Below, piece by piece: positions 1-64,000 of a DNA stretch of 64,000 nt. Numbering within the stretch: the stretch's first letter is position 1; the number at the start of each line of letters is the position of its first letter. The stretch spans positions 1-64,000 of IMG/VR virus record IMGVR_UViG_3300043570_001980, one strand, 5' to 3'. The notes under the pieces were generated by a model. It did no database searches and had not been told where the DNA came from. It was given only the letters and a program-made list of their open reading frames with translations. Made by a program: the position numbers and the translations under genes.

Positions 1-2
1 TA

Positions 3-737
3 GACGCATGGCGCATACAACAAAACCGCTGGCGCTGGAAACAAAGTCATACCAATGTTGTTCGTAGAGTATTAGGTCATGCCAAGCGTGGCACTAGAGT
101 TGTATATGTCGCAGGCAATCACGATGAATTCCTAAGACCCATGATACCATATGGGTTTTCTTTTGGTCTAATAGAAATACACAATCAAACGGAGCACATA
201 GGTGCTGATGGTAAGCACTACTTAGTTGTCCACGGTGACTTGTTTGATGGCATCACTAGACTTGCACCATGGATAGCGTTCTTAGGAGATAAAGCATATG
301 ACTTTGTTCTTGGCCTCAACAATAAATTTAATTGGATTCGTCGCCGCATGGGTTTTGGGTACTTTAGCCTTAGCAGGTATCTTAAGTACAAGGTTAAAAA
401 AGCAGTAGACTTTGTGTTCAAGTTTGAAGAGAACTTGGCCAACTACTGTAAGAAGCGAGGCTTTGATGGAGTCATATGCGGACACATACACCATGCAGAA
501 ATAAAAGAAATCAACGGTGTCGCATACATGAATGATGGCGACTGGGTTGAATCATGCACAGCACTTGTAGAACACTGGGATGGCCGTTGGGAAATAGTTA
601 CTTGGACTCGGGAGAAGGACGATGTGGATACTGATAATACTGGCAGTTCATATAAACGACTCAAAAGACGTGCCGGGACGGATAGAACTGATGTTCCAAG
701 ACCAACACTCTTGCCAACAGGCATTAAGTACAATTAA
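3..737 (+). CDS. Metallophosphoesterase, PlcP/LpxH-like (5'-truncated by window edge)
   Basis: Frame open from base 3 (DAWRIQQNRWRWK...VAGNHDEFL). Motifs GNHD, VHGDLFD, CGHIH, NDGDWVESCTALVE. Family assignment by motif recognition. Confidence 0.8.
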   Translation, partial: DAWRIQQNRWRWKQSHTNVVRRVLGHAKRGTRVVYVAGNHDEFLRPMIPYGFSFGLIEIHNQTEHIGADGKHYLVVHGDLFDGITRLAPWIAFLGDKAYDFVLGLNNKFNWIRRRMGFGYFSLSRYLKYKVKKAVDFVFKFEENLANYCKKRGFDGVICGHIHHAEIKEINGVAYMNDGDWVESCTALVEHWDGRWEIVTWTREKDDVDTDNTGSSYKRLKRRAGTDRTDVPRPTLLPTGIKYN

Positions 738-792
738 GTACAAATTAAAGTTTGAAAATTTTAAGGTGGTAGCAGAATGCAAAAAACAATAA
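622..792 (+). CDS. 56-aa small protein overlapping both neighbours
   Basis: Hand translation MWILIILAVHINDSKDVPGRIELMFQDQHSCQQALSTIKYKLKFENFKVVAECKKQ*. GGAGAAGG SD upstream; hydrophobic N-terminus; two Cys. Confidence 0.6.
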   Translation: MWILIILAVHINDSKDVPGRIELMFQDQHSCQQALSTIKYKLKFENFKVVAECKKQ

Positions 793-1493
793 GTGATAAA
801 ATAACTATCGTAGTACCTTGCAAGAATGAAGAAAATTACATTCATCATTTGCTAGACTCTCTGCGAGCACAAAATATTAGCACAACCAGAATCATCATTG
901 CTGATTGTTCTACTGATAACACTAGACAAGTTATACAAGATAACAGCTCGGGATTGAACGTTGAAATCATTGATGGTGGCCCTGTTAGTTTTGCCAAGAA
1001 CAACGGAGCACGATTGGTTACCACACCCTACATCTTGTTTATTGATGCTGATGTTCGCTTTTTTAAAAATACTGTGATTCAAGATGCGGTTGACAAAATT
1101 CAATCAAAAAACTTGGACCTGGTTGGACTAAACATCAAATGTTATGATCGTGACATGCGAGCCATGGTTGGATTTGCTCTTTTTAACACCATAAATCACA
1201 CATTGAAATTTTTCTCACCTTTTGCAGTTGGAGCATTCATGCTGACACGCAAAGATAAATTTGACGAGTTTGGTGGATTTCCTGAACAGTTTGCAACCTC
1301 TGAGGATTACTTTTTGTCAAGAAAGTATAGTCCTCGAAAGTTTAAAATTGTTCGACATTACTTTGGGCAGGATAGTCGTAGATTTAAAAAGATGGGATAT
1401 CTTGGAATGGGCAAGTATCTAATCAAGAACTTTATCAACCGCAACAACAAGAAATACTGGGACAGTTTAGATTCATCCAAATATTGGTCATAA
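777..1493 (+). CDS. Family 2 glycosyltransferase
   Basis: ITIVVPCKNEE, IIIADCSTD, and DXD motif FIDAD (GT-A fold). Confidence 0.9.
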   Translation: MQKTISDKITIVVPCKNEENYIHHLLDSLRAQNISTTRIIIADCSTDNTRQVIQDNSSGLNVEIIDGGPVSFAKNNGARLVTTPYILFIDADVRFFKNTVIQDAVDKIQSKNLDLVGLNIKCYDRDMRAMVGFALFNTINHTLKFFSPFAVGAFMLTRKDKFDEFGGFPEQFATSEDYFLSRKYSPRKFKIVRHYFGQDSRRFKKMGYLGMGKYLIKNFINRNNKKYWDSLDSSKYWS

Positions 1494-1513
1494 TTTTGTA
1501 ATAAAATTGTAAT
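1485..1513 (+). promoter_or_regulatory. Pho box (three half-sites at 11-bp period)
   Basis: TGGTCAT (1485), TTGTAAT (1496), TTGTAAT (1507) with A/T-rich spacers; resembles PhoB consensus CTGTCAT; directly upstream of pstS. Confidence 0.7.
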
Positions 1514-1555
1514 ATTATTCTCCTTAAATAATCTTGTCACAACAAGGAGAACTCA

Positions 1556-2557
1556 GTGAACAAACTACTAGCAATTTTATTAGCCGCAGTAACTTTATCA
1601 GCACAAGCAGACATCACAGGTGCTGGCGCAACATTTCCATTCCCAATCTATGCCAAGTGGGCCGAAGGATATAAGAAAACCACAGGCACTAGTTTAAACT
1701 ATCAGAGTATTGGTAGTTCGGGCGGCATCAGACAGATCAATGCCAAGACCGTGGACTTTGGAGCAACTGATGCCCCAGTAAGCGGTGAGAACTTGGACAA
1801 GATGGGACAAGTTCAGTTTCCTGCTATCATTGGCGGAACAGTTCCTGTTGTAAACTTAGACGGATTCAAGCCAGGTGAACTACGCATCACTGGTACAGTT
1901 ATGGCAGAAGTGTTCTTGGGCAACATTGCCAAGTGGAATGATCCTAAATTAACAGCATTGAATCCAGGTAAACAGTTACCCGATCAACCTATCACCATTG
2001 TACATCGTGCTGATGGGTCAGGTACAACATTTAACTGGACAGACTATCTTGCCACAGTTAGCCCTGAGTGGTTACAGCGTGTGGGTCGTGGTGCCGCAGT
2101 CAAGTGGCCGGCGGCTACAGCAGTTGGTGGCAAAGGTAATGAAGGCGTTGCTGCCAATGTGAACAGAATCAAAGGTTCAATTGGCTATGTAGAGTATGCG
2201 TATGTTAAGAAAAACAACATGACATTCCTACAACTACAGAACAAATCAGGCCGGTATGTTAGTCCAGATGACCTAACATTTGCCGCAGCCGCAGACGGTG
2301 CTGATTGGTTTAGTGTTCCTGGTATGGGGTTGAGTATTGTGGATCAACGTAATCCCAATGCTTGGCCTGTCAGTTCAGCTAGTTTCATCATCATGTACAA
2401 AGAACCGAAGAGCAAAGCCACCAGTGACGAAGTACTAAAGTTCTTTGATTGGGCATTTAAGAATGGTAAGAAAGATGCCGCTGATTTGGACTATGTGGCA
2501 TTGCCAGACAGTTTAACCAAGCAGATCCGTGAGCGTGTGTGGACACAGATTAAATAA
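1556..2557 (+). CDS. pstS: Phosphate ABC transporter periplasmic binding protein
   Basis: Signal peptide; ITGAGATFPFPIY, NYQSIGSSGGI, DFGATD, HRADGSGTT, IGYVEYAY. GTG start with AAGGAG SD. Confidence 0.97.
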   Translation: MNKLLAILLAAVTLSAQADITGAGATFPFPIYAKWAEGYKKTTGTSLNYQSIGSSGGIRQINAKTVDFGATDAPVSGENLDKMGQVQFPAIIGGTVPVVNLDGFKPGELRITGTVMAEVFLGNIAKWNDPKLTALNPGKQLPDQPITIVHRADGSGTTFNWTDYLATVSPEWLQRVGRGAAVKWPAATAVGGKGNEGVAANVNRIKGSIGYVEYAYVKKNNMTFLQLQNKSGRYVSPDDLTFAAAADGADWFSVPGMGLSIVDQRNPNAWPVSSASFIIMYKEPKSKATSDEVLKFFDWAFKNGKKDAADLDYVALPDSLTKQIRERVWTQIK

Positions 2558-2602
2558 ACCGCGTACAAAATAGAGTACGGCTAGAACTCGTAACTGGCAC
2601 TG

Positions 2603-2623
2603 AGCCCCGAAAGGGGCTTTTTT
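2603..2623 (+). terminator. Intrinsic terminator after pstS
   Basis: AGCCCC-GAAA-GGGGCT followed by T run. Confidence 0.9.
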
Positions 2624-2653
2624 ATACCCACTAAACTGTTGATTTATAACAAA

Positions 2654-2659
2654 TAAATA
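2654..2659 (+). promoter_or_regulatory. Late-type promoter TAAATA
   Basis: AATAAATA upstream of the secreted-protein operon; resembles T4 late TATAAATA. Confidence 0.55.
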
Positions 2660-2687
2660 CGGAGACAATAACAACTATAAGGTGAGT

Positions 2688-3911
2688 ATGATGAAAAAAA
2701 TTGCCCTGGGCCTGGCTAGCCTGGTGCTCGTGGTCACTGCCACTGCCACGGCACAAACAACTACTACATCCAGTTCTGCTGGTGGAACAACCACCGGCAC
2801 AAGTACACTTATTAATCAAGGTACCTACGACTCCAAGACTCTAGTTGATACTAACAGTACATCAAACAGTACCAGCACAGTAACATCAAACAGCAATACC
2901 AATAGCAACAGCACTAGCACCAGCGCAGCCACGGTCAACAGCACCAGTGTTAACACCAACAACAATAACAACGTTAGCACCAGTGTCAACACCAACAACA
3001 ACATTAATTCAGGTACCAGCACAATTAATAACAATAATGTCAACTCCGGTACAATGACATACAACAATAACAACAACAATGTTAATAGCGGTACAATGAC
3101 TTACAATAACAACAATGCAAGCACCAGTTCAAGTACTAATGTTAATACCAATAACAATATCAACACTGGTGATATGACTTATAGAAATATTAATACTTCA
3201 ACTAGTACTAGCACAGCAACTAACAATAATAACAACGTCAACACCGGTGATATGACGTATAGAAACATTAATAACAGTACAAGTACTGCCACCAACAACA
3301 ATAATAACGTTAGTACAAGCACTTCTACTAACAATAATGTAAACACTGGTGATATGACCAATCGTAATATCAGTACTTCAACCAGCGCAATCACAGCTAC
3401 CAATAATAATATTAATCAAAACAGTTCTGTGAATACAAATATTCAGCAAGGCGAGGTAACCAATACTAATATTAATAAAACTGAAATTACGCAACGAGTG
3501 ATTCAACCTCCTCCTACTGCGGTAGCACCTGCCATGCTGAGTGGCGGCAACGCTGATTTATGTTCAACAGGTAGTTCAGGCTCTGTACAGACACAGGTAT
3601 TTGGTGTAAGTTCGGGTGGCACAGTTAGAGATATGAATTGCGAACGATTGAAGTTATCTAAAACCTTGTATGACATGGGCATGAAGGTTGCGGCGGTTGC
3701 TACCATGTGCCAAGACCGTAGAGTGTTTGATGCTATGTTGGCCGCAGGCACCCCTTGCCCATACGAAGGCAAGATTGGTGAACAAGCACGAGCACAGTGG
3801 GAAGCAAATCCAGACAAGATTCCAAAGTTGGATGAGGTAAAAATAGATGACACTTATAAGAAAGTTGGCATTGGCGCTATCCTTGGCGTTGTTGTCCGCA
3901 AGTTATTCTAA
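2688..3911 (+). CDS. Secreted Asn/Thr/Ser-rich repeat protein with Cys-containing C-terminal domain
   Basis: Signal peptide (KKIALGLASLVLVVTATATA), about 200 aa low-complexity repeats, then a globular domain with 4 Cys. Start 2682/2688/2691 uncertain. Confidence 0.8.
   Translation: MMKKIALGLASLVLVVTATATAQTTTTSSSAGGTTTGTSTLINQGTYDSKTLVDTNSTSNSTSTVTSNSNTNSNSTSTSAATVNSTSVNTNNNNNVSTSVNTNNNINSGTSTINNNNVNSGTMTYNNNNNNVNSGTMTYNNNNASTSSSTNVNTNNNINTGDMTYRNINTSTSTSTATNNNNNVNTGDMTYRNINNSTSTATNNNNNVSTSTSTNNNVNTGDMTNRNISTSTSAITATNNNINQNSSVNTNIQQGEVTNTNINKTEITQRVIQPPPTAVAPAMLSGGNADLCSTGSSGSVQTQVFGVSSGGTVRDMNCERLKLSKTLYDMGMKVAAVATMCQDRRVFDAMLAAGTPCPYEGKIGEQARAQWEANPDKIPKLDEVKIDDTYKKVGIGAILGVVVRKLF
2860..3480 (+). 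repeat. Nested coding repeats (NNNNVNTGDMTYRNI / VNSGTMTYNNN)
   Basis: aacactggtgatatgac near 3162, 3240 and 3342; AAC/AAT runs. Confidence 0.85.
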
Positions 3912-6213
3912 CAGTCAAGATATATCCACTACAGGTAATTTAATAAATTACAGTACTTCACCTACGGGTACAACCAGTACCTGGAACAATGGCGTGTATG
4001 TTAATCAACTGTGCTTTTATGCCGGTGAACCAGGCAACTGTGGACCAAACCCTAGTATTAGACCAGGCGGCTACATCAATTTCAGTTATGGCACCGCAGA
4101 CCTGAATCAGGTCATTAACATAAACACAGCATTATCTGCGGGCGGAGCAGGTGTGCAACTTTCTGGATTTAACTACAGCTTCATGGCCAAGAACGGCAAT
4201 GGATGGGACGATGCTAGACAGGATTATCTTGCCGCTTATGTCAAGTTGTATGGTTCAGGTGGCAACTTAATAGCAAACTATGATTACTCTGCGGCAACTA
4301 ATAACAAATACAACTGGACTACTTTTAATTTCAACGAGACATTTGCTACATCTTACATTGCATCAACACTAAGCACAGCACAAGTAGGTATGGTGGGCAG
4401 AGATAATAATTTCTGGGCAGGCAATTATGGTCCAGAAGTTATGAATGTTGATTTTCGTTTAAAATACAAAGTAGATCCGTGTGCTACCAATCCTGCTTAT
4501 AGTTCAACATGTGCTGGCTTCAGCAGTATTCTTAATACCAATAATTTGTTAGATTCAACTCAAGGTGGATCAAGTCTAAATCAAGCGTTTGCAATCAACA
4601 CCGCATTGCAGAATGCCGGAGTTGGGGCAACCATACATGGATTCAACTACGGGTTCAACTGGAGAGTTGGGCAAGGTTTTTCAGGATGTACTGCTTGGAA
4701 TCAAGATGGGTCGTGTAGTTGGACCATGAACATACCTGCGTATGCTAATGCCACAGTCTCACTTACAAACAGTGGCAACCAGTCTATACAATCAAAGACT
4801 TACAGTTTTACGGGTGATGGCACCAGTGGATCGGTTAGTGACAAATATTTGTTGCCAGTTAGTATGAATCAATCCATGTTGGGTACAGGTAGAATTGTAG
4901 GGTCAGCATCAGGCACCGGTTCTTCTGTGGAAGGTGCATGGGCAACAATGATTTATACTGCTGATCCTTGTGTTGCTAATCCCTTATATAGTACTAATTG
5001 TAAGGGCTATGCTTATGCTATGGCTAAACAATCCATGGCTAATAATACAACTTCAAACAATATGATGGGCACTGATGGTGCACCATTCATAGACCCAACA
5101 ACTGGTACACAGTCTGACCCCACGCGACCTCCACCTCCACCGGGCACTGAAGGAGCTGCCGGATCCCCGCCGGGAAGTCAGCCACCACCAGGTTCAGAGC
5201 CCCCACCTGGAAGTCAGCCTCCTCCGGGTAGTCCACCACCGCCAGGAACAACACAAACTGCTTCTAATAATCCAGCAGGTCCACCGCCTGCAAATCAACC
5301 TCCTCCACCAAGTGGCGGCAGTAGTCAACCCCGAGCAGGTGAAGTTAAAACAGCCGGTGATAACAAAAGCACATCATCTTCGCCGGTATCATTAAGTTCC
5401 GTAATGAGTATGATTAGTAGTAATCAAGCTAGAATAGGCAATGAAGCAAAAGCAGTTGTTCAGGCCGCCGAAGCACAGGCTACTCAATCTGCTACATCTG
5501 CACAGCAACAAGCAGAAGCAGTAGCTGGTTCCGCAGTTGCACAAAGTATGGCTAGTAGTTCAACAGTAACAGGTGCATCATCGGGTACCACAACTAGAAC
5601 AGCAACTCAAACTCAAGTCAGTGCATTTTCATTACCAACAGGTCAAGCTTCTACTGCCACAAGTATAGAAGCAATACGCCCGCCAACGCAAGCAACCACA
5701 ACTGAAACTGTTCAAAGTACTGGTACAGGATTATCGGCACTTACTACAACATATCAATTCAGCTCTATTTCAGCACCTTCTACTAGTGCATTTTCAGCAG
5801 TTGAATCATCATTAACCAACTTTGGATTTCAGTTACCAACTGGACGATCAAATATACAAATAGAACCCGAATCAACTCCCCAAACTGAAGGTATCAAAGT
5901 AGGCGGTCGTTCACCGTTAAATGATGCTATAGAACAGCGCCCGATGTTGCCAAATGCAATTACACAAGAACAAAAGACAGACGCAGTAAACAAAAATGTT
6001 CAACCAAATGAACTAGCAGGCAGGGTAGATATAACTAGAATGGCGACACAACCTGCTGGTTATCAAGCATACTCAATGATGATGCCTGATGTGGCATTCT
6101 ATGCACCACGAGAGATTTACCGGAATCAAGTTAATGTAGACAATGCCAGAGTCTTACGTCAATTGTCTAGTGATCGATTACACCAAGACTTGGTGAACCT
6201 ACAATACAAATAA
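3847..6213 (+). CDS. Large secreted protein with Pro-rich linker
   Basis: Signal peptide; two similar Cys-bounded domains (DPCATNPAYSSTC, DPCVANPLYSTNC); GSQPPP repeats; Ser/Thr/Ala-rich tail. Confidence 0.8.
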   Translation: MTLIRKLALALSLALLSASYSNSQDISTTGNLINYSTSPTGTTSTWNNGVYVNQLCFYAGEPGNCGPNPSIRPGGYINFSYGTADLNQVININTALSAGGAGVQLSGFNYSFMAKNGNGWDDARQDYLAAYVKLYGSGGNLIANYDYSAATNNKYNWTTFNFNETFATSYIASTLSTAQVGMVGRDNNFWAGNYGPEVMNVDFRLKYKVDPCATNPAYSSTCAGFSSILNTNNLLDSTQGGSSLNQAFAINTALQNAGVGATIHGFNYGFNWRVGQGFSGCTAWNQDGSCSWTMNIPAYANATVSLTNSGNQSIQSKTYSFTGDGTSGSVSDKYLLPVSMNQSMLGTGRIVGSASGTGSSVEGAWATMIYTADPCVANPLYSTNCKGYAYAMAKQSMANNTTSNNMMGTDGAPFIDPTTGTQSDPTRPPPPPGTEGAAGSPPGSQPPPGSEPPPGSQPPPGSPPPPGTTQTASNNPAGPPPANQPPPPSGGSSQPRAGEVKTAGDNKSTSSSPVSLSSVMSMISSNQARIGNEAKAVVQAAEAQATQSATSAQQQAEAVAGSAVAQSMASSSTVTGASSGTTTRTATQTQVSAFSLPTGQASTATSIEAIRPPTQATTTETVQSTGTGLSALTTTYQFSSISAPSTSAFSAVESSLTNFGFQLPTGRSNIQIEPESTPQTEGIKVGGRSPLNDAIEQRPMLPNAITQEQKTDAVNKNVQPNELAGRVDITRMATQPAGYQAYSMMMPDVAFYAPREIYRNQVNVDNARVLRQLSSDRLHQDLVNLQYK
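5125..5310 (+). repeat. GSxPPP 18-bp coding repeat
   Basis: GSQPPP GSEPPP GSQPPP GSPPPP. Confidence 0.75.
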
Positions 6214-6223
6214 GGAAACAAAA

Positions 6224-6844
6224 ATGGCAGAAGAAATAAAAAACGTAAACGCAAAGGTTGATGAACTAGAAGCAGCCGCCAAAAAGTACGCATCAAAAGA
6301 TACTGTTATAAGCATTGGCGGCTACGAGTTTACCCCAGCCAAACTAATGGTTGCAGCCACAATCGTATCATCTATACTAGGTGGACTGTATGGATCATTT
6401 GAAGTGTACAAAGACTACGTGGGCATGAAGAAAAAGATTGCTGAATATGCCGCTCCAGACCTAAGTGGATTTGACAAGCGACTGGCAGTGATCGAAGAAA
6501 ACTCTAGCAAAACCAGCGACTACACACGTGATATCAAAACTGATTTGAAGAATGATATTCGCCGTAATGAAACTGTGACCGAGCAAGTAGAACGTAGCGT
6601 TAAGAATGCACAGCGTGAAACTGAGTCAGAAATGCGTGACATGCGCAAGGCTGTGCGTGAAGACCTGGAACGTGCTAGGACCGAAGCGGCTGCAATTCGC
6701 CGAGATATGGAAAACACACGCAAAGAAATCAACAGTGAATTTACTGCGGCCCGTAGAGAAATCAATCGCGAAGTAGAAACACTAAAGAGAGAAGTCGATA
6801 GTAAAATACAAAAAGCCATGGATAATCCATTGGCCAACAAGTAA
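6224..6844 (+). CDS. Single-TM coiled-coil protein
   Basis: TM segment LMVAATIVSSILGGLY followed by long charged heptad-like region; AAGGA SD. Confidence 0.8.
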   Translation: MAEEIKNVNAKVDELEAAAKKYASKDTVISIGGYEFTPAKLMVAATIVSSILGGLYGSFEVYKDYVGMKKKIAEYAAPDLSGFDKRLAVIEENSSKTSDYTRDIKTDLKNDIRRNETVTEQVERSVKNAQRETESEMRDMRKAVREDLERARTEAAAIRRDMENTRKEINSEFTAARREINREVETLKREVDSKIQKAMDNPLANK

Positions 6845-6845
6845 C

Positions 6846-7010
6846 ATGTTCAACGCCATAGGCTCAATAATGTTAGCAGGTATGCTAGCCCAAGAGCCAA
6901 GGTGTGTGAAATGGACATGGACGGGCGATGTCTACAATCGCAGAGTGGTATGCCTAGAATGGTCTAAACCCCCGCCGCAACCTAAAGATAAGGATCCTAA
7001 GAAAACATGA
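6846..7010 (+). CDS. 54-aa secreted/membrane peptide
   Basis: MFNAIGSIMLAGMLAQEPRCVKWTWTGDVYNRRVVCLEWSKPPPQPKDKDPKKT*; ATGA-coupled to the next gene. Confidence 0.6.
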   Translation: MFNAIGSIMLAGMLAQEPRCVKWTWTGDVYNRRVVCLEWSKPPPQPKDKDPKKT

Positions 7011-7489
7011 TTGATCCTATCACAATTGGCATTGCGTTCACGGCCGCTCAACAATCGGTAAATTATATCAAAAAGGCCATTGCCCTAGGCAAAGATGTCA
7101 ACAGTCTATACGGTCAGTTTGCTAAGTTTTTTGAAAACAGCGACACAATTCACGCTGCCAGCATAGAGGCACAAACCAGTAAAAAAATTCTCACTGACGG
7201 ACAGATTAGAGCAATGTCTGTACAGATTGCCATGCAGAGTAAAGCCCTGCGTGATGCTGAAAAAGAACTAAAAGAAATGTTGATATGGTCTGGCAACAAA
7301 GATGTCTGGGATGAAATGATGGCCGAGCGTGTGCGTATGTACAAGGAACGTGCCAAACTACAGGCAGACATAAAAAATGCCAGGATACAAGCACAGTCCG
7401 ACATGATAGATAGACTGCTTATAGGTACAAGTTTCATGGCAATAGCGATCCCTGTTGTGCTGTTCACTTTTGCTATGATCACCAGATAA
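7007..7489 (+). CDS. Hypothetical protein with C-terminal TM
   Basis: 160 aa, helical, hydrophobic C-terminus. Confidence 0.75.
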   Translation: MIDPITIGIAFTAAQQSVNYIKKAIALGKDVNSLYGQFAKFFENSDTIHAASIEAQTSKKILTDGQIRAMSVQIAMQSKALRDAEKELKEMLIWSGNKDVWDEMMAERVRMYKERAKLQADIKNARIQAQSDMIDRLLIGTSFMAIAIPVVLFTFAMITR

Positions 7490-7514
7490 ATAATATATTA
7501 AAGAAAGACTTAAC

Positions 7515-8051
7515 ATGGCAGAAGTAAAAACATTGTCACGTTCTGAACGTGAAGCACAAATTAAAGATAGAGCAGGATGGGTCATTACTGTCATTGCACT
7601 ATTATTAGCAATTACAACCTATATGTCTAGCGGATTTAGTAGCAAGATATTAAGTAACACCATCAAAGCAAATGATACTTGGAACTTTTATCAAGCCAAG
7701 AGTATCAAACAAAGTATTGCCGAAGGACAGTTAGAAACCACCACAGATCCAAAACGCAAAGAACAACTACAAGCCAAGATTGATCGTTACGAGTCTGACC
7801 CAGCCAAAGGTGAGGGCAAGAAAGAGTTGATGGCCAAAGCATTACAGATTGAAGCCGAACGTGATGAAGCCAAGAAACATACCCCATGGTTGACGTTTGC
7901 CGCAATGGCATTCCAGTTGGCCATTGTACTACTGTCTGCTAGTATTTTAGCTGTGGACAAACGTATGTTTTGGGGCAGTATCGGCGTAAGTATTTTTGGA
8001 ACATTGCTGTTAACCCAAGGCATTTGGCTTGTTATACCACTTGTGATATAA
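7515..8051 (+). CDS. DUF4337-like membrane protein
   Basis: TM, then ANDTWNFYQAKSIK, coiled coil and two TMs. TAAATA at 7487. Confidence 0.7.
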   Translation: MAEVKTLSRSEREAQIKDRAGWVITVIALLLAITTYMSSGFSSKILSNTIKANDTWNFYQAKSIKQSIAEGQLETTTDPKRKEQLQAKIDRYESDPAKGEGKKELMAKALQIEAERDEAKKHTPWLTFAAMAFQLAIVLLSASILAVDKRMFWGSIGVSIFGTLLLTQGIWLVIPLVI

Positions 8052-8062
8052 TCTAAAGAATT

Positions 8063-8371
8063 TTATTTTGCCGGGGGTTTTCGGGGTGTTCGAGATTTTG
8101 TAGGTGCTTTGACAGCAGCCGGTTTCTTTTTAGGCTGTTGTTTCTTAACAGTTGCTTTGGGTTTAGCTGGTACTTCTGTTGGTGCAACTGTCACTGGCAT
8201 GTCAGCAAAGCCCACGGGCACAATTTCAGCTACCGGGGTTGGAAGTTGAGCAATAGCAATGTCTGCTGTATCAACCATTGGTGCAACTTCAACCTTATAC
8301 GGTGCTTCTGTCTTTGCTTCCGCAACTGCGGGTTTCTCTAGCCCAAAAAGTTTTTTAATAAATGTAATCAT
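8063..8371 (-). CDS. Small protein with Lys/Pro/Ala-rich basic tail
   Basis: C-terminus KPKATVKKQQPKKKPAAVKAPTKSRTPRKPPAK; AGGAG SD; late-type TAAATA at 8389-8394 (-). Confidence 0.75.
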   Translation of the reverse strand: MITFIKKLFGLEKPAVAEAKTEAPYKVEVAPMVDTADIAIAQLPTPVAEIVPVGFADMPVTVAPTEVPAKPKATVKKQQPKKKPAAVKAPTKSRTPRKPPAK

Positions 8372-8387
8372 TTGATTCTCCTATATG

Positions 8388-9458
8388 TTATTTACTATGA
8401 TCTTTAAGATAACGGTATTTTATTAGAACACTTGCAATGTCTTTATGCATTGTTTGTTGCCAATCAGTGTCCATCATGACATTGTAATTATGTTCAACAA
8501 TGGATTGTATTTGATGTGTGACTTCTGCTGGATCTAAAGCGGTCAAGTATTCTGCTTGGTCACAGGCCATTTTAACGCGAGTTTCTGTGTTGTCTATGCC
8601 ATCGTAGCTTTCATCTATGACTTTGTTAAATGTTTTAAACCCAAGACGTCTTAGATTTTTCAGATAGTGCTTGCCAGCCGCCACAATAAACAGTCTACGT
8701 GCCAGTATTGGTTTAACTATCTTTTCTGTAAAAAAAGTCCATTCGTTAGCAGGCACAGTTTCTGCCACAAATGAAAAATGTGTTTTATTATAAATGTCCA
8801 CTGGTATAATTTGACTCAAGCTAACAATTTGATTGTTTACCAGGACTTCTTGCACAGTAAATGGAATTTCCTGTTCGGGCTTGGGCAATATTTCAGAAGG
8901 CCATGCAAATTCAGATTCAGAGTAATTTCTTAGGTCAAGATCTTGATCTGTTGGAAAATATGTAACAATATTTTTATCATGGTCAATATTTTTAAACACC
9001 ATGTCTCTGTGCAACTTGTGTCGGCCCAACAACACATCAAAATAATGTGTTTTGTTTTCAAATGTCAACTGTTCCAGTATATTTGGATTACCAACATAAA
9101 AATCTTTGGTACTCCAAAAGAAATAAGGGCACAAATTTACTTCTGAGTAGTTTAATTCAAAATTTAAACTACCACCTATAAAAAAGAACACATTAGAAGA
9201 ATCAAATTCTTTGCACCAATCGGATTCAACCAGTTTGGGCATGAAAATCAACACCATGTGCCCGGTTTTACAAATGTGGGTGACTTTTTCTTTAACTTCA
9301 TTGGAAAATTCTAAAATTTCAACCAGGGCTATTCGGTCTGGTGAAGCCGACCATTCTTCTAAATCTGATGTAACAGTATAGTCTCCAATTTTTAAAAATG
9401 TGGTTGCTTGACTGAGCCACCAGTGGGCTTGTTCTGTGTCTACGTAAATGTTGTACAT
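8388..9458 (-). CDS. Hypothetical protein, possibly glycosyltransferase-related C-terminus
   Basis: 356 aa; FFTEKIVKPI...LGFKTFNKVIDESYD; TAAATA 5 nt upstream of the ATG. Function is a guess. Confidence 0.7.
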   Translation of the reverse strand: MYNIYVDTEQAHWWLSQATTFLKIGDYTVTSDLEEWSASPDRIALVEILEFSNEVKEKVTHICKTGHMVLIFMPKLVESDWCKEFDSSNVFFFIGGSLNFELNYSEVNLCPYFFWSTKDFYVGNPNILEQLTFENKTHYFDVLLGRHKLHRDMVFKNIDHDKNIVTYFPTDQDLDLRNYSESEFAWPSEILPKPEQEIPFTVQEVLVNNQIVSLSQIIPVDIYNKTHFSFVAETVPANEWTFFTEKIVKPILARRLFIVAAGKHYLKNLRRLGFKTFNKVIDESYDGIDNTETRVKMACDQAEYLTALDPAEVTHQIQSIVEHNYNVMMDTDWQQTMHKDIASVLIKYRYLKDHSK

Positions 9459-9526
9459 AATAATATTTAACTACTAAACTCAGACACTATCAATTTATCC
9501 AAAAGTACCAAAATAGCACGTAAAAA

Positions 9527-9557
9527 TGTTGCGGTGCAACAATTTATCATATATAAT
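9527..9557 (+). promoter_or_regulatory. Sigma70 promoter with palindromic operator over the -35
   Basis: TGTTGCGGTGCAACA (9527-9541) overlaps TTGCGG (9529); 17 nt spacer; TATAAT (9552). Confidence 0.6.
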
Positions 9558-9623
9558 ATACACTAAGGACGCTGGATAGGCCGGGTCCTAAATTGTAAAC
9601 TCGCTTAATTAAAGGAGAACACT

Positions 9624-9899
9624 ATGTTCACAGCAGACGCACTAATCGACACCGTTCAAACCGGTAAAAAAACTTTTGTTAATACATTCGTTCAAAACGA
9701 AACTGTTAAAGACTCAATGGTCAAGTTTATTGACGCCCAAGCAGACTACACCAAAAAAGCTGCCAAGGTTGGAATGGATACTTTTACTACAGTATCACAA
9801 GAAATGGTAAAAGCTGGCCAGGAAGCAATGAAATTTGACTACACCAAGTTTGGTGAAGGTATCATGAAGGCTTACCAAAATAACACAGCCAAGAAGTAA
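9624..9899 (+). CDS. Phasin-like amphipathic protein
   Basis: 91 aa, predicted all-helical amphipathic pattern; strong AAAGGAG SD. Family call tentative. Confidence 0.5.
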   Translation: MFTADALIDTVQTGKKTFVNTFVQNETVKDSMVKFIDAQADYTKKAAKVGMDTFTTVSQEMVKAGQEAMKFDYTKFGEGIMKAYQNNTAKK

Positions 9900-9916
9900 T
9901 TTGGCTACCGGTCTAG

Positions 9917-9945
9917 TTGACCAATAAATCCTGTTTGTGTATAAT
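9917..9945 (+). promoter_or_regulatory. Sigma70 promoter
   Basis: TTGACC-N17-TATAAT; ATG at 9952. Confidence 0.85.
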
Positions 9946-9971
9946 AGCTACATGAACAGGATTTTTCTTTT
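9926..9971 (+). terminator. Terminator-like hairpin enclosing a -10 box
   Basis: AAATCCTGTT / AACAGGATTT perfect 10-bp inverted repeat, then TTCTTTT. Confidence 0.6.
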
Positions 9972-10167
9972 ATCCATTTTATTAATTACAGGGTGTACAT
10001 CTACCCGGCCGCCTGTTGACGTCACACTCATTCCTGATGATTGTGCCAATCGACATGCTATAATCAGATGGTTAGAAACTCAGAGTACCCAAAATGATTC
10101 TGCAGAATTTCAACGCCAAGTCCGTGGCCGTATTTGGCGCATCCGTTATATTTGTCAGCCTGTTTAG
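9952..10167 (+). CDS. Small lipoprotein
   Basis: MNRIFLLSILLITGC lipobox. Confidence 0.75.
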   Translation: MNRIFLLSILLITGCTSTRPPVDVTLIPDDCANRHAIIRWLETQSTQNDSAEFQRQVRGRIWRIRYICQPV

Positions 10168-10435
10168 TGGCTGTGCTGTACAACAGCCGATGCATGCCAT
10201 TGATTTAGAAAGCTTTCAAATCAATTGTCGCATTAAAGAACAGCAAATGCAATTTTTGCAGAGCATGCGTTCTGGAAGAGATGAACGCATGCTGGCAGGT
10301 GTGGGAAATTTAACACAACCCTGGAGCCGTTGGACAAACAATGAAGAACACTACCAGCGTCGAAGTATTCATAATGGGCGCACAAACTGGTTGATTAATC
10401 AACATCTAATGCACTTGTCTAGAGATTGTTCATGA
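10094..10435 (+). CDS. Lipoprotein
   Basis: Hydrophobic stretch then LFSGC lipobox; start uncertain. Confidence 0.7.
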   Translation: MILQNFNAKSVAVFGASVIFVSLFSGCAVQQPMHAIDLESFQINCRIKEQQMQFLQSMRSGRDERMLAGVGNLTQPWSRWTNNEEHYQRRSIHNGRTNWLINQHLMHLSRDCS

Positions 10436-10989
10436 AAAAAACATTAATACTTTTACTGATACCAGCGGCTGTTAGTGCTCAAGAATGTGTGCTACAAGAT
10501 CGTACAGTGACCAAAACGTCAGCGGTTATTGCAGAACGCAGTCAGATCAGGAGAGATGTAGTTGCCACTGCTTCTGGTAAAAAATGCATAGTTGACTTCA
10601 GAGCCAGAGTGGGGGTAAATTGGCATACTGCATTTGGTGAGTACAATTGGTCCGGTGACAGACCTGAAAATGAAGCCTGTGCCATTGCAGTTTCTAGAGC
10701 CGATGATTCGGTTAGAGAACGTGTGGGCAAAAACCAAACCACCAATGAAAAAGTTCTGGTCTGCAAGGACCAACCAAAATTGTCCGTTCTGTCTAGCACA
10801 CAAGTTGGTACAGTTGGTGATGTTGGTCAATTTAGGCCCCATCCAGAATACCCAAAACGTTTTTATCATAATGGAACCGAATGTAAATGGTTTGTTGAAT
10901 CTAATTTTGTTGCTCGTGATATTCGAACATACCAAGGTGTTATCTGCCAAATCCGAGAAGGAAAATGGGTAGTTACGGACAAATTTTGA
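10432..10989 (+). CDS. Secreted Cys-containing protein
   Basis: MKKTLILLLIPAAVSA signal peptide; 6 Cys. Confidence 0.75.
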   Translation: MKKTLILLLIPAAVSAQECVLQDRTVTKTSAVIAERSQIRRDVVATASGKKCIVDFRARVGVNWHTAFGEYNWSGDRPENEACAIAVSRADDSVRERVGKNQTTNEKVLVCKDQPKLSVLSSTQVGTVGDVGQFRPHPEYPKRFYHNGTECKWFVESNFVARDIRTYQGVICQIREGKWVVTDKF

Positions 10990-10990
10990 C

Positions 10991-11019
10991 TTGACTGGAT
11001 ATTGCGTTTTATGTACAAT
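10991..11019 (+). promoter_or_regulatory. Sigma70 promoter
   Basis: TTGACT-N17-TACAAT. Confidence 0.7.
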
Positions 11020-11051
11020 TGTGCTATGTTAACTAATGCCAGGAGGCTACA

Positions 11052-11180
11052 ATGAAGATGTTTGTTATTGGTACCATTTTTGGTCTAATACTTGCTACGG
11101 TTGGATTCAGCGGTATTGCTCGTATGCTAGACAAAGGGGTGGATACAGTTAAAACTCAAAGTCAGGAGATGGCAAAATGA
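11052..11180 (+). CDS. 42-aa membrane peptide
   Basis: MKMFVIGTIFGLILATVGFSGIARMLDKGVDTVKTQSQEMAK*; AGGAGG SD. Confidence 0.7.
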   Translation: MKMFVIGTIFGLILATVGFSGIARMLDKGVDTVKTQSQEMAK

Positions 11181-11346
11181 AAAAAGCAGTTGCTATATTA
11201 CTTGTCCTAATGCTTGCAGTTTTTGGTCAGATACTTGCTACTAACAGCAGTATTGCTCGCATGTCAGACAAAGGGGTGGATACAGTTAAAACTCAAAGTC
11301 AGGAGATGGCAAAATGAAAAAAGCAGTTGCTATATTACTTGTCTCG
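11077..11346 (+). repeat. Tandem duplication, 137-bp period
   Basis: gacaaaggggtggatacagttaaaactcaaagtcaggagatggcaaaatgaaaaaagcagttgctatattacttgtc occurs twice; diverged flanking homology upstream. Confidence 0.95.
11177..11317 (+). CDS. 46-aa chimeric peptide created by the duplication
   Basis: MKKAVAILLVLMLAVFGQILATNSSIARMSDKGVDTVKTQSQEMAK*; in frame, ATGA-coupled at both ends. Confidence 0.6.
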   Translation: MKKAVAILLVLMLAVFGQILATNSSIARMSDKGVDTVKTQSQEMAK

Positions 11347-11436
11347 ATGCTCACAGCCTGTGGAACCATGGGCGGAGCAGTAGGTGGTGCCGGCGAAGAT
11401 CTTAAAAAAGCCGGCGAATGGATTAAAACTCGTTAA
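11314..11436 (+). CDS. Entericidin EcnA/B-family lipoprotein
   Basis: MKKAVAILLVSMLTACGTMGGAVGGAGEDLKKAGEWIKTR*; LTAC lipobox and GAGEDLKKAG pattern. Confidence 0.75.
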   Translation: MKKAVAILLVSMLTACGTMGGAVGGAGEDLKKAGEWIKTR

Positions 11437-11445
11437 GGAAAAATT

Positions 11446-12033
11446 ATGAAAAAACTTATTTTATTGGCACCCATTGTGGTTATTTTGGCGGCATGTAGTT
11501 CGTCTCCCAAAGACCCCTACGAACGCAGGGTTTACCATGATGAACAGCGCAGAGAAAAAGCGGCCGAACAGGCCATTGACCGAGCACCCAAATGGATGAC
11601 TGACCTACCAGTTTCTAAATCTGCTGTTTATCAAAATGGTACGGCTGTGAGCCCAGATTACAGCATGGCAGTTAGCAAAGCTAAAACCGTTGCATTTGGT
11701 AAAATTTGTATGAGTGCAGGCGGCCGTGTAAATCAGCAAAGCAAGATTTACCGAACAGACAGTGAAAATGCCAGCACTGAGTTCAGCGAACTGGCAATTA
11801 AAACATATTGCCCAGGTGTTGATATTTCGGGTGTGGAAGTTGCCGCAGAAGGCATCAAAGTTATTCCAGAAAATGGGCGTTTCAGAGCCTATGTTTTAAT
11901 TGCACTACCAATTGGGGAGGCAAACGGAATCCAGAAAGTGACTGATGCTCGTAACCAGCGCAGATTAGCCGAAACCCGTAGTCGTGAAAGCTTTAAAGAG
12001 ATGGAACGTACAGAAACTCAAAAGCCCCAGTAA
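11446..12033 (+). CDS. Lipoprotein (LPP20-like)
   Basis: ILAAC lipobox; PKW...G.A.S.D..MA...A pattern. Confidence 0.7.
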   Translation: MKKLILLAPIVVILAACSSSPKDPYERRVYHDEQRREKAAEQAIDRAPKWMTDLPVSKSAVYQNGTAVSPDYSMAVSKAKTVAFGKICMSAGGRVNQQSKIYRTDSENASTEFSELAIKTYCPGVDISGVEVAAEGIKVIPENGRFRAYVLIALPIGEANGIQKVTDARNQRRLAETRSRESFKEMERTETQKPQ

Positions 12034-12050
12034 GTTCACCATAAGTACTA

Positions 12051-12101
12051 GGGTTAGCTAAAAGTGTGCTATAATACACTTTTAGTTGACCCTTTTCTTT
12101 T
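12051..12101 (+). terminator. 17-bp hairpin with extended -10 box in the loop
   Basis: GGGTTAGCTAAAAGTGT-GCTATAAT-ACACTTTTAGTTGACCC then TTTTCTTTT; the two mismatches are G-U compatible. Confidence 0.7.
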
Positions 12102-12113
12102 GAGCGAGATTAC

Positions 12114-12689
12114 ATGACACAAATTAAAGATGACGAAGATTACATTAGCCCTGGACAAAGCTTGCTTGAAGCTGGTATGTATGCCTTTATGGGTCCAGTA
12201 GATACCGAAAGTGTTAAGCCGGTAATTGAATGGATTCTTCATGCCAACTATGTTGTTAAGAAAAAGAAAAAAGAACTACTGCTAATGATTTGCAGTGAAG
12301 GTGGAGATTTGGAGCCTGCCTTTGCATTGATCGACGTAATGCAGAGTAGCAACATACCAATCAAGACTGTTGGGCTAGGTCAGATTTCTTCTTCGGGTTT
12401 GTTGATATTTCTAGCAGGAACTCCAGGCCGAAGATTGTTAACCCCAAATACCAGTATTTTGAGTCATCAATTTAGTTGGGGATCAGATGGCAAAGCACAC
12501 GAACTGTTTGCCACAGTCAAAGAGTTTGAACTCTGCCAGAAACGAATGCTTAATCACTATAAACAGGCCACTGGACTTGATGAAGATAAACTAAAACAAT
12601 GCTTGTTGCCACCACATGATGTCTGGCTCAGTGCCGAGGAAGCACTGGACTTTGGAATCTGCAATTCCATTAGCCGACTTGCTCGTTAA
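12114..12689 (+). CDS. clpP: Clp protease proteolytic subunit-like
   Basis: ICSEGG, GLGQISSSG (catalytic Ser position), SHQ (His), DVWLSAEEALDFG (Asp). Confidence 0.88.
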   Translation: MTQIKDDEDYISPGQSLLEAGMYAFMGPVDTESVKPVIEWILHANYVVKKKKKELLLMICSEGGDLEPAFALIDVMQSSNIPIKTVGLGQISSSGLLIFLAGTPGRRLLTPNTSILSHQFSWGSDGKAHELFATVKEFELCQKRMLNHYKQATGLDEDKLKQCLLPPHDVWLSAEEALDFGICNSISRLAR

Positions 12690-14263
12690 CGACCACCAGG
12701 ACGGCGCTTGCGACCCAATGCTTGATCGGGATTCTTTGGAGCACCAACATCCCCGGCCGCTTTGATATCACTGCGTGGTGGAATGTAGTCTACCAATTCT
12801 CCAGCGTTGTTTGCTCCGGGTGTGTTAGTGGTAGCTGACTTTTCTACGTTGGGCTCTACTCTAGGTTCTTTGTTGATATTAAATACCAACTTGCCGCCCG
12901 AGCTCGAAGTACTTGAATAACTCTTTTGTGCTTCTAACGTCACTTCGGTAAACAACTTGCTGGGCCATACTGTGGTAAACCCAGTGATGATAAATTCTTC
13001 CTTGCCTTTTTTAGCTTCAGTGTACATTTGAACAAACGCAGAGTTATTGAGAATATCTGCACCTGCTTCACTAAAATTTGTTTTTAAATTAATTTCGTTA
13101 CAGACTTTGTAGGCAATGCTAGACACCAAATGATTCAATGGTACAATTTTAGATGGATCATCGGCTTTGCGTTCTTTGTAAATTGCTTTTAGATTATCAG
13201 TTAAGTCAGTGTTGTCAATATCAAAGCCCTTTACACCAGCATACTGTTTTAAAGTCATGACCTGTTGTGCTTCAGTTTTGTCGATTATGCCAAGTTGTGT
13301 TGCAAGGTTTAATGGTCCTGAGTCGTGATTGCCTTTGTTGATGGTTTCCAAGATATCAATTACATCTGCATACTGCTCAGTAAACTGTGTCATCCCTGCC
13401 GCTTCAAGTTCACGCACACTCTTGAGTAAATTAACACTAGATGCCATTGCACCTTTGGCACCTTTACTGGATAGTTTAATCTGTTTACCATTTGGCGCTA
13501 TTAATAAACTGTCATAGAGTTCTCCGCCCACACCCTCATTGAATGACACAACACAATCGCTGTAGTCGCCCCCAAGGAACAATTCTGCGGCCTTGCCAGC
13601 ATTGCCCTTGACTGGCATGTTGTTTATTAAAGCAATAGGCTGTAGCATTTCGCAGAAGTAATCACGAAAAGCCCCAAAGTCCATGTTACCAGCAGGAACC
13701 ACAACTGGAAACTGTGTGGACTTGTTAAAAATTGCTGCCGCTTGATACTCGGTGCTGTCTGCACCAAATTTGGTTTTTATTTGTTCTAATATACTAGATG
13801 GGGTTTGACTCTTGAAGTTAGTTAACACATCACTGGGCTTGTATCCAACTTTTTCTTTACTGCCTCTTGCGCTGACTTGGTTAAATCCCCCAGGGATGTC
13901 TACTGTTTGAAAAAAAGTATTTTGGGTACGCACTGGTTTAATGTCCGAAGCAAACTTGGCTAGATATCTACGACCAACAGCAGTATCAAATTGTGCAATA
14001 GCAAATGCTAGTGTACGTGCAGTTGGTTGATTAATTTTTTCAATTGGGTGCTTGATTGATCGTTGTACTTGATCAAACGCCGCAATCATATCTTCGTAGC
14101 TGGGATATTTTCCTGGATCTGGATAAAATTGCATGCCTTGAAAAACAATTTTGTCCTGATCATCAGTGGATCCGGTACGTACAAACGCATCGCCGGGATT
14201 TCTGGCACTAAGGCCACGTGCTTCAAAAACAAGGTTATCTAGAATATTAATTAAGTCTCGCAT
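12686..14263 (-). CDS. Large hypothetical late protein, possibly virion-associated
   Basis: Probable start MRDLINILDNLVFEA at 14263 with TAAATA 4 nt upstream; YDS...IKLSSKG may be a PD-(D/E)xK-like remnant. Confidence 0.7.
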   Translation of the reverse strand: MRDLINILDNLVFEARGLSARNPGDAFVRTGSTDDQDKIVFQGMQFYPDPGKYPSYEDMIAAFDQVQRSIKHPIEKINQPTARTLAFAIAQFDTAVGRRYLAKFASDIKPVRTQNTFFQTVDIPGGFNQVSARGSKEKVGYKPSDVLTNFKSQTPSSILEQIKTKFGADSTEYQAAAIFNKSTQFPVVVPAGNMDFGAFRDYFCEMLQPIALINNMPVKGNAGKAAELFLGGDYSDCVVSFNEGVGGELYDSLLIAPNGKQIKLSSKGAKGAMASSVNLLKSVRELEAAGMTQFTEQYADVIDILETINKGNHDSGPLNLATQLGIIDKTEAQQVMTLKQYAGVKGFDIDNTDLTDNLKAIYKERKADDPSKIVPLNHLVSSIAYKVCNEINLKTNFSEAGADILNNSAFVQMYTEAKKGKEEFIITGFTTVWPSKLFTEVTLEAQKSYSSTSSSGGKLVFNINKEPRVEPNVEKSATTNTPGANNAGELVDYIPPRSDIKAAGDVGAPKNPDQALGRKRRPGGR

Positions 14264-14291
14264 CCTATATTTACCACGATAAGTAACAACA

Positions 14292-15599
14292 ATGGAACAA
14301 AATAAATTGAATATCAACCAACAAACTTTTTGTATTAGTCCCTGGACTGAAGTCAGGATCAATTCAGACGGCACAATGAACTTTTGTCATTTTGCTGATC
14401 GTGCTGACTTACCAAACAGTGAGCATATCAATTCAATGACTGTGGATGAGTATTTTTCAAATTCAAATTCAGCACAATCTGCAAGAAAAAATATACTCAA
14501 TGGAAACCCTGTTGCCCGATGTCATCGTTGCTATAAAGAAGATCAACACAGTGAAGTAACATTTCGTAGTCGCAGAAATCTGCAGGCTGCTATATTTCCG
14601 GGACAGGATTTTCAACAAAGCGCAGAAGAAAGTCCTGTTTGGAAAATTATCAATGCTGATAAATCTAGTCCAAGATTTTATCATATTAGCTTTAGTAATA
14701 TTTGCAACATGGCCTGTGTGATGTGTGATGGGTTTAACAGCACACTATTGGCTGCCGATTTAAATAAAATTGGCCTAAGAGATTCTAGTATTCCGATCAA
14801 ACACGACTGGACTGATACACCCACTTGGGGAAAATTCTGTGATCACTTGTTAAACAACAATGATATTGTTTGTCTGCATGTCATGGGCGGAGAACCGTTG
14901 TACCATAAACGATTTAGAGATTTGATAACATTCTTGTGCAACAACAATCACACAGATTTCCATCTTACTTTTGTGACCAATGGAACTATCTACGATCCAG
15001 AGTTGATGACACAATTAGAAAAATTTAAGTCTGTGCAGATTGAAATCAGCATTGAGAATCTAGACATTAGTAATGATTATATTCGATACCCAGGAAAAAC
15101 TAGCAAGATTGTCGACAACATTCGACAATATCTAGCCCACTCAAATGAAAAATTTAGCACAGTATTACGCACAGTTCCGCAACTGTTAAGTCTGATGCAC
15201 TACGATAAACTTTTGGATTTTTGTCTAGAACACTCTATCATTATTGACAGTAATGTCCTACATCGTCCAGAGTTTTTTAGACCCTGTTACCTTCCTAACT
15301 CGGCCAAGGAAGTAATTAAATCAAGACTTGCAAGATTTATTCTCAAAGATAAAGATGTACTGCACAATATTAACGTTAGAAATCAATCAAGAGTGGTAGA
15401 ATCAATATCTCATCATGCACAAATGATTATAGGATTGTTGGACCAGACTGGAGTCAACATAGAAACTGTTAGACAAGAACTAACTGACTATTGTGCTAAA
15501 TTTGATCAATTACGAGAACATGACTTGCGTGAGTTTGTGCCAGAACTAGCAGAATTTTTAGATGAGTACGGTTATGCAAAAAAACGATATCAAAATTAA
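14292..15599 (+). CDS. Radical SAM protein
   Basis: CNMACVMC; GGEP; N-terminal FCISPW and CxxC auxiliary motif. Confidence 0.9.
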   Translation: MEQNKLNINQQTFCISPWTEVRINSDGTMNFCHFADRADLPNSEHINSMTVDEYFSNSNSAQSARKNILNGNPVARCHRCYKEDQHSEVTFRSRRNLQAAIFPGQDFQQSAEESPVWKIINADKSSPRFYHISFSNICNMACVMCDGFNSTLLAADLNKIGLRDSSIPIKHDWTDTPTWGKFCDHLLNNNDIVCLHVMGGEPLYHKRFRDLITFLCNNNHTDFHLTFVTNGTIYDPELMTQLEKFKSVQIEISIENLDISNDYIRYPGKTSKIVDNIRQYLAHSNEKFSTVLRTVPQLLSLMHYDKLLDFCLEHSIIIDSNVLHRPEFFRPCYLPNSAKEVIKSRLARFILKDKDVLHNINVRNQSRVVESISHHAQMIIGLLDQTGVNIETVRQELTDYCAKFDQLREHDLREFVPELAEFLDEYGYAKKRYQN

Positions 15600-16014
15600 T
15601 CTTTCAGTCAGTACAAGAATGGTAACAACTGTTCCTGAATATACTATCAAACTCGATGACCATGTGTTATGGACAGTTACAGATTCAAGTAGACAGGATT
15701 TTTTAATTGTACAGTCAGTGTATCCTGGACAGCACAGATTAAGTATTGAGTTCTTTAATAAAAATTACAAGGAAATACAGCCCCCGAAATCTGACATGGC
15801 AGTGATTATTGATTCTATTAGATTTCAAAATATCAAATCAGATTTCAAAGTTTACTCAAAGTATCAGCCAACATATCCCGACGATTGGCTAGGAAACAAG
15901 GATAAGATTGTACATGCCAATTACCTGGGTTGGAATGGCATTTGGTATATAGATTTTGAAACGCCAATTTATCCGTGGATACATCAGCGTCTAGATCTAG
16001 GTTGGTTGTTGTAA
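15562..16014 (+). CDS. Hypothetical protein
   Basis: 150 aa; overlaps the radical SAM gene end; alternative start 15574. Confidence 0.7.
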   Translation: MSTVMQKNDIKINLSVSTRMVTTVPEYTIKLDDHVLWTVTDSSRQDFLIVQSVYPGQHRLSIEFFNKNYKEIQPPKSDMAVIIDSIRFQNIKSDFKVYSKYQPTYPDDWLGNKDKIVHANYLGWNGIWYIDFETPIYPWIHQRLDLGWLL

Positions 16015-16015
16015 C

Positions 16016-16114
16016 TTAAAACCAGCCAGCAAAGTCATCACCGATAACAGGATGTACTTCCCATCCTTGTTGTTTCCAACGCAACAACATCACAAGAGTT
16101 TCTATAAATGTCAT
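16016..16114 (-). CDS. 32-aa peptide
   Basis: MTFIETLVMLLRWKQQGWEVHPVIGDDFAGWF*; coupled to the upstream stop. Confidence 0.5.
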   Translation of the reverse strand: MTFIETLVMLLRWKQQGWEVHPVIGDDFAGWF

Positions 16115-16188
16115 TTATCAGACTCCTCTGCCAGGTATACAAGAATTATTACTCCAAATAATATGATTTGAATTGCTGCCAATTCCAT
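16111..16188 (-). CDS. 25-aa membrane peptide
   Basis: MELAAIQIILFGVIILVYLAEESDK*. Confidence 0.5.
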   Translation of the reverse strand: MELAAIQIILFGVIILVYLAEESDK

Positions 16189-16190
16189 AA

Positions 16191-16292
16191 TTATTTCCAA
16201 TAGTTGTATTTGCTTGCAGGGCTTTGACGATATGCATGGATTATTTCTGCCCAAGCAATTAAACATTCGTAAATTGTTGTAATAATTTTCAT
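16191..16292 (-). CDS. 33-aa peptide
   Basis: MKIITTIYECLIAWAEIIHAYRQSPASKYNYWK*; ATGA-coupled. Confidence 0.55.
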   Translation of the reverse strand: MKIITTIYECLIAWAEIIHAYRQSPASKYNYWK

Positions 16293-16465
16293 AGATAATT
16301 TTCCTTTTGAGAATTAAAATGTCGGATATAATTTTCCAACTGTGCGGCATCGGTAATGCCTTTGGTGTTTAGATAAGCATCTAAACGGCTTTGATAACTG
16401 CTACCTGGAAACATTTCGGCCAGGCGTTCTATAATTCCTAACATAAAGTCAGATAAAGTTTTCAT
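16289..16465 (-). CDS. DUF3563-like small protein
   Basis: MKTLSDFMLGIIERLAEMFPGSSYQSRLDAYLNTKGITDAAQLENYIRHF...; AAAGGA SD. Confidence 0.55.
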   Translation of the reverse strand: MKTLSDFMLGIIERLAEMFPGSSYQSRLDAYLNTKGITDAAQLENYIRHFNSQKENYL

Positions 16466-16515
16466 TGTGTGTTTTCCTTTTGATATAGAGACTTGTGGTT
16501 TCTACGGAGTATTTA

Positions 16516-16530
16516 TGTTGCGTTGCAATA
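16516..16530. promoter_or_regulatory. Second TGTTGC-N3-GCAAYA operator
   Basis: TGTTGCGTTGCAATA, adjacent to TAAATA on the - strand; flanked by direct repeats GGTTTCTACNGAGTA. Confidence 0.45.
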
Positions 16531-16687
16531 TCTCTAATGGTTTCTACTGAGTAATTAAAAATCAATCATTAAGCACCAAGTTAATGACTAAAATACCCAA
16601 GAATCGGACTCAACTAGCCCTGATACTGGATATATCTTTAAATAATTCTGCAGGTTATACAATCTGCTTTTTTAAGGAGTCTATATT

Positions 16688-16918
16688 ATGGACAAAGCGT
16701 ATGGAATGGTCAGTGCCTTTTTAGGCCAAATTGTTGACCTTGGTATTAAGTTAATCGCCGTTGGCGTTGTACTTCAAATTTTATTTGGAGCCGCCGTGCC
16801 CTTCTTGGGTATCGACGTTGTTGGTAGCATTGTTAAACTGGTCTCTGCCTTGGGCAGTCAAGGACTAGTTGGCTTGGTATCAATTGGTGTGATATATTGG
16901 GCATTTAACAAGAAGTAA
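16688..16918 (+). CDS. Small multi-TM membrane protein
   Basis: 76 aa, largely hydrophobic; AAGGAG SD; TAAATA at 16639. Confidence 0.75.
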   Translation: MDKAYGMVSAFLGQIVDLGIKLIAVGVVLQILFGAAVPFLGIDVVGSIVKLVSALGSQGLVGLVSIGVIYWAFNKK

Positions 16919-16939
16919 AAATAGACTTCAATATCACTG

Positions 16940-16963
16940 AAAAGCCACCCTAGGGTGGCTTTT
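16940..16963. terminator. Bidirectional terminator
   Basis: AAAAGCCACCC-TA-GGGTGGCTTTT between convergent genes. Confidence 0.9.
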
Positions 16964-17142
16964 ATGTTTGCTCATGCAGTTGTTTATACTTCATAAGGGC
17001 TAGATTCCTAGCCAACCATAATCTAAATTTTACGTAATCAGATAGTTCATTGTCGTGTACTAATTGTCCAAACTCCAAACTCCTCCGATTACGTCCAAAT
17101 GTAACTTCATCATCAACGACGACAAAGTCACTATCGTCTAGA
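16962..17142 (-). CDS. Probable small protein (start unclear)
   Basis: Open frame LDDSDFVVVDDEVTFGRNRRSLEFG...; no nearby ATG. Confidence 0.35.
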
Positions 17143-17355
17143 TTATTTTGCGGCTTTTGCGTCTGCTTTAGGTGCGTCTTTCTTCGCAGGCTCACTTTTG
17201 GCAGGCGTTGCTGGTGTTGCAGTAACAGCAGGCTTGGCTGCCGGGGCAGTAACAGCAGGCTTGGCATCAGCTTTCTTTTCTTCTTTCTTGGCAGGTTCTG
17301 CGGCGAAAGCGGTAACAGCAAATGCTGAAGCGATTAATGTTGCGACTAATTTCAT
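17143..17355 (-). CDS. Secreted Ala/Lys/Pro-rich peptide
   Basis: Signal MKLVATLIASAFAVTAFA then AEPAKKEEKK...; AKPAVTA repeat. Confidence 0.8.
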   Translation of the reverse strand: MKLVATLIASAFAVTAFAAEPAKKEEKKADAKPAVTAPAAKPAVTATPATPAKSEPAKKDAPKADAKAAK

Positions 17356-17463
17356 GGTAAGTTTCCTTTAAAGTTAAAATATACAGAATTATCTCTGTAT
17401 AATATAATAACGCCTGTGCTCACAAGATCGTTGACACAAAATGGGTAAATTTTCATTAAATTT

Positions 17464-17518
17464 TGTTGTTTTTTTACAACAAATTTTGGTTGACCAATAA
17501 TTACCATTTTGCTATAAT
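17464..17518 (+). promoter_or_regulatory. Early promoter with TGTTG-N8-CAACA
   Basis: Palindrome 17464-17481; TTGACC(17490)-N17-TATAAT(17513). Confidence 0.85.
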
Positions 17519-17524
17519 AATAAC

Positions 17525-17758
17525 ATGAAATTAGATACTAACGAAATACTACAATGGGCAGGTGCCGTGTTTATAGTAGCAGGGCACAGTTTAAACGCCG
17601 TCGGACCCGAGGCTTATCCCTACAATATCCTTACATTTTTTATAGGAACCATACTGTTTCTAGCATGGACTGTGCGTGTTGTAAATAAACCACAGATGTT
17701 TGTAAATCTTGTAAGTGTAGCAATTGGTTTTTCTGGGCTGGTAAAAGCATACAGTTGA
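17525..17758 (+). CDS. Small 3-TM membrane protein
   Basis: 77 aa hydrophobic; ATG at predicted +1. Confidence 0.75.
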   Translation: MKLDTNEILQWAGAVFIVAGHSLNAVGPEAYPYNILTFFIGTILFLAWTVRVVNKPQMFVNLVSVAIGFSGLVKAYS

Positions 17759-17783
17759 CCAATAATTGCCAATTTGCTATAAT
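17755..17783 (+). promoter_or_regulatory. Early sigma70 promoter
   Basis: TTGACC-N17-TATAAT. Confidence 0.85.
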
Positions 17784-17789
17784 ACGAGT

Positions 17790-17915
17790 ATGAAAACAAA
17801 AAAGGAACCAAAGATGCCAAAACAAAAAAAGAAAACCCTGGGTGAACTTTTACGTAAGAAGTTGGGACTCAAACCAACCCTGAATCAGTTATTGATAAAA
17901 CGGTTGACCAAATAA
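17790..17915 (+). CDS. 41-aa basic peptide
   Basis: MKTKKEPKMPKQKKKTLGELLRKKLGLKPTLNQLLIKRLTK*. Confidence 0.45.
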   Translation: MKTKKEPKMPKQKKKTLGELLRKKLGLKPTLNQLLIKRLTK

Positions 17916-17932
17916 TCCCAATTTGCTATAAT
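17904..17932 (+). promoter_or_regulatory. Early sigma70 promoter
   Basis: TTGACC-N17-TATAAT. Confidence 0.85.
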
Positions 17933-17962
17933 ACTTGTATAGTAATTAAAAAGGAGCCACAA

Positions 17963-18340
17963 ATGACTACAGAACTTAAATCGTGGGACGAGATGTCGGA
18001 TTTGGAACAAGCCCAATGCACATTTTGGGACATGTACAAGGATGCCTACGGCTTTCGTCCCCGTGGTATTGATACATCCGCTTGGACTCTTGACGATTTT
18101 ACATCTGAGTTTGTGGTCCTGGGTCAAGCCATTGAGCGTGAAGAAACTGCTCGCAAGGCCGCTGAAGCTGAGGCTATCGACAAGTTTGAGCGTCATGTGG
18201 TCAATACCATCTGTATGGGTGCTGGCAACCGTGAGACAGCACTTCGTTGGATCATGGATGCCTCTAACGCCAATGGCGACTGGGAATACCTGTGCTACGA
18301 TCTGGGTTTGCCCTACCAATACTTTCGCAAAGTGGCTTAA
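17963..18340 (+). CDS. Hypothetical early protein
   Basis: 125 aa; AAAGGAG SD. Confidence 0.8.
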   Translation: MTTELKSWDEMSDLEQAQCTFWDMYKDAYGFRPRGIDTSAWTLDDFTSEFVVLGQAIEREETARKAAEAEAIDKFERHVVNTICMGAGNRETALRWIMDASNANGDWEYLCYDLGLPYQYFRKVA

Positions 18341-18352
18341 GGTGTTGTCAGC

Positions 18353-18559
18353 ATGAATATCTCAAGAGCGGAACAAAGTGCTATAAAGTACAATACCGAA
18401 CAGTATCGGTTGGATCAGGCTCGTTTGGAAAAGCAACGGGAACAAGATTACAGTAAAAAAATTGAACAACGACGACTTGACCAAATCATTGCAGAGCGAG
18501 TAAGTAGAAACCTTCGTTTAGATTTAGACAAAGGTCGTAATATTGATATTGAATGTTAA
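18353..18559 (+). CDS. Hypothetical charged helical protein
   Basis: 68 aa in operon. Confidence 0.65.
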   Translation: MNISRAEQSAIKYNTEQYRLDQARLEKQREQDYSKKIEQRRLDQIIAERVSRNLRLDLDKGRNIDIEC

Positions 18560-18569
18560 GGAAACAACC

Positions 18570-18863
18570 ATGACTACCATCCAAGAAATTAATAGTGCAA
18601 TCATTGCCGGATCATTTACCAATGATGAGCTGGTTAGCATTGGTGATGCAATTAGATTTGCCCGAACCCAACTTACCCAACAAAAGAAACGAAGTGTGAC
18701 CATTGGTAGTACTGTAAAGTTTACCAGTGCCAAACGTGGAGTAACTGTTGTTGGTACTGTGGAAAAGATTGCTATCAAATACATTACAATTCGCGAATCT
18801 AATAATGGTCGATTGACCACTGGGTTGTGGAAAGTTCCTGCTAACATGTTAGAGGTGGTATGA
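18570..18863 (+). CDS. Hypothetical protein (SH3/KOW-like C-terminus)
   Basis: AAGGA SD; IGSTVKF...GTVEKIAIKYITI. Confidence 0.65.
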   Translation: MTTIQEINSAIIAGSFTNDELVSIGDAIRFARTQLTQQKKRSVTIGSTVKFTSAKRGVTVVGTVEKIAIKYITIRESNNGRLTTGLWKVPANMLEVV

Positions 18864-19018
18864 CTGCTAAACCGTTTCGTCAATGGCTCAATGATCTCTG
18901 GAGAGACAACTGCGACGAACACGACGGTTGGGGACAGCCACGTTTGACCATGAAAGAATATTTTCAAAAATACAAATATTGGCTCAAACGTGAGTATCGA
19001 CATCAGACAAAAGGATAA
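18860..19018 (+). CDS. 52-aa hypothetical protein
   Basis: MTAKPFRQWLNDLWRDNCDEH...; ATGA-coupled. Confidence 0.6.
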   Translation: MTAKPFRQWLNDLWRDNCDEHDGWGQPRLTMKEYFQKYKYWLKREYRHQTKG

Positions 19019-19022
19019 TTTT

Positions 19023-19205
19023 ATGTCAAAGCTTTTTCTCGCAATTCTATTCATTGTATTTTTGGTCGTCATTGGCCCTATTGTAACCATTTGGTCATTG
19101 AACACATTGTTTCCTGCGTTGGCTATTCCTTACTCGTTTGAGACTTGGTTGGCTATAGTAGTGATAGGTGGCGTATTCAAATCTAGTGTGACGGTGAACA
19201 AATGA
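19023..19205 (+). CDS. Small 2-TM membrane protein
   Basis: Hydrophobic, 60 aa. Confidence 0.7.
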   Translation: MSKLFLAILFIVFLVVIGPIVTIWSLNTLFPALAIPYSFETWLAIVVIGGVFKSSVTVNK

Positions 19206-19558
19206 AGGCATATCTCGAAGTGACTGAATGGGCCGACGAGTTCCCAAATCATGTTTACTTTCTAAATGATTCCAAAAGCAAAATGTATGCTTATGTACGG
19301 CATGGCACCAACTCTCCGTTCAAATTTAAAAAGCCCATTGGATTTAATGTACGTGGTCGTAAATTTGTTGAAGTGCCAAATTCATGGAAATTCCAGGCCA
19401 AAGAGGAACAACCTGAAGGTCGTGTGTGGATAGTAACGGGCAGTCGCGGAGATGAATACAAAGTGTCCGAACTCAACGGAACCTATTCTTGCACTTGTAG
19501 TGGTTTTAGATTTCGAGGCGACTGTAAACATATCAAAATGAATATCAATGCAGATTAA
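19202..19558 (+). CDS. SWIM zinc-finger protein
   Basis: CTCSGFRFRGDCKH. Confidence 0.8.
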   Translation: MKAYLEVTEWADEFPNHVYFLNDSKSKMYAYVRHGTNSPFKFKKPIGFNVRGRKFVEVPNSWKFQAKEEQPEGRVWIVTGSRGDEYKVSELNGTYSCTCSGFRFRGDCKHIKMNINAD

Positions 19559-19669
19559 TTGGCAAACTGTTTTAACTTAGTTTGCCAAACACTATTGCAT
19601 ATCTACACTAAACGTAATATAATAACACATGATGTAAAACAAAACATCATTTTATTTTAAATCTGAAAG

Positions 19670-19948
19670 GTGAAAACTGTGAAACATTTTAACGAAACTA
19701 CCAAAACTTACAAGGTCTTCCGTGCCTTACAAAGCGGTGAAACACTCAGCCCAGCTGAAGCCAAGAAACGCTTTGGCGTTGGTAACTTGGGTGCTGAAGT
19801 AAGCCGCATCCGCCAAAACGGCTTTGCTGTTTATGCCAATAGCCGCACAGCTGGCAATGGCATTCGCGTAACTGAGTACGCACTTGGCAAACCAAGTCGC
19901 AAGATTGTAGCCGCTGGTTACAAGGCTTTGGCCCTGGGTCTGGTCTAA
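19670..19948 (+). CDS. Small helix-turn-helix protein
   Basis: LSPAEAKKRFGVGNLGAEVSRIRQNG; upstream TTGCAT...TATAAT promoter-like element. Confidence 0.65.
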   Translation: MKTVKHFNETTKTYKVFRALQSGETLSPAEAKKRFGVGNLGAEVSRIRQNGFAVYANSRTAGNGIRVTEYALGKPSRKIVAAGYKALALGLV

Positions 19949-19998
19949 TCTAATTTAGACCCAAATTCGCTGTCCAGCCCAAACTGGACACATTTGCC

Positions 19999-20023
19999 AA
20001 AAGCCCTACCAAGTAGGGCTTTT
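19999..20023. terminator. Bidirectional terminator
   Basis: AAAAGCCCTAC-CAA-GTAGGGCTTTT. Confidence 0.9.
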
Positions 20024-20033
20024 GCTTGACCAA

Positions 20034-20693
20034 TTAATCAAAACTTGGAAAACCTTTAAACTCCGGGGCTTGATAATCTGGATCATAATATGGAATGATT
20101 GAAAAAGTCACAGCTCCCGGTGTAGTAGCAATCAGGTCTCGTTTGACAGCCATTACTGTTTCAATATTGTAATAGTTGAAGTTGGGGTCAATGGGCTCAT
20201 CATATTTGTAAAAGGATCCCAGTTGTCCATCATTATTGATCTTGTAGTTTGCATCCACACAACCTGAAAATGTATGCCAATCCTCACTGAATGCCAGTGG
20301 GTAATCTCCAACAATCAATCTCCATCCTGGAGCCATCTTTGCCCGCCAGGGCAATGCCATAAGGACTATTTTCCAAACATATTCTCCAGAAGAATTTTTT
20401 TCGCACCACTTGGTACCATGCAACTGCTCAGGATGAAATACCACGTGACCTCCAACATATGGGTACTTTGGATCAATAATGGTCCATCCCACACTATTAA
20501 TACCACGCAAGCCTAAACATACTCGAGCTGTGTGATTTTGCATATGACCTTGGGGTAAGTAATGTCTAACGTCAGCTTTGAGATTTTTGAACCAATCTGG
20601 GTAATAGTCACCTAATCTAAATGGTGGATCCAAAAAATTAACAGCATTAGAAGCACGTTGCCAAGTTAACCAATTAGTAGCAGAAAATTCCAT
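20034..20693 (-). CDS. Hypothetical protein
   Basis: 219 aa; TAAATA at 20701-20706 (-). Confidence 0.7.
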   Translation of the reverse strand: MEFSATNWLTWQRASNAVNFLDPPFRLGDYYPDWFKNLKADVRHYLPQGHMQNHTARVCLGLRGINSVGWTIIDPKYPYVGGHVVFHPEQLHGTKWCEKNSSGEYVWKIVLMALPWRAKMAPGWRLIVGDYPLAFSEDWHTFSGCVDANYKINNDGQLGSFYKYDEPIDPNFNYYNIETVMAVKRDLIATTPGAVTFSIIPYYDPDYQAPEFKGFPSFD

Positions 20694-20720
20694 TGTGCGA
20701 TATTTAACCTTGTACTACAC

Positions 20721-20749
20721 TTGACTAACAAATCATTTTAGTGTATAAT
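20721..20749 (+). promoter_or_regulatory. Sigma70 promoter
   Basis: TTGACT-N17-TATAAT; ATG at 20756. Confidence 0.85.
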
Positions 20750-20755
20750 TTATAT

Positions 20756-21205
20756 ATGATTAAAAAACTCATGCATCGACTAGGCCGATATCGGTTGATT
20801 CTGGATCGACAATCAAATGAACCATATCTAGAACGCTACTATGTGTTCCTTAAAGATCGTACATGGTTTCCGTTTAACATTTTTGTACATAAGTTTCTCA
20901 AAAGCGATCCCGATGATGTACATGATCATCCATGGCCTTATGCTACTGTAATTTTGAAAGGTGGATACTATGAATGGATTCCTCAGTTTAATTCAAACGG
21001 CGAAAAAATTGGCGAGATTGCAAAGTGGCGAGCTCCTGGTCATTTTAGGATTTGTAGTGCTACTAGTTATCACAGGATTGAACTAGATCCCACAGTAGAA
21101 TGTTGGACCATGTTCATGCCTGGTCCTCAAAAACGTGAATGGGGATTTTTAGTCAACAACAAATGGATACAACACGAACAATATCTTAACAATCGTGCCA
21201 AATAA
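20756..21205 (+). CDS. Cupin-fold protein
   Basis: HDHPW...LKGGYYE...YHRI metal-binding cupin pattern. Confidence 0.7.
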   Translation: MIKKLMHRLGRYRLILDRQSNEPYLERYYVFLKDRTWFPFNIFVHKFLKSDPDDVHDHPWPYATVILKGGYYEWIPQFNSNGEKIGEIAKWRAPGHFRICSATSYHRIELDPTVECWTMFMPGPQKREWGFLVNNKWIQHEQYLNNRAK

Positions 21206-21923
21206 AAACTTGCGTAAAGGTATAATTTTCCCCAGGGGCGGTTGTGGCAATCATTTGAGATGGTTGCTGTCTCTTGATGACAAATGTAACTACGCTGATA
21301 TTTTTAATATTGATATTGACAATACTGTCAGTGCCAAAATTGAATTTATTCGCAGAAAAGTTTATAACTCCGGCCGTAATCAAAAAAATTGGTTGAAAAA
21401 AGAATTTTTACATAGAGAAAAATTAGATTCTTTTATGCAGATATTACACACACATGATTGGCCGACCTATGATTATGATAAGCTATTGATATTGGATTTT
21501 GACAATGAAAAAAGTTGTTTAGCACACTACTTGAATGTTCATCCAACACTGGGTGGTAGACCAGTGCAACAATACATAGATGATTTCAATGCCTTTAAAT
21601 CCAGCATTCAAGGCAACGACTGGAGAGAATTCTATCAAGGAATCAAAGAAGAAAACTGGCCCTGGTATGACTCTGCTAAAGAATTTTATGAAACAGCACC
21701 CACAACAGTAATCGCAGAAGCAGTAGAAGTTCATAATTTAGTAAAACATGTTCGTCCTGTACCTGACGAATATTGTGTTGTGAACGCAGAGTCTTTGCAT
21801 AATATTGATTTAAATAAAGATCTATACACAAAATGTACTGAGTACTTTGAATTTGAAGAACACTACGAGTCTGCCGCAGAGATTCACAAGTTGTATTGGG
21901 ATTGTAGAAAGCGTATGGGATAA
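21195..21923 (+). CDS. Hypothetical protein (sulfotransferase-like N-terminal loop)
   Basis: FPRGGCGNHLRWLL. Confidence 0.6.
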   Translation: MPNKNLRKGIIFPRGGCGNHLRWLLSLDDKCNYADIFNIDIDNTVSAKIEFIRRKVYNSGRNQKNWLKKEFLHREKLDSFMQILHTHDWPTYDYDKLLILDFDNEKSCLAHYLNVHPTLGGRPVQQYIDDFNAFKSSIQGNDWREFYQGIKEENWPWYDSAKEFYETAPTTVIAEAVEVHNLVKHVRPVPDEYCVVNAESLHNIDLNKDLYTKCTEYFEFEEHYESAAEIHKLYWDCRKRMG

Positions 21924-21927
21924 AATA

Positions 21928-22251
21928 ATGGAATTGAACGATTTTTTATTAGGCACATTATTTGGAATTATTGTTTGCATGTGGCTGGGATATATTGTGT
22001 TGGGCCGACTTGCAGACATGCTAATTAATGCAAACAGTCAAGAAACTCGTGAAGCGTCAGAGTTAGTTATTAGAGCACGAATAGAAGAAGTTGGTGGCAT
22101 GTTTTACGTTTGGAATACAGACAACAATGAATTTGTAGTGCAAGGACGATCAGTTAAAGAGATGCAGGACAAACTGTCAAATAAACAATTACAAATTAAG
22201 ATCACTGACGGTGATGACGCTGTTATTCAGCGATTTAAGTCTACTGGTTGA
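21928..22251 (+). CDS. Hypothetical protein with N-terminal TM
   Basis: 107 aa. Confidence 0.65.
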   Translation: MELNDFLLGTLFGIIVCMWLGYIVLGRLADMLINANSQETREASELVIRARIEEVGGMFYVWNTDNNEFVVQGRSVKEMQDKLSNKQLQIKITDGDDAVIQRFKSTG

Positions 22252-22259
22252 TCTGACAA

Positions 22260-22433
22260 ATGATGGTGTTCGATTCCTGGAAACTACTGGAAATTTCCAA
22301 TTGGTTATCTAGTATTGGGTTTGAAACTGGTCAAGATTATTGTTGGGCTTGGTACAACAATTCCTGGGCTATTAAATTTAAAGATACAAAAAAGGAAATG
22401 GTAGCAATGTTAAAGTGGAAAGAAATGAAATGA
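22260..22433 (+). CDS. 57-aa protein of the ...LKW family
   Basis: MMVFDSWKLLEISNWL...WAIKFKDTKKEMVAMLKWKEMK*. Confidence 0.55.
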   Translation: MMVFDSWKLLEISNWLSSIGFETGQDYCWAWYNNSWAIKFKDTKKEMVAMLKWKEMK

Positions 22434-23170
22434 AAGTTTATCTCAGCGGATATCGAGATCACTGGATCTCACCTTACACCATGTTGGATTATGCATTCTT
22501 CTGGACTGACTGGTCCAAGTGTGCTCGCTGGAAACTTTTGCAGACTCTACAAGATGACCTTGAGGCAGTCAAGGCCGGTGGTAAGAGTTCCTATGTAGAA
22601 CGTCCTGAGTGGTGCGAGAAGTGGAGTGACCGATTGGAACCTGTCAGCAGAGCAATCCAGTGGGTGTTAGATCGTGTGCATCCAAAGATTGAATACGTTA
22701 AGATTGATCGCTACGATACCTGGAGCATGGATCACACATTGGCTCACATTGTGTTGCCCATGCTTAAACAGCTCAAAGCAACCAAACATGGTAGCCCGCT
22801 AGTGGAAGATGAGGATGTGCCTGAACACCTACGTAGCACCACCGCACCGCCTAAAGAAAATGAGTGGGACATAGATGATAATCACTTCCGGCGTTGGGAT
22901 TGGGTCATGGATGAAATGATCTTTGCATTTGAGTGCAAGATAGACGACTCATGGCAAGATGCTTTTCGTTCAGGTGAAATTGATTGGATTAGTGTTCCTG
23001 TAGACAAGGACGGAAACGAAGTGCCCAAAGGTGAACACCGGTACTTTCAAATGAAAGATGGTCCCAATAACACCTACCAATGTGACTATGAAGCCATGAA
23101 GATAGTAGAAGCACGTATTCAAAACGGTTTCCGTTTGTTTGGCAAGTACTACCAGGGTCTGTGGGATTAA
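22430..23170 (+). CDS. Hypothetical Trp-rich protein
   Basis: ATGA-coupled; 246 aa. Confidence 0.75.
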   Translation: MKVYLSGYRDHWISPYTMLDYAFFWTDWSKCARWKLLQTLQDDLEAVKAGGKSSYVERPEWCEKWSDRLEPVSRAIQWVLDRVHPKIEYVKIDRYDTWSMDHTLAHIVLPMLKQLKATKHGSPLVEDEDVPEHLRSTTAPPKENEWDIDDNHFRRWDWVMDEMIFAFECKIDDSWQDAFRSGEIDWISVPVDKDGNEVPKGEHRYFQMKDGPNNTYQCDYEAMKIVEARIQNGFRLFGKYYQGLWD

Positions 23171-23640
23171 TGGGAGACCAGCCAAACTCTGCCAAAGGTC
23201 GAACCAGTTTTGATGTTGCCACAGGCAACACACTGATTCATTTCTTTAATAGGAACGTAACTCCTTACGCAACTGAATCTGGTGGACCTAAATTTGATCT
23301 GGTACCAGTTACCAAACAAAAAGATATAATGATCAATCATGCCAGGATCTATGCCCAGCAAGAATATGATCGTATTATGGAACTGGTTGCAGTATTGGAA
23401 AAACAAGCACAGGATATCAAACGTAGACTAGATGTTACAGATGCTGTGCATGCGGCCGAATATCAATTTCAAGTTGTAATGGGACAATGTTATTGGTTGG
23501 CCTGGGATAAACGAAAAGAAAAGATGTTGCTAACACATCACGGCCCTAATGATTGGAATACCGGTGCACCAGTTGATTATGAGTATATAACTCAAGTAAA
23601 ATACATGGGTGACCATACCTGGATGGAAATTGACAAATAA
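23170..23640 (+). CDS. Hypothetical protein (DUF2452-like)
   Basis: TPYATESGGPKF...coiled coil...FQVVMGQCYWL. Tentative. Confidence 0.6.
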   Translation: MGDQPNSAKGRTSFDVATGNTLIHFFNRNVTPYATESGGPKFDLVPVTKQKDIMINHARIYAQQEYDRIMELVAVLEKQAQDIKRRLDVTDAVHAAEYQFQVVMGQCYWLAWDKRKEKMLLTHHGPNDWNTGAPVDYEYITQVKYMGDHTWMEIDK

Positions 23641-23658
23641 TACAACTTGTGCTATAAT
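23630..23658 (+). promoter_or_regulatory. Sigma70 promoter
   Basis: TTGACA-N17-TATAAT. Confidence 0.85.
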
Positions 23659-23660
23659 GA

Positions 23661-24404
23661 ATGACTGCAACTATGACTGATTTGATATTGGAAAATACTA
23701 TGAATCTCTCTGAAAATAATGCGTTAACCACACTTGAATCTCTGCTTAATCCAATCCTGCCCTGTGTATCTTTTAAAGACGACCCAATTGCACTATCTTG
23801 TGCCAGCTATCGACATTGGTTGAGTCACCCAGGCACACGCTGGCTTGATCTTGATGCTGTAACTGTCACTGACGAGGACCGTACCACAGCCAGTAAAATT
23901 AGAGAATACTACAGAGGTCGTATCACTTGGAGCCAACTCAAGTATGGCGGGACTCTAAGCGATTTTCGTTCCAAACTTGGAAAATTAGTCTGCGGTGATT
24001 TAAATATTACTAAAAACGAACTTGGCCTGATTTACCGGCTTCCTTATTTTTATGCCGAGGATTGTGCCATGGATCGTGTAATAGAACAAACTTCTGATGA
24101 TGTAACCAAGAATAAAATTATTGGAATAAATCTTGACAAGATAGATGGAACCTATCGATTGATTGAGCGTATCTTCAAGAGTCGTCGATCCAGGGAGTCA
24201 GTGGATTTTTGGCTCATGTCAGACCTTTGTAGATCTCCTTGCTTGATATCAGTAGATCATCAGAATCCATTGTTGTCCATGCTTACTGGTGTGTTGGCGC
24301 AAGATAATATACGTCTACGATCTTATTTGTTTCCCAAGCAACATCGTGGATACCATCGAGCACGTGCCTACTACCAACTTGGTAACGCTGAGGTGATCTT
24401 TTGA
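23661..24404 (+). CDS. Hypothetical protein
   Basis: 247 aa; start uncertain. Confidence 0.7.
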   Translation: MTATMTDLILENTMNLSENNALTTLESLLNPILPCVSFKDDPIALSCASYRHWLSHPGTRWLDLDAVTVTDEDRTTASKIREYYRGRITWSQLKYGGTLSDFRSKLGKLVCGDLNITKNELGLIYRLPYFYAEDCAMDRVIEQTSDDVTKNKIIGINLDKIDGTYRLIERIFKSRRSRESVDFWLMSDLCRSPCLISVDHQNPLLSMLTGVLAQDNIRLRSYLFPKQHRGYHRARAYYQLGNAEVIF

Positions 24405-24649
24405 CTGTTAAACAACCGTGGTTTCAACCACTGATCAAAGACATCAATCCAGTGATTCGAGAAACGTTTCTAGAATTACAACAATACGAGCAATTTAAAA
24501 AAGAATATACATTTGAGTCTTTGAAATATGGAACAAGATTAGGGCAGTCGTTCTGCAATCATTTTAACATAACAGATCATGTATTGTTTTACAAACCCTC
24601 CGCAGAAAGTGCAGACCGATATATTCACAAGAACTATATAAAGGTCTAA
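24401..24649 (+). CDS. Hypothetical protein
   Basis: 82 aa; RLGQSFCNHF; TTG start overlapping the upstream stop. Confidence 0.6.
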   Translation: MTVKQPWFQPLIKDINPVIRETFLELQQYEQFKKEYTFESLKYGTRLGQSFCNHFNITDHVLFYKPSAESADRYIHKNYIKV

Positions 24650-24906
24650 TGGGCACAATACAACTTACCCCTGTTCCGGAATACGAATCCTATGTCAGCA
24701 GGGCCGGCGACACCTTTCCTTATGTCAAGGAAATTTCCAAACCACACGGCGCAATTGATGATATAATTTCTTGGTCCAAATCAGAGTTAATTGATGAGTG
24801 GCGCTGGCAATTGGTAGAGGTAAGCTCGGATCAGCGCCCGGGACGTTATCGATTTTATTTTGATTCTGACAGAGATTGCTGTGCGTTTCTGTTAAAATGG
24901 GCATAG
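24649..24906 (+). CDS. Small protein of the ...FLLKW family
   Basis: Ends RFYFDSDRDCCAFLLKWA. Confidence 0.7.
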   Translation: MGTIQLTPVPEYESYVSRAGDTFPYVKEISKPHGAIDDIISWSKSELIDEWRWQLVEVSSDQRPGRYRFYFDSDRDCCAFLLKWA

Positions 24907-24918
24907 TTATCAAATTAG

Positions 24919-24947
24919 TTGACAAGATAAAGTATAGTTTATATAAT
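24919..24947 (+). promoter_or_regulatory. Sigma70 promoter
   Basis: TTGACA-N17-TATAAT, about 120 nt leader before the cell wall hydrolase gene. Confidence 0.8.
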
Positions 24948-25070
24948 ACATAGATCCCATATATAAACTTACGTCCTCGGAAATTTAGAGTATGGAAAAT
25001 CAAGAGCTTTTGTATATTTTCAGGCTCTTGGTGCACAGGCAACTGCGCACTATAACCAAAGGAGAAACCA

Positions 25071-25631
25071 ATGACAAAATATATCAAAATGACAGTTAAT
25101 TTGTCAATATTTTTGATAATTGCCTTGTTCGGCATAGCAGTAGTTAATACAGTGGTCCAAAACAAACTTGATAGCTTGGCCACTGTTGATTTTGAAAATG
25201 TAGGTTCGATCGGAGCCTACAAAACAGCTCTCAAAGAGAAAGAGCGCAAGTTACAATGTATGACTCAAAATGTCTACTGGGAAGCCGCAGGCGAACCAGC
25301 AGAAGGAAAGCTGGCAGTAGCACAGGTGGTCATGAATCGTGTGGAAAGCGGAAAATTTCCCAATGATCCGTGTCAAGTGGTTCACCAAAAGAACGTGATT
25401 TATGAACGGGTGCTTTGCCAATTCTCATGGTACTGTGAACAGAATTTCAAAACCAAACCTGTTCACAAAAAGCTATGGGACGAGAGTGCTGAAGCCGCCA
25501 AGATGGTCATGGTTGATGGATTCCGACTGCCTGAACTTAAAGATGCACTTTACTATCATGCAGACTATGTGAATCCGCAGTGGAACAAGAAACAAGTGGC
25601 CAAGATTGGCCGACATATTTTTTACAAGTGA
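25071..25631 (+). CDS. Cell wall hydrolase (SleB/Hydrolase_2)
   Basis: N-terminal TM; CMTQNVYWEAAGE...LAVAQVVMNRV...CQFSW...ALYYHADYVNPQW...IGRHIFY. Confidence 0.92.
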   Translation: MTKYIKMTVNLSIFLIIALFGIAVVNTVVQNKLDSLATVDFENVGSIGAYKTALKEKERKLQCMTQNVYWEAAGEPAEGKLAVAQVVMNRVESGKFPNDPCQVVHQKNVIYERVLCQFSWYCEQNFKTKPVHKKLWDESAEAAKMVMVDGFRLPELKDALYYHADYVNPQWNKKQVAKIGRHIFYK

Positions 25632-25638
25632 GATCTAA

Positions 25639-25944
25639 ATGAAAAACTTTGATATTGAAAAAACTGTTGCATGGTTACAAGAATGGATTGCTCCAATCTC
25701 GGCAGCCACACTAAGTTGGTTGGCAGTTGTGCTATTACACTCAGCCACATTACCAACACTGATTGCAGTTTTAACTGGACTCAGTGATCGAATGCCCAGT
25801 GTAGACATGGTCCTATTGACCTGGGCAGGACTCACTGCTATGTTTGCACAGGCAGTGGTACAACGTAACTTCCTTAATATTGTGACCATTGCACTTGGGT
25901 TTATTATCCAAAGTAGCCTGATGGTCTTGATCTTTTTTAAGTAA
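25639..25944 (+). CDS. Multi-TM membrane protein
   Basis: 101 aa, 3 hydrophobic segments, directly after the hydrolase gene. Confidence 0.75.
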   Translation: MKNFDIEKTVAWLQEWIAPISAATLSWLAVVLLHSATLPTLIAVLTGLSDRMPSVDMVLLTWAGLTAMFAQAVVQRNFLNIVTIALGFIIQSSLMVLIFFK

Positions 25945-25955
25945 AAAGTACTAGG

Positions 25956-25984
25956 TTGACAAATATCTAACAGTTTGTTATACT
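25956..25984 (+). promoter_or_regulatory. Sigma70 promoter
   Basis: TTGACA-N17-TATACT. Confidence 0.8.
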
Positions 25985-26063
25985 AACACTTGAACGGTAT
26001 CAAACAGATCGAGCATGGTGCTTGTAACGATGATACTTTCATTAACACCGAAAGAAAGATACT

Positions 26064-27104
26064 ATGGCCAAACGCCTCACACGTAAACTCACCGATGTGG
26101 CTTCAGAAGTTGAAGCCACCATCATCAAAGAACTAAACATTACCAAAGGACAGATTGATGCAATGCGCAATCGTGTTCAATCTTTGGCTGTGTATTTCCC
26201 AACAAGCAATCAAGAAAAAATTGATATTTTGTGGATTGACTACGAAGTCCAACGAGATGTAATTCACAAACACATTCTTAGTATCATGAAAAAGTGGGAT
26301 CCTCGCATCTGCTCCCCAGTGAGCGCATGTCGTGTGCTAGGTCGTGACAGGGTGGAAACATACGATGGACAGCACCGTACCCTGGCCGCGGCCATCTTGG
26401 GCTATACCGAGGTACCTTGTGCTGTGGTAGAAACAGACGACCCTAACTTTCCTAGTTATGCATTTGAAATGCTCAACGACACAGGCGTTAAACGTCTTAA
26501 TCCCGGCGACCTTCATCGCAATGCACTAGTTCGTTACAAGAACGGTAGCAGAGAGACAAAAACTGTTCGTGCTCGTAAAATGCAAGATCAATTTGATGCC
26601 CTGGGCATCGACCTTGAAGATAAGAATACTCGCAAAAGTGTGGCCTTGCGTGGCGACAGTGATTATTTCTTTAGCCACTTCAAGTATGCGCAAAAAGTAA
26701 TTGACGCCGACCCAACAGGACGAGTATTGTTTAATATATTGGATGCAATTCAGCACACCTGGCCCGAGCAAGAAGAAATCGATCAAGGTTGCTTTATTGG
26801 ATTGTACGAGTTATTCCGCCTGGCTGGTAGTGCAGGGCTAACCTTGCCCGACGGTTGGATGCGTAAATTGTGCGCCAGCATCGCCAATGTATGGAATGAC
26901 TCCAGCGTGGTACATGCCAAAGGGCGTCAACAATGGGCCTTTTACAAAGGCGACGGTGCCACCTGGACTGCTCCGACTGCAATGAGTAACTTCTTGCGAG
27001 AAGTACATGTTGTAGGTGGCGGCAAACTGGAATTACCATTCCACGGTGACGGTTCTAAAATGGGCATCGAAGAAGGCGTTGTTGCTCCGGGACTAATGCA
27101 ATGA
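26064..27104 (+). CDS. ParB/Srx-like (DGQHR) domain protein
   Basis: QRD...YDGQHRTLAA. Confidence 0.75.
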   Translation: MAKRLTRKLTDVASEVEATIIKELNITKGQIDAMRNRVQSLAVYFPTSNQEKIDILWIDYEVQRDVIHKHILSIMKKWDPRICSPVSACRVLGRDRVETYDGQHRTLAAAILGYTEVPCAVVETDDPNFPSYAFEMLNDTGVKRLNPGDLHRNALVRYKNGSRETKTVRARKMQDQFDALGIDLEDKNTRKSVALRGDSDYFFSHFKYAQKVIDADPTGRVLFNILDAIQHTWPEQEEIDQGCFIGLYELFRLAGSAGLTLPDGWMRKLCASIANVWNDSSVVHAKGRQQWAFYKGDGATWTAPTAMSNFLREVHVVGGGKLELPFHGDGSKMGIEEGVVAPGLMQ

Positions 27105-27688
27105 ACCATGCACTTGCCATTGGATGTAGCCACACAGCAGGTGTGGGTGTAAATCCCGATGAATGCTATGTAAGCTTACTAAGCAAACATTATCAACGTT
27201 CTGTAAAAAATTTAGGAACACCAGGTGGCAATTGTTTTCATGTAGAAAAACATTTAGTTCATGAACTAAAAATAAATTTACCTGATTTTGTAATATGCCA
27301 ATGGCCTAATGTTTTTAGACGTATCACCTGGGTCAATGGCTATGCTACAAACGAAAACATTCAGAGTGACAGCGCCGTTTTTAAACAGCTATTAGTATTG
27401 GGTGAAGAAAACTTTTATAATCCTTGGCTACAAACAATCATCACTTGTAATTTATTATGCAATCTTGCCAAGGTGCCTATTGTTAACATCATGATTGAAA
27501 ACATCAATCAACAATACCATGCAGTATTAAACAGTCAAGGTATTGTTTTGCATGTTGATGAAAAACTGCCAGGGCTATCTTGGATAGTAGATAATAAAGG
27601 AAATGATGGAATGCATCACAGCGCCAGCTGTCATGCACAATGGGCCAAACGATTGATAGGATTAATAGATGAATCAACAACTACTTGA
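27101..27688 (+). CDS. SGNH-hydrolase-like protein
   Basis: AIGCSHTAG, NLGTPG, DGMHH. Confidence 0.65.
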   Translation: MNHALAIGCSHTAGVGVNPDECYVSLLSKHYQRSVKNLGTPGGNCFHVEKHLVHELKINLPDFVICQWPNVFRRITWVNGYATNENIQSDSAVFKQLLVLGEENFYNPWLQTIITCNLLCNLAKVPIVNIMIENINQQYHAVLNSQGIVLHVDEKLPGLSWIVDNKGNDGMHHSASCHAQWAKRLIGLIDESTTT

Positions 27689-28232
27689 AAACTTTGTTGC
27701 GCCAGTTTATTCAAAAACACCTCGCAACCAAGAAGCATACAGAGCCACTTATCGTTACTGTCATGACCGACTGGTTTCTGTGCTAGACATCTATCGTAAC
27801 AGCACAAATGACCAACAGACTCTACGACTGGTCAGAGATGACATGGACAATTTACTAAGAAGATATCACGAGTATTGCATTAAACAACGTGACGGCATGG
27901 GTGCTCATTATCACGAAATTGGCGCCGATGTTGAAACAGACTTTGAACACTTGATTCCTGCCGCAAGAATTCGAGACTTAATGATTGTAGGACTAATTAC
28001 TATTGATCAAGCTCTTAATTGCCCAACTGTAAAACTCAGTAGAGAAAAACATCATTTGCTTAAAGAATCAGGTTGGGGCAGTCATACTCCGAGTGTTTGG
28101 AATCCGTGGCAACGTTATACTGATATTTTTAATGCAAGATTTCGAACTCACGATGGCACTGACGTTGATCTAGCCGCCTGGACGTTAGACAAGCACTACG
28201 AGTATTATAACTATCTTATTCAACAACCTTAA
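27669..28232 (+). CDS. Hypothetical protein with EHxxP (HNH-like) motif
   Basis: TDFEHLIPA. Confidence 0.6.
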   Translation: MNQQLLENFVAPVYSKTPRNQEAYRATYRYCHDRLVSVLDIYRNSTNDQQTLRLVRDDMDNLLRRYHEYCIKQRDGMGAHYHEIGADVETDFEHLIPAARIRDLMIVGLITIDQALNCPTVKLSREKHHLLKESGWGSHTPSVWNPWQRYTDIFNARFRTHDGTDVDLAAWTLDKHYEYYNYLIQQP

Positions 28233-29263
28233 TGTACTTTTGCATCGCTGAACAAGAGCTCACAGAGTTCCCATATCGTCATCAACTGGCCCCTCATCTT
28301 TGGGTTAATGCCTACTATGATATTAATCAAGATAAATTTTTTGGTTATCGTTTAGGCGAGCACGGAGGAAACTTTGTTGAGTTTGAGTTTGGTGACGAAG
28401 AAGTCACAGTTGAGTTTAGTTTTTATAAAGACTTTAATCTTGGGTTTGGCAAAGGCATTATTCTTACCAATATTAACAAGTACATAGACACAGCAATATC
28501 TCCGTTGACGGTTAAATTTAATTGTCACGACGAGCTAGGAATCAATTGGTTACAGTATAAAAAAATCAAATCTGCTATTGTTCCTGAAATTAAAACTTGG
28601 GAACAGGTACTTGTTGACATTGAGCTAAGGTTATTGTCTAATTTACAAACTTGCGCAAACATCAGTGATAAAACACAGATTGCATTCTCGGGCGGACTTG
28701 ACTCCAGTACCCTTGCGTTTTTGGCATTGCATCATCAGGTTGAGTTTACTGGAGTTGTAGCCAATCACACAAGGTTTTATTTTAACAAACTTCCATTTGA
28801 CGTAGTCTACAGTGACACTCAAGAAACAATAGATTATCCGTATAGTCAGTTAGACAATGTCAAGCCGGCATTTTACAATACAAATAATTTAATCACAGGA
28901 TACTACGGCGATCTGGCACTCTTGCATCACGGTGAACTGTACGCACAATCTTCAAAGTTGGTCAATCAAATATTTGACTGTTACGATACTGCAATCTATC
29001 TGCCAGAACATACATTTGACAATGTTAATTCATTGAGATCAGCAATTGTTAAATTGCATTCTCAACCAACGTTCCAGCAATGGTTTGGTGATTTTCAAAT
29101 ACTAGATCCCTACAGAGACCCTGAATTGTTTTTGACTGTGATCAGTTTAGACACAGAAGATCTGGTTAAACAACTAGCCACGGGACAGTTACAGAAAGAT
29201 TTAATCGATCGCTGGAATCCTGATTGGCTTTCTCATATCTGCAAACATAAAAATGAATACTGA
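28232..29263 (+). CDS. Asparagine synthase-like PP-loop protein
   Basis: IAFSGGLDSS; ITGYYGD; DPYRD. Confidence 0.7.
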   Translation: MYFCIAEQELTEFPYRHQLAPHLWVNAYYDINQDKFFGYRLGEHGGNFVEFEFGDEEVTVEFSFYKDFNLGFGKGIILTNINKYIDTAISPLTVKFNCHDELGINWLQYKKIKSAIVPEIKTWEQVLVDIELRLLSNLQTCANISDKTQIAFSGGLDSSTLAFLALHHQVEFTGVVANHTRFYFNKLPFDVVYSDTQETIDYPYSQLDNVKPAFYNTNNLITGYYGDLALLHHGELYAQSSKLVNQIFDCYDTAIYLPEHTFDNVNSLRSAIVKLHSQPTFQQWFGDFQILDPYRDPELFLTVISLDTEDLVKQLATGQLQKDLIDRWNPDWLSHICKHKNEY

Positions 29264-29954
29264 TTATACTTTTGTTTCCTACAATGGCGGCTCAGCTGGT
29301 GATTTGTTTGTGACCAGTTGCAATGGAATAAAGCTAACCAAAATATCCGGTATCAGCGTTCCTACTGATCATTCTTTAAAAAAGTTTGAAAGAAAAATAC
29401 AAGACAACGAAATGTCAGTGTTGGATGCTGTTCAGCAATTACCTGTACCCCCAAATGGTTTTGTTAGCACACATTTATTTGAACCAATTATCAACAGCAA
29501 CTGGTCATTGATTAATATTGTAGTCACTGACCCACAGGTACAAGAGCAGATAGTTCTAAGACAAATGAAACTGCAAAAACTTGCTATCAAAGTTGCACCT
29601 GGCGAATCTTGGTTTGAGATAGCTAAAACTCTTTGCCTCAATGGAAAGTTTGAAAAAGCCGCTTCGTATTGGTTTGAACAATCAAAAAGATTATGGATGC
29701 AGACCATGTACGATCGTGTTGCAAATACCTACGGTAAAAACATTAATTTTAACTTGTTGTTTAAAGAAAATTTTGTCAATAACCTACAGCAACAAGGCTG
29801 GACGACCAACATTGATGTGTTGGCAGAAAATCATCGACGTTGGATTAAAAAGAACGCAGAGTTTTCCAAAGAAGAAACACTGACTGCTATTGCAAAGAAA
29901 TTGTCAACCATGGACTGGACTGCTGAATCTGGTTATATAGATTTTGTTGCGTAA
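29253..29954 (+). CDS. Hypothetical protein
   Basis: FVSYNGGSAGD, a degenerate Gly-rich loop. Confidence 0.65.
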   Translation: MNTDYTFVSYNGGSAGDLFVTSCNGIKLTKISGISVPTDHSLKKFERKIQDNEMSVLDAVQQLPVPPNGFVSTHLFEPIINSNWSLINIVVTDPQVQEQIVLRQMKLQKLAIKVAPGESWFEIAKTLCLNGKFEKAASYWFEQSKRLWMQTMYDRVANTYGKNINFNLLFKENFVNNLQQQGWTTNIDVLAENHRRWIKKNAEFSKEETLTAIAKKLSTMDWTAESGYIDFVA

Positions 29955-30028
29955 AAACAACACTATAAAACTGCTTAAAAATTAAGCAGAAATCTGTGGT
30001 TGACCAGAATTCCCTGTTTTGTTATAAT
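29945..30028 (+). promoter_or_regulatory. Early promoter with two upstream palindromes
   Basis: TGTTG-N8-CAACA (29945), CTGCTTAA-AAA-TTAAGCAG (29971), TTGACC(30000)-N17-TATAAT. Confidence 0.85.
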
Positions 30029-30055
30029 AGAAGTTATAGCAACAAGGAGCAACGC

Positions 30056-30457
30056 ATGGAATTTTATGTTGAAGGCAATCCCAAAGCCAAAAAATACGTA
30101 GAAGCACTTCTACCTTCTATGATAGAGCAATTGAAGCTCGTAAAACATAAAAAACTCCTGCACATCATATTAGATCCTGACCTTGAAGACCTGGGCACCA
30201 CAGTTCCTCTCAAAGGTTTGGACACCTATTTGATTGTGCTCAAACCCGTTAAGGATCTTCAGGCCATGGGTGCCACCCTGGCGCACGAGCTCACTCATGT
30301 GGCACAGTTTGCCAAAGGCACCTTGCAGTTGACACCACGTGGCAAGCTGTGGAAAGGCAAGTACTACGGACGCAAAGTCCCGTATCTGGAACAGCCTTGG
30401 GAAATACAGGCATTTTCCAAACAAGAAATCTTGTTCCGCAGAGCCATTGAACTCTGA
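30056..30457 (+). CDS. HEXXH zinc metallopeptidase-like protein
   Basis: TLAHELTHVAQ...PWEIQA. Confidence 0.8.
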   Translation: MEFYVEGNPKAKKYVEALLPSMIEQLKLVKHKKLLHIILDPDLEDLGTTVPLKGLDTYLIVLKPVKDLQAMGATLAHELTHVAQFAKGTLQLTPRGKLWKGKYYGRKVPYLEQPWEIQAFSKQEILFRRAIEL

Positions 30458-30459
30458 TC

Positions 30460-30563
30460 TGTTGCGTAAAAACAACACTCAATCTGCTTAAAAAATAGAC
30501 AGAAAGTGTTGTTTTTTCACAACACACAAAACAGTTGACCAGAATTACCCATTTTGCTATAAT
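30460..30563 (+). promoter_or_regulatory. Early promoter with upstream palindromes
   Basis: TGTTG-N8-CAACA at 30460 and 30507; TCTG...CAGA at 30483; TTGACC(30535)-N17-TATAAT. Confidence 0.85.
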
Positions 30564-30594
30564 AGAAGTATAGTAAGAAACAAAGGAGTTAGAT

Positions 30595-30873
30595 ATGTCA
30601 TACGTAATTGTCTCAAAAGGTACTGGTTTAATCGTTACCGACGGTCCCAACAAGACTCGTGCCTACAAAACATTTGGTGCCGCCAAAGCAACTCGTACCC
30701 GTCTCTGCAACAAAGCAGGTTGGAACGAAAGCCAACTGAACATTGTGAGCCGTGACACTTACACGGCACCCAAGATCACTGTTCGTAATTTGATGACAGG
30801 CAAGCCAGTGAAAATTGACGCTGACACACCTTGGGCTTGCCGAGTTGACAGCGAAGCCTACTGGAGCAATTGA
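30595..30873 (+). CDS. Hypothetical early protein
   Basis: AAAGGAG SD; 92 aa. Confidence 0.75.
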   Translation: MSYVIVSKGTGLIVTDGPNKTRAYKTFGAAKATRTRLCNKAGWNESQLNIVSRDTYTAPKITVRNLMTGKPVKIDADTPWACRVDSEAYWSN

Positions 30874-30874
30874 T

Positions 30875-31135
30875 ATGCGATACGGTAACATGCCTTACAA
30901 ATATCGAGTGGTAACTAAGGTATCATCTAAGGAAGATGCTATCACAGATGTATTTGGACGTCAAATTTTGTTGACAACAAATAACTATCAAACAGCTCGC
31001 AAAGAGTGTATTGAGTGGGCCGCTTATGATGACATTCTTGTGCATGTGATCAACCAGTTTGGCTCTAGCAAATTCTCATGTGACGGAGCCAGTGAGGCTT
31101 ACGATCGTTATCCTAAAACAGCGGAGACAGTATAA
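30875..31135 (+). CDS. Hypothetical protein
   Basis: 86 aa from MRYGNM. Confidence 0.65.
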   Translation: MRYGNMPYKYRVVTKVSSKEDAITDVFGRQILLTTNNYQTARKECIEWAAYDDILVHVINQFGSSKFSCDGASEAYDRYPKTAETV

Positions 31136-31278
31136 TGAAAGTCGTATATAATGGTTTGTTGGGTGGCTGGTACATTGTGCGTGGAGCCCACCAAACACCT
31201 ATCAGTGGTAGGTTCGACAGCAAAGAATCGGCACTGGCTCATTTGCGTAGACGCAACCCTTTCCATACCGGAGTTTAA
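31135..31278 (+). CDS. 47-aa hypothetical protein
   Basis: MKVVYNGLLGGWYIVRGAHQTPISGRFDSKESALAHLRRRNPFHTGV*. Confidence 0.6.
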   Translation: MKVVYNGLLGGWYIVRGAHQTPISGRFDSKESALAHLRRRNPFHTGV

Positions 31279-31282
31279 TACA

Positions 31283-31483
31283 ATGCATCAAAACGTAGAT
31301 AACCTTATTATTAAATTTGCGGAAATCCTGGACAGAGATCCCTTGGATCAGATGGAGGACACCTACTCCATTCTGCGCAAATTTACAGAAGCCATTGCTC
31401 AAGACTGTATGTCCAACTTGTATCTGAATGGATACGACGATGCAATGATGCAGATAAAACAACATTTGGGAATTGAAAAATGA
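31283..31483 (+). CDS. Hypothetical protein
   Basis: 66 aa from MHQNVD. Confidence 0.6.
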   Translation: MHQNVDNLIIKFAEILDRDPLDQMEDTYSILRKFTEAIAQDCMSNLYLNGYDDAMMQIKQHLGIEK

Positions 31484-31788
31484 AAAAATTAATCAGAGAC
31501 GGTAAAGTAGCAGTATTGTACTCGCCCGGCTTTGGTGCTGGTTGGTCAACTTGGAATCAAGAGTTGCCCGAGCTGGTGTTCAATCCTGTGATTGTTGATT
31601 TTGTAGAAAAAGAACAATGGGATGAATTAGCAGTTTACGTTAGCCTCAAGTATCCTGACATCTACGACGGTGGCATGAGAGATCTAGAAATTGCCTGGCT
31701 TGATGTGGGTGCTGAATTTAGAATCCACGAGTACGACGGTAGCGAAAGCATTGAAGTCAAAGAAGAATTGATGTGGTTGGTTGCGTAA
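31480..31788 (+). CDS. Hypothetical protein
   Basis: VAVLYSPGFGAGWSTWN...EYDGSESI. Confidence 0.75.
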   Translation: MKKLIRDGKVAVLYSPGFGAGWSTWNQELPELVFNPVIVDFVEKEQWDELAVYVSLKYPDIYDGGMRDLEIAWLDVGAEFRIHEYDGSESIEVKEELMWLVA

Positions 31789-31797
31789 GGAAATAAA

Positions 31798-32094
31798 ATG
31801 ACAGTAGAATACGGAACTTGTCCTGTGTGCAACGGCTCTGGTCGTGTGACGCCAAGCCCTGAACAACAAAAATACAAACATGTCTATTCAGGCTACGACA
31901 AAGACACAGACACCCTAGGTTGTTCCAATTGTGGCGGCCAGTACATGTACGGCACCCCACGTGGCAAAGTCCGATTGAACGCACAAGGTGATCCATGCAC
32001 TCACCATTATCAAAGCAGTAATGCCGGGCGATGTTTGACCAATTATGATTGTGTCCACTGTGGCGATCGTTATCAAATTGATTCGGGTGACTAA
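31798..32094 (+). CDS. Multi-CxxC zinc-finger protein
   Basis: CPVCNGSG, CSNCGG, CxH, CVHCG. Confidence 0.75.
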   Translation: MTVEYGTCPVCNGSGRVTPSPEQQKYKHVYSGYDKDTDTLGCSNCGGQYMYGTPRGKVRLNAQGDPCTHHYQSSNAGRCLTNYDCVHCGDRYQIDSGD

Positions 32095-32342
32095 TGAAAA
32101 CCACACGAGTTGATGGCGGTAAAATTAGTTGGACCGATGAGTGGAAGGTTGGTGCTGTGGCAACAGCCACCGAGATGTTTGGCCTCCCGGGTACCCAAGC
32201 AGGTCGACGTTGGTTTTATCGTGTGCAATTTCTCAACGAAGAATGGCGCAGAAAAGGCAGAAAATCAGAGTTAAAAGTTCTGTTGTATTTTCGCAACACA
32301 GTAGATGCCACGTTTTTCTGCTTAAAAAAGTCGCAGAAATAG
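32094..32342 (+). CDS. Small protein of the ...FxLK family
   Basis: Ends LYFRNTVDATFFCLKK. Confidence 0.6.
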   Translation: MKTTRVDGGKISWTDEWKVGAVATATEMFGLPGTQAGRRWFYRVQFLNEEWRRKGRKSELKVLLYFRNTVDATFFCLKKSQK

Positions 32343-32375
32343 CTGGTTGACCAGAATTGCCCATTTTGCTATAAT
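32281..32375 (+). promoter_or_regulatory. Early promoter with upstream palindromes
   Basis: TGTTG-N8-CAACA (32281), CTGC-N11-GCAG near 32318, TTGACC(32347)-N17-TATAAT. Confidence 0.85.
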
Positions 32376-32404
32376 ACTTGTATAGTAAACAAAAAGGAGC
32401 TGGT

Positions 32405-32668
32405 ATGTTAAAATTTGCAAAGATTGCTCAAGTCGGTGACACCATCCGTGCATATGATTTCAAGCCGTTGATAGGCCGCGAAGATTGTTTTGTTGAAGGT
32501 GTTGTTCAAAAAATTGACAACCGTGGCTACGATTGTTTTGTGATTGTAGTGACCAAAGACAGCTGGTCAGATGCTGAAGATGCTGGCCGTGTTGGCAAAG
32601 AAGTGTTTGTTCCATTTGAAGTCAGCTTCATGGAATTTGATGCCCGTGTTATGAATCTCAGCCGCTAA
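32405..32668 (+). CDS. Hypothetical early protein
   Basis: AAAGGAG SD. Confidence 0.75.
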   Translation: MLKFAKIAQVGDTIRAYDFKPLIGREDCFVEGVVQKIDNRGYDCFVIVVTKDSWSDAEDAGRVGKEVFVPFEVSFMEFDARVMNLSR

Positions 32669-32680
32669 AAGGAAATCAAA

Positions 32681-32932
32681 ATGCGTCACGTATCTGGTTT
32701 TAGCAACAGCACCCGAATTCGTTTTATCATTGACGGATTTGGTATGTATGCAACCATCAATGATGTTTTTACAAAAACAGCCACAGTATCGCATGGTGCG
32801 GCTCTGCGATATGCTGTGGAGTATCTGGCAGAAATTCGTCGTCGTAGTCCAGTTCTGGGCGAAAGCCGTCCAGTGGGCACCGTGATTACACACGAAGGTC
32901 ACCAGGTCCAAATCAATTTGATGGCCAATTGA
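32681..32932 (+). CDS. Hypothetical protein
   Basis: AAAGGA SD; 83 aa. Confidence 0.7.
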   Translation: MRHVSGFSNSTRIRFIIDGFGMYATINDVFTKTATVSHGAALRYAVEYLAEIRRRSPVLGESRPVGTVITHEGHQVQINLMAN

Positions 32933-32938
32933 TTTTGG

Positions 32939-32967
32939 TTGACCAATAATTCCCAATTTGCTATAAT
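32939..32967 (+). promoter_or_regulatory. Early sigma70 promoter
   Basis: TTGACC-N17-TATAAT. Confidence 0.85.
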
Positions 32968-32999
32968 ATACACATACACTAACAAAACAGGAGCAGAAA

Positions 33000-33407
33000 A
33001 TGGCATATATCGGAGCACAAGAAGTCAAGTCAATTCGCGACGCACTCAAAGCACAATTCCCCAAGTTTAAATTCAGTGCCCGTAAAGGCAGTGGTTCACT
33101 CAGCGTTGAAGTCACTGTTAAATCTGGTCCTATTGATTTCTTTGAAAATCACAATCAGACCATAGATCACCGTCATGTTGACAGTCGTCTTGCAGAAGGT
33201 TACATGCAGATTAACCCCTACTGGTTCCAAGATCATTTTACTGGCGAAGCCAAGGATGCAATTGATCAGTTCTTGCGTATCATCAAGACTGCACCCGAGC
33301 GTCAGTGGTACGACCGCAGTGATGCAATGACAGATTATTTTGACACCGCTTTTTACATTCACCTGAATATTGGTGAGTGGAGCAAGCCCTACGTATTAGT
33401 TAAGTAA
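33000..33407 (+). CDS. LPD29-like early protein
   Basis: IRDALKAQFPKFKFSAR...WYDRSDAMTDYFDTAFY. Tentative. Confidence 0.6.
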   Translation: MAYIGAQEVKSIRDALKAQFPKFKFSARKGSGSLSVEVTVKSGPIDFFENHNQTIDHRHVDSRLAEGYMQINPYWFQDHFTGEAKDAIDQFLRIIKTAPERQWYDRSDAMTDYFDTAFYIHLNIGEWSKPYVLVK

Positions 33408-33419
33408 ACAGGAGACACC

Positions 33420-34151
33420 GTGAATCCCAAGACTTATTTTCACCCAGCAAATGGTTACAATCCTCGTTATGGTGTTCGTCGCACCAAAGCTACAGTGAAT
33501 TCATTTAAGTATTCTGTTGATGATGTTTGGGGTGCGGCTGTAGCGGCACAACGTGTTAACGGAGAATATCTCAAAGAAGATAAGACCAATATAACTGAAG
33601 ATGGTTCCTATGAGACTCTCCAGAAGCGCAATCGTGACATCATGATGGACTTCCTGGCTGTGCCCGGTACCATCACCGACGAGGATCGTTTGATTGGTCG
33701 CGAGTGCCGTAGATTCTTGCAAAATGATCTTACCTTCCGTGCGCTCAAAGGCCAGCTCAGTGCATTTGATGCAAGTGTCAGCCGGGTTGTGGCTGTTGAA
33801 GATGAATTTGATACTGTACAACATCGACTGGAATTGGCTGTGGTTGCATGTTTGCCACAGAGCCATCAACGTGCATTGGTGCGCCAGTCAATCCAGGACC
33901 GTGTACGCAATGCCAGCGGCGGCTATGTTGGCAATGTCAGCGACAAAGTAGCATTAGATGCAGAAGTTGTGAGTGCCAACTGGAGCAACACATACAACAT
34001 TTTTTGGGTCACTGCAATTACCCAAGATAATCGAGCCTTGTTTTTCAGCTACAAATCTCAGCTGAATTCAGGTATCCAAATCAAATTGATTGGTACTGTA
34101 AAAGCTCATCGTGACAACAAAACCCAACTCAATCGTGTTAAGGTGTTATAA
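33420..34151 (+). CDS. Hypothetical protein with C-terminal OB-fold-like region
   Basis: GTVKAHRDNKTQLNRVK ending; GTG start with AGGAG SD. Confidence 0.7.
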   Translation: MNPKTYFHPANGYNPRYGVRRTKATVNSFKYSVDDVWGAAVAAQRVNGEYLKEDKTNITEDGSYETLQKRNRDIMMDFLAVPGTITDEDRLIGRECRRFLQNDLTFRALKGQLSAFDASVSRVVAVEDEFDTVQHRLELAVVACLPQSHQRALVRQSIQDRVRNASGGYVGNVSDKVALDAEVVSANWSNTYNIFWVTAITQDNRALFFSYKSQLNSGIQIKLIGTVKAHRDNKTQLNRVKVL

Positions 34152-34399
34152 TGTTTGATAAAGATATTAATATTAGTAATCTCACTGGTCGTCAGGTTGA
34201 AATGCTGGACATAATGTGGAGTCTTGAACACTATGAAGACATAGAAGCTTGGCAGGCAACTTTAGATCTTCAAGAACGAGAAATGAGCGAAACACTCATG
34301 CGATTGATTTTGCTAGAACTAGTTGACGAAACCATTAATGCTATTAACAAAGAAGACTTGTCCTTGGCCAAAGACTATTTGAAAAAGTTTCAACTATGA
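34151..34399 (+). CDS. Hypothetical protein
   Basis: 82 aa. Confidence 0.7.
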   Translation: MFDKDINISNLTGRQVEMLDIMWSLEHYEDIEAWQATLDLQEREMSETLMRLILLELVDETINAINKEDLSLAKDYLKKFQL

Positions 34400-34737
34400 A
34401 TCCCAAAGACCATCAATTTTTGGCCATGTGGGACTGCTACGGTCTTGAGACCTTGATTGACATTACCGAAACTCAGGGCGCCAAAGTTTGGGCCGCACTA
34501 AAAGGTGAACCCGATACTGTGAGGATTCCCAATTTGATGCACCTTGAACTCAGAGCACGTTATAATAGTCAACGACACTACGAAATTTATATTTTTAATG
34601 CTCAAGAAGGCATTACCAAAGATGACATTCAGGATATGTTTGATGCTGATCCGCAGACAGCCGCAGATACTATTCGCAGGATCGGTCATCGTTATTACAG
34701 CAATCGACGTGACGAACATGCAATTGCAATTAGATAA
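34396..34737 (+). CDS. Hypothetical protein
   Basis: 113 aa. Confidence 0.7.
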   Translation: MNPKDHQFLAMWDCYGLETLIDITETQGAKVWAALKGEPDTVRIPNLMHLELRARYNSQRHYEIYIFNAQEGITKDDIQDMFDADPQTAADTIRRIGHRYYSNRRDEHAIAIR

Positions 34738-34748
34738 GGAGCGCCAGC

Positions 34749-35171
34749 ATGGGACTTGATATGTATGCATACGTGGCTGCCAGAGCTGGACAACAAAGTG
34801 AGTTTTACGAGGGTGCCGAATTTGACCAAGATTCTAGGGATTTTGTCAACAAGGTAGTATCTAAACCACGTGAACTTGCTTACTGGCGCAAGCACCCTAA
34901 CCTGCATGGTTGGATGGAACAACTGTGGAATCAACGCAACGGTGGCAATCAGGATGGCAACACCTTTAATGGTATTGAACTTGAGTTAACTTATGATGAT
35001 TTAGAACGACTTGAGCTTGATGTCATTGCAGGTACATTACCAGGTACATCTGGATTCTTTTTTGGTGATGATGCAGATGACCACTATCAAGATCAAGATC
35101 TTGAATTTATACGGAACGCTCGAGCTGAGTTGTTCATGGGATTGAAAGTATTTTATAATTCTTCATGGTAA
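34749..35171 (+). CDS. Conserved-type phage protein (MGLDMY...YWRKH)
   Basis: MGLDMYAY, LAYWRKHPNLHGW, YNSSW ending. Confidence 0.8.
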   Translation: MGLDMYAYVAARAGQQSEFYEGAEFDQDSRDFVNKVVSKPRELAYWRKHPNLHGWMEQLWNQRNGGNQDGNTFNGIELELTYDDLERLELDVIAGTLPGTSGFFFGDDADDHYQDQDLEFIRNARAELFMGLKVFYNSSW

Positions 35172-35177
35172 CATTGT

Positions 35178-35597
35178 ATGAAAATTGGACTTAGTTACAG
35201 CCGTTGTGTCCGAGATATTGTGGACGGTCGAGTAGACATCAACGACGTTTTGATTATCATCAGTCGCACGGATTTTGATCCTCACGATGATGAACAATGG
35301 GCTGGTATCTGGCAAGGATATCATCAGAGTAGCGGTTGGAGTAATCCCGAATGGGGCCACTATACAGACGAAGATGAAGCTAAGTTTCGTAGTGTCAGCA
35401 TTGAACTTTGGGAATCAGGTAAACTGCACCAACCACGCAAGTTTGGTGCTCATCCAGCTCGCCGCTCTGAGATTTGGCTTGAGGCAGTACTGCCCAGCAG
35501 TGAACTCAAACGCAACCCTGCGGCCCAGGATGCCTGGAATCGTTTCCAAACCATTGCAGGTCTGACCAATGTTAAATTGGACAAAGACTACCAATAA
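35178..35597 (+). CDS. Hypothetical protein
   Basis: 139 aa. Confidence 0.75.
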   Translation: MKIGLSYSRCVRDIVDGRVDINDVLIIISRTDFDPHDDEQWAGIWQGYHQSSGWSNPEWGHYTDEDEAKFRSVSIELWESGKLHQPRKFGAHPARRSEIWLEAVLPSSELKRNPAAQDAWNRFQTIAGLTNVKLDKDYQ

Positions 35598-35602
35598 AAT
35601 GG

Positions 35603-35751
35603 TTGACCAATTAATTGATTCGTGCTATAATACATACATGGACAAAAAATTAACCAGTTTTGAGCGGGTAAATATGTTGCAAAAAAACAACACATTTGCT
35701 TGCTCAAATATAGCAGGAAAGGTTGACACAAAAACCCTTTTTTGCTATACT
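35603..35751 (+). promoter_or_regulatory. Tandem sigma70 promoters with a palindrome between them
   Basis: TTGACC(35603)-N17-TATAAT; TGTTG-N8-CAACA (35675); TTGACA(35723)-N17-TATACT. Confidence 0.85.
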
Positions 35752-35816
35752 AATGATATGCTGATAAAAACAGCATACAAACTTTAACTTAATAGGCAAC
35801 TTTGAAAGGCAACATT

Positions 35817-36176
35817 ATGTCAGAATCTAAACTCTTTACAGTAGCAGGTACCGCAACTAACGCAGACGGTACCACAAAGGCTCGCTTTGCTAACGACCTC
35901 GTCGCTCGCATCAAGATCCTCAACAAGGCAGGATGCACAGCCATTAATTTGGTTGAACTCCCATCGCCCATGACAAAACTGCAGGCCCTGCAGTTCTTGC
36001 AAGACACACAAGGCTACACTGGTGATGCCAGCTATGCCGTAGCCAACAAGCTGTCTGAGAAGACCAAGCTTGCCAAGAAAGGCGAGATCAAGGTAACTGC
36101 AAAGTCTGCAAAGACTGTGGCAACCAAGGCTCCTGTTGCAAAAACAGAAGTAAAGGCTCCTGAAGCCCAAGTATAA
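35817..36176 (+). CDS. Protein with Lys/Ala-rich histone-like tail
   Basis: C-terminus KTKLAKKGEIKVTAKSAKTVATKAPVAKTEVKAPEAQV. Confidence 0.75.
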   Translation: MSESKLFTVAGTATNADGTTKARFANDLVARIKILNKAGCTAINLVELPSPMTKLQALQFLQDTQGYTGDASYAVANKLSEKTKLAKKGEIKVTAKSAKTVATKAPVAKTEVKAPEAQV

Positions 36177-36195
36177 GCGCAATGCTTATATTAAC

Positions 36196-36220
36196 AAGCG
36201 GCCCAAGAGGCCGCTTTTTT
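36196..36220 (+). terminator. Intrinsic terminator
   Basis: AAGCGGCC-CAAGA-GGCCGCTT then T run. Confidence 0.9.
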
Positions 36221-36297
36221 ATGGCCTCTTAATCTAAAACCATAAATTATTAGAGTGCCAAAAACACCATATCTTTGTATCAGTCATAATTAAAAAT

Positions 36298-36552
36298 ATG
36301 TTAGATGACAAAGTCTCAGAGGACACAATAAAATTACTACTCCTTGATTTATGCAAAGTAATGCACTCATATGGTTATAAAAAAATACGCATGGGACACA
36401 TAATGCGTCTTTTAGGAATGGATTCTAAGTCTGCTAGCAAGTACGATGAAGACTACATAGAGCTTAACCATGAGTTTGAAGATTTGATTCACGAAACTGA
36501 GCAATCTCTGTTAAACGATATAACAATACCAATCGGTACAACCATACATTAA
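36298..36552 (+). CDS. Hypothetical protein
   Basis: 84 aa. Confidence 0.6.
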   Translation: MLDDKVSEDTIKLLLLDLCKVMHSYGYKKIRMGHIMRLLGMDSKSASKYDEDYIELNHEFEDLIHETEQSLLNDITIPIGTTIH

Positions 36553-36553
36553 A

Positions 36554-36790
36554 ATGAGTATAAGCAATTTCAGAGCTCAAGAAGCTCTGTACATAGTTAT
36601 TCTGCGAGATAAGAATGCAGAGCAACTGCTCAAACAATGGGCCAAAGATTCAAATGTTCAGGTATCCATAGAAAATAATCGCATGAAGATATTTGAACAA
36701 CGAGGCCTATCTGTATTCCATTTGAATTGGTCACATGGTTGGGACAATATCACAATCTGGGATTGCTGGAACAAAAGACACATAGACTAA
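36554..36790 (+). CDS. Hypothetical protein
   Basis: 78 aa. Confidence 0.65.
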   Translation: MSISNFRAQEALYIVILRDKNAEQLLKQWAKDSNVQVSIENNRMKIFEQRGLSVFHLNWSHGWDNITIWDCWNKRHID

Positions 36791-36860
36791 GAGTGCCAAA
36801 AACCATTGACATTGGTGGCATTTAATCATAAAATACTAGAGTCAACTTAAGGAGATTACA

Positions 36861-37046
36861 ATGACACAACACGAACAAATCGTAGCCGCTTACGAAAGCT
36901 ACCTGGCAGAAAATGAGAAGTTTACCCAAAAGGGTGTTAAAGCGGCAGCCGCCCGTGCTCGCAAGGCCTTGCAAGAAATGAGCAAAGGCATCAAAGAGCG
37001 CCGTAAAGAAATCACAGCAGAAAAAGAAGCTTTGGCAACAAAATAA
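36861..37046 (+). CDS. Histone H1-like Hc1-family protein
   Basis: ENEKFTQKGVKAAAARARKALQEMSKGIKERRKEI; AAGGAG SD. Confidence 0.75.
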   Translation: MTQHEQIVAAYESYLAENEKFTQKGVKAAAARARKALQEMSKGIKERRKEITAEKEALATK

Positions 37047-37047
37047 A

Positions 37048-37221
37048 ATGACTCAGTCCTGGACTCTTACAGTTGAAGAAGACCCAGAAACCGGTGATGC
37101 TATTCTTAAGTTCCCAGAGGATTTATTAGAAGCTGCCGGTTGGCAAGAAGGTGATGTCCTTAATTGGACAGACTTAAAGGATGGATCATGGGAATTAAAA
37201 AAGATTATACAGAACAATTAG
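37048..37221 (+). CDS. AbrB/MazE-like DNA-binding protein
   Basis: ILKFPEDLLEAAGWQEGDVLNW. Confidence 0.65.
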   Translation: MTQSWTLTVEEDPETGDAILKFPEDLLEAAGWQEGDVLNWTDLKDGSWELKKIIQNN

Positions 37222-37739
37222 ATTTGTTTAATAGTATGTCCTCCACAACCGATACATTAAGTTTGGATTTAACAGACTCAACTGATGACAGTTCATGGCT
37301 TGATCAAGATACCATGGCGTCCTCTAATACTGTGGATACAATTACACTAGGGTCAGGATACGGGTCAATGACAATATCAGGTGGAAGCCCGGTGTACACA
37401 ATTGGACCAATAACAACCGGAGTTTCAGGGCCAGGATTTAATTGGAGCAACACAGGTGCAGCCTCATCCGGTGTGCATGTTAACTCTAATCAAGGCAGTG
37501 GCGTAATTGATGTCAAAGGTGAAAACGCTGATATCAAAATCAACGGAGTCAGTCTCAGTGACACACTAAAAGTAATTCAGGATCGTCTTAATTTATTACA
37601 ACCCAATCCTGAATTAGAAGCTGAATGGGACCAACTACGTGAAGTAGGCGACCAGTATAGAAAACTCGAAGCTGAGTTTAAAGAAAAAACCAAAATGTGG
37701 AATACACTCAAAAGCATGCCACCACCGGAGATCAAATGA
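37188..37739 (+). CDS. Hypothetical protein (Ser/Thr/Gly-rich N-half, coiled-coil C-end)
   Basis: Start uncertain. Confidence 0.65.
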   Translation: MGIKKDYTEQLDLFNSMSSTTDTLSLDLTDSTDDSSWLDQDTMASSNTVDTITLGSGYGSMTISGGSPVYTIGPITTGVSGPGFNWSNTGAASSGVHVNSNQGSGVIDVKGENADIKINGVSLSDTLKVIQDRLNLLQPNPELEAEWDQLREVGDQYRKLEAEFKEKTKMWNTLKSMPPPEIK

Positions 37740-38530
37740 CACCCAAGCAACGCATTAAACACATTACCAAGTGGATCAAAGACTACGCCCGTAGTGCCAA
37801 AGTTGATACCCTGGTTGTTGGCATTTCGGGTGGGATTGACAGCTCAGTTGTCAGCGCACTTTGTGCCAACACTGGACTAAAAACCATTGTGGTGCAAATG
37901 CCTATTAGGCAAAACAAGAAACTAGATAATCGCAGTTCAATGCAGGCTTCTTGGTTGTTGGATCGCTATCAAGAAAACGTCACACACATGAGCATGGACT
38001 TGACCAAAGTTTTTGATTCATTTGAAAAAAATCTCATACCTTACTGTAGGGAAAATGCAGATGAACAACGAGTTTATCTAGCTTTTGCCAACTCACGTGC
38101 TAGATTGAGAATGATGACCTTGTACCAAATTGCACAAAGCCATGGTGGTATTGTTGTGGGCACAGGCAATCGGGTAGAAGACTTTGGTGTGGGCTTCTTT
38201 ACCAAATACGGTGATGGCGGCGTAGATATCAGTCCTATTGGTGACTGCATGAAAACTGCTGTGTGGGACATGGGTCGTGAATTTGGCTTGCCACAAGAAA
38301 TCATTGATGCGGCTCCTACAGATGGCCTATGGACAGATGGTCGTACCGACGAAGATCAATTGGGTATGACTTATCCAGAATTAGAACAGGCCATGCACCA
38401 AGCAGAAACCAATTCGGGTGTTGATAATGCACAAGAAAAGAAAAGGCTCAAAGCATACCGTGCTATACGTGCCCGAAACTTGCACAAAATGGAACCAATT
38501 CCGGTTTGTAAAATACCAGTTGACCACTAA
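37736..38530 (+). CDS. nadE: NH3-dependent NAD+ synthetase
   Basis: GISGGIDSS, ANSRARLRM, VVGTGN..E...GFFTKYGDGG.D, AAPTDGLW..G.TDEDQLG. Confidence 0.95.
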   Translation: MTPKQRIKHITKWIKDYARSAKVDTLVVGISGGIDSSVVSALCANTGLKTIVVQMPIRQNKKLDNRSSMQASWLLDRYQENVTHMSMDLTKVFDSFEKNLIPYCRENADEQRVYLAFANSRARLRMMTLYQIAQSHGGIVVGTGNRVEDFGVGFFTKYGDGGVDISPIGDCMKTAVWDMGREFGLPQEIIDAAPTDGLWTDGRTDEDQLGMTYPELEQAMHQAETNSGVDNAQEKKRLKAYRAIRARNLHKMEPIPVCKIPVDH

Positions 38531-38548
38531 ATCTTGTTATGCTATAAT
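38520..38548 (+). promoter_or_regulatory. Sigma70 promoter
   Basis: TTGACC-N17-TATAAT; ATG at 38555. Confidence 0.85.
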
Positions 38549-38554
38549 AATAGC

Positions 38555-38818
38555 ATGAAACTTGTACACAATCACTGCGATATTGTTGTTGAAACTCGCC
38601 CGTTTATGCAGGACGTTATGGTCATACTAGAAGGTGGCCTCGATGCAGGCGACTGGAGGTGGGCTCGGAAAGAGTTTACAGCTCGGCACGAACGCTGGAT
38701 AAAATGGATGATCCAACACGGCTACGAAGCAGGCCGACACTACTGGCCCTGCAAAGAAGGCTATCGTTTTTCTTCCGGCGCCCTGGCCACAGCATTTGTA
38801 TTGGGAATAACAAAATGA
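38555..38818 (+). CDS. Small hypothetical protein
   Basis: Ends YRFSSGALATAFVLG. Confidence 0.65.
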   Translation: MKLVHNHCDIVVETRPFMQDVMVILEGGLDAGDWRWARKEFTARHERWIKWMIQHGYEAGRHYWPCKEGYRFSSGALATAFVLGITK

Positions 38819-39207
38819 GCATGCACTTACATCACCCTAGCTTGAGCCTTAACGGCAAGAAGCGTGGCAAAATCAAATTCCGTAATGCCGCAGAAGCACA
38901 ACGTGCTCGCGAACTCGAAGAGTCCTGGAAAGAACTACTAAAGACACAGGGCATTGAACAAGAAGAACGTCGACGTCGCCGTGCTATGACAGCCGAGCCA
39001 TTGACATATAAATTGAGCACACCTGCGGGTAGAGAAACTCCTAAAATTCCCAGTCTTGACACATGGGTCACTGGTGCTGTAACTATCAAACAAACTCCAC
39101 AGTACACAGGGACAAAGGTCAAAGGTATTGGTACCATGCACAAGAGCAATGCTGTCCCTATCTTTAGTGATGAGGAAGCCATTGAAATTTCAACAATGAG
39201 ACGATAA
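38815..39207 (+). CDS. Hypothetical basic protein
   Basis: Ends YTGTKVKGIGTMHKSNAVPIFS...ISTMRR; ATGA-coupled start. Confidence 0.75.
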   Translation: MSMHLHHPSLSLNGKKRGKIKFRNAAEAQRARELEESWKELLKTQGIEQEERRRRRAMTAEPLTYKLSTPAGRETPKIPSLDTWVTGAVTIKQTPQYTGTKVKGIGTMHKSNAVPIFSDEEAIEISTMRR

Positions 39208-39480
39208 ATGAACAAAGAAATTGTAGAAAAGTTAATTAAAAAAGTAGGAACAGATGTCAGTGGACGTTGGATGAGCATCATGGATGTAGAAAAACTAATT
39301 GAACTCACAGTTAGAGAATGCATTGAATTGATTGATCAAACTCCAACACATTGTGCATACACCTCCTACGATCTGAGTATTGTAAAATGTACATTGGAAA
39401 AATCAATTGACAAATTACACATGGATTTTGAACTAAAAAAACACCACAGCAAGGACTTTGATTATGACAGCATTTGTTGA
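39208..39480 (+). CDS. Hypothetical protein
   Basis: 90 aa. Confidence 0.65.
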   Translation: MNKEIVEKLIKKVGTDVSGRWMSIMDVEKLIELTVRECIELIDQTPTHCAYTSYDLSIVKCTLEKSIDKLHMDFELKKHHSKDFDYDSIC

Positions 39481-39613
39481 CGCAATGAATTTTTTCTTAG
39501 CAGGGTTTATTCTTGGCTTGTTTGGTCCAACACTTTATAAATTAATTCTAAAAATAATTGAAGAATTTAAACTAGCTAAACAACAATGGCGAGACAATGG
39601 GCAATCTCACTGA
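39464..39613 (+). CDS. 49-aa membrane peptide
   Basis: MTAFVDAMNFFLAGFILGLFGPTLYKLILKIIEEFKLAKQQWRDNGQSH*. Confidence 0.55.
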   Translation: MTAFVDAMNFFLAGFILGLFGPTLYKLILKIIEEFKLAKQQWRDNGQSH

Positions 39614-39836
39614 CTATTTTGAACGCAATGCTTATAAGCCAACTTGGTTTATTGGCGATCGCGTTGTAGGCAAATGGAATAAAATTCCCTTTGTTGGTAC
39701 TGTTGGCAATGATACTGTGATTAACCTGGTTGAGGGTCCTAGAGTTAGTGTACACTTAGACCTACCAATCAAGTATAAAGATACAGTACATAATGTTATA
39801 ATTGTCAAGCCAACTGACTTAAAAGTATTCAAATGA
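39597..39836 (+). CDS. Small SH3-like protein
   Basis: IGDRVVGKW...VSVHLD. Confidence 0.65.
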   Translation: MGNLTDYFERNAYKPTWFIGDRVVGKWNKIPFVGTVGNDTVINLVEGPRVSVHLDLPIKYKDTVHNVIIVKPTDLKVFK

Positions 39837-40678
39837 AAATTTATGTAACTAGCGATATCCATCTTGAGTTTGGAGATTGCATGATCAAGAACGAGGACAA
39901 TGCTGATGTGTTGATTCTTGGTGGCGACATCATGCTGGCACAAGACTTGCACGACCATCCTGAAAGCAACCAATTACTCACCGGGGCAATGTTGGAAACT
40001 CTGGGCTCTCGACAGAAAAATGCTGTGCGCTTTCGTGAGTTCTTGAGTCGCTGTAGCTTTCAATTTCCGCATGTGATCTATGTGGCTGGCAATCATGAAT
40101 TCTATCATGGCAAGTGGCCTATTGGCATCGAATACCTAAGAGAAGAATGTGTCAAGTTCCCCAACGTATACTTCATGGAAAACGACTCTAAAACCATCAA
40201 TGATGTCACCTTTGTTGGAAGCACATTGTGGACTGACATGAACCGAGGTGATCCACTGACCTTGCATGCCATTGCGGACATGATGAACGACTTCCGAATC
40301 ATCCGCAACAGTGATCTTGGTTTTACTACCCTGCGTCCAGCACATGTGGCACAGGCACACAAAAAGAGTGTGAGCTACATTAGATCAGTTGTAGCAGAAC
40401 AACATGATAGAAAGTTTGTGGTTGTGGGACACATGGCACCCAGTCGTATGAGTACTCATCCAAGATGGGCCAATGAACAGTTGATGAACGGTGGCTATAG
40501 CAGTAGTCTAGATGAGTTTATCCTGGATCACCCGCAGATTAAACTGTGGACACACGGGCACACCCATGAAGATTTTGACTATATGATTGGATCAACTCGT
40601 ATTGTGTGCAACCCACGTGGATACATCAACTACGAAGAACGTGCTGATCAATGGAAACCAAAGCTGGTGGAAATTTGA
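39833..40678 (+). CDS. Calcineurin-like metallophosphoesterase
   Basis: SDIHLE, GGD, AGNHE, GHMAP, HGHTH. Confidence 0.92.
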   Translation: MKIYVTSDIHLEFGDCMIKNEDNADVLILGGDIMLAQDLHDHPESNQLLTGAMLETLGSRQKNAVRFREFLSRCSFQFPHVIYVAGNHEFYHGKWPIGIEYLREECVKFPNVYFMENDSKTINDVTFVGSTLWTDMNRGDPLTLHAIADMMNDFRIIRNSDLGFTTLRPAHVAQAHKKSVSYIRSVVAEQHDRKFVVVGHMAPSRMSTHPRWANEQLMNGGYSSSLDEFILDHPQIKLWTHGHTHEDFDYMIGSTRIVCNPRGYINYEERADQWKPKLVEI

Positions 40679-40716
40679 CTAAGTAATTGTTTACTAAAAA
40701 GGAAATAATTTAAAAC

Positions 40717-40935
40717 GTGGCTAAAGAAGAAGGTTTCAGAATAGACGGGCAAGTGATCGACGTGTTGCCCAATGCAATGTTTAGAGTAAAACTTGCACAC
40801 ATGGAAGAGCCTGTAACAGGCGTAATTTCCGGAAAAATGCGACAACATAACATTAAGATTTTACTAGGCGACACAGTAGAAGTAGAGTTTAGTCCATACG
40901 ATCTCACACGTGGCCGTATCACTCGACGCCGGTAA
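40717..40935 (+). CDS. infA: Translation initiation factor IF-1
   Basis: MAKEE...[12 protein letters not shown]...[32 protein letters not shown]. Confidence 0.97.
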
Positions 40936-40938
40936 ATA
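40933..40938 (+). promoter_or_regulatory. Late-type promoter TAAATA
   Basis: Five nt before the SOD ATG. Confidence 0.55.
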
Positions 40939-40943
40939 CATGT

Positions 40944-41492
40944 ATGGAATTACGTGACCACATCAATCTAGTAGAAGCAAGTACCCGTCCTGCCAAGCTG
41001 GAAACCACCCCGCTACCTTATGGCAAGAAAGACCTTGAACCTGTCATGAGTGAAGAAACCATAGACTATCATTTTGAACACTTGGCCCGAGGCTACGCCA
41101 AGCGGTACAACGCAGGAGAAGGCAATGCGGATTTTAATCGTGCTGGCAGTTTTTTACACAACAAGTTTTTCCCTCAGCTTAGGGCTCCCAAAGGCGCCAA
41201 TAGACCAAAAGGTGCAGTACTTGCGCTGATAGAAGAAAAGTTTAAAACCTACGAAGATTTCAAAGACGCTTTCAAAGAAACTGCAATGAAAATTCAAGGA
41301 TCAGGTTGGGTATACTTGAGCACCGGTGGTGACATCAAGACCATTGCCAACCATGCTGTTCGCACAGATATATGCGTACTTATTGATTGGTGGGAACATG
41401 CCTGGGCACTGGATTACCAAGCAGACAAAGAACGCTATCTAGACAATATTTGGAAGATCATTGACTGGGACGTTTGCAACCAACGTCTATAA
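40944..41492 (+). CDS. Fe/Mn superoxide dismutase (compact)
   Basis: LPY..LEP.MS.ET..YH, FLHN, QGSGWVYL, DWWEHAW; four metal ligand positions appear present. Confidence 0.92.
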   Translation: MELRDHINLVEASTRPAKLETTPLPYGKKDLEPVMSEETIDYHFEHLARGYAKRYNAGEGNADFNRAGSFLHNKFFPQLRAPKGANRPKGAVLALIEEKFKTYEDFKDAFKETAMKIQGSGWVYLSTGGDIKTIANHAVRTDICVLIDWWEHAWALDYQADKERYLDNIWKIIDWDVCNQRL

Positions 41493-42559
41493 TATCCAGA
41501 AATGGAATAAAAGTGTATTCAGTTTATCAGCATTGGGATCCATTAAAGGTAATGTCGGTGGGCATTAGCTATCCTCCTGAACTGTACGATTATATCACAA
41601 ACAAAAAAGTTCGTGAAGTATTTTATCAAATTGCCAACGAAACAGAACAAGATTACCAAAATCTAATCAAGTTATTAAACAGCTTTGGTGTAGAAACTGT
41701 CAGACCTGACATTGATGCCATGGTGGATCGTGCCCAGTACAGTATTAAAAATAATCAGCCTGTACCAGGACCCTGGGAAATGCAACCTAGAGATAATTCA
41801 ATAATGCTAGGAGAAACGTTTTATTTTTTAGGAAATAAAAAAACAAACTCCTCAATATTGTCATTGATAGAAAAACAAGGCAATCAAATTGAATTTCCAA
41901 TTGATACCGGATTTGAGTACATGGGCATGTCTGTCAAAATGAACGCCGCAATGACCACTCGCATTGGTAAAGATTTAATTGTGGGAACGTATCAAGAAGA
42001 ACCGGGCAAATATGCACTGAGTAATTTACAAAAGAACTTGCAGAGTAAATTACCAAACTATCGTGTTAAAATGATGGACACCAGCGGACACACAGACGGA
42101 TGTTTTTGTCCTGTGGTTCCTGGGCTGATATTAAGTATAATGCAACCCTATAATTACACAGAAAACTTTCCTGATTGGGAAATAGTTTACTTGCCGGGCG
42201 AGTCCTGGGAAAAAGTGCAACCGTTTCTAACTTTAAAACAAAAAAATCAAGGCAAATGGTGGGTTCCAGGGCAAGAGTTAAATCAAGATTTTACTGATTA
42301 CGTAGAAAGCTGGATGAATCATTGGGTGGGATACGTAGAAGAATCAGTGTTTGATGTAAATATGATTGTTGTTGACAAACAAAATGTCATTGTAAACGGA
42401 TACAACAAAACAGTATTTGATGCGTTTAGCAGGCATGGGGTTACTCCTCATATATGTAATTTCCGGCATAGGTATTTTTGGGATGGTGGATTACATTGTA
42501 TTACCAACGATTTACACCGTGAGGGTGTGATGCAGGATTATTTTCCTGGCAGGGGATAG
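41474..42559 (+). CDS. Amidinotransferase (glycine/inosamine-phosphate type)
   Basis: WDPLK, PRD, GHTDG, FDVN, RHRYFWDGGLHCIT (catalytic Cys). Confidence 0.85.
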   Translation: MQPTSIISRNGIKVYSVYQHWDPLKVMSVGISYPPELYDYITNKKVREVFYQIANETEQDYQNLIKLLNSFGVETVRPDIDAMVDRAQYSIKNNQPVPGPWEMQPRDNSIMLGETFYFLGNKKTNSSILSLIEKQGNQIEFPIDTGFEYMGMSVKMNAAMTTRIGKDLIVGTYQEEPGKYALSNLQKNLQSKLPNYRVKMMDTSGHTDGCFCPVVPGLILSIMQPYNYTENFPDWEIVYLPGESWEKVQPFLTLKQKNQGKWWVPGQELNQDFTDYVESWMNHWVGYVEESVFDVNMIVVDKQNVIVNGYNKTVFDAFSRHGVTPHICNFRHRYFWDGGLHCITNDLHREGVMQDYFPGRG

Positions 42560-42601
42560 TGTGAAAAACATCACCATGTACAACTATAATATACATACAT
42601 T

Positions 42602-42922
42602 ATGAACATATCAGAATCAGCAGTTACTCGGCTTAGAGAGTTAAAACTTGAAGAAAACAACCCCAATCTCAAATTCCGTGTGTTTGTGCAAGGTGGCGGA
42701 TGTTCGGGTTTCCAATACGGATTTACCTTTGATGAAGAACAAAATGAAGACGATTTTGATTTTAAGTTTGACGATTTAACTATTGTGGTTGATTCTATGT
42801 CAATGACCTACATGCAAGAATGTGAAATTCGCTTTGATGAAAACGAATGGGGCAGTAGTTTTGTAATCAACAACCCGCAGGCTGCCACCACCTGCGGATG
42901 CGGATCAAGCTTTAGCGTTTAA
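42602..42922 (+). CDS. A-type Fe-S carrier (IscA/ErpA/HesB)
   Basis: GGGCSGFQY, NPQAATTCGCGSSF. Confidence 0.95.
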   Translation: MNISESAVTRLRELKLEENNPNLKFRVFVQGGGCSGFQYGFTFDEEQNEDDFDFKFDDLTIVVDSMSMTYMQECEIRFDENEWGSSFVINNPQAATTCGCGSSFSV

Positions 42923-42942
42923 CTGCAAATCTAACATGCGCA

Positions 42943-42966
42943 GGTTTGCGGTAAATACTGCAAACC
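42943..42966 (+). promoter_or_regulatory. Late promoter at a hairpin apex
   Basis: GGTTTGCGG-TAAATA-CTGCAAACC. Confidence 0.6.
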
Positions 42967-42982
42967 AAAAGGATCTAGGCGC

Positions 42983-45900
42983 ATGTCCCAAGAAATTATC
43001 AATTACGGAGCCGCACCCAATGACGGCACAGGTGATCCGTTACGTGTAGCATTCATAAAAACCGACAATAATTTTGACCAAATCTGGGCCGCCGGTCCTG
43101 TTGGCTCAAATATTACCATACTCAACAACACCATACAGGTTACCAATACCAATGGTAATCTAACGCTGGCCACCAACGGAACTGGTGTTATTTCTACTAG
43201 AAATCATGTGCGCCCAAATATATCGCAGGTGTATGATATTGGTACCGCAAATCTACGATATCGGTTGGGTTATTTTACTGGCCTAAACATTGACGGCAAC
43301 GTGACAATTACAGGAAACTTGTCAGCAGGAAATATCAGTTACACCAGCAACGTTTTTGTTGGGGATTTAAAAGGTAGTGTGTTTGCAGATGACAGCACCA
43401 TAATGGTTGATGCCATTGACAATGTACTACGAGCCGGGGCAATTTACACAGATGACTATTTCTATGCCAATGGATCACCACTGGTATCCAGCTACGGCAA
43501 TGCCAATGTTACTGCATTGCTGGGCAATTTGGGCAGTAATACTATCAGCGGCACAGGTAACATCACAAGCACTGGTAACATTTCAGGTGGAAATATTCTT
43601 GGCAATGGTAGACAACTAACTGGCATTGTAAGTTCATATGGCAATAGTAATGTCACCACATTGTTGGGCAATTTAGGTAGTAATACTATCAGCGGAACAG
43701 GTAACATCACAAGCACTGGCAACATTTCAGGTGGATTTATTTTAGGTAACATCAGCCTAGCAAATGGATTTCCGGCAACATATGGCAATAGTAATGTCAC
43801 AACTTTGTTGAGCAATTTAGGTACCAATGTCATCAGTGGAACAGGCAACATCACAACCACCGCCAACATTTCTGGTTCTTACGTCAAAGGCAACGGCAGT
43901 CAACTCACTGGAATTTCAACTGCCGACACAGGCAATGTGACCTTTGATGATGTCAACATCATTGGCACAGGTAACTTAAATCTACAACCAAATGGTAGCA
44001 GTAGCGAATATTTAAATATTTACTTGACCGGGGCCGCGGATATACATGTGGCAGCCGGTGGTGGTAGTGGAAATGTAATTTTGGGCACAGATGAAGAAGC
44101 CAATGTTGCTGTTTTACAGGGCGGCAACGTGGCCATACAGGCCGGTAATGTTGCTGGAACCAAAACCTGGACATTTGACACCGCTGGCAACTTGACCTTG
44201 CCATTGAATAGTGTTGTTTATGAAACCAACATTCCGGATCAGGGACTTAGTGGTAGTGCCATTGCTTTAAAACCAACAGGTGGAACCAATGCTGATCAAG
44301 AGTTGTTGATTTATCCCACAGTCAATGATGCAAATCACTTGCACTTGACCACGGGCAACTTATACAACACAGAGTTGTTCTTAGGTGACGATAACCTGTA
44401 CGTCAAACTGGCCAACACCGGTAATATAGTGATCAACAGCAATGACGATGTGGGCAACTCAGCACAATGGACATTTGATCCCACTGGTAACTTGACCTTG
44501 CCATTAGGCAGTATTGTTTATGAAACCAACATTCCGGACCAATCACTTAGTGGTAGTGCCATTGCTTTAAAACCAACAGGTGGAACTACTACCAATCAAC
44601 AGTTATTGATTTATCCAACAGCGAATGACGGTGACCATATACACATGACAAGTGGAAACTTGTATACAACCGAGTTGTTCTTAGGTAGTGATAACTTCTA
44701 TGTCAAGTTAGCAAATACAGGTAATGTTGTTATCAATACCAACGACAACGCAGGCAACACAGCACAGTGGACCTTTGGCACAGGTGGTACTACACAATTC
44801 CCTAATAGCGTAATACTAGCACCAGTTAGTGAAAGTATCACTATGCAGAGTGATCAATATTCACAGTTGATGTGGCAAAACGCTAATGTAATCGTGGCCC
44901 CAAATATGGCCATTAACTCAAACTTCTATGTATCACAAAACAATGCTACCTTGGATATTGCCAAACGCGATGGTAGTGGTACTCAAGTAACCAAATCGTG
45001 GTATTGGAATGCAGATGGCACCCTAACATTACCAACCGCTGGTCGAATAAATTTTGATTATCTTTCTATCAGCAGTGATGCCAATGTTTCGGCATTTTAT
45101 GCTCCGGCTGGAAATGTTCAACTTGCTGCCGGCATTGGTGATGCACAAATAGTTGCAAATTCTCTAAATGATTCTAAGACCTGGACCTTTGGCAACACTG
45201 GTAATTTAACTGCTCCTGGCAACGTCAGTGCTGTGGGCAATGTCACTGCTGGTAACATATCAGCTGGATCAGGCACTATAACTGGCGGAAATATCAATGG
45301 TGCAAATTTCAATGGCAATGTAGCATTTGGCACTGGTACAGTAGGAGGTTCTGGCAACATCACAGGTGGCAACATCTTAACTGCAGGCATTGTCAGTGCC
45401 ACTGGCAACGTGTCTGGTAACTTTTTTATTGGTAATGGTAGCCAGTTAACTGGCATAGCCTCAAGTTATGGCAATGCCAATGTGGCCACATTCTTGGCTG
45501 CATATGGTAGCAATACTATCACAACCACAGGAAACATCACAGCCGGTAACTTGATTGGTAACATTTCAATTACCAGCAATGTGGTCGGTACGCAGGCAAA
45601 TGTTACCCTAGTTGCCGGCAGTTATTCCACTGTGTTTGACAACACCGGAAACTTGACTCTACCTGGCAATACTTTTGCTGTGAACTATGCCAACAACACC
45701 CCGGTGCCTGTGGTCACAAGGGTTGAGGGTTCCTGGACGGTGCCTGTGGGCAACAGCACCCAGAGTTTCACTGTGCCGATCAACAACACATATCAACTAT
45801 GGGTCAACTGCAACATACCCAACGGTATCATAGTCTACAATGCCACGGTCAGTGTGTCCAACACCAACGTGCCAGCAATAGGATATCAGTATGCCTGGAA

Positions 45901-46081
45901 CTATACAGGCGGTGGCAACATATTGGCGTTTACTAGCATCCCTGCTCAAATCATAGGCACAGCCGGTGCTATCAGCAATGCTTCCCCTGCTGTGGCCAAT
46001 ACCAATGTGTTCTCTTTTGGTATCGACAACACCAGCGGCGGTAATGTCACTGTGAATTACGGTTGGATCCAAATCAGTTAA
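42983..46081 (+). CDS. Long tail fibre/baseplate-attached protein
   Basis: T4 gp10-like N-terminus (IINYGAAPNDGTGDPLR...NNFD); Gly/Asn/Thr beta-repeats; internal duplications. Confidence 0.85.
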   Translation: MSQEIINYGAAPNDGTGDPLRVAFIKTDNNFDQIWAAGPVGSNITILNNTIQVTNTNGNLTLATNGTGVISTRNHVRPNISQVYDIGTANLRYRLGYFTGLNIDGNVTITGNLSAGNISYTSNVFVGDLKGSVFADDSTIMVDAIDNVLRAGAIYTDDYFYANGSPLVSSYGNANVTALLGNLGSNTISGTGNITSTGNISGGNILGNGRQLTGIVSSYGNSNVTTLLGNLGSNTISGTGNITSTGNISGGFILGNISLANGFPATYGNSNVTTLLSNLGTNVISGTGNITTTANISGSYVKGNGSQLTGISTADTGNVTFDDVNIIGTGNLNLQPNGSSSEYLNIYLTGAADIHVAAGGGSGNVILGTDEEANVAVLQGGNVAIQAGNVAGTKTWTFDTAGNLTLPLNSVVYETNIPDQGLSGSAIALKPTGGTNADQELLIYPTVNDANHLHLTTGNLYNTELFLGDDNLYVKLANTGNIVINSNDDVGNSAQWTFDPTGNLTLPLGSIVYETNIPDQSLSGSAIALKPTGGTTTNQQLLIYPTANDGDHIHMTSGNLYTTELFLGSDNFYVKLANTGNVVINTNDNAGNTAQWTFGTGGTTQFPNSVILAPVSESITMQSDQYSQLMWQNANVIVAPNMAINSNFYVSQNNATLDIAKRDGSGTQVTKSWYWNADGTLTLPTAGRINFDYLSISSDANVSAFYAPAGNVQLAAGIGDAQIVANSLNDSKTWTFGNTGNLTAPGNVSAVGNVTAGNISAGSGTITGGNINGANFNGNVAFGTGTVGGSGNITGGNILTAGIVSATGNVSGNFFIGNGSQLTGIASSYGNANVATFLAAYGSNTITTTGNITAGNLIGNISITSNVVGTQANVTLVAGSYSTVFDNTGNLTLPGNTFAVNYANNTPVPVVTRVEGSWTVPVGNSTQSFTVPINNTYQLWVNCNIPNGIIVYNATVSVSNTNVPAIGYQYAWNYTGGGNILAFTSIPAQIIGTAGAISNASPAVANTNVFSFGIDNTSGGNVTVNYGWIQIS
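43487..43925 (+). repeat. 3 x 144-bp coding repeat
   Basis: SYGN.NVT.LL.NLG.N.ISGTGNIT.T.NISG units near 43490, 43634 and 43778. Confidence 0.9.
44168..44780 (+). repeat. 2 x 300-bp coding repeat
   Basis: WTFD..GNLTLP...YETNIPDQ.LSGSAIALKPTGG units at 44168 and 44468. Confidence 0.95.
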
Positions 46082-46131
46082 TGGATCAACCATGATCATA
46101 TCAAACTAACACAAAAAACAAAGGAACAATT

Positions 46132-46641
46132 ATGGGATTTTTAAAAGGCACAGATGGTATAGCAAGAACAATACGCAATCCTTTGGAAGGCTCCATTGGT
46201 GATGTAGCACTGGACGATATCAAAACAAACACGCTGACAGCCACAGGCAACGTCACAGGTGGCAACTTGGTTACCAGTGGCAACGTGACTGGCAATGTCA
46301 ACGGTTTTGCGTTGGGTTACCGAGACATACCGCAGGTGGCATTTACAGGCAACACAACCATTACCACAACCGATGCTGGCAAACATTATTACTCAACACA
46401 AAGCACAAACTACAGCCTGGTTATACCTCCCAATTCTGGCCAAATACAACAGATTGGTGCCGCCATCACTGTGGTCAATCAAGGCACAGGCAACATCACC
46501 GTGTCACAAGGGCCTGGCGTTACACTATATCTAGCTGGCAATGCCACCTCTAGCAATAGAACCGTATCCACATTTGGTATGGCCACTCTGATAAAAGTTG
46601 ATACTGACACTTGGTTTATCAACGGTACGGGGGTGGCATAA
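46132..46641 (+). CDS. Fibre-associated structural protein
   Basis: GNVTGGNLVTSGNV repeats; GYRDIPQ; C-terminus LIKVDTDTWFING. Confidence 0.75.
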   Translation: MGFLKGTDGIARTIRNPLEGSIGDVALDDIKTNTLTATGNVTGGNLVTSGNVTGNVNGFALGYRDIPQVAFTGNTTITTTDAGKHYYSTQSTNYSLVIPPNSGQIQQIGAAITVVNQGTGNITVSQGPGVTLYLAGNATSSNRTVSTFGMATLIKVDTDTWFINGTGVA

Positions 46642-47381
46642 TGAGCGGTGCAATGATGGCCATGATGGCTAATGTACCCAGTGCTGTGAGTTATACCGCC
46701 TTGGCCGGTAGCCTGCAGTTCAACGGAAGCAGTCAATATCTCAGTATGACGCCAGGCTTTGCTCTGGGCACCGGTGCTTATACCATAGAAGGTTGGTTCT
46801 ACAACAATGCCGACTATACCAGTCAAAGGGCGTTTGTTGCCACAGATCAATCTGGTGCGCTAAGTTTGTTCAACACTGATGCACAGTCATTTACCTTGGA
46901 CAAATATGGTGGTGGTGGTGCCAGGACTTATACTTTTCCCAGCAACACCCTACAAATCAACAAGTGGCAATACATCATATTGAACCGCAATGCCAGCACA
47001 CAGGTAGAAACCATGTGGGTGGGCACCTTTGTCAACACCAATTCTTATGTGACCTGCAGTCGTGCTACAGGTGCCGCAGGCGGAACCAGTGTGAGCGGTG
47101 GCACACAGGTCAATAATCTTGATTACACAGGCGTGTGTAACTGGATAGGCAAATTCTACGGGGGCTATTGGCCTGGCTTTATCACCAATCTAAGAGCCAC
47201 TGTGGGCACAGCAGTTTATGACAGCACCAGTGCCACTGTGACAGCACCTTCGGCACCATTAACTAGTCCGGCCAATACCCAGTATTTGATGTTGGGTGCG
47301 GCTGTGACCACTGACACTTCAAGTGTTCAGACTGTTACAAACAACAACACAGTAACGCAAAATGCATTGAAACCTTTTTAA
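46641..47381 (+). CDS. Concanavalin A/LamG-like virion protein
   Basis: SLQFNGSSQYL, YTIEGWFY, GFITNLR...GTAVY. Confidence 0.75.
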   Translation: MSGAMMAMMANVPSAVSYTALAGSLQFNGSSQYLSMTPGFALGTGAYTIEGWFYNNADYTSQRAFVATDQSGALSLFNTDAQSFTLDKYGGGGARTYTFPSNTLQINKWQYIILNRNASTQVETMWVGTFVNTNSYVTCSRATGAAGGTSVSGGTQVNNLDYTGVCNWIGKFYGGYWPGFITNLRATVGTAVYDSTSATVTAPSAPLTSPANTQYLMLGAAVTTDTSSVQTVTNNNTVTQNALKPF

Positions 47382-47391
47382 AGAATAATAA

Positions 47392-48081
47392 ATGATAATC
47401 CAAGGCGTAACCCTCAACGGCACAAGAGTAGTAGATGCTAGTATCATCACACAGAATCTTGCCATCTGGATCGATGCTGACAATGCTAGCAGTTATCCCG
47501 GTAGTGGAACAACAGTAACAGATTTATCTGGAAATGGATACACCAATACATTGACTGGCGCAACATACACTATGTTGAACGGGGTAAAGTGTTTTGATTG
47601 TACCACAGGTAATAGTAGAGTTGTTGTAAATGGTACCGGTCCTACATTACCAACAACAGGATATACATATATCACATGGGCTAGATTAGAAGCAGGCAAT
47701 CCAGCATCATTTAGAACATTGCTTTATACAAATTCACCTAAATACACTCCAATCACAATTCCCAATAACTCAAATACATTAGGATATTGGGACACCGCAT
47801 TCAGAAGTTCAGGATATGACCTCGCTTCTTCGGTTGGCGTATGGGTTCAATATGCTGTGGTAGGGGACGATTCATCTCAAACATTTTATATAAATGGCAT
47901 ACAAGCGGGAAGTTCAATAGCATATGGGGCAGGCGGAACCACACATTGGGGTTGGGGTAATAACGATACTGCGGGTCAACCCTGGGGCTATGTGGCCAAT
48001 ATGTTCCTGTATAATACCAAACTCACCCAGGAACAGCTACAGCAGAACTACTATGGTCTACGATCAAGATTTGGATTGTAA
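47392..48081 (+). CDS. Concanavalin A/LamG-like virion protein
   Basis: DA.N.SSYPGSGTT.TDLSGNG...YNTKLTQEQLQQNY...R.RFGL. Confidence 0.75.
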   Translation: MIIQGVTLNGTRVVDASIITQNLAIWIDADNASSYPGSGTTVTDLSGNGYTNTLTGATYTMLNGVKCFDCTTGNSRVVVNGTGPTLPTTGYTYITWARLEAGNPASFRTLLYTNSPKYTPITIPNNSNTLGYWDTAFRSSGYDLASSVGVWVQYAVVGDDSSQTFYINGIQAGSSIAYGAGGTTHWGWGNNDTAGQPWGYVANMFLYNTKLTQEQLQQNYYGLRSRFGL

Positions 48082-48123
48082 AACTGATACTAAACGCCAT
48101 AAATATTGTAAACAAGGATTAGC

Positions 48124-48384
48124 ATGTCAAGAGAAATTATCAACGTAGGAACCTCGCCAAACGATGGCACCGGTGATCCTCTACGCACAGCATACACAAA
48201 ATGTAACAATAATTTTGCTGAATTATATAGTCGTGTACAAGATATTCCCCCAGGAACGTCTGTGGGCACCACTGGCGATCTAGCCGGAATGATTGCCTAC
48301 GATGATCAATATTTTTATTACTGCTATCAAGACTACGACGGCAGCAGTAATGTTTGGAAAAGAGTAGCTGGATCATCTTTCTAA
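48124..48384 (+). CDS. 86-aa gp10-like mini protein
   Basis: IINVGTSPNDGTGDPLR..Y.KCNNNF.ELY; TAAATA at 48100. Confidence 0.75.
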   Translation: MSREIINVGTSPNDGTGDPLRTAYTKCNNNFAELYSRVQDIPPGTSVGTTGDLAGMIAYDDQYFYYCYQDYDGSSNVWKRVAGSSF

Positions 48385-48385
48385 C

Positions 48386-51300
48386 ATGTCAACCCAACCA
48401 ACTTGGATCACAGCGGCTGGTAGTTTAGGTACTATACCTGAGGGTATATTTTACCAAGTTCCAATTTTGGCTGAAACATACGGCGAAGAAATCTACTATC
48501 GAATGATTGCCGGACAACTGCCCGATGGAATCCAATGTCGTAAAACTGGTATTATTGAAGGTGTCCCAAAAGCAATTGCCAGCCTGCAAGGTGTTCCTGC
48601 AGAGGTTTCTAGAGATGTCACTTATAGATTTGCGGTCCGAGCATACACTGAAAAATTAGTCAACGGAAAAGAAGTTGTAGACCGTCTTACTGACAGAACC
48701 TTTGAGCTAACAGTAACAGGGCAGGATGCTCCTGACTTTATTACTCCGCCAGGCAATATTGGCACGTTCTATGATGGAACCGAAGTGCATATTCAAATTG
48801 AGTATGTAGACACTGACCCCGGAGACACAGTAAAAGTCAGTTATTTGTCAGGCACCCTTCCTCCTGGATTGATTGTTACTTCTTCAGGATTAATAACTGG
48901 AATTATTAAACCATTAACTGGTGTGCCAGGCACAGCCGAACCCGGCTACGATATGTCACAGTACGAAGAATATCCTTTTGATTTTTCAACACGTAGTACC
49001 AGTAAAAATTATCAATTTAGCCTAGAACTCAGTGACGGCAAAGACAGTAACATACGCACTTTTGAAATATTTGTCTACAGCAAAGATTCAATGAGTGCAG
49101 ACACCACAGATTTCACAGCAGACAACACATTTATCACTGCCGACGTTGTTCCCATACGTACTCCAGTGATGATTACCCCTCCTGGCGATCTAGGCAGGAT
49201 CAGAGCTGACAATTTCTTTGCATTTAAATTTGATGCCATTGACTTTGACGGAGATCCAATTGAGTACAGCTTAACTGTTGGCGCCGGCATTGGATTTGAC
49301 GCCAGCGGAACAGTATACGACGAAGATGGTGTTGGATTTGATCGTGGAACATTTAGTCTCCCACCAGGTCTTTCACTGAATCCAACAACTGGTTGGTTTT
49401 ATGGATATATTCCGGCCATTGGAGCAACAGAAAATACCTACAAGTTTGCAATCCGTGTATTAAAAGCCAACGACCCCACAATCATTTCTGAGTTTTACTA
49501 TTACACAATGACCATCATTGGCAATGTGGAAACAGATGTTATCTGGCTGACTGACCCAGATTTAGGCACTATAGACAATGGTGCTATTAGTCTCTACTCA
49601 GTGGAAGCATACAACACCGGGGGTCGTCCTTTAGAATATCAACTGTTGTCAGGTTCTGACAGCAAGCTTCCTCAGGGTCTTAGATTATTGCCTTCAGGGA
49701 ACATAGTAGGTAAAGTTAGTTTTAATACATTTGCCCTGGACAGCGGAACAACCACGTTTGACACAGATCCTAGTACCCGAGTTGTTGCTGATCCAACTAC
49801 GTTTGACTTAAAGTTTGATTTTACTGTCAACGCATACAGTCCTCAAACAGCTACCTCGGGTTATAAAGTTTCAGCAATTCAGATTACCAACGGTGGATCA
49901 GGATATGTATCTGCACCAACTGTGACTATTTCTGCTCCCCCAAGCACTTCGAATTCAGAACGTGCAACTGCTGGCGTAGTGACCATAGTTGGTGGTGTTA
50001 TCACTAGTATTGCTCTGGGCAACGGCGGATTTGGATATGTAAGCCCACCAACTGTTACCATCACTGGCGGTGGCGGAGTTGGTGCAACAGCCACAGTACA
50101 AGTTGAAGATACAGCAAATATAAACCTTGTGTCTGTGTTCCGTAGATTTTCTATCACAGTAAATCGTGCATACAACGAGCCTTACGAAAAATTATATATC
50201 AAGGCCATGCCTCCTCTAAAAGATCGTGCAATCATTGGACAACTGGTACAAAATCAGGATATTATTCCTGCAGATTTGATATATCGCTCTGATGATGCCA
50301 ATTTTGGAATATCACAGAATGTGGTATATGATCACGCATATGGATTGACTGCATCAAGTTTAGAAAAATATATTTCTAGCTTAGACATCAACCACTATTG
50401 GAAAAACCTAACACTTGGCGATATCAAAACTGCACAAGCACTGGACAACAATGGCAAGGTTATCTATGAAATTGTCTACAGTGAAATTATTGACAATCTA
50501 GTCAACAACGAAGGACAAAGTGTTGGCAAGGCTGTGACTCTTGCTTACCCTATTAATGCTGGTGATTCAACTGAGGTATCGGTGGTGTATCCAAATAGCC
50601 TAGTTGACATGCGAACCCAAGTGATCGATGTTGTTGGGCAAATTAGTCCAGTATTACCATTGTGGATGACATCAAAACAATCAAATGGACAAGTTTTAGG
50701 ATTTACAACTGCCTGGGTAATTGCGTATGTTAAACCAGGCAGTTCGGGTAGAATTGCCTATAACATTAAAGAACTGTTTGGTCAAGAGCTCAATATCATT
50801 GATTTTGAAGTTGATAGATATGAACTAGACCGCTCACTGACTTACAACTGGTTCCCTTATGAAGATAGTGTGTTTGGCGGCAAGTGGATTCCGTACCCAC
50901 CGGCAGCCACTACATTTGATACTGTAGAACGCCCGCTGGGATTAAGATACATTGGACAGGTTGATTATGTTACTACATTGGCATATTCACAAATTAATAA
51001 TCAAACGTTAGACTACATCAGATCCCTGGGTGGTATAGATGGAGCATCAGGACGTTTTTTAAACGGCGAAACTCTCATCTTAAAGAAGCAAGAAAACTTT
51101 GGTGGAATGACTATAGATGAAGCCTTTAGCAATTATCTAGGAGGTTACGATCCCACACAACCAGCTATAGTTCCCTACGATGATGGCACCTATGATGAGT
51201 CAGTGGTAATTCCCCCGCCTGAACGTCTGGATGTTTATAGAATTTCCATCACTGCTGAAAATGTGGTATTTTTAACTCCAGTTCTACAAGTGGTCCCCAA

Positions 51301-51535
51301 CGACTATGTTAAAATTTTAAACGGGAATACTTATAGGGGTCAAGAGTTGTATGTTCCTTACGCGGCGCCGCCCGGATTAACCTATCGCGCCTGGACTTAC
51401 ATTCCAGAAAGACCAACAACTCCTACCATCTTTGATGGTAATAGTACTAGATTTATAGCACCAGTTAATATATTAACAAACACCGATGTGTACGATAAAT
51501 ATCTGGTATTTCCAAAGAGGACAATTTTAGGATAA
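48386..51535 (+). CDS. Baseplate wedge-like protein with Ig-like domains
   Basis: Repeated W.T..G.LG / LPPGL.L segments; 1049 aa in the structural operon. Confidence 0.75.
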   Translation: MSTQPTWITAAGSLGTIPEGIFYQVPILAETYGEEIYYRMIAGQLPDGIQCRKTGIIEGVPKAIASLQGVPAEVSRDVTYRFAVRAYTEKLVNGKEVVDRLTDRTFELTVTGQDAPDFITPPGNIGTFYDGTEVHIQIEYVDTDPGDTVKVSYLSGTLPPGLIVTSSGLITGIIKPLTGVPGTAEPGYDMSQYEEYPFDFSTRSTSKNYQFSLELSDGKDSNIRTFEIFVYSKDSMSADTTDFTADNTFITADVVPIRTPVMITPPGDLGRIRADNFFAFKFDAIDFDGDPIEYSLTVGAGIGFDASGTVYDEDGVGFDRGTFSLPPGLSLNPTTGWFYGYIPAIGATENTYKFAIRVLKANDPTIISEFYYYTMTIIGNVETDVIWLTDPDLGTIDNGAISLYSVEAYNTGGRPLEYQLLSGSDSKLPQGLRLLPSGNIVGKVSFNTFALDSGTTTFDTDPSTRVVADPTTFDLKFDFTVNAYSPQTATSGYKVSAIQITNGGSGYVSAPTVTISAPPSTSNSERATAGVVTIVGGVITSIALGNGGFGYVSPPTVTITGGGGVGATATVQVEDTANINLVSVFRRFSITVNRAYNEPYEKLYIKAMPPLKDRAIIGQLVQNQDIIPADLIYRSDDANFGISQNVVYDHAYGLTASSLEKYISSLDINHYWKNLTLGDIKTAQALDNNGKVIYEIVYSEIIDNLVNNEGQSVGKAVTLAYPINAGDSTEVSVVYPNSLVDMRTQVIDVVGQISPVLPLWMTSKQSNGQVLGFTTAWVIAYVKPGSSGRIAYNIKELFGQELNIIDFEVDRYELDRSLTYNWFPYEDSVFGGKWIPYPPAATTFDTVERPLGLRYIGQVDYVTTLAYSQINNQTLDYIRSLGGIDGASGRFLNGETLILKKQENFGGMTIDEAFSNYLGGYDPTQPAIVPYDDGTYDESVVIPPPERLDVYRISITAENVVFLTPVLQVVPNDYVKILNGNTYRGQELYVPYAAPPGLTYRAWTYIPERPTTPTIFDGNSTRFIAPVNILTNTDVYDKYLVFPKRTILG

Positions 51536-51538
51536 AAT

Positions 51539-52420
51539 ATGGCAAGTAATATCAACCCAAACAACATTGACGGCACCTACCCAGTTGCTGGTCAGGACAA
51601 CGATAGTCAAGGTTTTCGTGACAATTTTACCAACACAAAAACCAATTTTGCTTATGCGTCGGCTGAAATCAGCGACCTTCAGAGCAAGGTAATTTTAAAA
51701 GCGGCGCTAACCGGATCAACCTTGGACAATAACATGGGTGGTAGTTTACTACAAAACGCTCAGTTACAAGACATGAGCGAAACTCGTGTTGCACTAGGAA
51801 CAGTCACTGGATCGCAGACAATTAACTACGCTGCCGGACCATACTATACATTAACAACATCTGGCGCTATTACTCTTTCTTTTACTAATTTTCCAGCCGC
51901 AGGATCAGTGGCACGTTTGCGCTTGCAGATCAACATTGCCAGCACCAGCCACACGCTGACATTGCCAGCTGCCGTTAGTCTAGGAACTAGCAACATTCAA
52001 GGTCTTGCCAGCAATATTATTACATTTAATAAAACAGGTACCTATGAATTTGAATTTGAAACTGGCGATGGTGGAAGTACAATTACCATCATTGACCAAA
52101 ACAGAAACCTAGATCCAATTTACCTACCAAGTTCCGAAGACTTGGCATCTGGTGGTGCCGCAAACGTATTGTTGACTACATCATATTTTAGTACGTCGGC
52201 TGCTGAAACTGCTACGTTGGCAGCCGGTTACACTGGTCAGGTCAAAGTATTTGCCATGTACGCTGACAGCGGAGACATGGTTATTACAGTGACCAATGCA
52301 GGATGGAAGTCATCAGGCACAGGCACAATTACATTTGACACTATTGGCGATGCATGTACACTGATGTACATTAACTCAAAATGGTTTGCCATTGGCGCAA
52401 ACGGTGTGACATTTGCCTAA
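51539..52420 (+). CDS. Virion structural protein (baseplate/fibre)
   Basis: YPVAGQDNDSQGFRDNF...EI.DLQ coiled coil, then a beta-rich region. Confidence 0.75.
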   Translation: MASNINPNNIDGTYPVAGQDNDSQGFRDNFTNTKTNFAYASAEISDLQSKVILKAALTGSTLDNNMGGSLLQNAQLQDMSETRVALGTVTGSQTINYAAGPYYTLTTSGAITLSFTNFPAAGSVARLRLQINIASTSHTLTLPAAVSLGTSNIQGLASNIITFNKTGTYEFEFETGDGGSTITIIDQNRNLDPIYLPSSEDLASGGAANVLLTTSYFSTSAAETATLAAGYTGQVKVFAMYADSGDMVITVTNAGWKSSGTGTITFDTIGDACTLMYINSKWFAIGANGVTFA

Positions 52421-52429
52421 CCAAAACAC

Positions 52430-52476
52430 TTGACCTTACAGGCCCTTATTGCTATAATAGCATCAAGGGCTTTTTT
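52430..52476 (+). promoter_or_regulatory. Sigma70 promoter embedded in a terminator hairpin
   Basis: TTGACC(52430)-N17-TATAAT(52453); AGGCCCTT..TGCTA-TAA-TAGCA..AAGGGCTT then T run. Confidence 0.8.
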
Positions 52477-52480
52477 ATTC

Positions 52481-52720
52481 ATGGAACATCCACTAATAAA
52501 CAACATTGACGGACTGAGCTTAGAAGAATTACAATCTAAGATATCCGAGTTGAACAAAAAATTAGGTTTTGCACATCGGACAGGAAATGCATTTTTGTCA
52601 GACCAGATAAGAATGGCCATAGAAACATACACTAACAAGTATCGAGAAAAAACACAAAAAATGTATGATGCAAGTAAAAAATCAGGTCCTGATTTCTCAG
52701 ATAAAATAGATATATCATGA
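52481..52720 (+). CDS. Hypothetical coiled-coil protein
   Basis: 79 aa from MEHPLIN. Confidence 0.7.
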   Translation: MEHPLINNIDGLSLEELQSKISELNKKLGFAHRTGNAFLSDQIRMAIETYTNKYREKTQKMYDASKKSGPDFSDKIDIS

Positions 52721-53328
52721 ATGTTAAATTAAGAAAAACATTTGACTTTGCCGCTGGCATGGTATATCAAAAAAAGTTTTTAATTAACTTGTATTCCATA
52801 GAATTAAAAATGGTCACAGCAACCAGTGATCCCAATGAGCAAAATATTGCCTACGAAAGAATACGCTACTGGATAGATTCGGTGTTGAATGACGGTGTGT
52901 TGATTGCAGATGACAGTGAACTAATCACAGCTTATAGAGAAACAGAGCAACGACTAATTACGTTACCTACTGAACCTGTTGACCAAGTGATTGGATTTGT
53001 GCTATTTTCAAAATTCAATGCAATCACAGAGTCTAGACTGATTATTACAGACATAGAAATATCCAGTATACACGGCGACAGTATGATTTATGCACACAAC
53101 GAAAATGAATCTATCAATGGATTTGAATACACCGGTTGGTGGAACGACTCCAAACCTTCCTGGACAAATAATTCTAAAAAGAAACGTGGAACTAGCAAAG
53201 TTATTACTTTGGATAGAATGCCTGAATGGAAAGAGTTAGATCTAGACTGGGAAAATACCGAGTTGACAAACGACAAAGATCATAGTACTGTGTTATTTGC
53301 AGATTTTTTAAAAGATGAAAAAAAGTAA
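52717..53328 (+). CDS. Hypothetical protein
   Basis: 203 aa; ATGA-coupled. Confidence 0.75.
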   Translation: MNVKLRKTFDFAAGMVYQKKFLINLYSIELKMVTATSDPNEQNIAYERIRYWIDSVLNDGVLIADDSELITAYRETEQRLITLPTEPVDQVIGFVLFSKFNAITESRLIITDIEISSIHGDSMIYAHNENESINGFEYTGWWNDSKPSWTNNSKKKRGTSKVITLDRMPEWKELDLDWENTELTNDKDHSTVLFADFLKDEKK

Positions 53329-53839
53329 ATTTGGAGAATTAATATTCTCTGATCATGATCTATGTGACCTTACCATGCAAGGACATGATGTTTGTTCAAT
53401 GTCCGGAATCATAGTTGACAAATCTGTGAACATTGAGCAATTGGTATCTCTCTTAGAGGAAGCGCCGGAGTCGTTGACCACCTGGACATTTCCGGATAAC
53501 AATGATGTTTCTATTTCAGATTGGGACAGATTTAAACAAGATACCTGGTATATGCCCGATGCTTATAAAAATTTAGATATTGCTGAACATGTGTTAACTC
53601 TTTGTAAAACTGATGCAGAACTACAAAGAGTCGGGCAAGAATTATTGTTATTTCAAGAACGTAATTTATTTGGGCTACTGCGTTATTTGAAATACTTAGT
53701 AGATGTAATGAAGGAAAATCGTGTAATCTGGGGAGTAGGCCGTGGATCTAGTGTGGCCAGTTATGTGTTATACTTGTTGGAAGTTCATCAAGTAGACAGT
53801 CTGCACTATGATTTAGACCCTACCGAGTTTTTACGTTAA
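53315..53839 (+). CDS. DNA polymerase III alpha (DnaE)-like fragment
   Basis: ELQRVGQEL...YLVDVMKENRVIWGVGRGSSVASYVLYLL.V..VD.L.YDL...FLR; only 174 aa. Confidence 0.8.
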   Translation: MKKSKFGELIFSDHDLCDLTMQGHDVCSMSGIIVDKSVNIEQLVSLLEEAPESLTTWTFPDNNDVSISDWDRFKQDTWYMPDAYKNLDIAEHVLTLCKTDAELQRVGQELLLFQERNLFGLLRYLKYLVDVMKENRVIWGVGRGSSVASYVLYLLEVHQVDSLHYDLDPTEFLR

Positions 53840-53862
53840 ATAAAATTTTAAGAGGATAGACA

Positions 53863-54306
53863 ATGACACGCAAAATTTATAAAACTGCCAACGGAAAAAC
53901 CGTTGACCTTGGAGCACTACAACTTCAGAATGAAGAAGTACGTGCTGTGGGTAATATGGGCGTAAATGCTCGTGGTGATTTAATTGACAGTATGAATCGT
54001 CCTATTGATTCTCGCAATAATCGAGTAAACAAACAATATGGACGTCAAACAAATGTGCAAGATACAAAGATTTATTCTAGTGCCAAATCAGCAGAAGCAT
54101 CAACTCCAGTGGTTGAAATACCCGATGCACCAGAAGATTTCAATGATAATTTTGTCAAACCAATTGATGTACCTGAGGCTGCCTCAGGTCCTGAGGCTCA
54201 GGAAGTTGTTGGTTTAGCCGCGGCCATTGCCAGAGCAAGACAGGTCAAACAAGAACCATTAAAAACAGCACGTCAGATGGCACAGGAAGAAAACAGGAAA
54301 ATTTAA
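53863..54306 (+). CDS. Hypothetical protein
   Basis: AVGNMGVNARGD; TAAATA at 53837; AGAGGA SD. Confidence 0.75.
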   Translation: MTRKIYKTANGKTVDLGALQLQNEEVRAVGNMGVNARGDLIDSMNRPIDSRNNRVNKQYGRQTNVQDTKIYSSAKSAEASTPVVEIPDAPEDFNDNFVKPIDVPEAASGPEAQEVVGLAAAIARARQVKQEPLKTARQMAQEENRKI

Positions 54307-54307
54307 G

Positions 54308-54682
54308 ATGAAATTAGCTTTTGCACCGCATAAAATTTCCAAACTACGACCACTAGGCGACACAGTAATTGTTGCTGAAATGGAGTTTTCGGGCCGCAAA
54401 CTACAAAGCGGTATTTTGCTATTAAACGACAATGGCACCACAGCCGGAATCAGACCACGCTGGGGTGAAGTTTATGCTGTTGGTCCTGAACAAAAAGATG
54501 TCACTGTTGGACAATGGATTTGTGTAGCACACGGACGTTGGACACGTGGTGTGGAAATTGAAGATGACGTTGGAACAAAAACAATTCGAAAAGTTGATCC
54601 AAAGGATATCCTATTGATATCTGAGACTCAGCCGTCTGATGACACTATGTCTGACGCCATTCAAGCATCCTCTCGCCGTTAA
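54308..54682 (+). CDS. GroES-like co-chaperonin
   Basis: LRPLGDTVIV...SGILL...GEVYAVGP...VTVG. Confidence 0.85.
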   Translation: MKLAFAPHKISKLRPLGDTVIVAEMEFSGRKLQSGILLLNDNGTTAGIRPRWGEVYAVGPEQKDVTVGQWICVAHGRWTRGVEIEDDVGTKTIRKVDPKDILLISETQPSDDTMSDAIQASSRR

Positions 54683-54924
54683 TGGGTTTTAAACAAGACT
54701 GGGACGTTGCTGACATTTATCAGCAACTGCGTTCTATTGCCTCTCAAGTTCGTTCCCCATACAACGACGGTTTTACCTCTTCCTGTTGCAAACAAGACTT
54801 ATATCGTGTAAAATGCTTTATAGAAGACTTGTATGTAGACCTGCCTAAATTTGCAGATGAAGATCGGTGGGAACAAGATAGGATGATTGAGATACTAAAA
54901 AGAAATGACAAAAATCGTAATTAG
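54682..54924 (+). CDS. Hypothetical protein
   Basis: 80 aa. Confidence 0.65.
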   Translation: MGFKQDWDVADIYQQLRSIASQVRSPYNDGFTSSCCKQDLYRVKCFIEDLYVDLPKFADEDRWEQDRMIEILKRNDKNRN

Positions 54925-55087
54925 CAGAAACCAATTTGAAAAACTTAAAGAAGTTTTTGAAATGTATGATCTTGACAGAGTAACGTGGTCAGAAGAATCC
55001 GTCAGCGGTATCGGGCCCAATGTTAGCATTGAGTTTGATCCTAAGTCAACAATTAAATTAGATATAACAGACGTGGAGAGTTGGTAA
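54905..55087 (+). CDS. Hypothetical protein
   Basis: 60 aa; ends DITDVESW. Confidence 0.65.
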   Translation: MTKIVISRNQFEKLKEVFEMYDLDRVTWSEESVSGIGPNVSIEFDPKSTIKLDITDVESW

Positions 55088-55088
55088 T

Positions 55089-56009
55089 ATGAAAGAACTT
55101 TGGACAGAAAAGTATCGCCCAAAAGACCTAGATGGATATGTGTTTAGAGATACTGCACAAAAAGAACAGGTAGCAGGATGGGTCAAGTCAGGTTCAATAC
55201 CTCACTTGTTGTTCAGTGGTGCCCCGGGTGTGGGCAAAACTACATTGGCTAAAATACTAATACATCAATTGGGCATTGACGAATATGATTTATTAGAAAT
55301 TAATGCATCAAGAGAAAACTCTGTGGACACAATCAGAGATAAGATCACCGGCTTTGTACAAACAATGCCATTTGGTGAATTTAAAGTTGTACTGTTAGAC
55401 GAGGCAGACTATATTACTCCAAATGGACAGGCTGCGTTGCGTGGTGTTATGGAAACTTATCATGCCAGTGCTAGATTCATTCTTACTTGTAATTACCCTA
55501 ACCGTATTATTCCTGCACTACATTCCAGATGCCAAGGCTTTCACATTGAACGAGTAGATGTCACTGAGTTTACTGCTCGCATTGCCACTGTATTGGTCAC
55601 AGAAGGTGTAGAGTTTGACTTGGATACCTTGGACACATACGTAAAAGCAACGTATCCTGATCTGCGTAAATGTCTTAACATGTGTCAGATGAATTCTACC
55701 AGTGGGCAACTCACTTCCCCCAAGGGCGACGAAGGCGGTGCAATTAAAGATTGGAAATTGGATGTAGTTAATTTATTCAAAGCTGGTCGAGTTAAAGAAG
55801 CACGTATTTTGTTATGCTCAAGTGTGCGGCCGGAGGAGATGGAAGAAGTGTATCGTTGGATGTATGATAATCTTGATTTATGGAGTGATGACCCTATGAA
55901 GCAAGATCAGGCCATTGTTATTATTAGACAAGGCATTGTTAATATTCCAATGATGGCAGACCAAGAAATTAATTTATCAGCAACACTAGTGGAATTAAGT
56001 CAACTATGA
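55089..56009 (+). CDS. Clamp loader subunit (RFC/T4 gp44-like)
   Basis: WTEKYRP, GAPGVGKT, INAS, LLDEAD, SRC. Confidence 0.95.
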   Translation: MKELWTEKYRPKDLDGYVFRDTAQKEQVAGWVKSGSIPHLLFSGAPGVGKTTLAKILIHQLGIDEYDLLEINASRENSVDTIRDKITGFVQTMPFGEFKVVLLDEADYITPNGQAALRGVMETYHASARFILTCNYPNRIIPALHSRCQGFHIERVDVTEFTARIATVLVTEGVEFDLDTLDTYVKATYPDLRKCLNMCQMNSTSGQLTSPKGDEGGAIKDWKLDVVNLFKAGRVKEARILLCSSVRPEEMEEVYRWMYDNLDLWSDDPMKQDQAIVIIRQGIVNIPMMADQEINLSATLVELSQL

Positions 56010-56314
56010 GATACATGCTTATTACATACTTTAGAAAAGCAGATGGCAAAATTGACGAAGTTATGGCTGTGTCTAAAAATGTTAGAACCAAAGACATTCA
56101 GACCTGTAATGTTATCTTGGACTTTAAAAAATTACAAGTAACAAAGTGTACTATGGAGGGTCAAAATTTACCCAAAGATTGGGATAAAATTATGACATAT
56201 TTTTATCAATACTACGAGTCAACCATTACACGATTACTTAAAGAAAACGGATATGAAATTACTAAACAAGAACCGATCTCTCAGCCAGCTGAACAGTCAA
56301 GTAATCCTGGTTGA
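56006..56314 (+). CDS. Hypothetical protein
   Basis: 102 aa. Confidence 0.7.
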   Translation: MRYMLITYFRKADGKIDEVMAVSKNVRTKDIQTCNVILDFKKLQVTKCTMEGQNLPKDWDKIMTYFYQYYESTITRLLKENGYEITKQEPISQPAEQSSNPG

Positions 56315-56876
56315 TTGTGACGGAGTACTGCTTAATTGGGAGTACGCTTTTGCTATCTGGATGGACGAACATGGATTTACAAAGGTACCCGGCGGTGATC
56401 TAAACTACGACATTGGGGAACGCTACAATATCTCTCACGAACAAGGTCGCAAACTGATCAAGATGTTTAATGAAAGCGCCGCAATTGGATTCTTGCCGCC
56501 CCTGCGTGATGCCATGTACTATGTAAAACGTCTGCATGAAGAACATGGCTATGTGTTTCATTGTATTACTAGCCTTAGTACAGATCCCAACGCACAAAAA
56601 TTACGCAGAATGAATCTTGACAAATTGTTTGGCGATACAGTATTTGAAGAGATTGTTTGTTTGCCTACAGGTGCTGACAAACACGAAGCACTTGAGCCTT
56701 ACAGAGGTTCAGCATGTTGGTGGGTAGAAGACAAACCCGAAAATGCCAAAGTCGGGTTTGATATTGGACTCAAATCAATTATCATCGAACACGGGCATAA
56801 CATGCACCACTATCATGCATCGATTCCAATAGTAAAAAACTGGAAAGAACTCTACAATATTATCATTGGTGAATAG
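56253..56876 (+). CDS. HAD-family 5'-(deoxy)nucleotidase-like
   Basis: LVDCDGVL, CITS, WVEDKPEN. Confidence 0.8.
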   Translation: MKLLNKNRSLSQLNSQVILVDCDGVLLNWEYAFAIWMDEHGFTKVPGGDLNYDIGERYNISHEQGRKLIKMFNESAAIGFLPPLRDAMYYVKRLHEEHGYVFHCITSLSTDPNAQKLRRMNLDKLFGDTVFEEIVCLPTGADKHEALEPYRGSACWWVEDKPENAKVGFDIGLKSIIIEHGHNMHHYHASIPIVKNWKELYNIIIGE

Positions 56877-56883
56877 AAAAGTA

Positions 56884-57870
56884 TCAGTGTCCGCATGCAC
56901 TAACACACATATACAACTTACCCTGCGCCACACTGGGTAAAGTCCAGGTTTTTTCTACCTGTTCAAACCAATCAATACAATGCTCTAGACTGTATTCTAA
57001 TGCATTGTTTTCTTTAACTAAATCTTTAAATTGACTATTACCGGGCTGGTGCATTGTCTTTGGAAAAAATCCCAAATAACAACAAGGATACACAGATCCG
57101 TCGGCAGCTATGTAAATCTCTTTTTGTTTTATATGGCCACAATCTATTTGTGCATTATCATCAACCCAGGGTATTTTCTTTTTATGATCAAACCAGGTAA
57201 CATGATCTTCAATCAAATTGTTAGCGTCGGGTATGTCAGGTTGTGCATCACCTAGCCAATGACTAAACTCGCCGTTTCTTGTAAATACCGGTCCTTGGTT
57301 ACGTCCGTGATCTCGTACTATAAAATCTGAAAATCCCAACTGACGGCTCAGTGTCTGACAACTATCAAATTGATGTTGATTATGTTTAAACGGGATAAAT
57401 TTCCAAACAGCATTTCCGCCTGCCTGGATTAATGCCACAGCATTATCGATGATCTTCTCCCAGTCAGTGTCCTGACGGTACAGACTGTGTGTGTCTTTGA
57501 GCCCGTCTAATGCAAATAATACTTCAATTCGATGGTTGTTTAATTTCTGCCACCAGGCAGTAGAACGTGTACTGCCATTTGTTTCAATTTGTATTTTGGC
57601 AGTACTATTAGATAAAAAGTACTCGACTATTTCCAACGCATCGCTGGCCAAACTAAAATCTCCAAGATTTCCGTTAAAGTTAATACGGTTAATTTGTTTT
57701 AAAAAGTCTGAAGGGAATATGTGTTGAATATCACTAAGTGACAACTCAGTTAACGGATATCCTCCATTAAAATCTACGCCTCGGTAGTTACGCATACACA
57801 TGGGACATCGTGCATTACAACGAGAACTAAGTTCAATATGTAATGCACGGATTTGGTCTATTTTAATCAT
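56884..57870 (-). CDS. Radical SAM protein with SPASM/twitch-type Cys motif
   Basis: CNARCPMC; C-terminal C...DGSVYPCC...C...CG; TATAAATA 5 nt upstream. Confidence 0.9.
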   Translation of the reverse strand: MIKIDQIRALHIELSSRCNARCPMCMRNYRGVDFNGGYPLTELSLSDIQHIFPSDFLKQINRINFNGNLGDFSLASDALEIVEYFLSNSTAKIQIETNGSTRSTAWWQKLNNHRIEVLFALDGLKDTHSLYRQDTDWEKIIDNAVALIQAGGNAVWKFIPFKHNQHQFDSCQTLSRQLGFSDFIVRDHGRNQGPVFTRNGEFSHWLGDAQPDIPDANNLIEDHVTWFDHKKKIPWVDDNAQIDCGHIKQKEIYIAADGSVYPCCYLGFFPKTMHQPGNSQFKDLVKENNALEYSLEHCIDWFEQVEKTWTLPSVAQGKLYMCVSACGH

Positions 57871-57906
57871 TCAAATATTTATAGACTGCCCTTTGTTGTT
57901 AAATGT

Positions 57907-58659
57907 TTATTGATATAATCGCAATACCTCTCCAATTATAGGATGTCTTTGAATGTCACGACCGGTCATCCTGCACACAGCCATACCGTTGATGGGTCTT
58001 GCTTCTAATTTTAAGCACAGATCCAACAACCCATTGTTATCTTGTTGACGGTCTGCTTGTTCCACATCTCCAGTGACCACAATACGACTGCCTGTGCCTA
58101 TGCGGCTTAACAGCATCTTCATTTGTGCAGGAGTAGCGTTTTGCATTTCGTCTGCAACAATCCAAGCATGCTTGAACGTGCGTCCACGCATGTAGGCCAA
58201 GGGTGAGATTTCAATGGTGCCGTCTTCAATCATTGCAGTGATCTCTGTGGGTCGGTAGTACTCACGCAGTACATCAAGCAGGGGTCGTGTCCAGGGTTCC
58301 ATTTTGGCCACTAGATTGCCGGGTAAAAAGCCATGTTGTTCATCCTCCACGCCTATGGCGGGACGAGTTAGAACAATACGCTTGGCTTCTCCACTTCTAA
58401 ATGCTTTGACCGCTGCCAGCATAGCCAGATAAGTTTTACCAGTTCCTGCTGGACCTGCTGTTACTATGATGTGCTGATCTGCGTCGAGTAAATTTAATAT
58501 AAGATTTTCTTGATTTTTAGTTTTGGGTATAAGTTCTATTGCTCGTTGTTTTAAGTTGGGTTGTAAGTTAAATTGAATGGTATTTTCAGTAACTGTTTGG
58601 ATGCGTTTTTGCGCCTTGGCGCCTCGGTTTCTACTCAAGTTCGGTTCTCCTTTGAACAT
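57907..58659 (-). CDS. phoH: PhoH-like ATPase
   Basis: GPAGTGKT, LTRP, GFLPG, PLAYMRGRTF, DEMQN, GDVEQ.D; alternative TTG start at 58638. Confidence 0.95.
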   Translation of the reverse strand: MFKGEPNLSRNRGAKAQKRIQTVTENTIQFNLQPNLKQRAIELIPKTKNQENLILNLLDADQHIIVTAGPAGTGKTYLAMLAAVKAFRSGEAKRIVLTRPAIGVEDEQHGFLPGNLVAKMEPWTRPLLDVLREYYRPTEITAMIEDGTIEISPLAYMRGRTFKHAWIVADEMQNATPAQMKMLLSRIGTGSRIVVTGDVEQADRQQDNNGLLDLCLKLEARPINGMAVCRMTGRDIQRHPIIGEVLRLYQ

Positions 58660-58814
58660 AGTTAACTCCCTTTCCTGGGCACAAGTATTTAGGCATTATA
58701 AAAATAAGTTTAGTGTATCTGTATTTCGGTAAATTATGTCATAAGTATTAGGCTGTCCGGATCCCAACAATAAAGCAAAAACCAACTAGTTTCTAGAGAA
58801 CAATAAATAATAGT

Positions 58815-59420
58815 ATGAGCAATAAACTTGATAAAGATATCTTTAAAGACCACAGTGATTACTGGCTGGTAGCCGACAATATTAAAAACATCTACATGTC
58901 TGAAGGTAGCTTGTTGAGCCTATTAGACTTTGAACGTGTGCTAGATGAGCTAGATATCTATGCATTTAAAAATTGGATTTTGGGTGAACTAGTACAAGGT
59001 CCAACTATCGGAAAATACAAAGTTGGCTGTATTTTTATGTGGCCTGAAAAACTCATGCCCGACCCGCGTGGGGCTCGTCGTTTACTTCCCTTCGACTGCG
59101 AAGTAAAATACATGAAGAAAAACATGAAGATTCCAATTAAAATTGAGGAACCTGATGATTTTATCCCTGGCACACACAAAGCAAGATTAATCGATAAAAA
59201 AGTATGGCTGGTTGAAATAGTCATGCCCAAGACATTGATGACCGATATTCGCACAGGCTCTATTGAGATGGAAGGCGAACAAATTGACCTACAAGATCTA
59301 GACAGCGCCTACGAAGAAGATCTAGATCAAGATGAATTCCGTCAGGAAGACACACCAGAACAATCTGCACAACAACCAGCAATTGGAGGACAAGATGCAC
59401 AACAACCAGCCGCTGTTTGA
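58815..59420 (+). CDS. Hypothetical late protein, acidic C-terminus
   Basis: TAAATA 5 nt upstream of the ATG. Confidence 0.75.
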   Translation: MSNKLDKDIFKDHSDYWLVADNIKNIYMSEGSLLSLLDFERVLDELDIYAFKNWILGELVQGPTIGKYKVGCIFMWPEKLMPDPRGARRLLPFDCEVKYMKKNMKIPIKIEEPDDFIPGTHKARLIDKKVWLVEIVMPKTLMTDIRTGSIEMEGEQIDLQDLDSAYEEDLDQDEFRQEDTPEQSAQQPAIGGQDAQQPAAV

Positions 59421-59937
59421 AGGTCTTGAATACAAGGACCTAGAGGGCATGATGAAGCCCACGATTCACGTTGACGAATTTGCTAGTAAAATGGGCGACG
59501 ACGACGAAATTATTGTACTAAGCTTTTTTGTTCGCAGTAAACAGGCCGCAAAGGATCTTGTGAATTGGTTCGAAAAAGGATACGACTTTGTGTTGGATTC
59601 TGACACCAGTCCTGGAGAAATCAAGGCAGGCAGATATCTTGTGTATGTAGAAATGCGCAGACGCAGTACTTCAGGCAAGCACACAGCAGAATTAATCGAC
59701 GATTTAAGCACACTCACTGAGTTTGGTCCCGACGATTGGACCATGCGCTACGAAGAGAAAGAGCACCCTTTTACTCAAGAAATATTTGACAGTTTGGTTC
59801 CGCTAAGTCCTAAACTGTATCGCAAAGAAAAAGAGTCAGAGCTAAACGAAATGCGCATAGCCGCAGGCATCCAACCAAAACAAATTTTTGAACGCGAAAA
59901 AGATATTCGCAGTCTACAGGCCGCCGCAGGTATATAA
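59395..59937 (+). CDS. Hypothetical protein
   Basis: GGAGGA SD; IHVDEFASKMGDD. Confidence 0.75.
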   Translation: MHNNQPLFEGLEYKDLEGMMKPTIHVDEFASKMGDDDEIIVLSFFVRSKQAAKDLVNWFEKGYDFVLDSDTSPGEIKAGRYLVYVEMRRRSTSGKHTAELIDDLSTLTEFGPDDWTMRYEEKEHPFTQEIFDSLVPLSPKLYRKEKESELNEMRIAAGIQPKQIFEREKDIRSLQAAAGI

Positions 59938-59945
59938 CTATACCT

Positions 59946-60587
59946 ATGAAACTCAAAAGCTTTGGGTGCAGTTTCATTTTTGGAACAGATTTATCTGACG
60001 ACGGAAATGGCGCTCTTTGGGCCACACCCAGTAAACTAACCTGGCCCGCACATCTTGCTAATCATTTGGATTACCAATATATTTGTTATGCCCGTCCGGG
60101 CATTGGCAATCTCAGCATACTTGACCGTGTGTTAAATCAAGCAGGCTGCAATGAGCACAGCTTGTTTGTTGTTGGATGGACCTGGATTGATCGTTTTGAT
60201 CACACTGATCACAAAGACGATTGGCTAACACTACGCCCTATAGAAGAAGATACTAACTCTAAGTTTTATTTTAAAAATTTGCACTCTGAGTACAGAGATA
60301 AACTCAATACTCTGATGTGCATGCGCCTGGCCATAGACACATTAAAAGAAAAAAACTGCCCATTTATAATGACCTACATGGACGATTTGACCTTTGACAG
60401 TAAATATCATGCGCCGCCAGGAATTATGGACCTACAAAACTATGTACGCCCTTACATGACTAAGTTTGAAGATAAGAATTTCTTAGAGTGGAGTCAGGTT
60501 AAAGGCTATCCTATCAGCAATACCTTACACCCTTTAGAACAAGCTCATTTGGCTGCTTTTGATTTAATCAAAGATATCAAGGTTTAG
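59946..60587 (+). CDS. SGNH-hydrolase-like protein
   Basis: FGCSF, ARPGIGN, HPLEQAH. Confidence 0.65.
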   Translation: MKLKSFGCSFIFGTDLSDDGNGALWATPSKLTWPAHLANHLDYQYICYARPGIGNLSILDRVLNQAGCNEHSLFVVGWTWIDRFDHTDHKDDWLTLRPIEEDTNSKFYFKNLHSEYRDKLNTLMCMRLAIDTLKEKNCPFIMTYMDDLTFDSKYHAPPGIMDLQNYVRPYMTKFEDKNFLEWSQVKGYPISNTLHPLEQAHLAAFDLIKDIKV

Positions 60588-61311
60588 AATACACAAAGTA
60601 CAGTCTATCGTTGGCATCCTTTTTAAACTCTAATAGCTTAAGATTGTATTTTTCAGCAAACTCGTTTACTACTTCAAAACTCCACGGAAAGATTTCTACG
60701 TAAGGTCCTGTCTTGTGCGTGATACCAGGATTGGCTCTTAGATAAAATTTACCGCCTCTGGCTAACAAATCAACACAGTGGCCAAAACGACTTTCGATTT
60801 CGTCTCGGCTATTAAAGTTAATTGATCCTAGTGCAATAATGTGATCGTGGCTAGCAGGTTTAACCTTGTAGTCAAGGATGTCTACCATGTAATCAGCACA
60901 GTTGTTATAAGGATCAATGCCTACTAGGTTATCGATGCGTCCTTTAAACGGATGATATCCACAGCCTACGTCTAACACACTTTTGGGATTTTGCTTTTGA
61001 ATTTCTTCAGCTAGTTGCCATCCTGTATAATCGTAGTCCCCGGTTCTGGGTTTCCAGATTTCTCCAAAGAAGCGATTGATATAACGCTCGCTGAGATCAT
61101 TGGTGATACTGAGTAATGTACCTACATAATCGCAAGGCAAGCTTAGTTCTACTTCCACAGCGTCTTTGAACTTTCTATAACGTGCAGGAGTCCAAGGAAG
61201 TTTGTCAACTTCAGTGTTTGGTCCAATAGTTTCAAGAATTCTCTGATACTTGGGTAAATTAAAAGCAGTCTGCAAATTTTTGTTGAGTAAGTTAAAAATT
61301 TTGGTATTCAT
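60577..61311 (-). CDS. Class I SAM-dependent methyltransferase
   Basis: VLDVGCG, VGIDP, HIIALGSINF; separate N-terminal domain of about 75 aa. Confidence 0.85.
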   Translation of the reverse strand: MNTKIFNLLNKNLQTAFNLPKYQRILETIGPNTEVDKLPWTPARYRKFKDAVEVELSLPCDYVGTLLSITNDLSERYINRFFGEIWKPRTGDYDYTGWQLAEEIQKQNPKSVLDVGCGYHPFKGRIDNLVGIDPYNNCADYMVDILDYKVKPASHDHIIALGSINFNSRDEIESRFGHCVDLLARGGKFYLRANPGITHKTGPYVEIFPWSFEVVNEFAEKYNLKLLEFKKDANDRLYFVYSKP

Positions 61312-61404
61312 ATAAAATTTTACCTTTAGGATAAATAATTTTACAAGACCTGTAAAAATTTTCCTGGTCTTGTTTTTTTAATTAAGTATATTTAAGGAGA
61401 TAAT

Positions 61405-62391
61405 ATGAGTACATTAAAAAAGTTTATAGCCGCATTACTTGTTACTGCAAGTACACTAGTTTACGCATGGGAACCAACCAAACCCGTTACTGTATACATA
61501 GGTAACACACCCGGTGCAGGTAATGAAATGGCCTTTAGAAAACTAGCTGATATTGTACAGAAACAAAACCCAAAGTTTGTGTATGTTGTACAAAACATTC
61601 CTGGAGCAGATAGTGTTATTGCCAACAACCGTTTTTTAGAAGCGCCAAATGACGGCTATACTATTAACTTGCCTAGTCATATGAGCAGTTATGTTACAAA
61701 TGATATCTGGGAAAAGTCAATTAAGAAATACAACTACGACTCATTTGTTGATGTGTTGACCATGGGCAAGAGCCCGTTGGTATTGGTTGCTGGCGTCAAA
61801 AGCGGCATTAACACCCCACAAGAGTTTGTGAAGTATATTCAGTCAGGCAGAACAATCAACATTGCCATTGGTGGTGGCGCACATCGCACAGCATTTGAGT
61901 ATTTGATGGACAAGGGCAAGGGCAACAAAGACACAGTCAAACCCATCAAGTTTAACGGACCACAGCCTGCAGTACAAAGTGCCGCTAGCTTTGATCCAAA
62001 ATTTGCTGGCACTGAGTTTGCTATTATTCCTATTGCAGTGGCCAAAGCTCTAGTTGATGCAGGCAAGGTAAAACCCATTGGATTTACAGGCACACGTCGG
62101 ATGGCACAATTTCCTGATGTCCCATTGTTAAACACAGTAGCGCCTGGTATCAATGTGTATGCGGCCTGGTCAATACAATTGCCGCCTGGCACAGACAAGG
62201 ACATTGTTGCATGGTATCAACAGCAATTCAGCAAGGCTATTCGTTCAGCAGAATACAAAGAGTACACGGATGCCAATGTTATTTTCTATGCTGAAGATGA
62301 GTTGACTCCTGTCGGGCTTCGAAAGCAAATGGACGAATTACGTGCGGCATTTATTCCTGTGTTGAGTCGAATTGATTTAAGTAAAGAATGA
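61405..62391 (+). CDS. Bug/TctC-family periplasmic solute receptor
   Basis: Signal peptide; P.KPV..Y...PG, N.PGA, A.NDGYT, VKPIG.TG.RR..FPDVP, W.....P.GT.K.IV. Confidence 0.85.
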   Translation: MSTLKKFIAALLVTASTLVYAWEPTKPVTVYIGNTPGAGNEMAFRKLADIVQKQNPKFVYVVQNIPGADSVIANNRFLEAPNDGYTINLPSHMSSYVTNDIWEKSIKKYNYDSFVDVLTMGKSPLVLVAGVKSGINTPQEFVKYIQSGRTINIAIGGGAHRTAFEYLMDKGKGNKDTVKPIKFNGPQPAVQSAASFDPKFAGTEFAIIPIAVAKALVDAGKVKPIGFTGTRRMAQFPDVPLLNTVAPGINVYAAWSIQLPPGTDKDIVAWYQQQFSKAIRSAEYKEYTDANVIFYAEDELTPVGLRKQMDELRAAFIPVLSRIDLSKE

Positions 62392-63020
62392 AATACATAT
62401 TCGTAGCCGGTGCTCCAGGCTCAAAATGGAGTAGCGTAGTTAAAAACATCTACTACAGCGCAGACATTGATCGTAGCGACTATAGAGATGAGTGGACTTA
62501 TTATCACGACGCTGGCGATACTGGGGTTAAAGAACTAATGCATTTGGGTGCATACTTTGACCCCGGCATGATCTCTCCATTGCCCGAAGATTTAACCGCA
62601 TTGAATCGAGAACAACTGGAAAAAATATTTGCAGAACCCTTTCAATTCAAAGAATCCAAAGGTACACGAATTATCAAAAGCCATGTGTTTTCCAATCATA
62701 TTGAACATTTGCGAGAATTATTCCCTGAAACGCCTGTTGTAATTGTACATCGTGGCGATGATTCATGTCTGGGCTGGTGGGTCAAGTGTGGGCATTTTGA
62801 CATCACTTACCCTGACTATCACGAGTATTTCAAAGACTTAAAACACATGGCTCGGATTATCAAAAGTCAAAATCGAGACATCCTGAAAGCCTGGTGGAAG
62901 TACACTGGTAAAATAGTGTCAGACAATGTTCAATTGGCACAAGCACTAAACATTGAACTCCCGCCTGTGGAATATTCTCAAGACTATGCAACATCAGACG
63001 TAAGGGTAAAAGTAATATGA
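62388..63020 (+). CDS. P-loop/sulfotransferase-like protein
   Basis: IFVAGAPGSKWS; IIKSH; VIVHR. Confidence 0.55.
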   Translation: MKYIFVAGAPGSKWSSVVKNIYYSADIDRSDYRDEWTYYHDAGDTGVKELMHLGAYFDPGMISPLPEDLTALNREQLEKIFAEPFQFKESKGTRIIKSHVFSNHIEHLRELFPETPVVIVHRGDDSCLGWWVKCGHFDITYPDYHEYFKDLKHMARIIKSQNRDILKAWWKYTGKIVSDNVQLAQALNIELPPVEYSQDYATSDVRVKVI

Positions 63021-63679
63021 TAACAGAAGAATTCAAAAGCAGTTGGGATTACACAAAGAGTTATAGCACATATCATTTTGACAGCGTCAAAATAGATCGA
63101 TTCAAAGATGTAATCACCCATCTAGGACATATCGAACCCACATGGACAGCAGACATAGCAGACATTGTGGCCAACTCTAATCCAGCAACCTGGGAAACTC
63201 GCGGCTACAAAGGTGAAGGTGTTCCTCCTCCGCGTGAAGATTTGTTAGCAGAAGAATACGACATTGAACGTGTGGGTGCAGATCCCAAAATGATCATTAC
63301 TCACATTAACTGGCGTATTCCCGCTTCGTTGCAAGCAATTACCGCGGCATTTGGCCTTGATGATTGCATGGAACGCATACATGTACAACAACCTGGAGAA
63401 GTGTGGAACTTACACATAGACAAACTGCAGAAATGGTGCCCAGAAGATCCGTCAAAGATAGGACGTTATTTTGTACAATTAACAGACTGGCAACCAGGAC
63501 AGTTTTGGGAATATGGGAACTATCACTGGAATCAATGGCAGGCCGGCGATGTATCAACATTCGACTGGGTTAACATACCGCACTCCACAGCCAATGCAGG
63601 TCACCATCCTAGAGTGACATTTCAGTTGACTGGTGTTATCACAGATAAGACTCGCAATTTCTTATCCTCACTACAATGA
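63017..63679 (+). CDS. Fe(II)/2OG hydroxylase-like cupin
   Basis: QQPGEV..LHID...W..G....FDW..IPHSTAN.G...R (HxD...H triad). Confidence 0.75.
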   Translation: MITEEFKSSWDYTKSYSTYHFDSVKIDRFKDVITHLGHIEPTWTADIADIVANSNPATWETRGYKGEGVPPPREDLLAEEYDIERVGADPKMIITHINWRIPASLQAITAAFGLDDCMERIHVQQPGEVWNLHIDKLQKWCPEDPSKIGRYFVQLTDWQPGQFWEYGNYHWNQWQAGDVSTFDWVNIPHSTANAGHHPRVTFQLTGVITDKTRNFLSSLQ

Positions 63680-63885
63680 GCACAGACACATCAACAAGAA
63701 GTTTAGTCAAGACAATTAGTTGGCGTATAACTGGTAGCGGTGCAACTTTTGCAATATCTTATTTGGTGCTAGGTGATTTTTCTGTTGCTGGCACAATTGC
63801 AATAACTCAAGTCACACTGAATACCATATTGTATTACGTACACGAAAGAATTTGGAACAAGATTGCATGGCAAAAACACTTTTAA
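63676..63885 (+). CDS. DUF2061 membrane protein
   Basis: RSLVKTISWRITG...LYYVHERIWNKI.W. Confidence 0.85.
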   Translation: MSTDTSTRSLVKTISWRITGSGATFAISYLVLGDFSVAGTIAITQVTLNTILYYVHERIWNKIAWQKHF

Positions 63886-64000
63886 TATTAACAGGGCCGC
63901 AGGGATCCGGTAATCATTTATGGTCAAAAATCTTTGCACTACATCCCGATGTGTATGCCTGGCATGCCTTGTTACATGAATACTGGATAGGACATGATCA
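63867..64000 (+). CDS. P-loop/sulfotransferase-like protein (3'-truncated)
   Basis: MAKTLLILTGPQGSGNHLWSKIFALHP...; runs off the window. Confidence 0.6.
   Translation, partial: MAKTLLILTGPQGSGNHLWSKIFALHPDVYAWHALLHEYWIGHD

Follow-up and report, generated by a model that had tools for sequence, protein, structure and literature searches.

The first three genes of a long phage contig raise the question of whether a virus may carry a bacterial pathway that strips phosphate from the membrane lipids of its host, replaces these with sugar lipids and boosts phosphate uptake. The window analysed here, a stretch of 64,000 nucleotides, is the start of a 341,990-bp jumbo-phage contig (IMG/VR UViG_3300043570_001980). 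In the original prediction, a PlcP-like metallophosphoesterase, a GT2 glycosyltransferase and pstS, with a Pho box between the last two, were proposed to form a phosphorus-sparing lipid-remodelling unit. The three co-oriented genes and the box were confirmed, and those of the proposed tests that can be done by computation all came out in favour of the interpretation. Two corrections are nevertheless necessary: the esterase is only a fragment, and the three-gene adjacency including pstS is found in only a minority of relatives.

The first gene (3-737, plus strand, as are the other features of the unit) comprises the C-terminal 244 codons and the stop of a metallophosphoesterase cut by the start of the contig. 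The N-terminal ~45 codons, with the DxH and GD motifs, and the promoter lie outside it, and since the contig start has no second copy in the collection, no terminal repeat supplies the missing part. The fragment matches Pfam Metallophos and contains the motifs GNHDE, HGDLFD, CGHIH and NDGDWVES, whereas the missing DxH and GD motifs are invariant in 48 aligned relatives, including copies 83-91% identical to that of the window. Full-length relatives are 287-294 aa long and 82-91% identical. After a gap of 39 nt, which holds no terminator-like site (738-776) but contains a Shine-Dalgarno-like AAGGTGG (764-770), follows a 238-aa GT2 (GT-A type) glycosyltransferase (777-1493), matching PF00535 with 74 bits and PF13506 (GT21) with 28.6 bits against a cut-off of 21.7. 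The motifs DADV, TSED and QDSRRF of this protein are invariant in 13 phage copies. The third gene (1556-2557) has a GTG start, a ribosome binding site AAGGAGA (1544-1550) and a hydrophobic N-terminal signal peptide ending in AQA, and encodes PstS, the periplasmic high-affinity phosphate-binding protein, as indicated by the scores of 404 bits for NF008171 (cut-off 339), 367 bits for TIGR00975 (cut-off 205) and 221 bits for phrog_5385. The unit is closed by an intrinsic terminator (2602-2625), in which a stem of 7 pairs (5 G-C, 2602-2619) is followed by a T run.

The esterase is not LpxH, the label carried by most of its homologues in metagenomes. The esterase scores 46 bits against the NF003743 cut-off of 134 and 34 bits against the TIGR01854 cut-off of 190 (46-47 and 34-36 bits for full-length phage copies), and an esterase from a Pseudomonas operon scores almost the same, 54 and 43 bits. 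Identity to E. coli LpxH is 23% over 120 residues, E. coli LpxH indeed has GNRD where the phage protein has GNHD, and in the tree LpxH sits on a very long branch outside the group. In contrast, the 80 nearest genome hits, which come from Alpha-, Beta- and Gammaproteobacteria, including Pseudomonas, Limnohabitans and Burkholderiales, are 48-59% identical to the phage protein, and about 60 of them have a GT4 immediately downstream. This is the plcP-agt operon proven in P. aeruginosa (PMC8528852) and B. cenocepacia (PMC13691135). Judging by these same-genus, same-operon proxies for the characterised proteins, the phage esterase is of the PlcP type. Other bacterial neighbours are also users of diacylglycerol, namely a BtaA-like DUF3419 protein, a GT1-type transferase and a GT2 plus GT4 pair, in accordance with the gene arrangements described in PMC4796936. 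In addition, the bacterial upstream regions are enriched for Pho boxes, as three mismatches or fewer were observed in 19 of 80 regions against 0.9% of background windows. The members of the clusters of the 10 best cellular-type representatives carried only LpxH labels. The structural model of a 91%-identical copy (pLDDT 85) has a predicted helical insertion at residues 121-194, and its best PDB matches are LpxH-lipid X complexes at TM 0.5-0.6.

In phage relatives, 84 of 85 loci have a GT2 or an Agt-like GT4 about 25 nt after the esterase, the one exception being a sequence that ends just after the esterase, and the GT2 has the esterase just upstream in 78 of 78 phage loci that show the upstream DNA. 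The GT2 and the GT4 occupy the same slot and never occur together in the loci seen. Carriers of the two are interleaved on the esterase tree, although the tree within phages is poorly resolved, and hence the count of 7-9 switches is not reliable, with strongly supported branches forcing only one. Meanwhile pstS is a variable neighbour (16 of 85 loci) rather than a fixed third member.

The box between the GT2 and pstS (1496-1513) is a 7-4-7 direct repeat, TTGTAAT-AAAA-TTGTAAT, which differs from the E. coli consensus at 4 of 14 specified positions. A search with that consensus allowing 3 mismatches gave only chance-level hits and missed the site. However, it is the only exact match to YTGTMAY-N4-YTGTMAY in the 64 kb, and exact matches occur in 9 of 9 distinct pstS upstream regions, wherever pstS lies, with base changes that keep the repeat and variants ranging up to TTGTCAT-N4-CTGTCAC. 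A likely -10 element, the conserved TAAATAAT (1525-1532), lies 11-13 nt downstream of the box. TAAATA is conserved at the same spacing in all pstS upstream regions and many esterase upstream regions, although its promoter function is inferred. A second box was found upstream of the esterase gene in relatives: of 57 distinct regions, 15 match exactly, 31 at one mismatch or fewer and 42 at two or fewer, the background being 0.0003, 0.0018 and 0.015 per 100 nt.

Taken together, these data suggest, with a probability of roughly 0.7, that the locus is a phage-borne membrane-lipid remodelling module wired into the Pho regulon and sitting beside a phosphate-uptake gene. According to the proposed mechanism, phosphorylated PhoB of the phosphate-starved host, a host as yet unknown, would bind the phage boxes, placed where a -35 element would be, and switch on the plcP-glycosyltransferase pair and pstS. 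The esterase, which has no signal peptide and is predicted to carry a helical lid inserted in a metallophosphoesterase core, would act at the cytoplasmic face of the inner membrane as a phospholipase C, cutting phospholipids into diacylglycerol and a phosphorylated head group that enters the phosphorus pool used to build a genome holding at least 684,000 phosphates per copy. The GT2, which also lacks a signal peptide and has a basic, aromatic C-terminus, would transfer a sugar from a nucleotide sugar to the diacylglycerol, so that the bilayer is refilled with phosphorus-free glycolipid and diacylglycerol does not accumulate, while the exported PstS would feed the host PstCAB transporter. In the absence of biochemical or expression data for any phage copy, PhoB binding, phospholipase C activity, the acceptor and sugar of the GT2 and the benefit to the phage remain inferences, and the acceptor, deduced from linkage only, is the weakest of them.

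It is indeed possible, though unlikely, that the esterase is a PlcP-type phospholipase C under Pho control while the GT2 glycosylates another lipid (a carotenoid, hopanoid or polyprenyl phosphate) or a non-lipid target, leaving the diacylglycerol to host enzymes. The GT2 is not homologous to the proven Agt and has no close characterised relative, the best NCBIfam match being TIGR04283 at 63 bits against a cut-off of 182. Its nearest named relatives (the TIGR04283 family, CrtQ-like and CruG carotenoid transferases, and HpnB) act on other acceptors, a single-sequence AlphaFold model was unusable (pLDDT 39), and none of the 80 nearest bacterial plcP loci carries an orthologous GT2. On the other hand, the linkage is strict in both directions in phages, the GT2 and the Agt-like GT4 replace each other, the gene after plcP in bacteria is typically a diacylglycerol-consuming lipid synthase of varying family, the related named families all act on hydrophobic lipid acceptors, and PF13506 (the GT21 family named for ceramide glucosyltransferase) matches above its threshold.

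An LpxH-like lipid A enzyme paired with a GT2 that modifies LPS or another envelope glycan, for example to block superinfection, seems considerably less likely. Such a reading is favoured by the JGI naming of the homologues, by LpxH being the closest solved structure, by a Xanthomonas phage paper listing lpxH and mgs among cell-wall or LPS auxiliary genes (PMC13384950), and by weak PHROG matches of the GT2 to GtrB-like O-antigen conversion proteins (30 bits). However, in addition to the failed equivalog cut-offs and the GNHD motif, no lipid A genes lie nearby, the conserved partner in many relatives is an Agt-like GT4, and surface masking does not explain Pho boxes shared with pstS. Least probable of all is cellular DNA wrongly joined to a viral contig, or a passenger island with no role in infection. 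Although the genes are of bacterial type, lie at the very end of the contig and sit in varying contexts among relatives, at least 268 IMG/VR stretches carry the esterase and at least 575 carry the GT2, many of them deep inside contigs of 230-384 kb and flanked by phage-type genes. The phage copies are 77-100% identical to each other but at most 59% identical to any of 185,579 species genomes and form one shallow clade apart from the bacteria, and the active-site residues and the boxes are conserved. The window itself also holds a T4-type clamp loader, phoH (57907-58659) and virion-protein matches, but no tRNA genes. Blastn of window positions 1-8000 against 50,697 phage records found no match.

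One of the closest known systems is the bacterial PlcP-Agt lipid renovation operon (S. meliloti SMc00171, Phaeobacter MED193_17359, SAR11 HTCC7211 PB7211_983/960, P. aeruginosa PA3219/PA3218, B. cenocepacia BCAL2364/2365), which has a metallophosphoesterase of the same family, a glycosyltransferase immediately downstream and Pho boxes upstream. Many phage relatives carry a GT4 that is 36-45% identical to the bacterial operon GT4, whereas in the window the partner is a GT2 instead of the retaining GT4 Agt, and its product would presumably be beta-linked. Furthermore, pstS is placed beside the pair, there is no dagK, and the carrier is a jumbo phage. LpxH shares the calcineurin-like core with a helical lid inserted at the same place (profile E-value 1e-15) but differs in the respects given above. 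In the type 3 and 5 arrangements of PMC4796936, a GT-A-fold, GT2/GT21-like Pgt-type processive glycosyltransferase sits directly after plcP, and the GT2 of the window matches Pfam GT21 above threshold, although PF00535 is much stronger. The only bacterial plcP-adjacent GT2 that was found (315 aa, in an alphaproteobacterial locus) aligns with the phage GT2 over just 48 residues and is not an orthologue.

Cyanophages and pelagiphages are known to carry phosphate auxiliary genes (pstS, phoH, phoA) with Pho boxes, and the coupling of a phage to the host PhoBR response appears to be established for cyanophages (PMC10976474). Here, in a lineage of 320-385 kb phages, the regulon would extend to enzymes that probably act on membrane lipids, and no report of a phage-encoded PlcP was found in the literature searched. 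A homologue 49% identical to the phage esterase is nevertheless present in the cultured Pelagibacter phage Mosig EXVC030M (Mosig_00120; host HTCC1062), where it lies next to a divergently transcribed pstS-like gene with no glycosyltransferase beside it, is annotated as a putative UDP-2,3-diacylglucosamine hydrolase and is not discussed in the genome announcement. It is about as likely as not that a widespread lineage of such phages, and at least one cultured pelagiphage, takes over the phosphate-starvation response of the host not only to import phosphate but to dismantle the host's own membrane phospholipids for phosphorus while refilling the bilayer with glycolipid. With two unrelated glycosyltransferases recruited interchangeably, infected cells may then carry virus-specific glycolipids, which could be detected as lipid markers of infection in phosphorus-poor waters.

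Phage phosphate genes known so far act on uptake or on dissolved organic phosphorus. The apparently repeated GT2/GT4 replacement is a natural experiment pointing to functional equivalence, and it assigns a candidate function to an uncharacterised small GT2 family. The module, if it acts as proposed, would link viral infection to the phospholipid-to-glycolipid ratios that are used as field indicators of phosphorus stress. It would also mean that part of the environmental "PlcP" signal is viral. Thousands of homologues at 82-91% identity, mostly labelled LpxH, exist in metagenomes.

The first 64 kb of IMG/VR contig UViG_3300043570_001980 (341,990 bp) look like a phage, since they carry a T4-type clamp loader (phrog_168, 259 bits), a PhoH-like gene, matches to virion and tail-fibre proteins, and mostly orphan ORFs on one strand. 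The PhoH-like product is a phosphate-starvation-inducible ATPase (57907-58659, minus strand; phrog_170, 218 bits), another classic phage phosphate-associated gene in the same genome. At the left end of the window lie three co-oriented genes. The first of these (3-737) encodes the last 244 residues of a metallophosphoesterase, in which the motifs GNHDE, HGDLFD, CGHIH and NDGDWVES are present; the gene is cut by the contig start, and since the contig start has no second copy in the collection, no terminal repeat supplies the rest. The second gene (777-1493) codes for a 238-aa GT2 glycosyltransferase (PF00535, 74 bits; PF13506/GT21, 28.6 bits), whereas the product of the third (1556-2557) is PstS (NF008171, 404 bits against a cut-off of 339), which has a signal peptide. 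A terminator follows at 2602-2625. The GT2 gene and pstS are separated by a region containing the repeat TTGTAAT-AAAA-TTGTAAT (1496-1513), followed about 12 nt further on by TAAATAAT and then by a strong ribosome-binding site.

Two large secreted, low-complexity proteins (2682-3911 and 3847-6213, plus strand) start directly after the pstS terminator, one rich in Asn, Ser and Thr and the other with Pro-rich repeats. Neither has a Pfam family, although the first weakly matches phrog_20531. The window also harbours a TctC/Bug-family periplasmic binding protein of tripartite tricarboxylate transporters (61405-62391, plus strand; PF03401, 76 bits), which is an unusual transport-related auxiliary gene, and two radical SAM proteins (14292-15599, plus strand, and 56884-57870, minus strand), one of them with a SPASM domain. 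Radical SAM genes are carried near the module by related contigs as well. In one related jumbo-phage contig (384-kb JGI contig Ga0620987_00182, locus L001:1-20885) the module sits in an island of host-like genes, including those for ribonucleotide reductase, Fe-SOD, NifU and Fe-S assembly proteins, glutaredoxin, AhpC, Cpn10, ribosomal protein S21, Hsp70, Hsp20 and ClpS.

Full-length relatives of the esterase are 287-294 aa long and 82-91% identical, and more than 8,000 database clusters with E <= 0.001, labelled LpxH by JGI, were found. However, these proteins do not meet the criteria for LpxH: NF003743 scores 46 bits (cut-off 134) and TIGR01854 scores 34 bits (cut-off 190), while the identity to E. 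coli LpxH is only 23% over 120 residues, with E. coli having GNRD where the phage has GNHD. In contrast, the 80 nearest matches among 185,579 species genomes are 48-59% identical, and all are of the proteobacterial type, including Pseudomonas, Limnohabitans, Rhodoferax, Thiobacillus, Acetobacteraceae and Rhodospirillaceae. In about 60 of them a GT4 follows directly, and in a single bacterial locus of an Acetobacterales MAG (L124:1059-4729) two tandem copies of the esterase-GT4 pair are found. The esterase followed directly by a GT4 is the plcP-agt operon, the function of which was proven genetically and by lipidomics in P. aeruginosa (PA3219/PA3218; PMC8528852), B. cenocepacia (BCAL2364/2365; PMC13691135), and Phaeobacter and SAR11 (PMC4796936). 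Where no GT4 follows, a BtaA-like DUF3419 protein, a GT1-type transferase, a GT2 plus GT4 pair, or PhoU was found instead, in agreement with the six arrangements described in PMC4796936. In addition, the bacterial upstream regions are enriched for E. coli-type Pho boxes, with three mismatches or fewer in 19 of 80 regions against 0.9% of control windows.

Phylogenetic analysis placed the jumbo-phage proteins in one shallow clade beside the bacterial group, with E. coli LpxH on a very long branch, although it should be noted that membership in the PlcP family rests on proxies from the same genera with the same operon rather than on the experimentally characterised proteins themselves. A structural model of a 91%-identical copy (pLDDT 85) has the esterase core plus a helical insertion at residues 121-194, and its best solved matches are LpxH-lipid X complexes, at only TM 0.5-0.6. 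Hence, the protein has the same predicted architecture as a lipid-handling esterase, but it is not the same enzyme.

Comparative analysis of 85 phage loci showed that 84 have a glycosyltransferase starting about 25 nt after the esterase stop, while the one exception ends just after the esterase. The partner is either the GT2 found in the window or a GT4 of about 335 aa, which is 36-45% identical to bacterial operon GT4s and has the same profile of weak NCBIfam matches to lipid glycosyltransferases as a Pseudomonas operon GT4. When searched from the GT2 side, 78 of 78 loci with visible upstream DNA have the esterase upstream, adjacent or overlapping in 77 cases and about 1 kb away in one. GT2 and GT4 carriers are interleaved on the esterase tree, and parsimony gives 7-9 changes, yet the backbone of this tree is weak. 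That two unrelated transferases replace each other in one slot, and never occur together in the loci seen, is the main argument that the GT2 does the same job as Agt. The GT2 keeps DADV, TSED and a QDSRRF motif in all 13 copies aligned, and its nearest named relatives all glycosylate hydrophobic lipids.

Meanwhile, pstS is a variable neighbour, present in 16 of the 85 loci, one of which (L006) is the window's own contig. It lies downstream of the GT2 in the window and in loci L019, L026, L030, L038 and L040, and upstream of the esterase in L011-L015, L020, L024 and L082. In relatives without an adjacent pstS, an acidic Ala/Val/Glu-rich ORF of about 215-218 aa sits next to the esterase-GT2 pair (L021:7581-8234 and L008:5069-5713; also L009, L010, L022, L032, L043, L046 and L062). 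In the two loci inspected, L008 and L021, this ORF is preceded by exact Pho boxes (two overlapping ones in L008), and it looks like a third phage gene under Pho-box control, of unknown function, which is absent from the window.

Every one of 9 distinct regions upstream of pstS has an exact YTGTMAY-N4-YTGTMAY, with variants ranging from TTGTAAT/TTGTAAT to TTGTCAT/CTGTCAC, each followed by TAAATA. The same element lies upstream of the esterase gene exactly in 15 of 57 distinct regions, in 31 at one mismatch or fewer, and in 42 at two or fewer, whereas elsewhere in the loci the respective rates are 0.0003, 0.0018 and 0.015 per 100 nt. Where pstS precedes the esterase, no box lies between them, so the three genes probably form a single operon. 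L038, the closest relative of the window with the same gene order, has CTGTAAT-AAAA-TTGTAAT 22 nt before the esterase start, and the lost promoter of the window was therefore probably of this kind. In L007, L018, L019, L026 and L038 (around 5833-5875, upstream of the esterase gene) the esterase start codon lies only 22-33 nt after the Pho box and 4-6 nt after the TAAATA element, with no Shine-Dalgarno sequence, which may be an indication that the plcP message is leaderless or nearly so; pstS, by contrast, has a 43-45 nt spacing and a strong AAGGAGA.

The bacterial pathway is well known, but its presence in phages, under Pho-box control and with a GT2 partner, appears to be undescribed, since no paper joining PlcP with phage-encoded or auxiliary genes was found in the literature searched. 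Among 50,697 phage records only five carry a homologue. One of them is the cultured Pelagibacter phage Mosig, whose copy is 49% identical, lies next to a divergent pstS-like gene, and is annotated as a diacylglucosamine hydrolase, although the genome announcement does not discuss it. The intergenic region shared by these two divergent genes (L166:3851-4000) holds TTTAACA/CTTAACA repeats at 11-bp spacing, which may represent a SAR11-type Pho box serving both. The other homologues belong to two records of Synechococcus phage S-SRM01 (36%), an unannotated 12-kb phage contig from human faecal samples (40%) and a 595-kb uncultured phage (27.5%).

Taken together, the presence of the three adjacent genes and the Pho-box-like repeat is confirmed, and the original prediction that they represent a phosphorus-sparing lipid-remodelling module is supported by the computational tests available, with an overall probability of about 0.7. 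All biochemical steps, however, are inferred, and the acceptor of the GT2 is the weakest of them, whereas the family assignments, the linkage and the conserved regulatory repeats rest on sequence evidence. According to the most likely scenario, in a phosphate-starved host PhoB would activate the phage plcP-GT pair and pstS, the cytoplasmic esterase would cut inner-membrane phospholipids into diacylglycerol and phospho-head groups, the GT2 would cap the diacylglycerol with a sugar, and PstS would raise phosphate uptake. Since a genome copy needs at least 683,980 phosphates (2 x 341,990), a membrane reservoir is plausibly worth tapping.

What the first reader, a model, noticed from the sequence alone, without database searches (positions are those of the whole stretch)
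2654..8051. Late-type operon of six exported/membrane proteins of unknown function
Seen: a secreted Asn/Thr-repeat protein with a Cys domain; a 788-aa secreted protein with two DPCxxNPxYSxxC-bounded domains and a Pro-rich spacer; a single-TM coiled coil; a Cys-pair peptide; a C-terminal TM protein; a DUF4337-like protein. The genes are tightly coupled. Inference: one envelope-spanning or surface-displayed assembly (membrane anchor, stalk, extended linker). It could serve superinfection exclusion, adhesion or lysis; no lysis or virion homology was recognised.
Basis: partly seen in the sequence, partly recalled or inferred. Interest (0 to 1): 0.6.

Follow-up and report, generated by a model that had tools for sequence, protein, structure and literature searches.

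The report
Lysis-linked periplasmic module of phages
Six late genes of a 342-kb lake-water phage encode exported and membrane proteins, and their three-gene core recurs inside the host-bursting (lysis) gene clusters of many unrelated aquatic phages, so it is probably an undescribed helper of lysis and matches no known system.

Summary
Window 2682-8051 holds six real, tightly packed + strand genes: four exported proteins and membrane proteins, bounded by a terminator upstream and a convergent gene downstream. The genome's late-promoter-like motif ATAAATA stands before them. The window is the start of a 341,990-bp jumbo phage found in at least 24 lake metagenome studies.

g1-g2-g3 are collinear in all 61 related loci. 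g4-g6 are frequent add-ons. The g1 Cys domain defines a large phage family (1541 clusters at 50% identity) with no Pfam or PDB relative. The g2 N-terminus folds confidently as two CBM/lectin-like beta-sandwiches.

New here: the g1-like gene, always followed by a long secreted linker protein and usually by a g3-type bitopic coiled-coil protein, lies in or beside lysis cassettes in 11 of about 19 independent contexts, next to five different endolysin families. This genome also has a complete canonical holin-endolysin-spanin cluster at 67.7-70.8 kb, so the module is accessory.

Best reading (confidence 0.45): an inner-membrane-tethered periplasmic assembly that controls or assists envelope rupture. 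Complex formation was not shown. Rivals are a non-canonical spanin, exclusion or receptor masking, and a virion adhesin.

The parts
2602..2619 (+). Intrinsic-terminator-like hairpin plus T run after the upstream PstS gene. It marks the 5' boundary of the unit.
   Evidence: 7-pair stem with 5 G-C pairs, then a T run; sequence read
2653..2659 (+). ATAAATA late-promoter-like motif, 22 nt before the g1 ORF
   Evidence: 47 sites in the genome, all intergenic, 38 within 60 nt of an ORF start; the same motif precedes baseplate, virion, tail-spike and endolysin genes.
2682..3911 (+). g1, an exported protein. Signal peptide 2682-2756. Asn/Thr/Ser-rich repeat spacer 2757-3491. Conserved 4-Cys domain 3492-3845. 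Short hydrophobic C-terminal tail 3846-3908.
   Evidence: The Cys domain is 88% identical (median) across loci. The family has 1541 clusters. It matches phrog_20531 and has no Pfam or PDB relative.
3847..3911 (+). 65-nt out-of-frame overlap of the g1 tail with the g2 signal peptide (dual coding)
   Evidence: the same overlap occurs in 25 distinct loci. Column entropy is 0.27-0.67 at all three codon positions, against 0.6-1.4 in the single-frame flanks.
3847..6213 (+). g2, an exported 788-aa protein. Signal peptide 3847-3915. Lectin/CBM-like domain 1 at 3919-4521 and domain 2 at 4522-5046, each closed by a DPCxxNPxYSxxC loop (4474-4512 and 4963-5001). Pro-rich linker 5116-5331. Long helix 5392-5553. 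Conserved C-terminal region 5986-6210.
   Evidence: pLDDT above 90 for residues 30-400; D1 and D2 are paralogous, E 2e-8
6224..6844 (+). g3, a bitopic inner-membrane protein. Conserved N-terminal motif. TM at 6344-6403. Coiled coil. Invariant C-terminal DNPLA motif at 6824-6838.
   Evidence: (N-terminal half 87.5% identical)
6846..7010 (+). g4, a 54-aa peptide with a hydrophobic N-terminus, an invariant two-Cys core (6903-6962) and a basic tail
   Evidence: C20, W23, W25, GDVY, C36 and W39 invariant in 20 sequences
7007..7489 (+). g5, a tail-anchored membrane protein. Invariant D3-P4 at the N-terminus. TM at 7406-7477.
   Evidence: Matches phrog_32327. A homologue lies inside the module in the marine contig L100.
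7486..7492 (+). Second ATAAATA motif, 22 nt before g6
7515..8051 (+). g6, a DUF4337 membrane protein with about 3 TM segments (7578-7634, 7884-7952, 7971-8045)
   Evidence: (PF14235, E 1.6e-33). Present in 26 of 61 loci, sometimes upstream on the other strand.

Best explanation
The six genes are a late transcription unit. I read them as encoding a Sec-exported, inner-membrane-tethered periplasmic assembly that belongs to the phage's lysis programme.

The core is a mobile three-gene module:
- g1 is a periplasmic 4-Cys-domain protein. Depending on the phage, it is held by a short C-terminal hydrophobic tail, by an N-terminal lipid, or by nothing.
- g2 is a periplasmic protein with variable lectin-like heads, a very long Pro-rich or acidic linker and a conserved C-terminal end.
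- g3 is a bitopic inner-membrane protein with a periplasmic coiled coil.

Most likely model: g3 (with the g1 tail) fixes the assembly to the inner membrane, and the g2 heads bind envelope glycan (peptidoglycan, or lipopolysaccharide in transit). The complex would then couple the state of the wall to the final breach. That is, it tunes the timing or completeness of lysis, in the logic of antiholin or tether systems. It is not the holin, endolysin or spanin itself. This genome encodes those separately at 67.7-70.8 kb. g4, g5 and g6 are clade-specific membrane or periplasmic additions.

Shown: the genes, the export signals, co-conservation, the late motif, the lectin-like fold and the linkage to lysis cassettes. 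Inferred: the topology of g3, the physical complex, the ligand and the effect on lysis.
For: Unit and timing:
- Terminator at 2602-2619, a convergent gene after 8051, and gaps of -65 to +25 nt.
- The ATAAATA motif before g1 and g6 is the same as before the baseplate, virion and GH19 endolysin genes.

Export:
- Signal peptides are conserved in g1 and g2 homologues.
- Paired Cys loops fit an oxidising compartment.

Co-conservation:
- g1-g2-g3 are collinear in every related locus with enough flank.
- The 65-nt overlap is constrained in both frames.

Fold:
- g2 residues 30-400 have pLDDT above 90. The top Foldseek matches are tandem CBM22, CBM51 and discoidin-type modules.

Lysis linkage:
- The g1-domain gene plus a following long secreted protein lies within a few genes of a verified peptidoglycan hydrolase in HTVC023P (M15_3), HTVC033P (Amidase_2), MW202481 and L092 (GH24), L090, L015 and L107 (GH19), L096 and L016 (M15), L100 (GH108) and L109 (GH24).
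- That is 11 of about 19 contexts. The binomial P is 1e-5 at a chance rate of 0.14.
- The module coexists with, and sits beside, canonical i- and o-spanin genes in L015 and L109.
- The genome has its own holin, endolysin and spanin. Hence the module is accessory.

Anchoring:
- Anchor type is interchangeable. 27 of 149 family representatives have a hydrophobic C-tail and about 5 of 83 have a lipobox. This fits a tethered periplasmic component.
Against: - No experiment and no homology to any lysis protein.
- In this genome the module lies about 60 kb from the lysis cluster. In 8 of about 19 contexts no hydrolase is nearby (HTVC115P, HTVC202P, Mosig, CRP-810, CRP-207, L086, L094).
- Lysis cassettes are also hot spots for unrelated late accessory genes, so position is circumstantial.
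- The late motif also drives virion genes.
- Complex prediction gave no verdict, and the g1 domain could not be folded with confidence.
- Outside the clade only the g1 domain is robustly homologous. g3 homology holds for a subset. 'g2-like' is mostly positional and architectural.
- A periplasmic lectin domain that varies strongly between close relatives is not obviously expected for a peptidoglycan binder.
Confidence: 0.45

Rival explanations
1. Non-canonical spanin. g3 acts as the inner-membrane spanin. g1 (a lipoprotein in some phages) and g2 supply the outer-membrane or wall-side partner. The complex disrupts the outer membrane after the wall is degraded.
For: - g3 has i-spanin size and architecture.
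- The module occupies the spanin position next to the holin and endolysin in HTVC023P, HTVC033P, L096 and L100.
- No lipobox o-spanin ORF was found in the SAR11-phage loci.
- Some g1 homologues carry a lipobox.
- About 15% of phages lack a recognisable spanin (bioRxiv 10.1101/515445, seen).
Against: - This genome, L015 and L109 carry canonical i- and o-spanin pairs. In the latter two they lie right beside the module.
- The most conserved part of g3 is its N-terminus and TM, not the periplasmic part.
- The g3 profile shows no similarity to the genome's own i-spanin (hhalign probability 1%).
- Most g1 proteins are not lipidated.
Confidence: 0.15
2. Superinfection exclusion or receptor masking. 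The exported lectin-like protein binds host surface or envelope glycans. It blocks later phages, or it coats debris after lysis so that progeny are not lost on it, as T5 Llp does.
For: - The g2 heads are the variable part: D1 is 53% and D2 28% identical (median), against 88% for the g1 domain. Domain number changes and heads are replaced, as expected for a host-specific ligand.
- Export and disulfides suit proteins that must survive outside the cell.
Against: - The promoter motif is late, whereas exclusion is usually early.
- There is no hit in PADLOC.
- The repeated link to endolysin and holin genes is not explained.
- No route to the cell surface exists before lysis.
- The g1 domain, the defining part, is extremely conserved across hosts of different classes (60% identity to a SAR11 podovirus).
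Confidence: 0.15
3. Virion-associated fibre or adhesin, or a structure displayed on the infected cell.
For: - The lectin fold is shared with tail fibres and host-specificity proteins.
- The motif is late.
- The module follows tail or tail-fibre genes in HTVC115P, CRP-810, L092, L096 and L107.
Against: - Cleavable Sec signal peptides are conserved in g1 and g2, whereas tailed virions assemble in the cytoplasm.
- g3, g5 and g6 have membrane anchors.
- No usher, secretin or autotransporter is present.
- There is no sequence match to any annotated structural protein.
Confidence: 0.07
4. No assembly at all. These are neighbouring but functionally independent late accessory genes.
For: - The complex prediction gave no verdict.
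- g4-g6 come and go.
- g2-like proteins outside the clade are not demonstrably homologous.
Against: - g1 followed by a long secreted protein is seen in every context examined.
- The 65-nt dual-coding overlap is conserved in 25 distinct loci.
- In a T4-like contig the three genes form an island on the opposite strand to all their neighbours.
Confidence: 0.08

Closest known systems
Two-component spanins (lambda Rz/Rz1 type)
   Same: Both are late, lysis-cassette-linked envelope proteins. g3 has the i-spanin build (N-terminal TM plus periplasmic coiled coil, 110-200 aa). g1 is a small exported Cys-containing protein with a Pro motif, and a few homologues are lipoproteins.
   Different: No sequence or profile similarity. 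Most g1 proteins have signal-peptidase-I type signals. A third large lectin-linker protein is always present. Canonical spanins coexist with the module in this genome, L015 and L109.
T4 lysis-inhibition set: holin T, antiholin RI, RIII (from my own knowledge of the system)
   Same: A bitopic inner-membrane protein of about 200 aa with a short cytoplasmic N-terminus and a large periplasmic part (g3 compared with T). Small exported periplasmic partners with disulfides (g1 and g4 compared with RI). A cytoplasm-facing partner (g5 compared with RIII). The genes are scattered away from the endolysin in a large T4-like genome.
   Different: No homology was detected. Pfam Phage_holin_T is absent from the genome, although that control search rang nowhere. 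The genome already has a GTA-type 3-TM holin. Nothing in T4 corresponds to g2.
Mu gp25 releasin (DUF2730; PMC9239132)
   Same: A small N-terminal-TM plus helical protein within a few genes of diverse endolysins. One g3 homologue carries a precomputed weak DUF2730 hit.
   Different: My own Pfam scans of g3 and eight g3-like proteins gave no DUF2730 hit at E of 0.1 or below. The releasin is N-out/C-in with a cytoplasmic domain and occurs in transposable phages.
CBM22 / CenC-type carbohydrate-binding modules and discoidin (galactose-binding-like) domains
   Same: g2 residues about 25-400 fold as two such beta-sandwiches (Foldseek probability 1.0, E 2.6e-6 to tandem CBM22 4xup).
   Different: Sequence identity is about 10% and there is no Pfam hit. 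Each domain is closed by a family-specific disulfide loop. The ligand is unknown.
T5 Llp, T4 Sp and Imm (exclusion or receptor-masking envelope proteins; from my own knowledge)
   Same: Small exported or lipid-anchored phage proteins that act in the envelope.
   Different: Those are early single proteins. This is a late multi-gene module linked to lysis genes, and there is no homology.

Membership tests
DUF4337 (PF14235), for g6 | Match to the Pfam model above its gathering score over nearly full length | tested here: met
   E 1.6e-33, 116.6 bits against a cut-off of 27, profile positions 7-160 of 161
Two-component spanin, i-spanin (g3) | N-terminal TM with a periplasmic coiled-coil domain | tested here: met
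   25-style reading: TM about residues 41-60, the rest helical and charged. Orientation is inferred from charge bias in homologues only.
Two-component spanin, i-spanin (g3) | Adjacent, overlapping or embedded o-spanin gene encoding a small lipoprotein (lipobox Cys) | tested here: not met
   g4 follows g3 but has no lipobox. The genome's real lipobox o-spanin is at 68793-69059.
Two-component spanin, i-spanin (g3) | Sequence or profile similarity to known spanin families | tested here: not met
   PHROGs gave no spanin family for g3. hhalign against the genome's own i-spanin gave probability 1%.
Two-component spanin | Required for outer-membrane disruption (spherical cells without it) | not testable with these tools
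   Needs genetics
Unimolecular spanin (T1 gp11 type), for g1 | N-terminal lipoprotein signal plus C-terminal TM in one protein | tested here: not met
   g1 has an AxA-type signal ending ..ATAQ and only an 11-residue hydrophobic tail. No family member was seen with both a lipobox and a C-tail.
Holin (any class), for g3, g5, g6 | Match to a holin family | tested here: not met
   No Pfam or PHROG holin hit. The genome's GTA_holin_3TM-type holin is at 70206-70778.
Mu releasin DUF2730, for g3 | Match to PF10805 | tested here: not met
   no hit at E of 0.1 or below. The only trace is a precomputed 'weak' hit on one homologue.
Carbohydrate-binding beta-sandwich (galactose-binding-like / CBM4_9-22), for g2 N-terminus | Jelly-roll beta-sandwich fold matching solved CBMs | tested here: met
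Carbohydrate-binding beta-sandwich, for g2 N-terminus | Demonstrated glycan binding or conserved ligand residues | not tested
   Ligand site not analysed. A binding assay is needed.
Anti-phage defence or exclusion systems (PADLOC) | Match to any defence-system model | tested here: not met
   only weak coiled-coil hits of g3 to ZorA tails
T4-type late promoter | TATAAATA-like element confined to intergenic DNA upstream of late (virion, lysis) genes | tested here: met
   Transcription itself was not tested, since no RNA run holds the phage.

The most novel reading that the evidence does not exclude
The g1/g2/g3 module is a fourth functional class of lysis-cassette proteins in phages of Gram-negative aquatic bacteria. 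It would be a periplasmic, glycan-reading tether that gates or completes envelope rupture, for example a lysis-inhibition-type sensor or a device that uncouples wall and outer membrane. It is encoded by more than 1500 protein clusters that have no Pfam family, no solved structure and no published description.
Probability: 0.35. Interest if true: 0.8.

Novelty: new variant of a known kind. Interest (0 to 1): 0.65.

Why it matters
Lysis of Gram-negative hosts is taught as three steps: holin, endolysin, spanin. Recent work keeps adding players, such as the releasin, disruptin and Lcc6.

Here is a very abundant, entirely unannotated protein set. The g1 domain alone saturates an 8000-candidate search and forms 1541 clusters at 50% identity. 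It is shared by SAR11, Roseobacter and freshwater betaproteobacterial-type phages of podo-, sipho-, myo- and jumbo size, and it keeps turning up inside their lysis cassettes.

If it controls or assists lysis, it bears on burst timing and mortality of the most abundant aquatic bacteria. It would also give a name to a large block of viral dark matter. If it is instead an exclusion or debris-masking device, it is still a widespread new envelope system. Several culturable phage-host pairs carry it, so the question can be tested directly.

Tried and rejected
Searches and predictions that gave nothing usable:
- DNA and g2 protein searches of the isolate-phage collection found no match.
- Pfam, PHROGs, NCBIfam and PADLOC gave no informative family for g1-g5.
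- PDB sequence searches with g2 and with a 94-member g1-family profile found nothing.
- A Pfam scan of 94 g1-family members showed no recurrent fused domain.
- ESM Atlas feature searches for g2 and g3 returned only unnamed viral clusters at scores below 0.9, and no model is held.
- The AlphaFold2 model of the g1 Cys domain had mean pLDDT 49.8 and was not used for fold search.
- The C-terminal half of g2 was also low confidence.
- Complex prediction with g3, the g1 domain and the g2 C-terminus gave no verdict (score 0.00, controls not run). This is not evidence either way.

Ideas rejected:
- A curli link. CsgG is absent from the genome.
- The module as the phage's only spanin or holin. Canonical genes were found at 67.7-70.8 kb.
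- The deposited 'lysozyme' labels of CRP-810 gp51 and CRP-207 gp73. These are g3-type TM coiled coils with no lysozyme domain, so I did not count them as endolysin neighbours.

Other results:
- The genome-contig scan found the g1 domain only on metagenome-bin contigs of mixed labels, probably mis-binned phage. This gives no cellular homologue and only a weak host hint towards Polynucleobacter. A first try with the diverse alignment failed for lack of a conserved stretch.
- The distant 'g2-like' and some 'g3-like' assignments did not reach significance in profile tests. They are reported as positional and architectural only.
- Read laying was not used. Only DNA contig runs hold the phage.
- No alternative genetic code was needed.
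Full report
WHAT THE WINDOW IS. The window is the first 64 kb of a single 341,990-bp virus record, about 41% G+C and about 95% complete by CheckV. Baseplate-wedge, virion, tail-spike and endolysin genes elsewhere in the record show it is a tailed jumbo phage. Near-identical DNA of the region occurs in at least 24 lake-water metagenome studies, and no RNA run holds it. Upstream of the finding lie auxiliary genes: an LpxH-like phosphoesterase, a family-2 glycosyltransferase and PstS.

Six + strand ORFs fill 2682-8051.
- g1 (409 aa) has a signal peptide and a spacer that is 48% Asn/Thr/Ser. The spacer carries 42- and 78-nt tandem repeats and five N[ST]G[TD]MT units. It is followed by a 4-Cys domain and a short hydrophobic tail.
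- g2 (788 aa) has a signal peptide and two domains, each ending in DPCxxNPxYSxxC. After these come a 72-residue stretch that is 42% Pro, a long helix, a low-complexity region and a conserved end.
- g3 has one TM segment and a charged helical remainder.
- g4 is a 54-aa peptide with an invariant two-Cys core.
- g5 is tail-anchored.
- g6 is a bona fide DUF4337 protein.

The gaps between genes are -65, +10, +1, -4 and +25 nt. A strong terminator-like hairpin at 2602-2619 closes the PstS gene, and the next genes after 8051 converge from the other strand. The probable g1 start is the ATG at 2688 or 2691, behind an AGGTGA.

'LATE-TYPE' IS SUPPORTED. An 8-mer scan of upstream regions picked out (C)ATAAATA. 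ATAAATA occurs 47 times in the genome where composition predicts about 133. Every site is intergenic, and 38 lie within 60 nt of an ORF start. The genes it precedes include a baseplate wedge subunit, virion structural proteins, a tail-spike-like protein, a tape-measure/lysin protein and the GH19 endolysin. Sites stand 22 nt before g1 (2653) and 22 nt before g6 (7486). The element resembles the T4 late promoter TATAAATA (my own knowledge). Transcription itself was not observed.

THE GENES ARE CO-CONSERVED.
- A scan of IMG/VR with g2 gave 63 loci, many on contigs of 300-350 kb.
- g1, g2 and g3 are present in that order wherever the flank allows. g4, g5 and g6 occur in 32, 35 and 26 of 61 loci, with some reordering.
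- Conservation is uneven. The g1 Cys domain is 88% identical (median) and the g3 N-terminal half 87.5%. The g2 end is 61%, g2 domain 1 is 53% and domain 2 is 28%.
- Relatives have one or two heads, or unrelated heads. The two heads of g2 are paralogues (E 2e-8).
- The 65-nt g1/g2 overlap recurs in 25 distinct loci. Its variability is low at all three codon positions, so both frames are under selection. The g1 tail and the g2 signal peptide are therefore both real.

WHAT THE PROTEINS LOOK LIKE.
- AlphaFold2 with a 51-row alignment models g2 residues 30-400 at pLDDT above 90 as two beta-sandwiches. The rest is low confidence apart from one helix.
- Foldseek places the sandwiches with tandem CBM22, CBM51, discoidin and other sugar-binding modules.
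- In the viral library the model matches two uncharacterised homologues, and then the lectin-type domains of many tail fibres. This is a generic fold match, not a match to a virion protein.
- The g1 domain did not fold confidently.
- No Pfam, NCBIfam, PADLOC or PDB relative exists for g1-g5.

THE g1 DOMAIN MARKS A HUGE PHAGE FAMILY.
- A word-indexed search saturated, with all 8000 candidates significant.
- The exhaustive profile search found 1541 clusters at 50% identity (578 at E of 1e-10 or below), nearly all 100-340 aa.
- Members share a plan: a signal peptide, a Ser/Thr/Asn-rich spacer, a Pro motif, the Cys domain and a variable end. 27 of 149 have a hydrophobic tail, and about 5 of 83 have a lipobox instead of a type-I signal.
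- In species-representative genomes the domain was found only on metagenome-bin contigs of assorted labels, which look like mis-binned phage.

THE NEW CLUE IS CONTEXT. tblastn found the domain in isolated phages. These are pelagiphages HTVC115P (60% identity), HTVC023P, HTVC202P, HTVC033P, Mosig and Baldr, Roseobacter phages CRP-810 and CRP-207, Ralstonia phage RSP15, and uncultured podoviruses. HTVC115P also has a clear g3 homologue.

In every context read, the g1-type gene is followed at once, often with an overlap, by a long secreted protein. That protein has a beta-rich or Cys-rich head and a Pro-rich or very acidic linker. Usually a small N-terminal-TM coiled-coil protein ending in NPL[AG] follows too.

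Verified peptidoglycan hydrolases lie within a few genes in these contexts:

| Context | Hydrolase | Other lysis genes seen |
|---|---|---|
| HTVC023P | Peptidase_M15_3 | |
| HTVC033P | Amidase_2 | |
| MW202481 | Phage_lysozyme | |
| L092 | Phage_lysozyme | |
| L090 | GH19 | |
| L096 | M15_3 | GTA-type holin |
| L100 | GH108 with PG_binding_3 | |
| L109 | Phage_lysozyme | lipobox o-spanin-like and i-spanin-like pair, then terminase |
| L107 | GH19-like protein with PG_binding_1 | |
| L015 | GH19 | i-spanin and o-spanin directly upstream of g1 |
| L016 | M15-like | |

That is 11 of about 19 independent contexts, with five hydrolase families. At a generous chance rate of 0.14 the binomial probability is 1e-5, and at 0.25 it is 0.002.

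One conserved module combined with interchangeable endolysins is the usual signature of lysis-cassette components.

Two deposited 'lysozyme' labels (CRP-810 gp51, CRP-207 gp73) are in fact g3-type proteins, and I did not count them.

THE MODULE IS ACCESSORY. The genome has a complete canonical set just outside the window:
- GH19 endolysin at 67677-68315 (phrog_181, E 2e-76).
- An overlapping pair: a TM coiled-coil protein, and an 88-aa lipobox protein that hits the Rz-like spanin family.
- A further lipoprotein.
- A GTA_holin_3TM-type holin at 70206-70778.

In L015 and L109 the module sits beside canonical spanin genes. The g3 profile shows no similarity to the genome's own i-spanin. The module is therefore not simply a replacement for the holin, endolysin or spanin here.

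LIMITS OF THE HOMOLOGY CLAIMS. Profile tests support g3 homology for HTVC115P, L090, L092, L094, L096, L100 and L107. After one iteration they also support CRP-207, CRP-810 and L086. The small proteins of HTVC023P, HTVC033P, HTVC202P, Mosig and L109 are similar only in build, end motif and position. The g2 end is significantly similar only within the clade and in L090. The robust statement is therefore this: the g1 domain gene, plus a following long secreted linker protein, plus (often) a g3-type protein.

HOW IT MOST LIKELY WORKS. All of the following is inference.
- g1, g2 and g4 are exported by Sec and form disulfides in the periplasm.
- g3 sits in the inner membrane with its coiled coil in the periplasm. 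The charge bias of most homologues favours N-in, though the window's own g3 is ambiguous.
- g5 faces the cytoplasm, and g6 spans the membrane.
- The most conserved elements are the g1 domain and the N-terminus and TM of g3. These should be the contact or working surfaces.
- The variable lectin heads on a linker far longer than the periplasm is wide look like a ligand-specific reader or tether.

Together with late timing and cassette linkage, this favours an inner-membrane-anchored periplasmic complex that modulates or assists envelope rupture (confidence 0.45). Its logic resembles the T4 T/RI/RIII lysis-inhibition set or a tether of spanin type, without homology to either.

Rivals:
- A true non-canonical spanin in the small phages that show no lipobox o-spanin (0.15).
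- Exclusion or debris masking through the variable lectin heads (0.15).
- A virion adhesin (0.07).
- Independent neighbouring genes (0.08).

The single complex prediction gave no verdict and is not used as evidence.

NOVELTY AND LITERATURE. Literature searches for spanins or lysis genes in pelagiphages, and for DUF4337, found no description of these proteins. The closest published ideas are the releasin of Mu (PMC9239132), Lcc6 of LambdaSo (10.1101/2024.01.23.576932) and the disruptin of phiKT (10.1101/515445). I rate this a new variant of a known kind, namely lysis-cassette envelope proteins, with a fair chance of being a new functional class.

HOUSEKEEPING. No read-laying was done. No alternative genetic code was used. 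Nothing human-like or toxin-related came up.

Noticed in passing
G000 67677-70778 (outside the window; loci L073, L083, L106): Complete canonical lysis cluster of this phage. It holds a GH19 endolysin, an overlapping i-spanin-like/o-spanin pair (lipobox LTAC, phrog_456), a second lipoprotein, a secreted Cys-rich 195-aa protein and a GTA_holin_3TM-type holin with a Pro/Gly-rich tail. The endolysin is preceded by the same ATAAATA motif as g1.
   Followed up: yes
whole genome; window sites 2653, 7486, 16516(-), 48099, 51495, 57882(-), 58803, 61331: ATAAATA is strongly avoided in coding DNA (47 sites against about 133 expected, all intergenic) and sits just upstream of ORFs. It is a T4-late-promoter-like element. 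A second enriched upstream word, TGCTATAAT(A), looks like an extended -10 of host sigma-70 type and may mark early genes.
   Followed up: partly
window 3847-3911: A conserved 65-nt dual-coding overlap. Because of it, the public gene call for g2 starts at residue 50 and loses the signal peptide, so database copies of this protein look cytoplasmic.
   Followed up: yes
window 11052-11436: Three tandem mini-genes for 40-46-aa hydrophobic-N-terminus peptides. Two end in nearly the same 20 residues. The third has a lipobox and a weak entericidin B-like match (E 0.008, far below the cut-off). The surrounding 9.9-12 kb encodes several more lipoproteins and secreted proteins, one with a 17-kDa-antigen-like end.
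   Followed up: partly
window 141-2557, 12114-12689, 14292-15599, 56884-57870, 61405-62391: Auxiliary genes: an LpxH-like phosphoesterase, a GT2 glycosyltransferase, PstS, ClpP, two radical-SAM/SPASM proteins and a TctC (Bug-family) binding protein. LpxH and TctC hint at a betaproteobacterial host. The closest genome-bin hit of the g1 domain is labelled Polynucleobacter (L090).
   Followed up: no
L066 6309-6731 (CRP-810 gp51) and L071 3292-3873 (CRP-207 gp73): Both are deposited as 'lysozyme' or 'putative lysozyme' but have no lysozyme domain. They are TM coiled-coil proteins homologous to g3. CRP-810 gp53 ('OmpA family protein') is a g1-domain protein with no OmpA domain by Pfam.
   Followed up: yes
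L066 4705-4965 and L071 1731-1940: Unannotated small lipoprotein ORFs just upstream of, and overlapping, the g1-type gene in both Roseobacter phages. Their mature part carries a CxRN..AQTL..IG..EAA..L.CQD motif that resembles half of the g1 Cys domain.
   Followed up: partly
L092 8974-9708: A class-3 lipase (PF01764, E 1e-16) sits between the module and the holin/lysozyme genes of a 49.5-kb phage contig. It may be an outer-membrane lipid esterase in a lysis cassette.
   Followed up: no
L094 7270-8546 and L107 6413-7682: In two contexts three small secreted proteins are inserted between the g2-type and g3-type genes. The first ends in a motif (..FNKAFPAGTYRA....C) that recalls spore-coat-U/Csu-type pilin domains. 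This is recalled from memory and was not tested.
   Followed up: no
L092 8756-8977, L096 8693-8923, L066 4463-4705, L107 4771-5004: A 70-80-aa N-terminal-TM coiled-coil protein (phrog_462, labelled 'lipoprotein' but without a lipobox) repeatedly flanks the module. It may be a further member.
   Followed up: partly
L091, L093, L094, L095, L096 (genome-contig hits): Phage contigs carrying the module are binned into MAGs labelled Actinomycetota, Aquiluna, Bacteroides and even a Methanobacteriota archaeon. This is most likely binning contamination, not host evidence.
   Followed up: no

Follow-up and report, generated by a model that had tools for sequence, protein, structure and literature searches.

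When polyhydroxybutyrate (PHB) is being made by Proteobacteria that accumulate it, the genes for the phasins that coat the granules are released from a repressor, variously termed PhaR, PhbF or AniA, which otherwise sits at the promoters of phaP and of its own gene, and the release comes about because the polymer itself draws the repressor onto the granule surface. Such promoters have been characterised for H. seropedicae PhbF and for PhaR of B. diazoefficiens, S. meliloti, C. necator and P. denitrificans. The DNase-footprinted PhbF site of the betaproteobacterium H. seropedicae contains TG[N]TGC[N]3GCAA (PMC3206438), the footprints of B. diazoefficiens PhaR give TGCRNYGCASMA, with a TGC-RNY-GCA core (PMC6201568), and the S. 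meliloti motif, validated by EMSA with mutated sites, is YGC-RNY-GCR (PMC12542648). Host phaP promoters often have two boxes, and PhaR regulons also contain non-phasin genes, small unknown proteins among them. In a different setting, cyanophages carry pstS and phoA with PhoB boxes, and NtcA sites are present in cyanophage promoters, so that a host transcription-factor site in a phage promoter lets the phage read the nutrient status of its host. Is stored carbon also read in this way? Full-text literature searches found no report of a phage-encoded phasin or of a phage gene controlled by PhaR.

The DNA considered here, the window, is the first 64,000 nucleotides of the 341,990-bp IMG/VR virus record IMGVR_UViG_3300043570_001980, which is 95% complete by CheckV, has 40.7% G+C and 28 tRNA genes, and whose near-identical DNA occurs in many lake-water metagenomes, though in DNA runs only, with no RNA run containing the locus. 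A blastn search of positions 8000-12000 against a phage database found no match. Between two divergent genes there is a palindrome, and downstream of it a small gene, the elements being as follows.

9527-9541, no strand assigned: PhaR-type operator, TGTTGC-GGT-GCAACA, inferred from sequence alone
9529-9534, plus strand: weak predicted -35 hexamer TTGCGG, within the operator
9552-9557, plus strand: predicted -10 hexamer TATAAT, 17 nt after the -35, with transcription start predicted near 9564-9565
9566-9589, plus strand: hairpin at the 5′ end of the leader, 9 pairs (5+4) with a bulged G at 9571 and the loop AUAGG
9597-9608, plus strand: conserved leader box AAACTCGCTTAA, between the hairpin and the Shine-Dalgarno sequence, to which no role is ascribed
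9613-9617, plus strand: Shine-Dalgarno sequence AGGAG, 6 nt before the ATG
9624-9899, plus strand: ORF of 91 amino acids, basic (pI 8.8), amphipathic, with three predicted helices (4-22, 26-70 and 73-89)
9926-9971, plus strand: terminator-like hairpin of 16 pairs (9926-9964) plus a T-run

The original prediction was of a phasin-like gene under a PhaR-like operator covering its -35 box, with a 5′ hairpin, a strong Shine-Dalgarno sequence and an amphipathic product, and what it described is there, every element lying at, or within a few bases of, the place it had been given. The palindrome has perfect arms of 6+6 around a 3-nt spacer, whereas read as 7+1+7, the form in which it was first presented, it has one mismatch. 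The terminator-like hairpin, which had not been remarked on, makes the gene a single-gene unit, and one with strong expression signals. As the -35 matches TTGACA at only 3 of 6 positions, a consensus promoter scan did not list this promoter. The neighbouring genes are not PHA-related: they are a 356-aa ORF of unknown function on the opposite strand, a DUF4337 protein, lipoprotein-like ORFs and a ClpP.

How does the palindrome compare with described PhaR sites? It matches the H. seropedicae motif exactly, on both strands, and the B. diazoefficiens consensus at 11 of 12 positions, and its TGC-GGT-GCA fits both the TGC-RNY-GCA core of the latter and the S. meliloti motif. Two of the sites listed for B. 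diazoefficiens, TGCATTGCAACA and TGCACCGCAACA, are identical to boxes in relatives of the phage. The placement, with the box containing the predicted -35 and ending 10 nt before the predicted -10, is also that of host promoters, where the box is over or beside the -35, and the downstream gene is likewise small and amphipathic with signals for very high expression. There are differences too, since the site is in a phage genome with no phaR of its own, and there is a single box rather than the two often found at host phaP promoters.

For host comparison, use was made of the fact that a relative of the phage gene sits on a short contig binned into a Polynucleobacter MAG. All 41 Polynucleobacter genomes sampled carry Phasin_2 genes and 38 carry PhaR. 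TGTTGC-N3-GCAACA with up to 2 mismatches lies upstream of most of 52 phasin genes, often as a perfect 6+6 palindrome, and upstream of 22 of 30 phaR genes. To avoid circularity, a weight matrix was built from every TGC-N3-GCA instance in 81 such upstream regions, the instances being chosen only on the published 6-base core; 65 of the 81 regions hold one, against 0.07 expected per region. The flanks of those instances gave the consensus ATGTTGCACTGCAACAT, which is the phage family's own consensus, and the extended 17-mer at 9526-9542 matches the host-derived ATGTTGC-RNY-GCAACAT. When the 342-kb phage genome was scanned with this matrix, 9526 ranked first at 23.6 bits, 16515 second at 22.7 bits and the third hit was at only 14.1 bits.

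Scepticism about so short a motif is in order, and as a bare pattern it is no more frequent than chance: TG-N-TGC-N3-GCAA occurs 6 times in the 342-kb genome against 5.4 expected, and the 15-mer with up to 3 mismatches occurs 5 times in the window against 3.2 expected. The argument consequently rests on placement, flanks, spacer rule, identity with host sites and conservation. Of 42 relatives, 34 carry the box within 150 nt upstream, while box-like hits in their flanks lie mostly inside ORFs and look like chance. With the host-derived matrix, 26 of 34 distinct upstream regions of relatives exceed the 99th percentile of random 130-nt windows, the median best score being 22.7 bits. Among 26 distinct boxes the arms carry 1.74 bits per position, against 0.81 in the spacer and 0.90 in the flank, every spacer is R-N-Y, and TATAAT or TACAAT, in many relatives with an extended TGn, lies 10-11 nt after the box in 23 of the 26. 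Relatives that lack the box carry a better, TTGAT-type, -35 in its place. Family members only 35-45% identical to the protein in the window (those at the loci L150, L152 and L156) still have a clear box in the promoter, another (L128) has only a 3-mismatch variant, and two lineages (L154 and L129) have none.

The leader is conserved as well. Its hairpin is 98.8% paired across 27 distinct sequences, with compensatory changes in 6 of 9 pairs, none of 500 shuffles reaches the covariation score, and pairing falls to 57% or less when the partners are slid. The only Rfam hit is a sub-threshold one to ROSE_3, at 21 bits against a cut-off of 43. In the same leader alignment the Shine-Dalgarno sequence is conserved and the columns of the AAACTCGCTTAA box are nearly invariant; that box is kept even in the distant relative L154, which lacks the promoter.

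The 91-aa protein belongs to a large family found only on phage-like contigs. It has more than 1450 close homologues, at 81-99% identity, in metagenomes, 42 loci were found in IMG/VR, many of them on contigs of 100-350 kb, and an exhaustive profile search found 356 clusters at 50% identity with E <= 1e-3; the contexts examined for distant members are phage-like. Recent capture from a host gene was considered and rejected, as an HMM of the family found nothing in 299 of 301 Burkholderiales genomes, the two hits being a probable phage contig binned into a MAG and a spurious 22-bit match. The family is phage-specific, old and strongly conserved, with 20 invariant residues, mostly polar, among 29 sequences down to 52% identity. 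The JGI name attached to many homologues, 'ATP phosphoribosyltransferase', has no support from any model and is treated here as a mis-annotation.

Is the product a phasin? Several features point that way. The AlphaFold model from the deep alignment (pLDDT 87) has three helices, and the mean helical hydrophobic moment is 0.331, against 0.197 +/- 0.037 for 1000 shuffles, none of which reaches it, and 0.327 on average for Polynucleobacter Phasin_2 proteins. Phasin_2 (PF09361) is the only Pfam family hit by several family members, 8 of 112 with a best E of 1.2e-4, though at 15-20 bits against a cut-off of 24.9 and in two different registers, and the phasin models TIGR01985 and TIGR01841 recur below threshold in NCBIfam. 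The nearest named clusters by language-model features are Phasin_2 (0.88), PHB_acc (0.87) and PHA_synth_III_E (0.84), all of PHA-granule proteins, but such scores are leads only. In a wide structure search, PhaP of Aeromonas hydrophila (PDB 5IP0) superposes on the model over 70 residues at 2.4 A with Z 7.1, a non-specific match at rank 23 that is one of about 700 chains with Z >= 5 and is tied with hundreds of unrelated helical hairpins.

Other results are against membership of a phasin family. Scans of the protein in the window with Pfam, PHROGs and NCBIfam gave only noise, with no hit even at E <= 10 to the phasin models (PF09361, PF05597, PF09602, PF09650, TIGR01841, TIGR01985 and TIGR01837). 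Profile comparison by hhalign of two family alignments against 52 Polynucleobacter phasins gave a probability of 7% or less, and below 1% against the domain alone, which is not clearly better than the reversed controls, and a host-phasin HMM scored about 10 bits against family members. A profile search of PDB sequences found nothing meaningful, and neither Foldseek against the PDB with two models nor an atlas shape search gave a significant match. The protein is half the length of the Polynucleobacter phasins (91 against about 180-200 aa), and is far more strongly conserved than phasins usually are, its invariant polar residues suggesting a specific partner rather than a generic polymer coat. 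The original interpretation is thus upheld in part: its operator half stands up well, its phasin half is only suggestive. The further suggestion, that the phage may mobilise PHA, remains conjecture; searches of the phage genome found no PhaR DNA-binding (N-terminal) domain, no PhaC and no intracellular or extracellular PhaZ, so any mobilisation would have to go through host enzymes, and a PhaR acting at the site would have to be the host's.

Which host might that be? Probably it is a PHB-accumulating freshwater betaproteobacterium, but the indications of genus conflict. The exact palindrome is commonest in Polynucleobacter, yet the PstS-like protein of the phage (1556-2557; PBP_like_2) is 70-76% identical to proteins of small-genome Burkholderiales with 52-64% G+C, and only 54-61% identical to those of Polynucleobacter. 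All five of the genomes with the closest PstS carry PhaR and Phasin_2 with related boxes. MAG binning of related contigs gives both Polynucleobacter and Haliscomenobacter.

The second-best matrix hit in the phage genome (16515-16531) is intergenic, 50 nt upstream of a 58-aa ORF on the minus strand (16289-16465) which is also a widespread phage gene, with 312 relatives in IMG/VR. Of 35 distinct upstream regions of that gene, 12 score above the 99th-percentile background with the host matrix, 11 carrying the canonical box at up to 2 mismatches, while 15 carry a variant, TGTGCG-N2-CGCACA, that was not found in the host loci examined. All have their own conserved leader hairpin. This fits a small phage 'PhaR regulon', though the variant keeps alive the possibility of a different regulator.

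The explanation favoured, at a probability of about 0.5, is that the 91-aa gene is a single-gene transcription unit with its promoter built around an operator for the PHB-sensing repressor of the host. In this view, taken from the established PhaR model, in a cell without free PHB surface PhaR would sit on TGTTGC-RNY-GCAACA and occlude the -35 region, and when PHB is being made it would be drawn onto the granules and the phage gene derepressed, exactly as host phaP is. Once transcribed, the 5′ stem-loop, the leader box and the strong Shine-Dalgarno sequence would give very high output. The stem-loop is most likely a stabiliser of the mRNA, as inferred from its position 1-3 nt from the predicted start, but its conserved loop and bulge could equally be a protein-binding site. 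The product most likely acts at the granule surface as a phasin-like coat or adaptor that couples infection to the carbon reserve of the host, possibly by displacing host granule proteins or by promoting depolymerisation. What the analysis itself establishes is the anatomy, the identity of the motif with host PhaR boxes and its conservation, whereas binding by PhaR, the direction of regulation including derepression by PHB, the association of the protein with granules and any benefit to the phage are inferences. That the site is a PhaR-type operator is well supported by the comparative evidence and is considered likely; that the protein works like a phasin, or acts at the granule, is plausible but, even given such an operator, no better than an even chance.

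Could PhaR control a product that is not a phasin, serving only as a sensor of carbon state? The operator evidence would be the same, the conservation of polar residues and absence of significant phasin homology would be in keeping, and non-phasin genes are present in known PhaR regulons. The protein might then bind a specific partner, for instance PhaR itself as an anti-repressor, a depolymerase, PhaM or a phage protein, or do something unrelated to granules. However, the only recurrent hints of function all point to PHA-granule proteins, amphipathicity, small size and expression signals are typical of phasins, and no partner has been identified, so that this is judged less likely than the favoured explanation, though it is the strongest of the alternatives. 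Somewhat less likely again is that the palindrome is the site of a different regulator, phage-encoded or another host factor, resembling PhaR boxes only by coincidence, with the gene then simply a highly expressed one of unknown role. The chance-level count, the variant palindrome at the second gene, the co-conservation of gene and box, which a dedicated phage regulator would also explain, and an extra palindrome, TTAGTGA-N4-TCACTAA, upstream in most relatives, can be cited for it. But the match extends beyond the core to the flanks (ATGT...ACAT), the R-N-Y spacer rule and the position over the -35, all as at host phasin and phaR promoters, no PhaR-like DNA-binding domain was found in the phage, and there being only two high-scoring sites in 342 kb argues against a general class of phage promoter or repeat, a reading that was rejected.

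Two other possibilities are very unlikely. Autoregulation by the 91-aa protein through the palindrome is suggested by the co-conservation of the two over deep divergence and by the basic nature and invariant polar residues of the protein, but no DNA-binding fold or family was detected in the family and structure searches, the same box sits at phasin and phaR promoters of bacteria that lack this protein family, and a second, unrelated phage gene also carries it. That the palindrome is instead a structural hairpin, such as a bidirectional terminator, has in its favour that a terminator scan lists it on both strands as a 6-bp stem with a 3-nt loop. It is rejected as no gene converges on the palindrome, which lies between divergent genes and upstream of the predicted start, its arms are conserved in sequence rather than by covariation, its spacer follows the rule of PhaR sites and the T-tails are weak.

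Phages are known to read host phosphate and nitrogen status through host regulators, and while this phage also carries a PstS-like gene, the signal at the locus considered here would be stored carbon, read through a repressor that is titrated by the polymer itself, a kind of control of a phage gene of which no report was found. What is new is the combination of a host-regulator site in a phage promoter with a phasin-like gene putatively under PhaR control. A bolder reading, compatible with the evidence but less likely than not, is that a widespread lineage of freshwater jumbo phages has wired at least two of its own small genes, the 91-aa gene and the 58-aa gene, into the PhaR circuit of the host and so measures stored carbon during infection, with the 91-aa product a new, phage-specific class of PHB-granule protein that takes over the granule surface to release or protect the reserve for phage replication. 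In practical terms, the box gives a new marker for host prediction, as hosts must carry PhaR, and the protein is a candidate for a compact PHB-binding tag. PHB is the main carbon and energy reserve of many lake Betaproteobacteria, and a 342-kb phage is expensive to build. A phage promoter gated by PhaR would make expression depend on whether the infected cell holds PHB, a simple way for host physiology to shape infection, and it would add PHB turnover to the processes that viruses may redirect in lakes. Given the size of the family, any function would be ecologically widespread.

The features considered here, besides the 91-aa gene itself, include the following.
16515-16531, second-best PhaR-box matrix hit in the genome
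16289-16465, minus strand, conserved 58-aa phage ORF
9597-9608, leader box of the 91-aa gene
9917-9964, terminator hairpin of the 91-aa gene with a near-consensus promoter
11052-11436, three small tandem ORFs
7515-8051 and 12114-12689, a DUF4337 membrane protein and a ClpP-family protease
1556-2557, plus strand, PstS-like periplasmic binding protein (PBP_like_2)

The matrix hit at 16515-16531 (ATGTTGCGTTGCAATAT), with a score of 22.7 bits, is intergenic and lies 50 nt upstream of the 58-aa ORF. Relatives of that ORF carry either the canonical box (12 of 35 above background) or a variant, TGTGCG-N2-CGCACA (15 of 35), plus their own conserved leader hairpin. The protein has no Pfam hit, and the nearest named language-model cluster is DUF3563, at 0.89.

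Is the PhaR-type box the only palindrome upstream of the 91-aa gene? Not in most of its relatives, L006, L015, L020 and L036 among these loci, where an 18-bp palindrome, TTAGTGA-N4-TCACTAA, is present about 55-72 nt upstream of the predicted start. Centred near -62.5, upstream of the PhaR-type box, it is in the position typical of a class I activator site, though it is absent in the window and is not a repeated element in this genome, where only 3 chance-like hits to it occur. Downstream of the predicted start, the leader box at 9597-9608, AAACTCGCTTAA, is nearly invariant and lies between the hairpin and the SD. It is retained even in a distant relative, the locus L154, that has no promoter of its own. 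As for the coding region, JGI gives many members of this family, P0009 and P0013 among the homologues, the name ‘ATP phosphoribosyltransferase’, but no Pfam or NCBIfam model supports that name.

The terminator hairpin of the 91-aa gene contains a near-consensus promoter, TTGACC-17-TATAAT, which has 11 of 12 matches and faces the next ORF, a lipoprotein-like gene starting near 9952. Further along, the three tandem ORFs at 11052-11436 are of 40-46 aa and have signal- or lipoprotein-like N-termini, and as two of them end in the same roughly 20-residue tail, a recent tandem duplication is suggested. The DUF4337 membrane protein and the ClpP-family protease flank the region, and a distant relative of the 91-aa gene also has a ClpP two genes downstream. 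Outside the window, at 118,874-132,737 of the phage genome (G000), there is a cluster of 28 tRNA genes covering most amino acids.

Contigs carrying relatives of this phage (loci L045, L131 and L133 on contig C115 of genome G001, and locus L044 in genome G002) are binned into a Polynucleobacter MAG and a Haliscomenobacter MAG. They share up to 84% nucleotide identity with positions 1-624 of the window, and a 69%-identical 91-aa protein. This is probably phage DNA mis-binned into the MAGs. The PstS-like protein, in connection with which the original prediction mentioned a Pho box, on present evidence no more than a suggestion, is 70-76% identical to proteins of small-genome Burkholderiales with 52-64% G+C, and 54-61% identical to Polynucleobacter proteins, which is a hint about the host of this phage.
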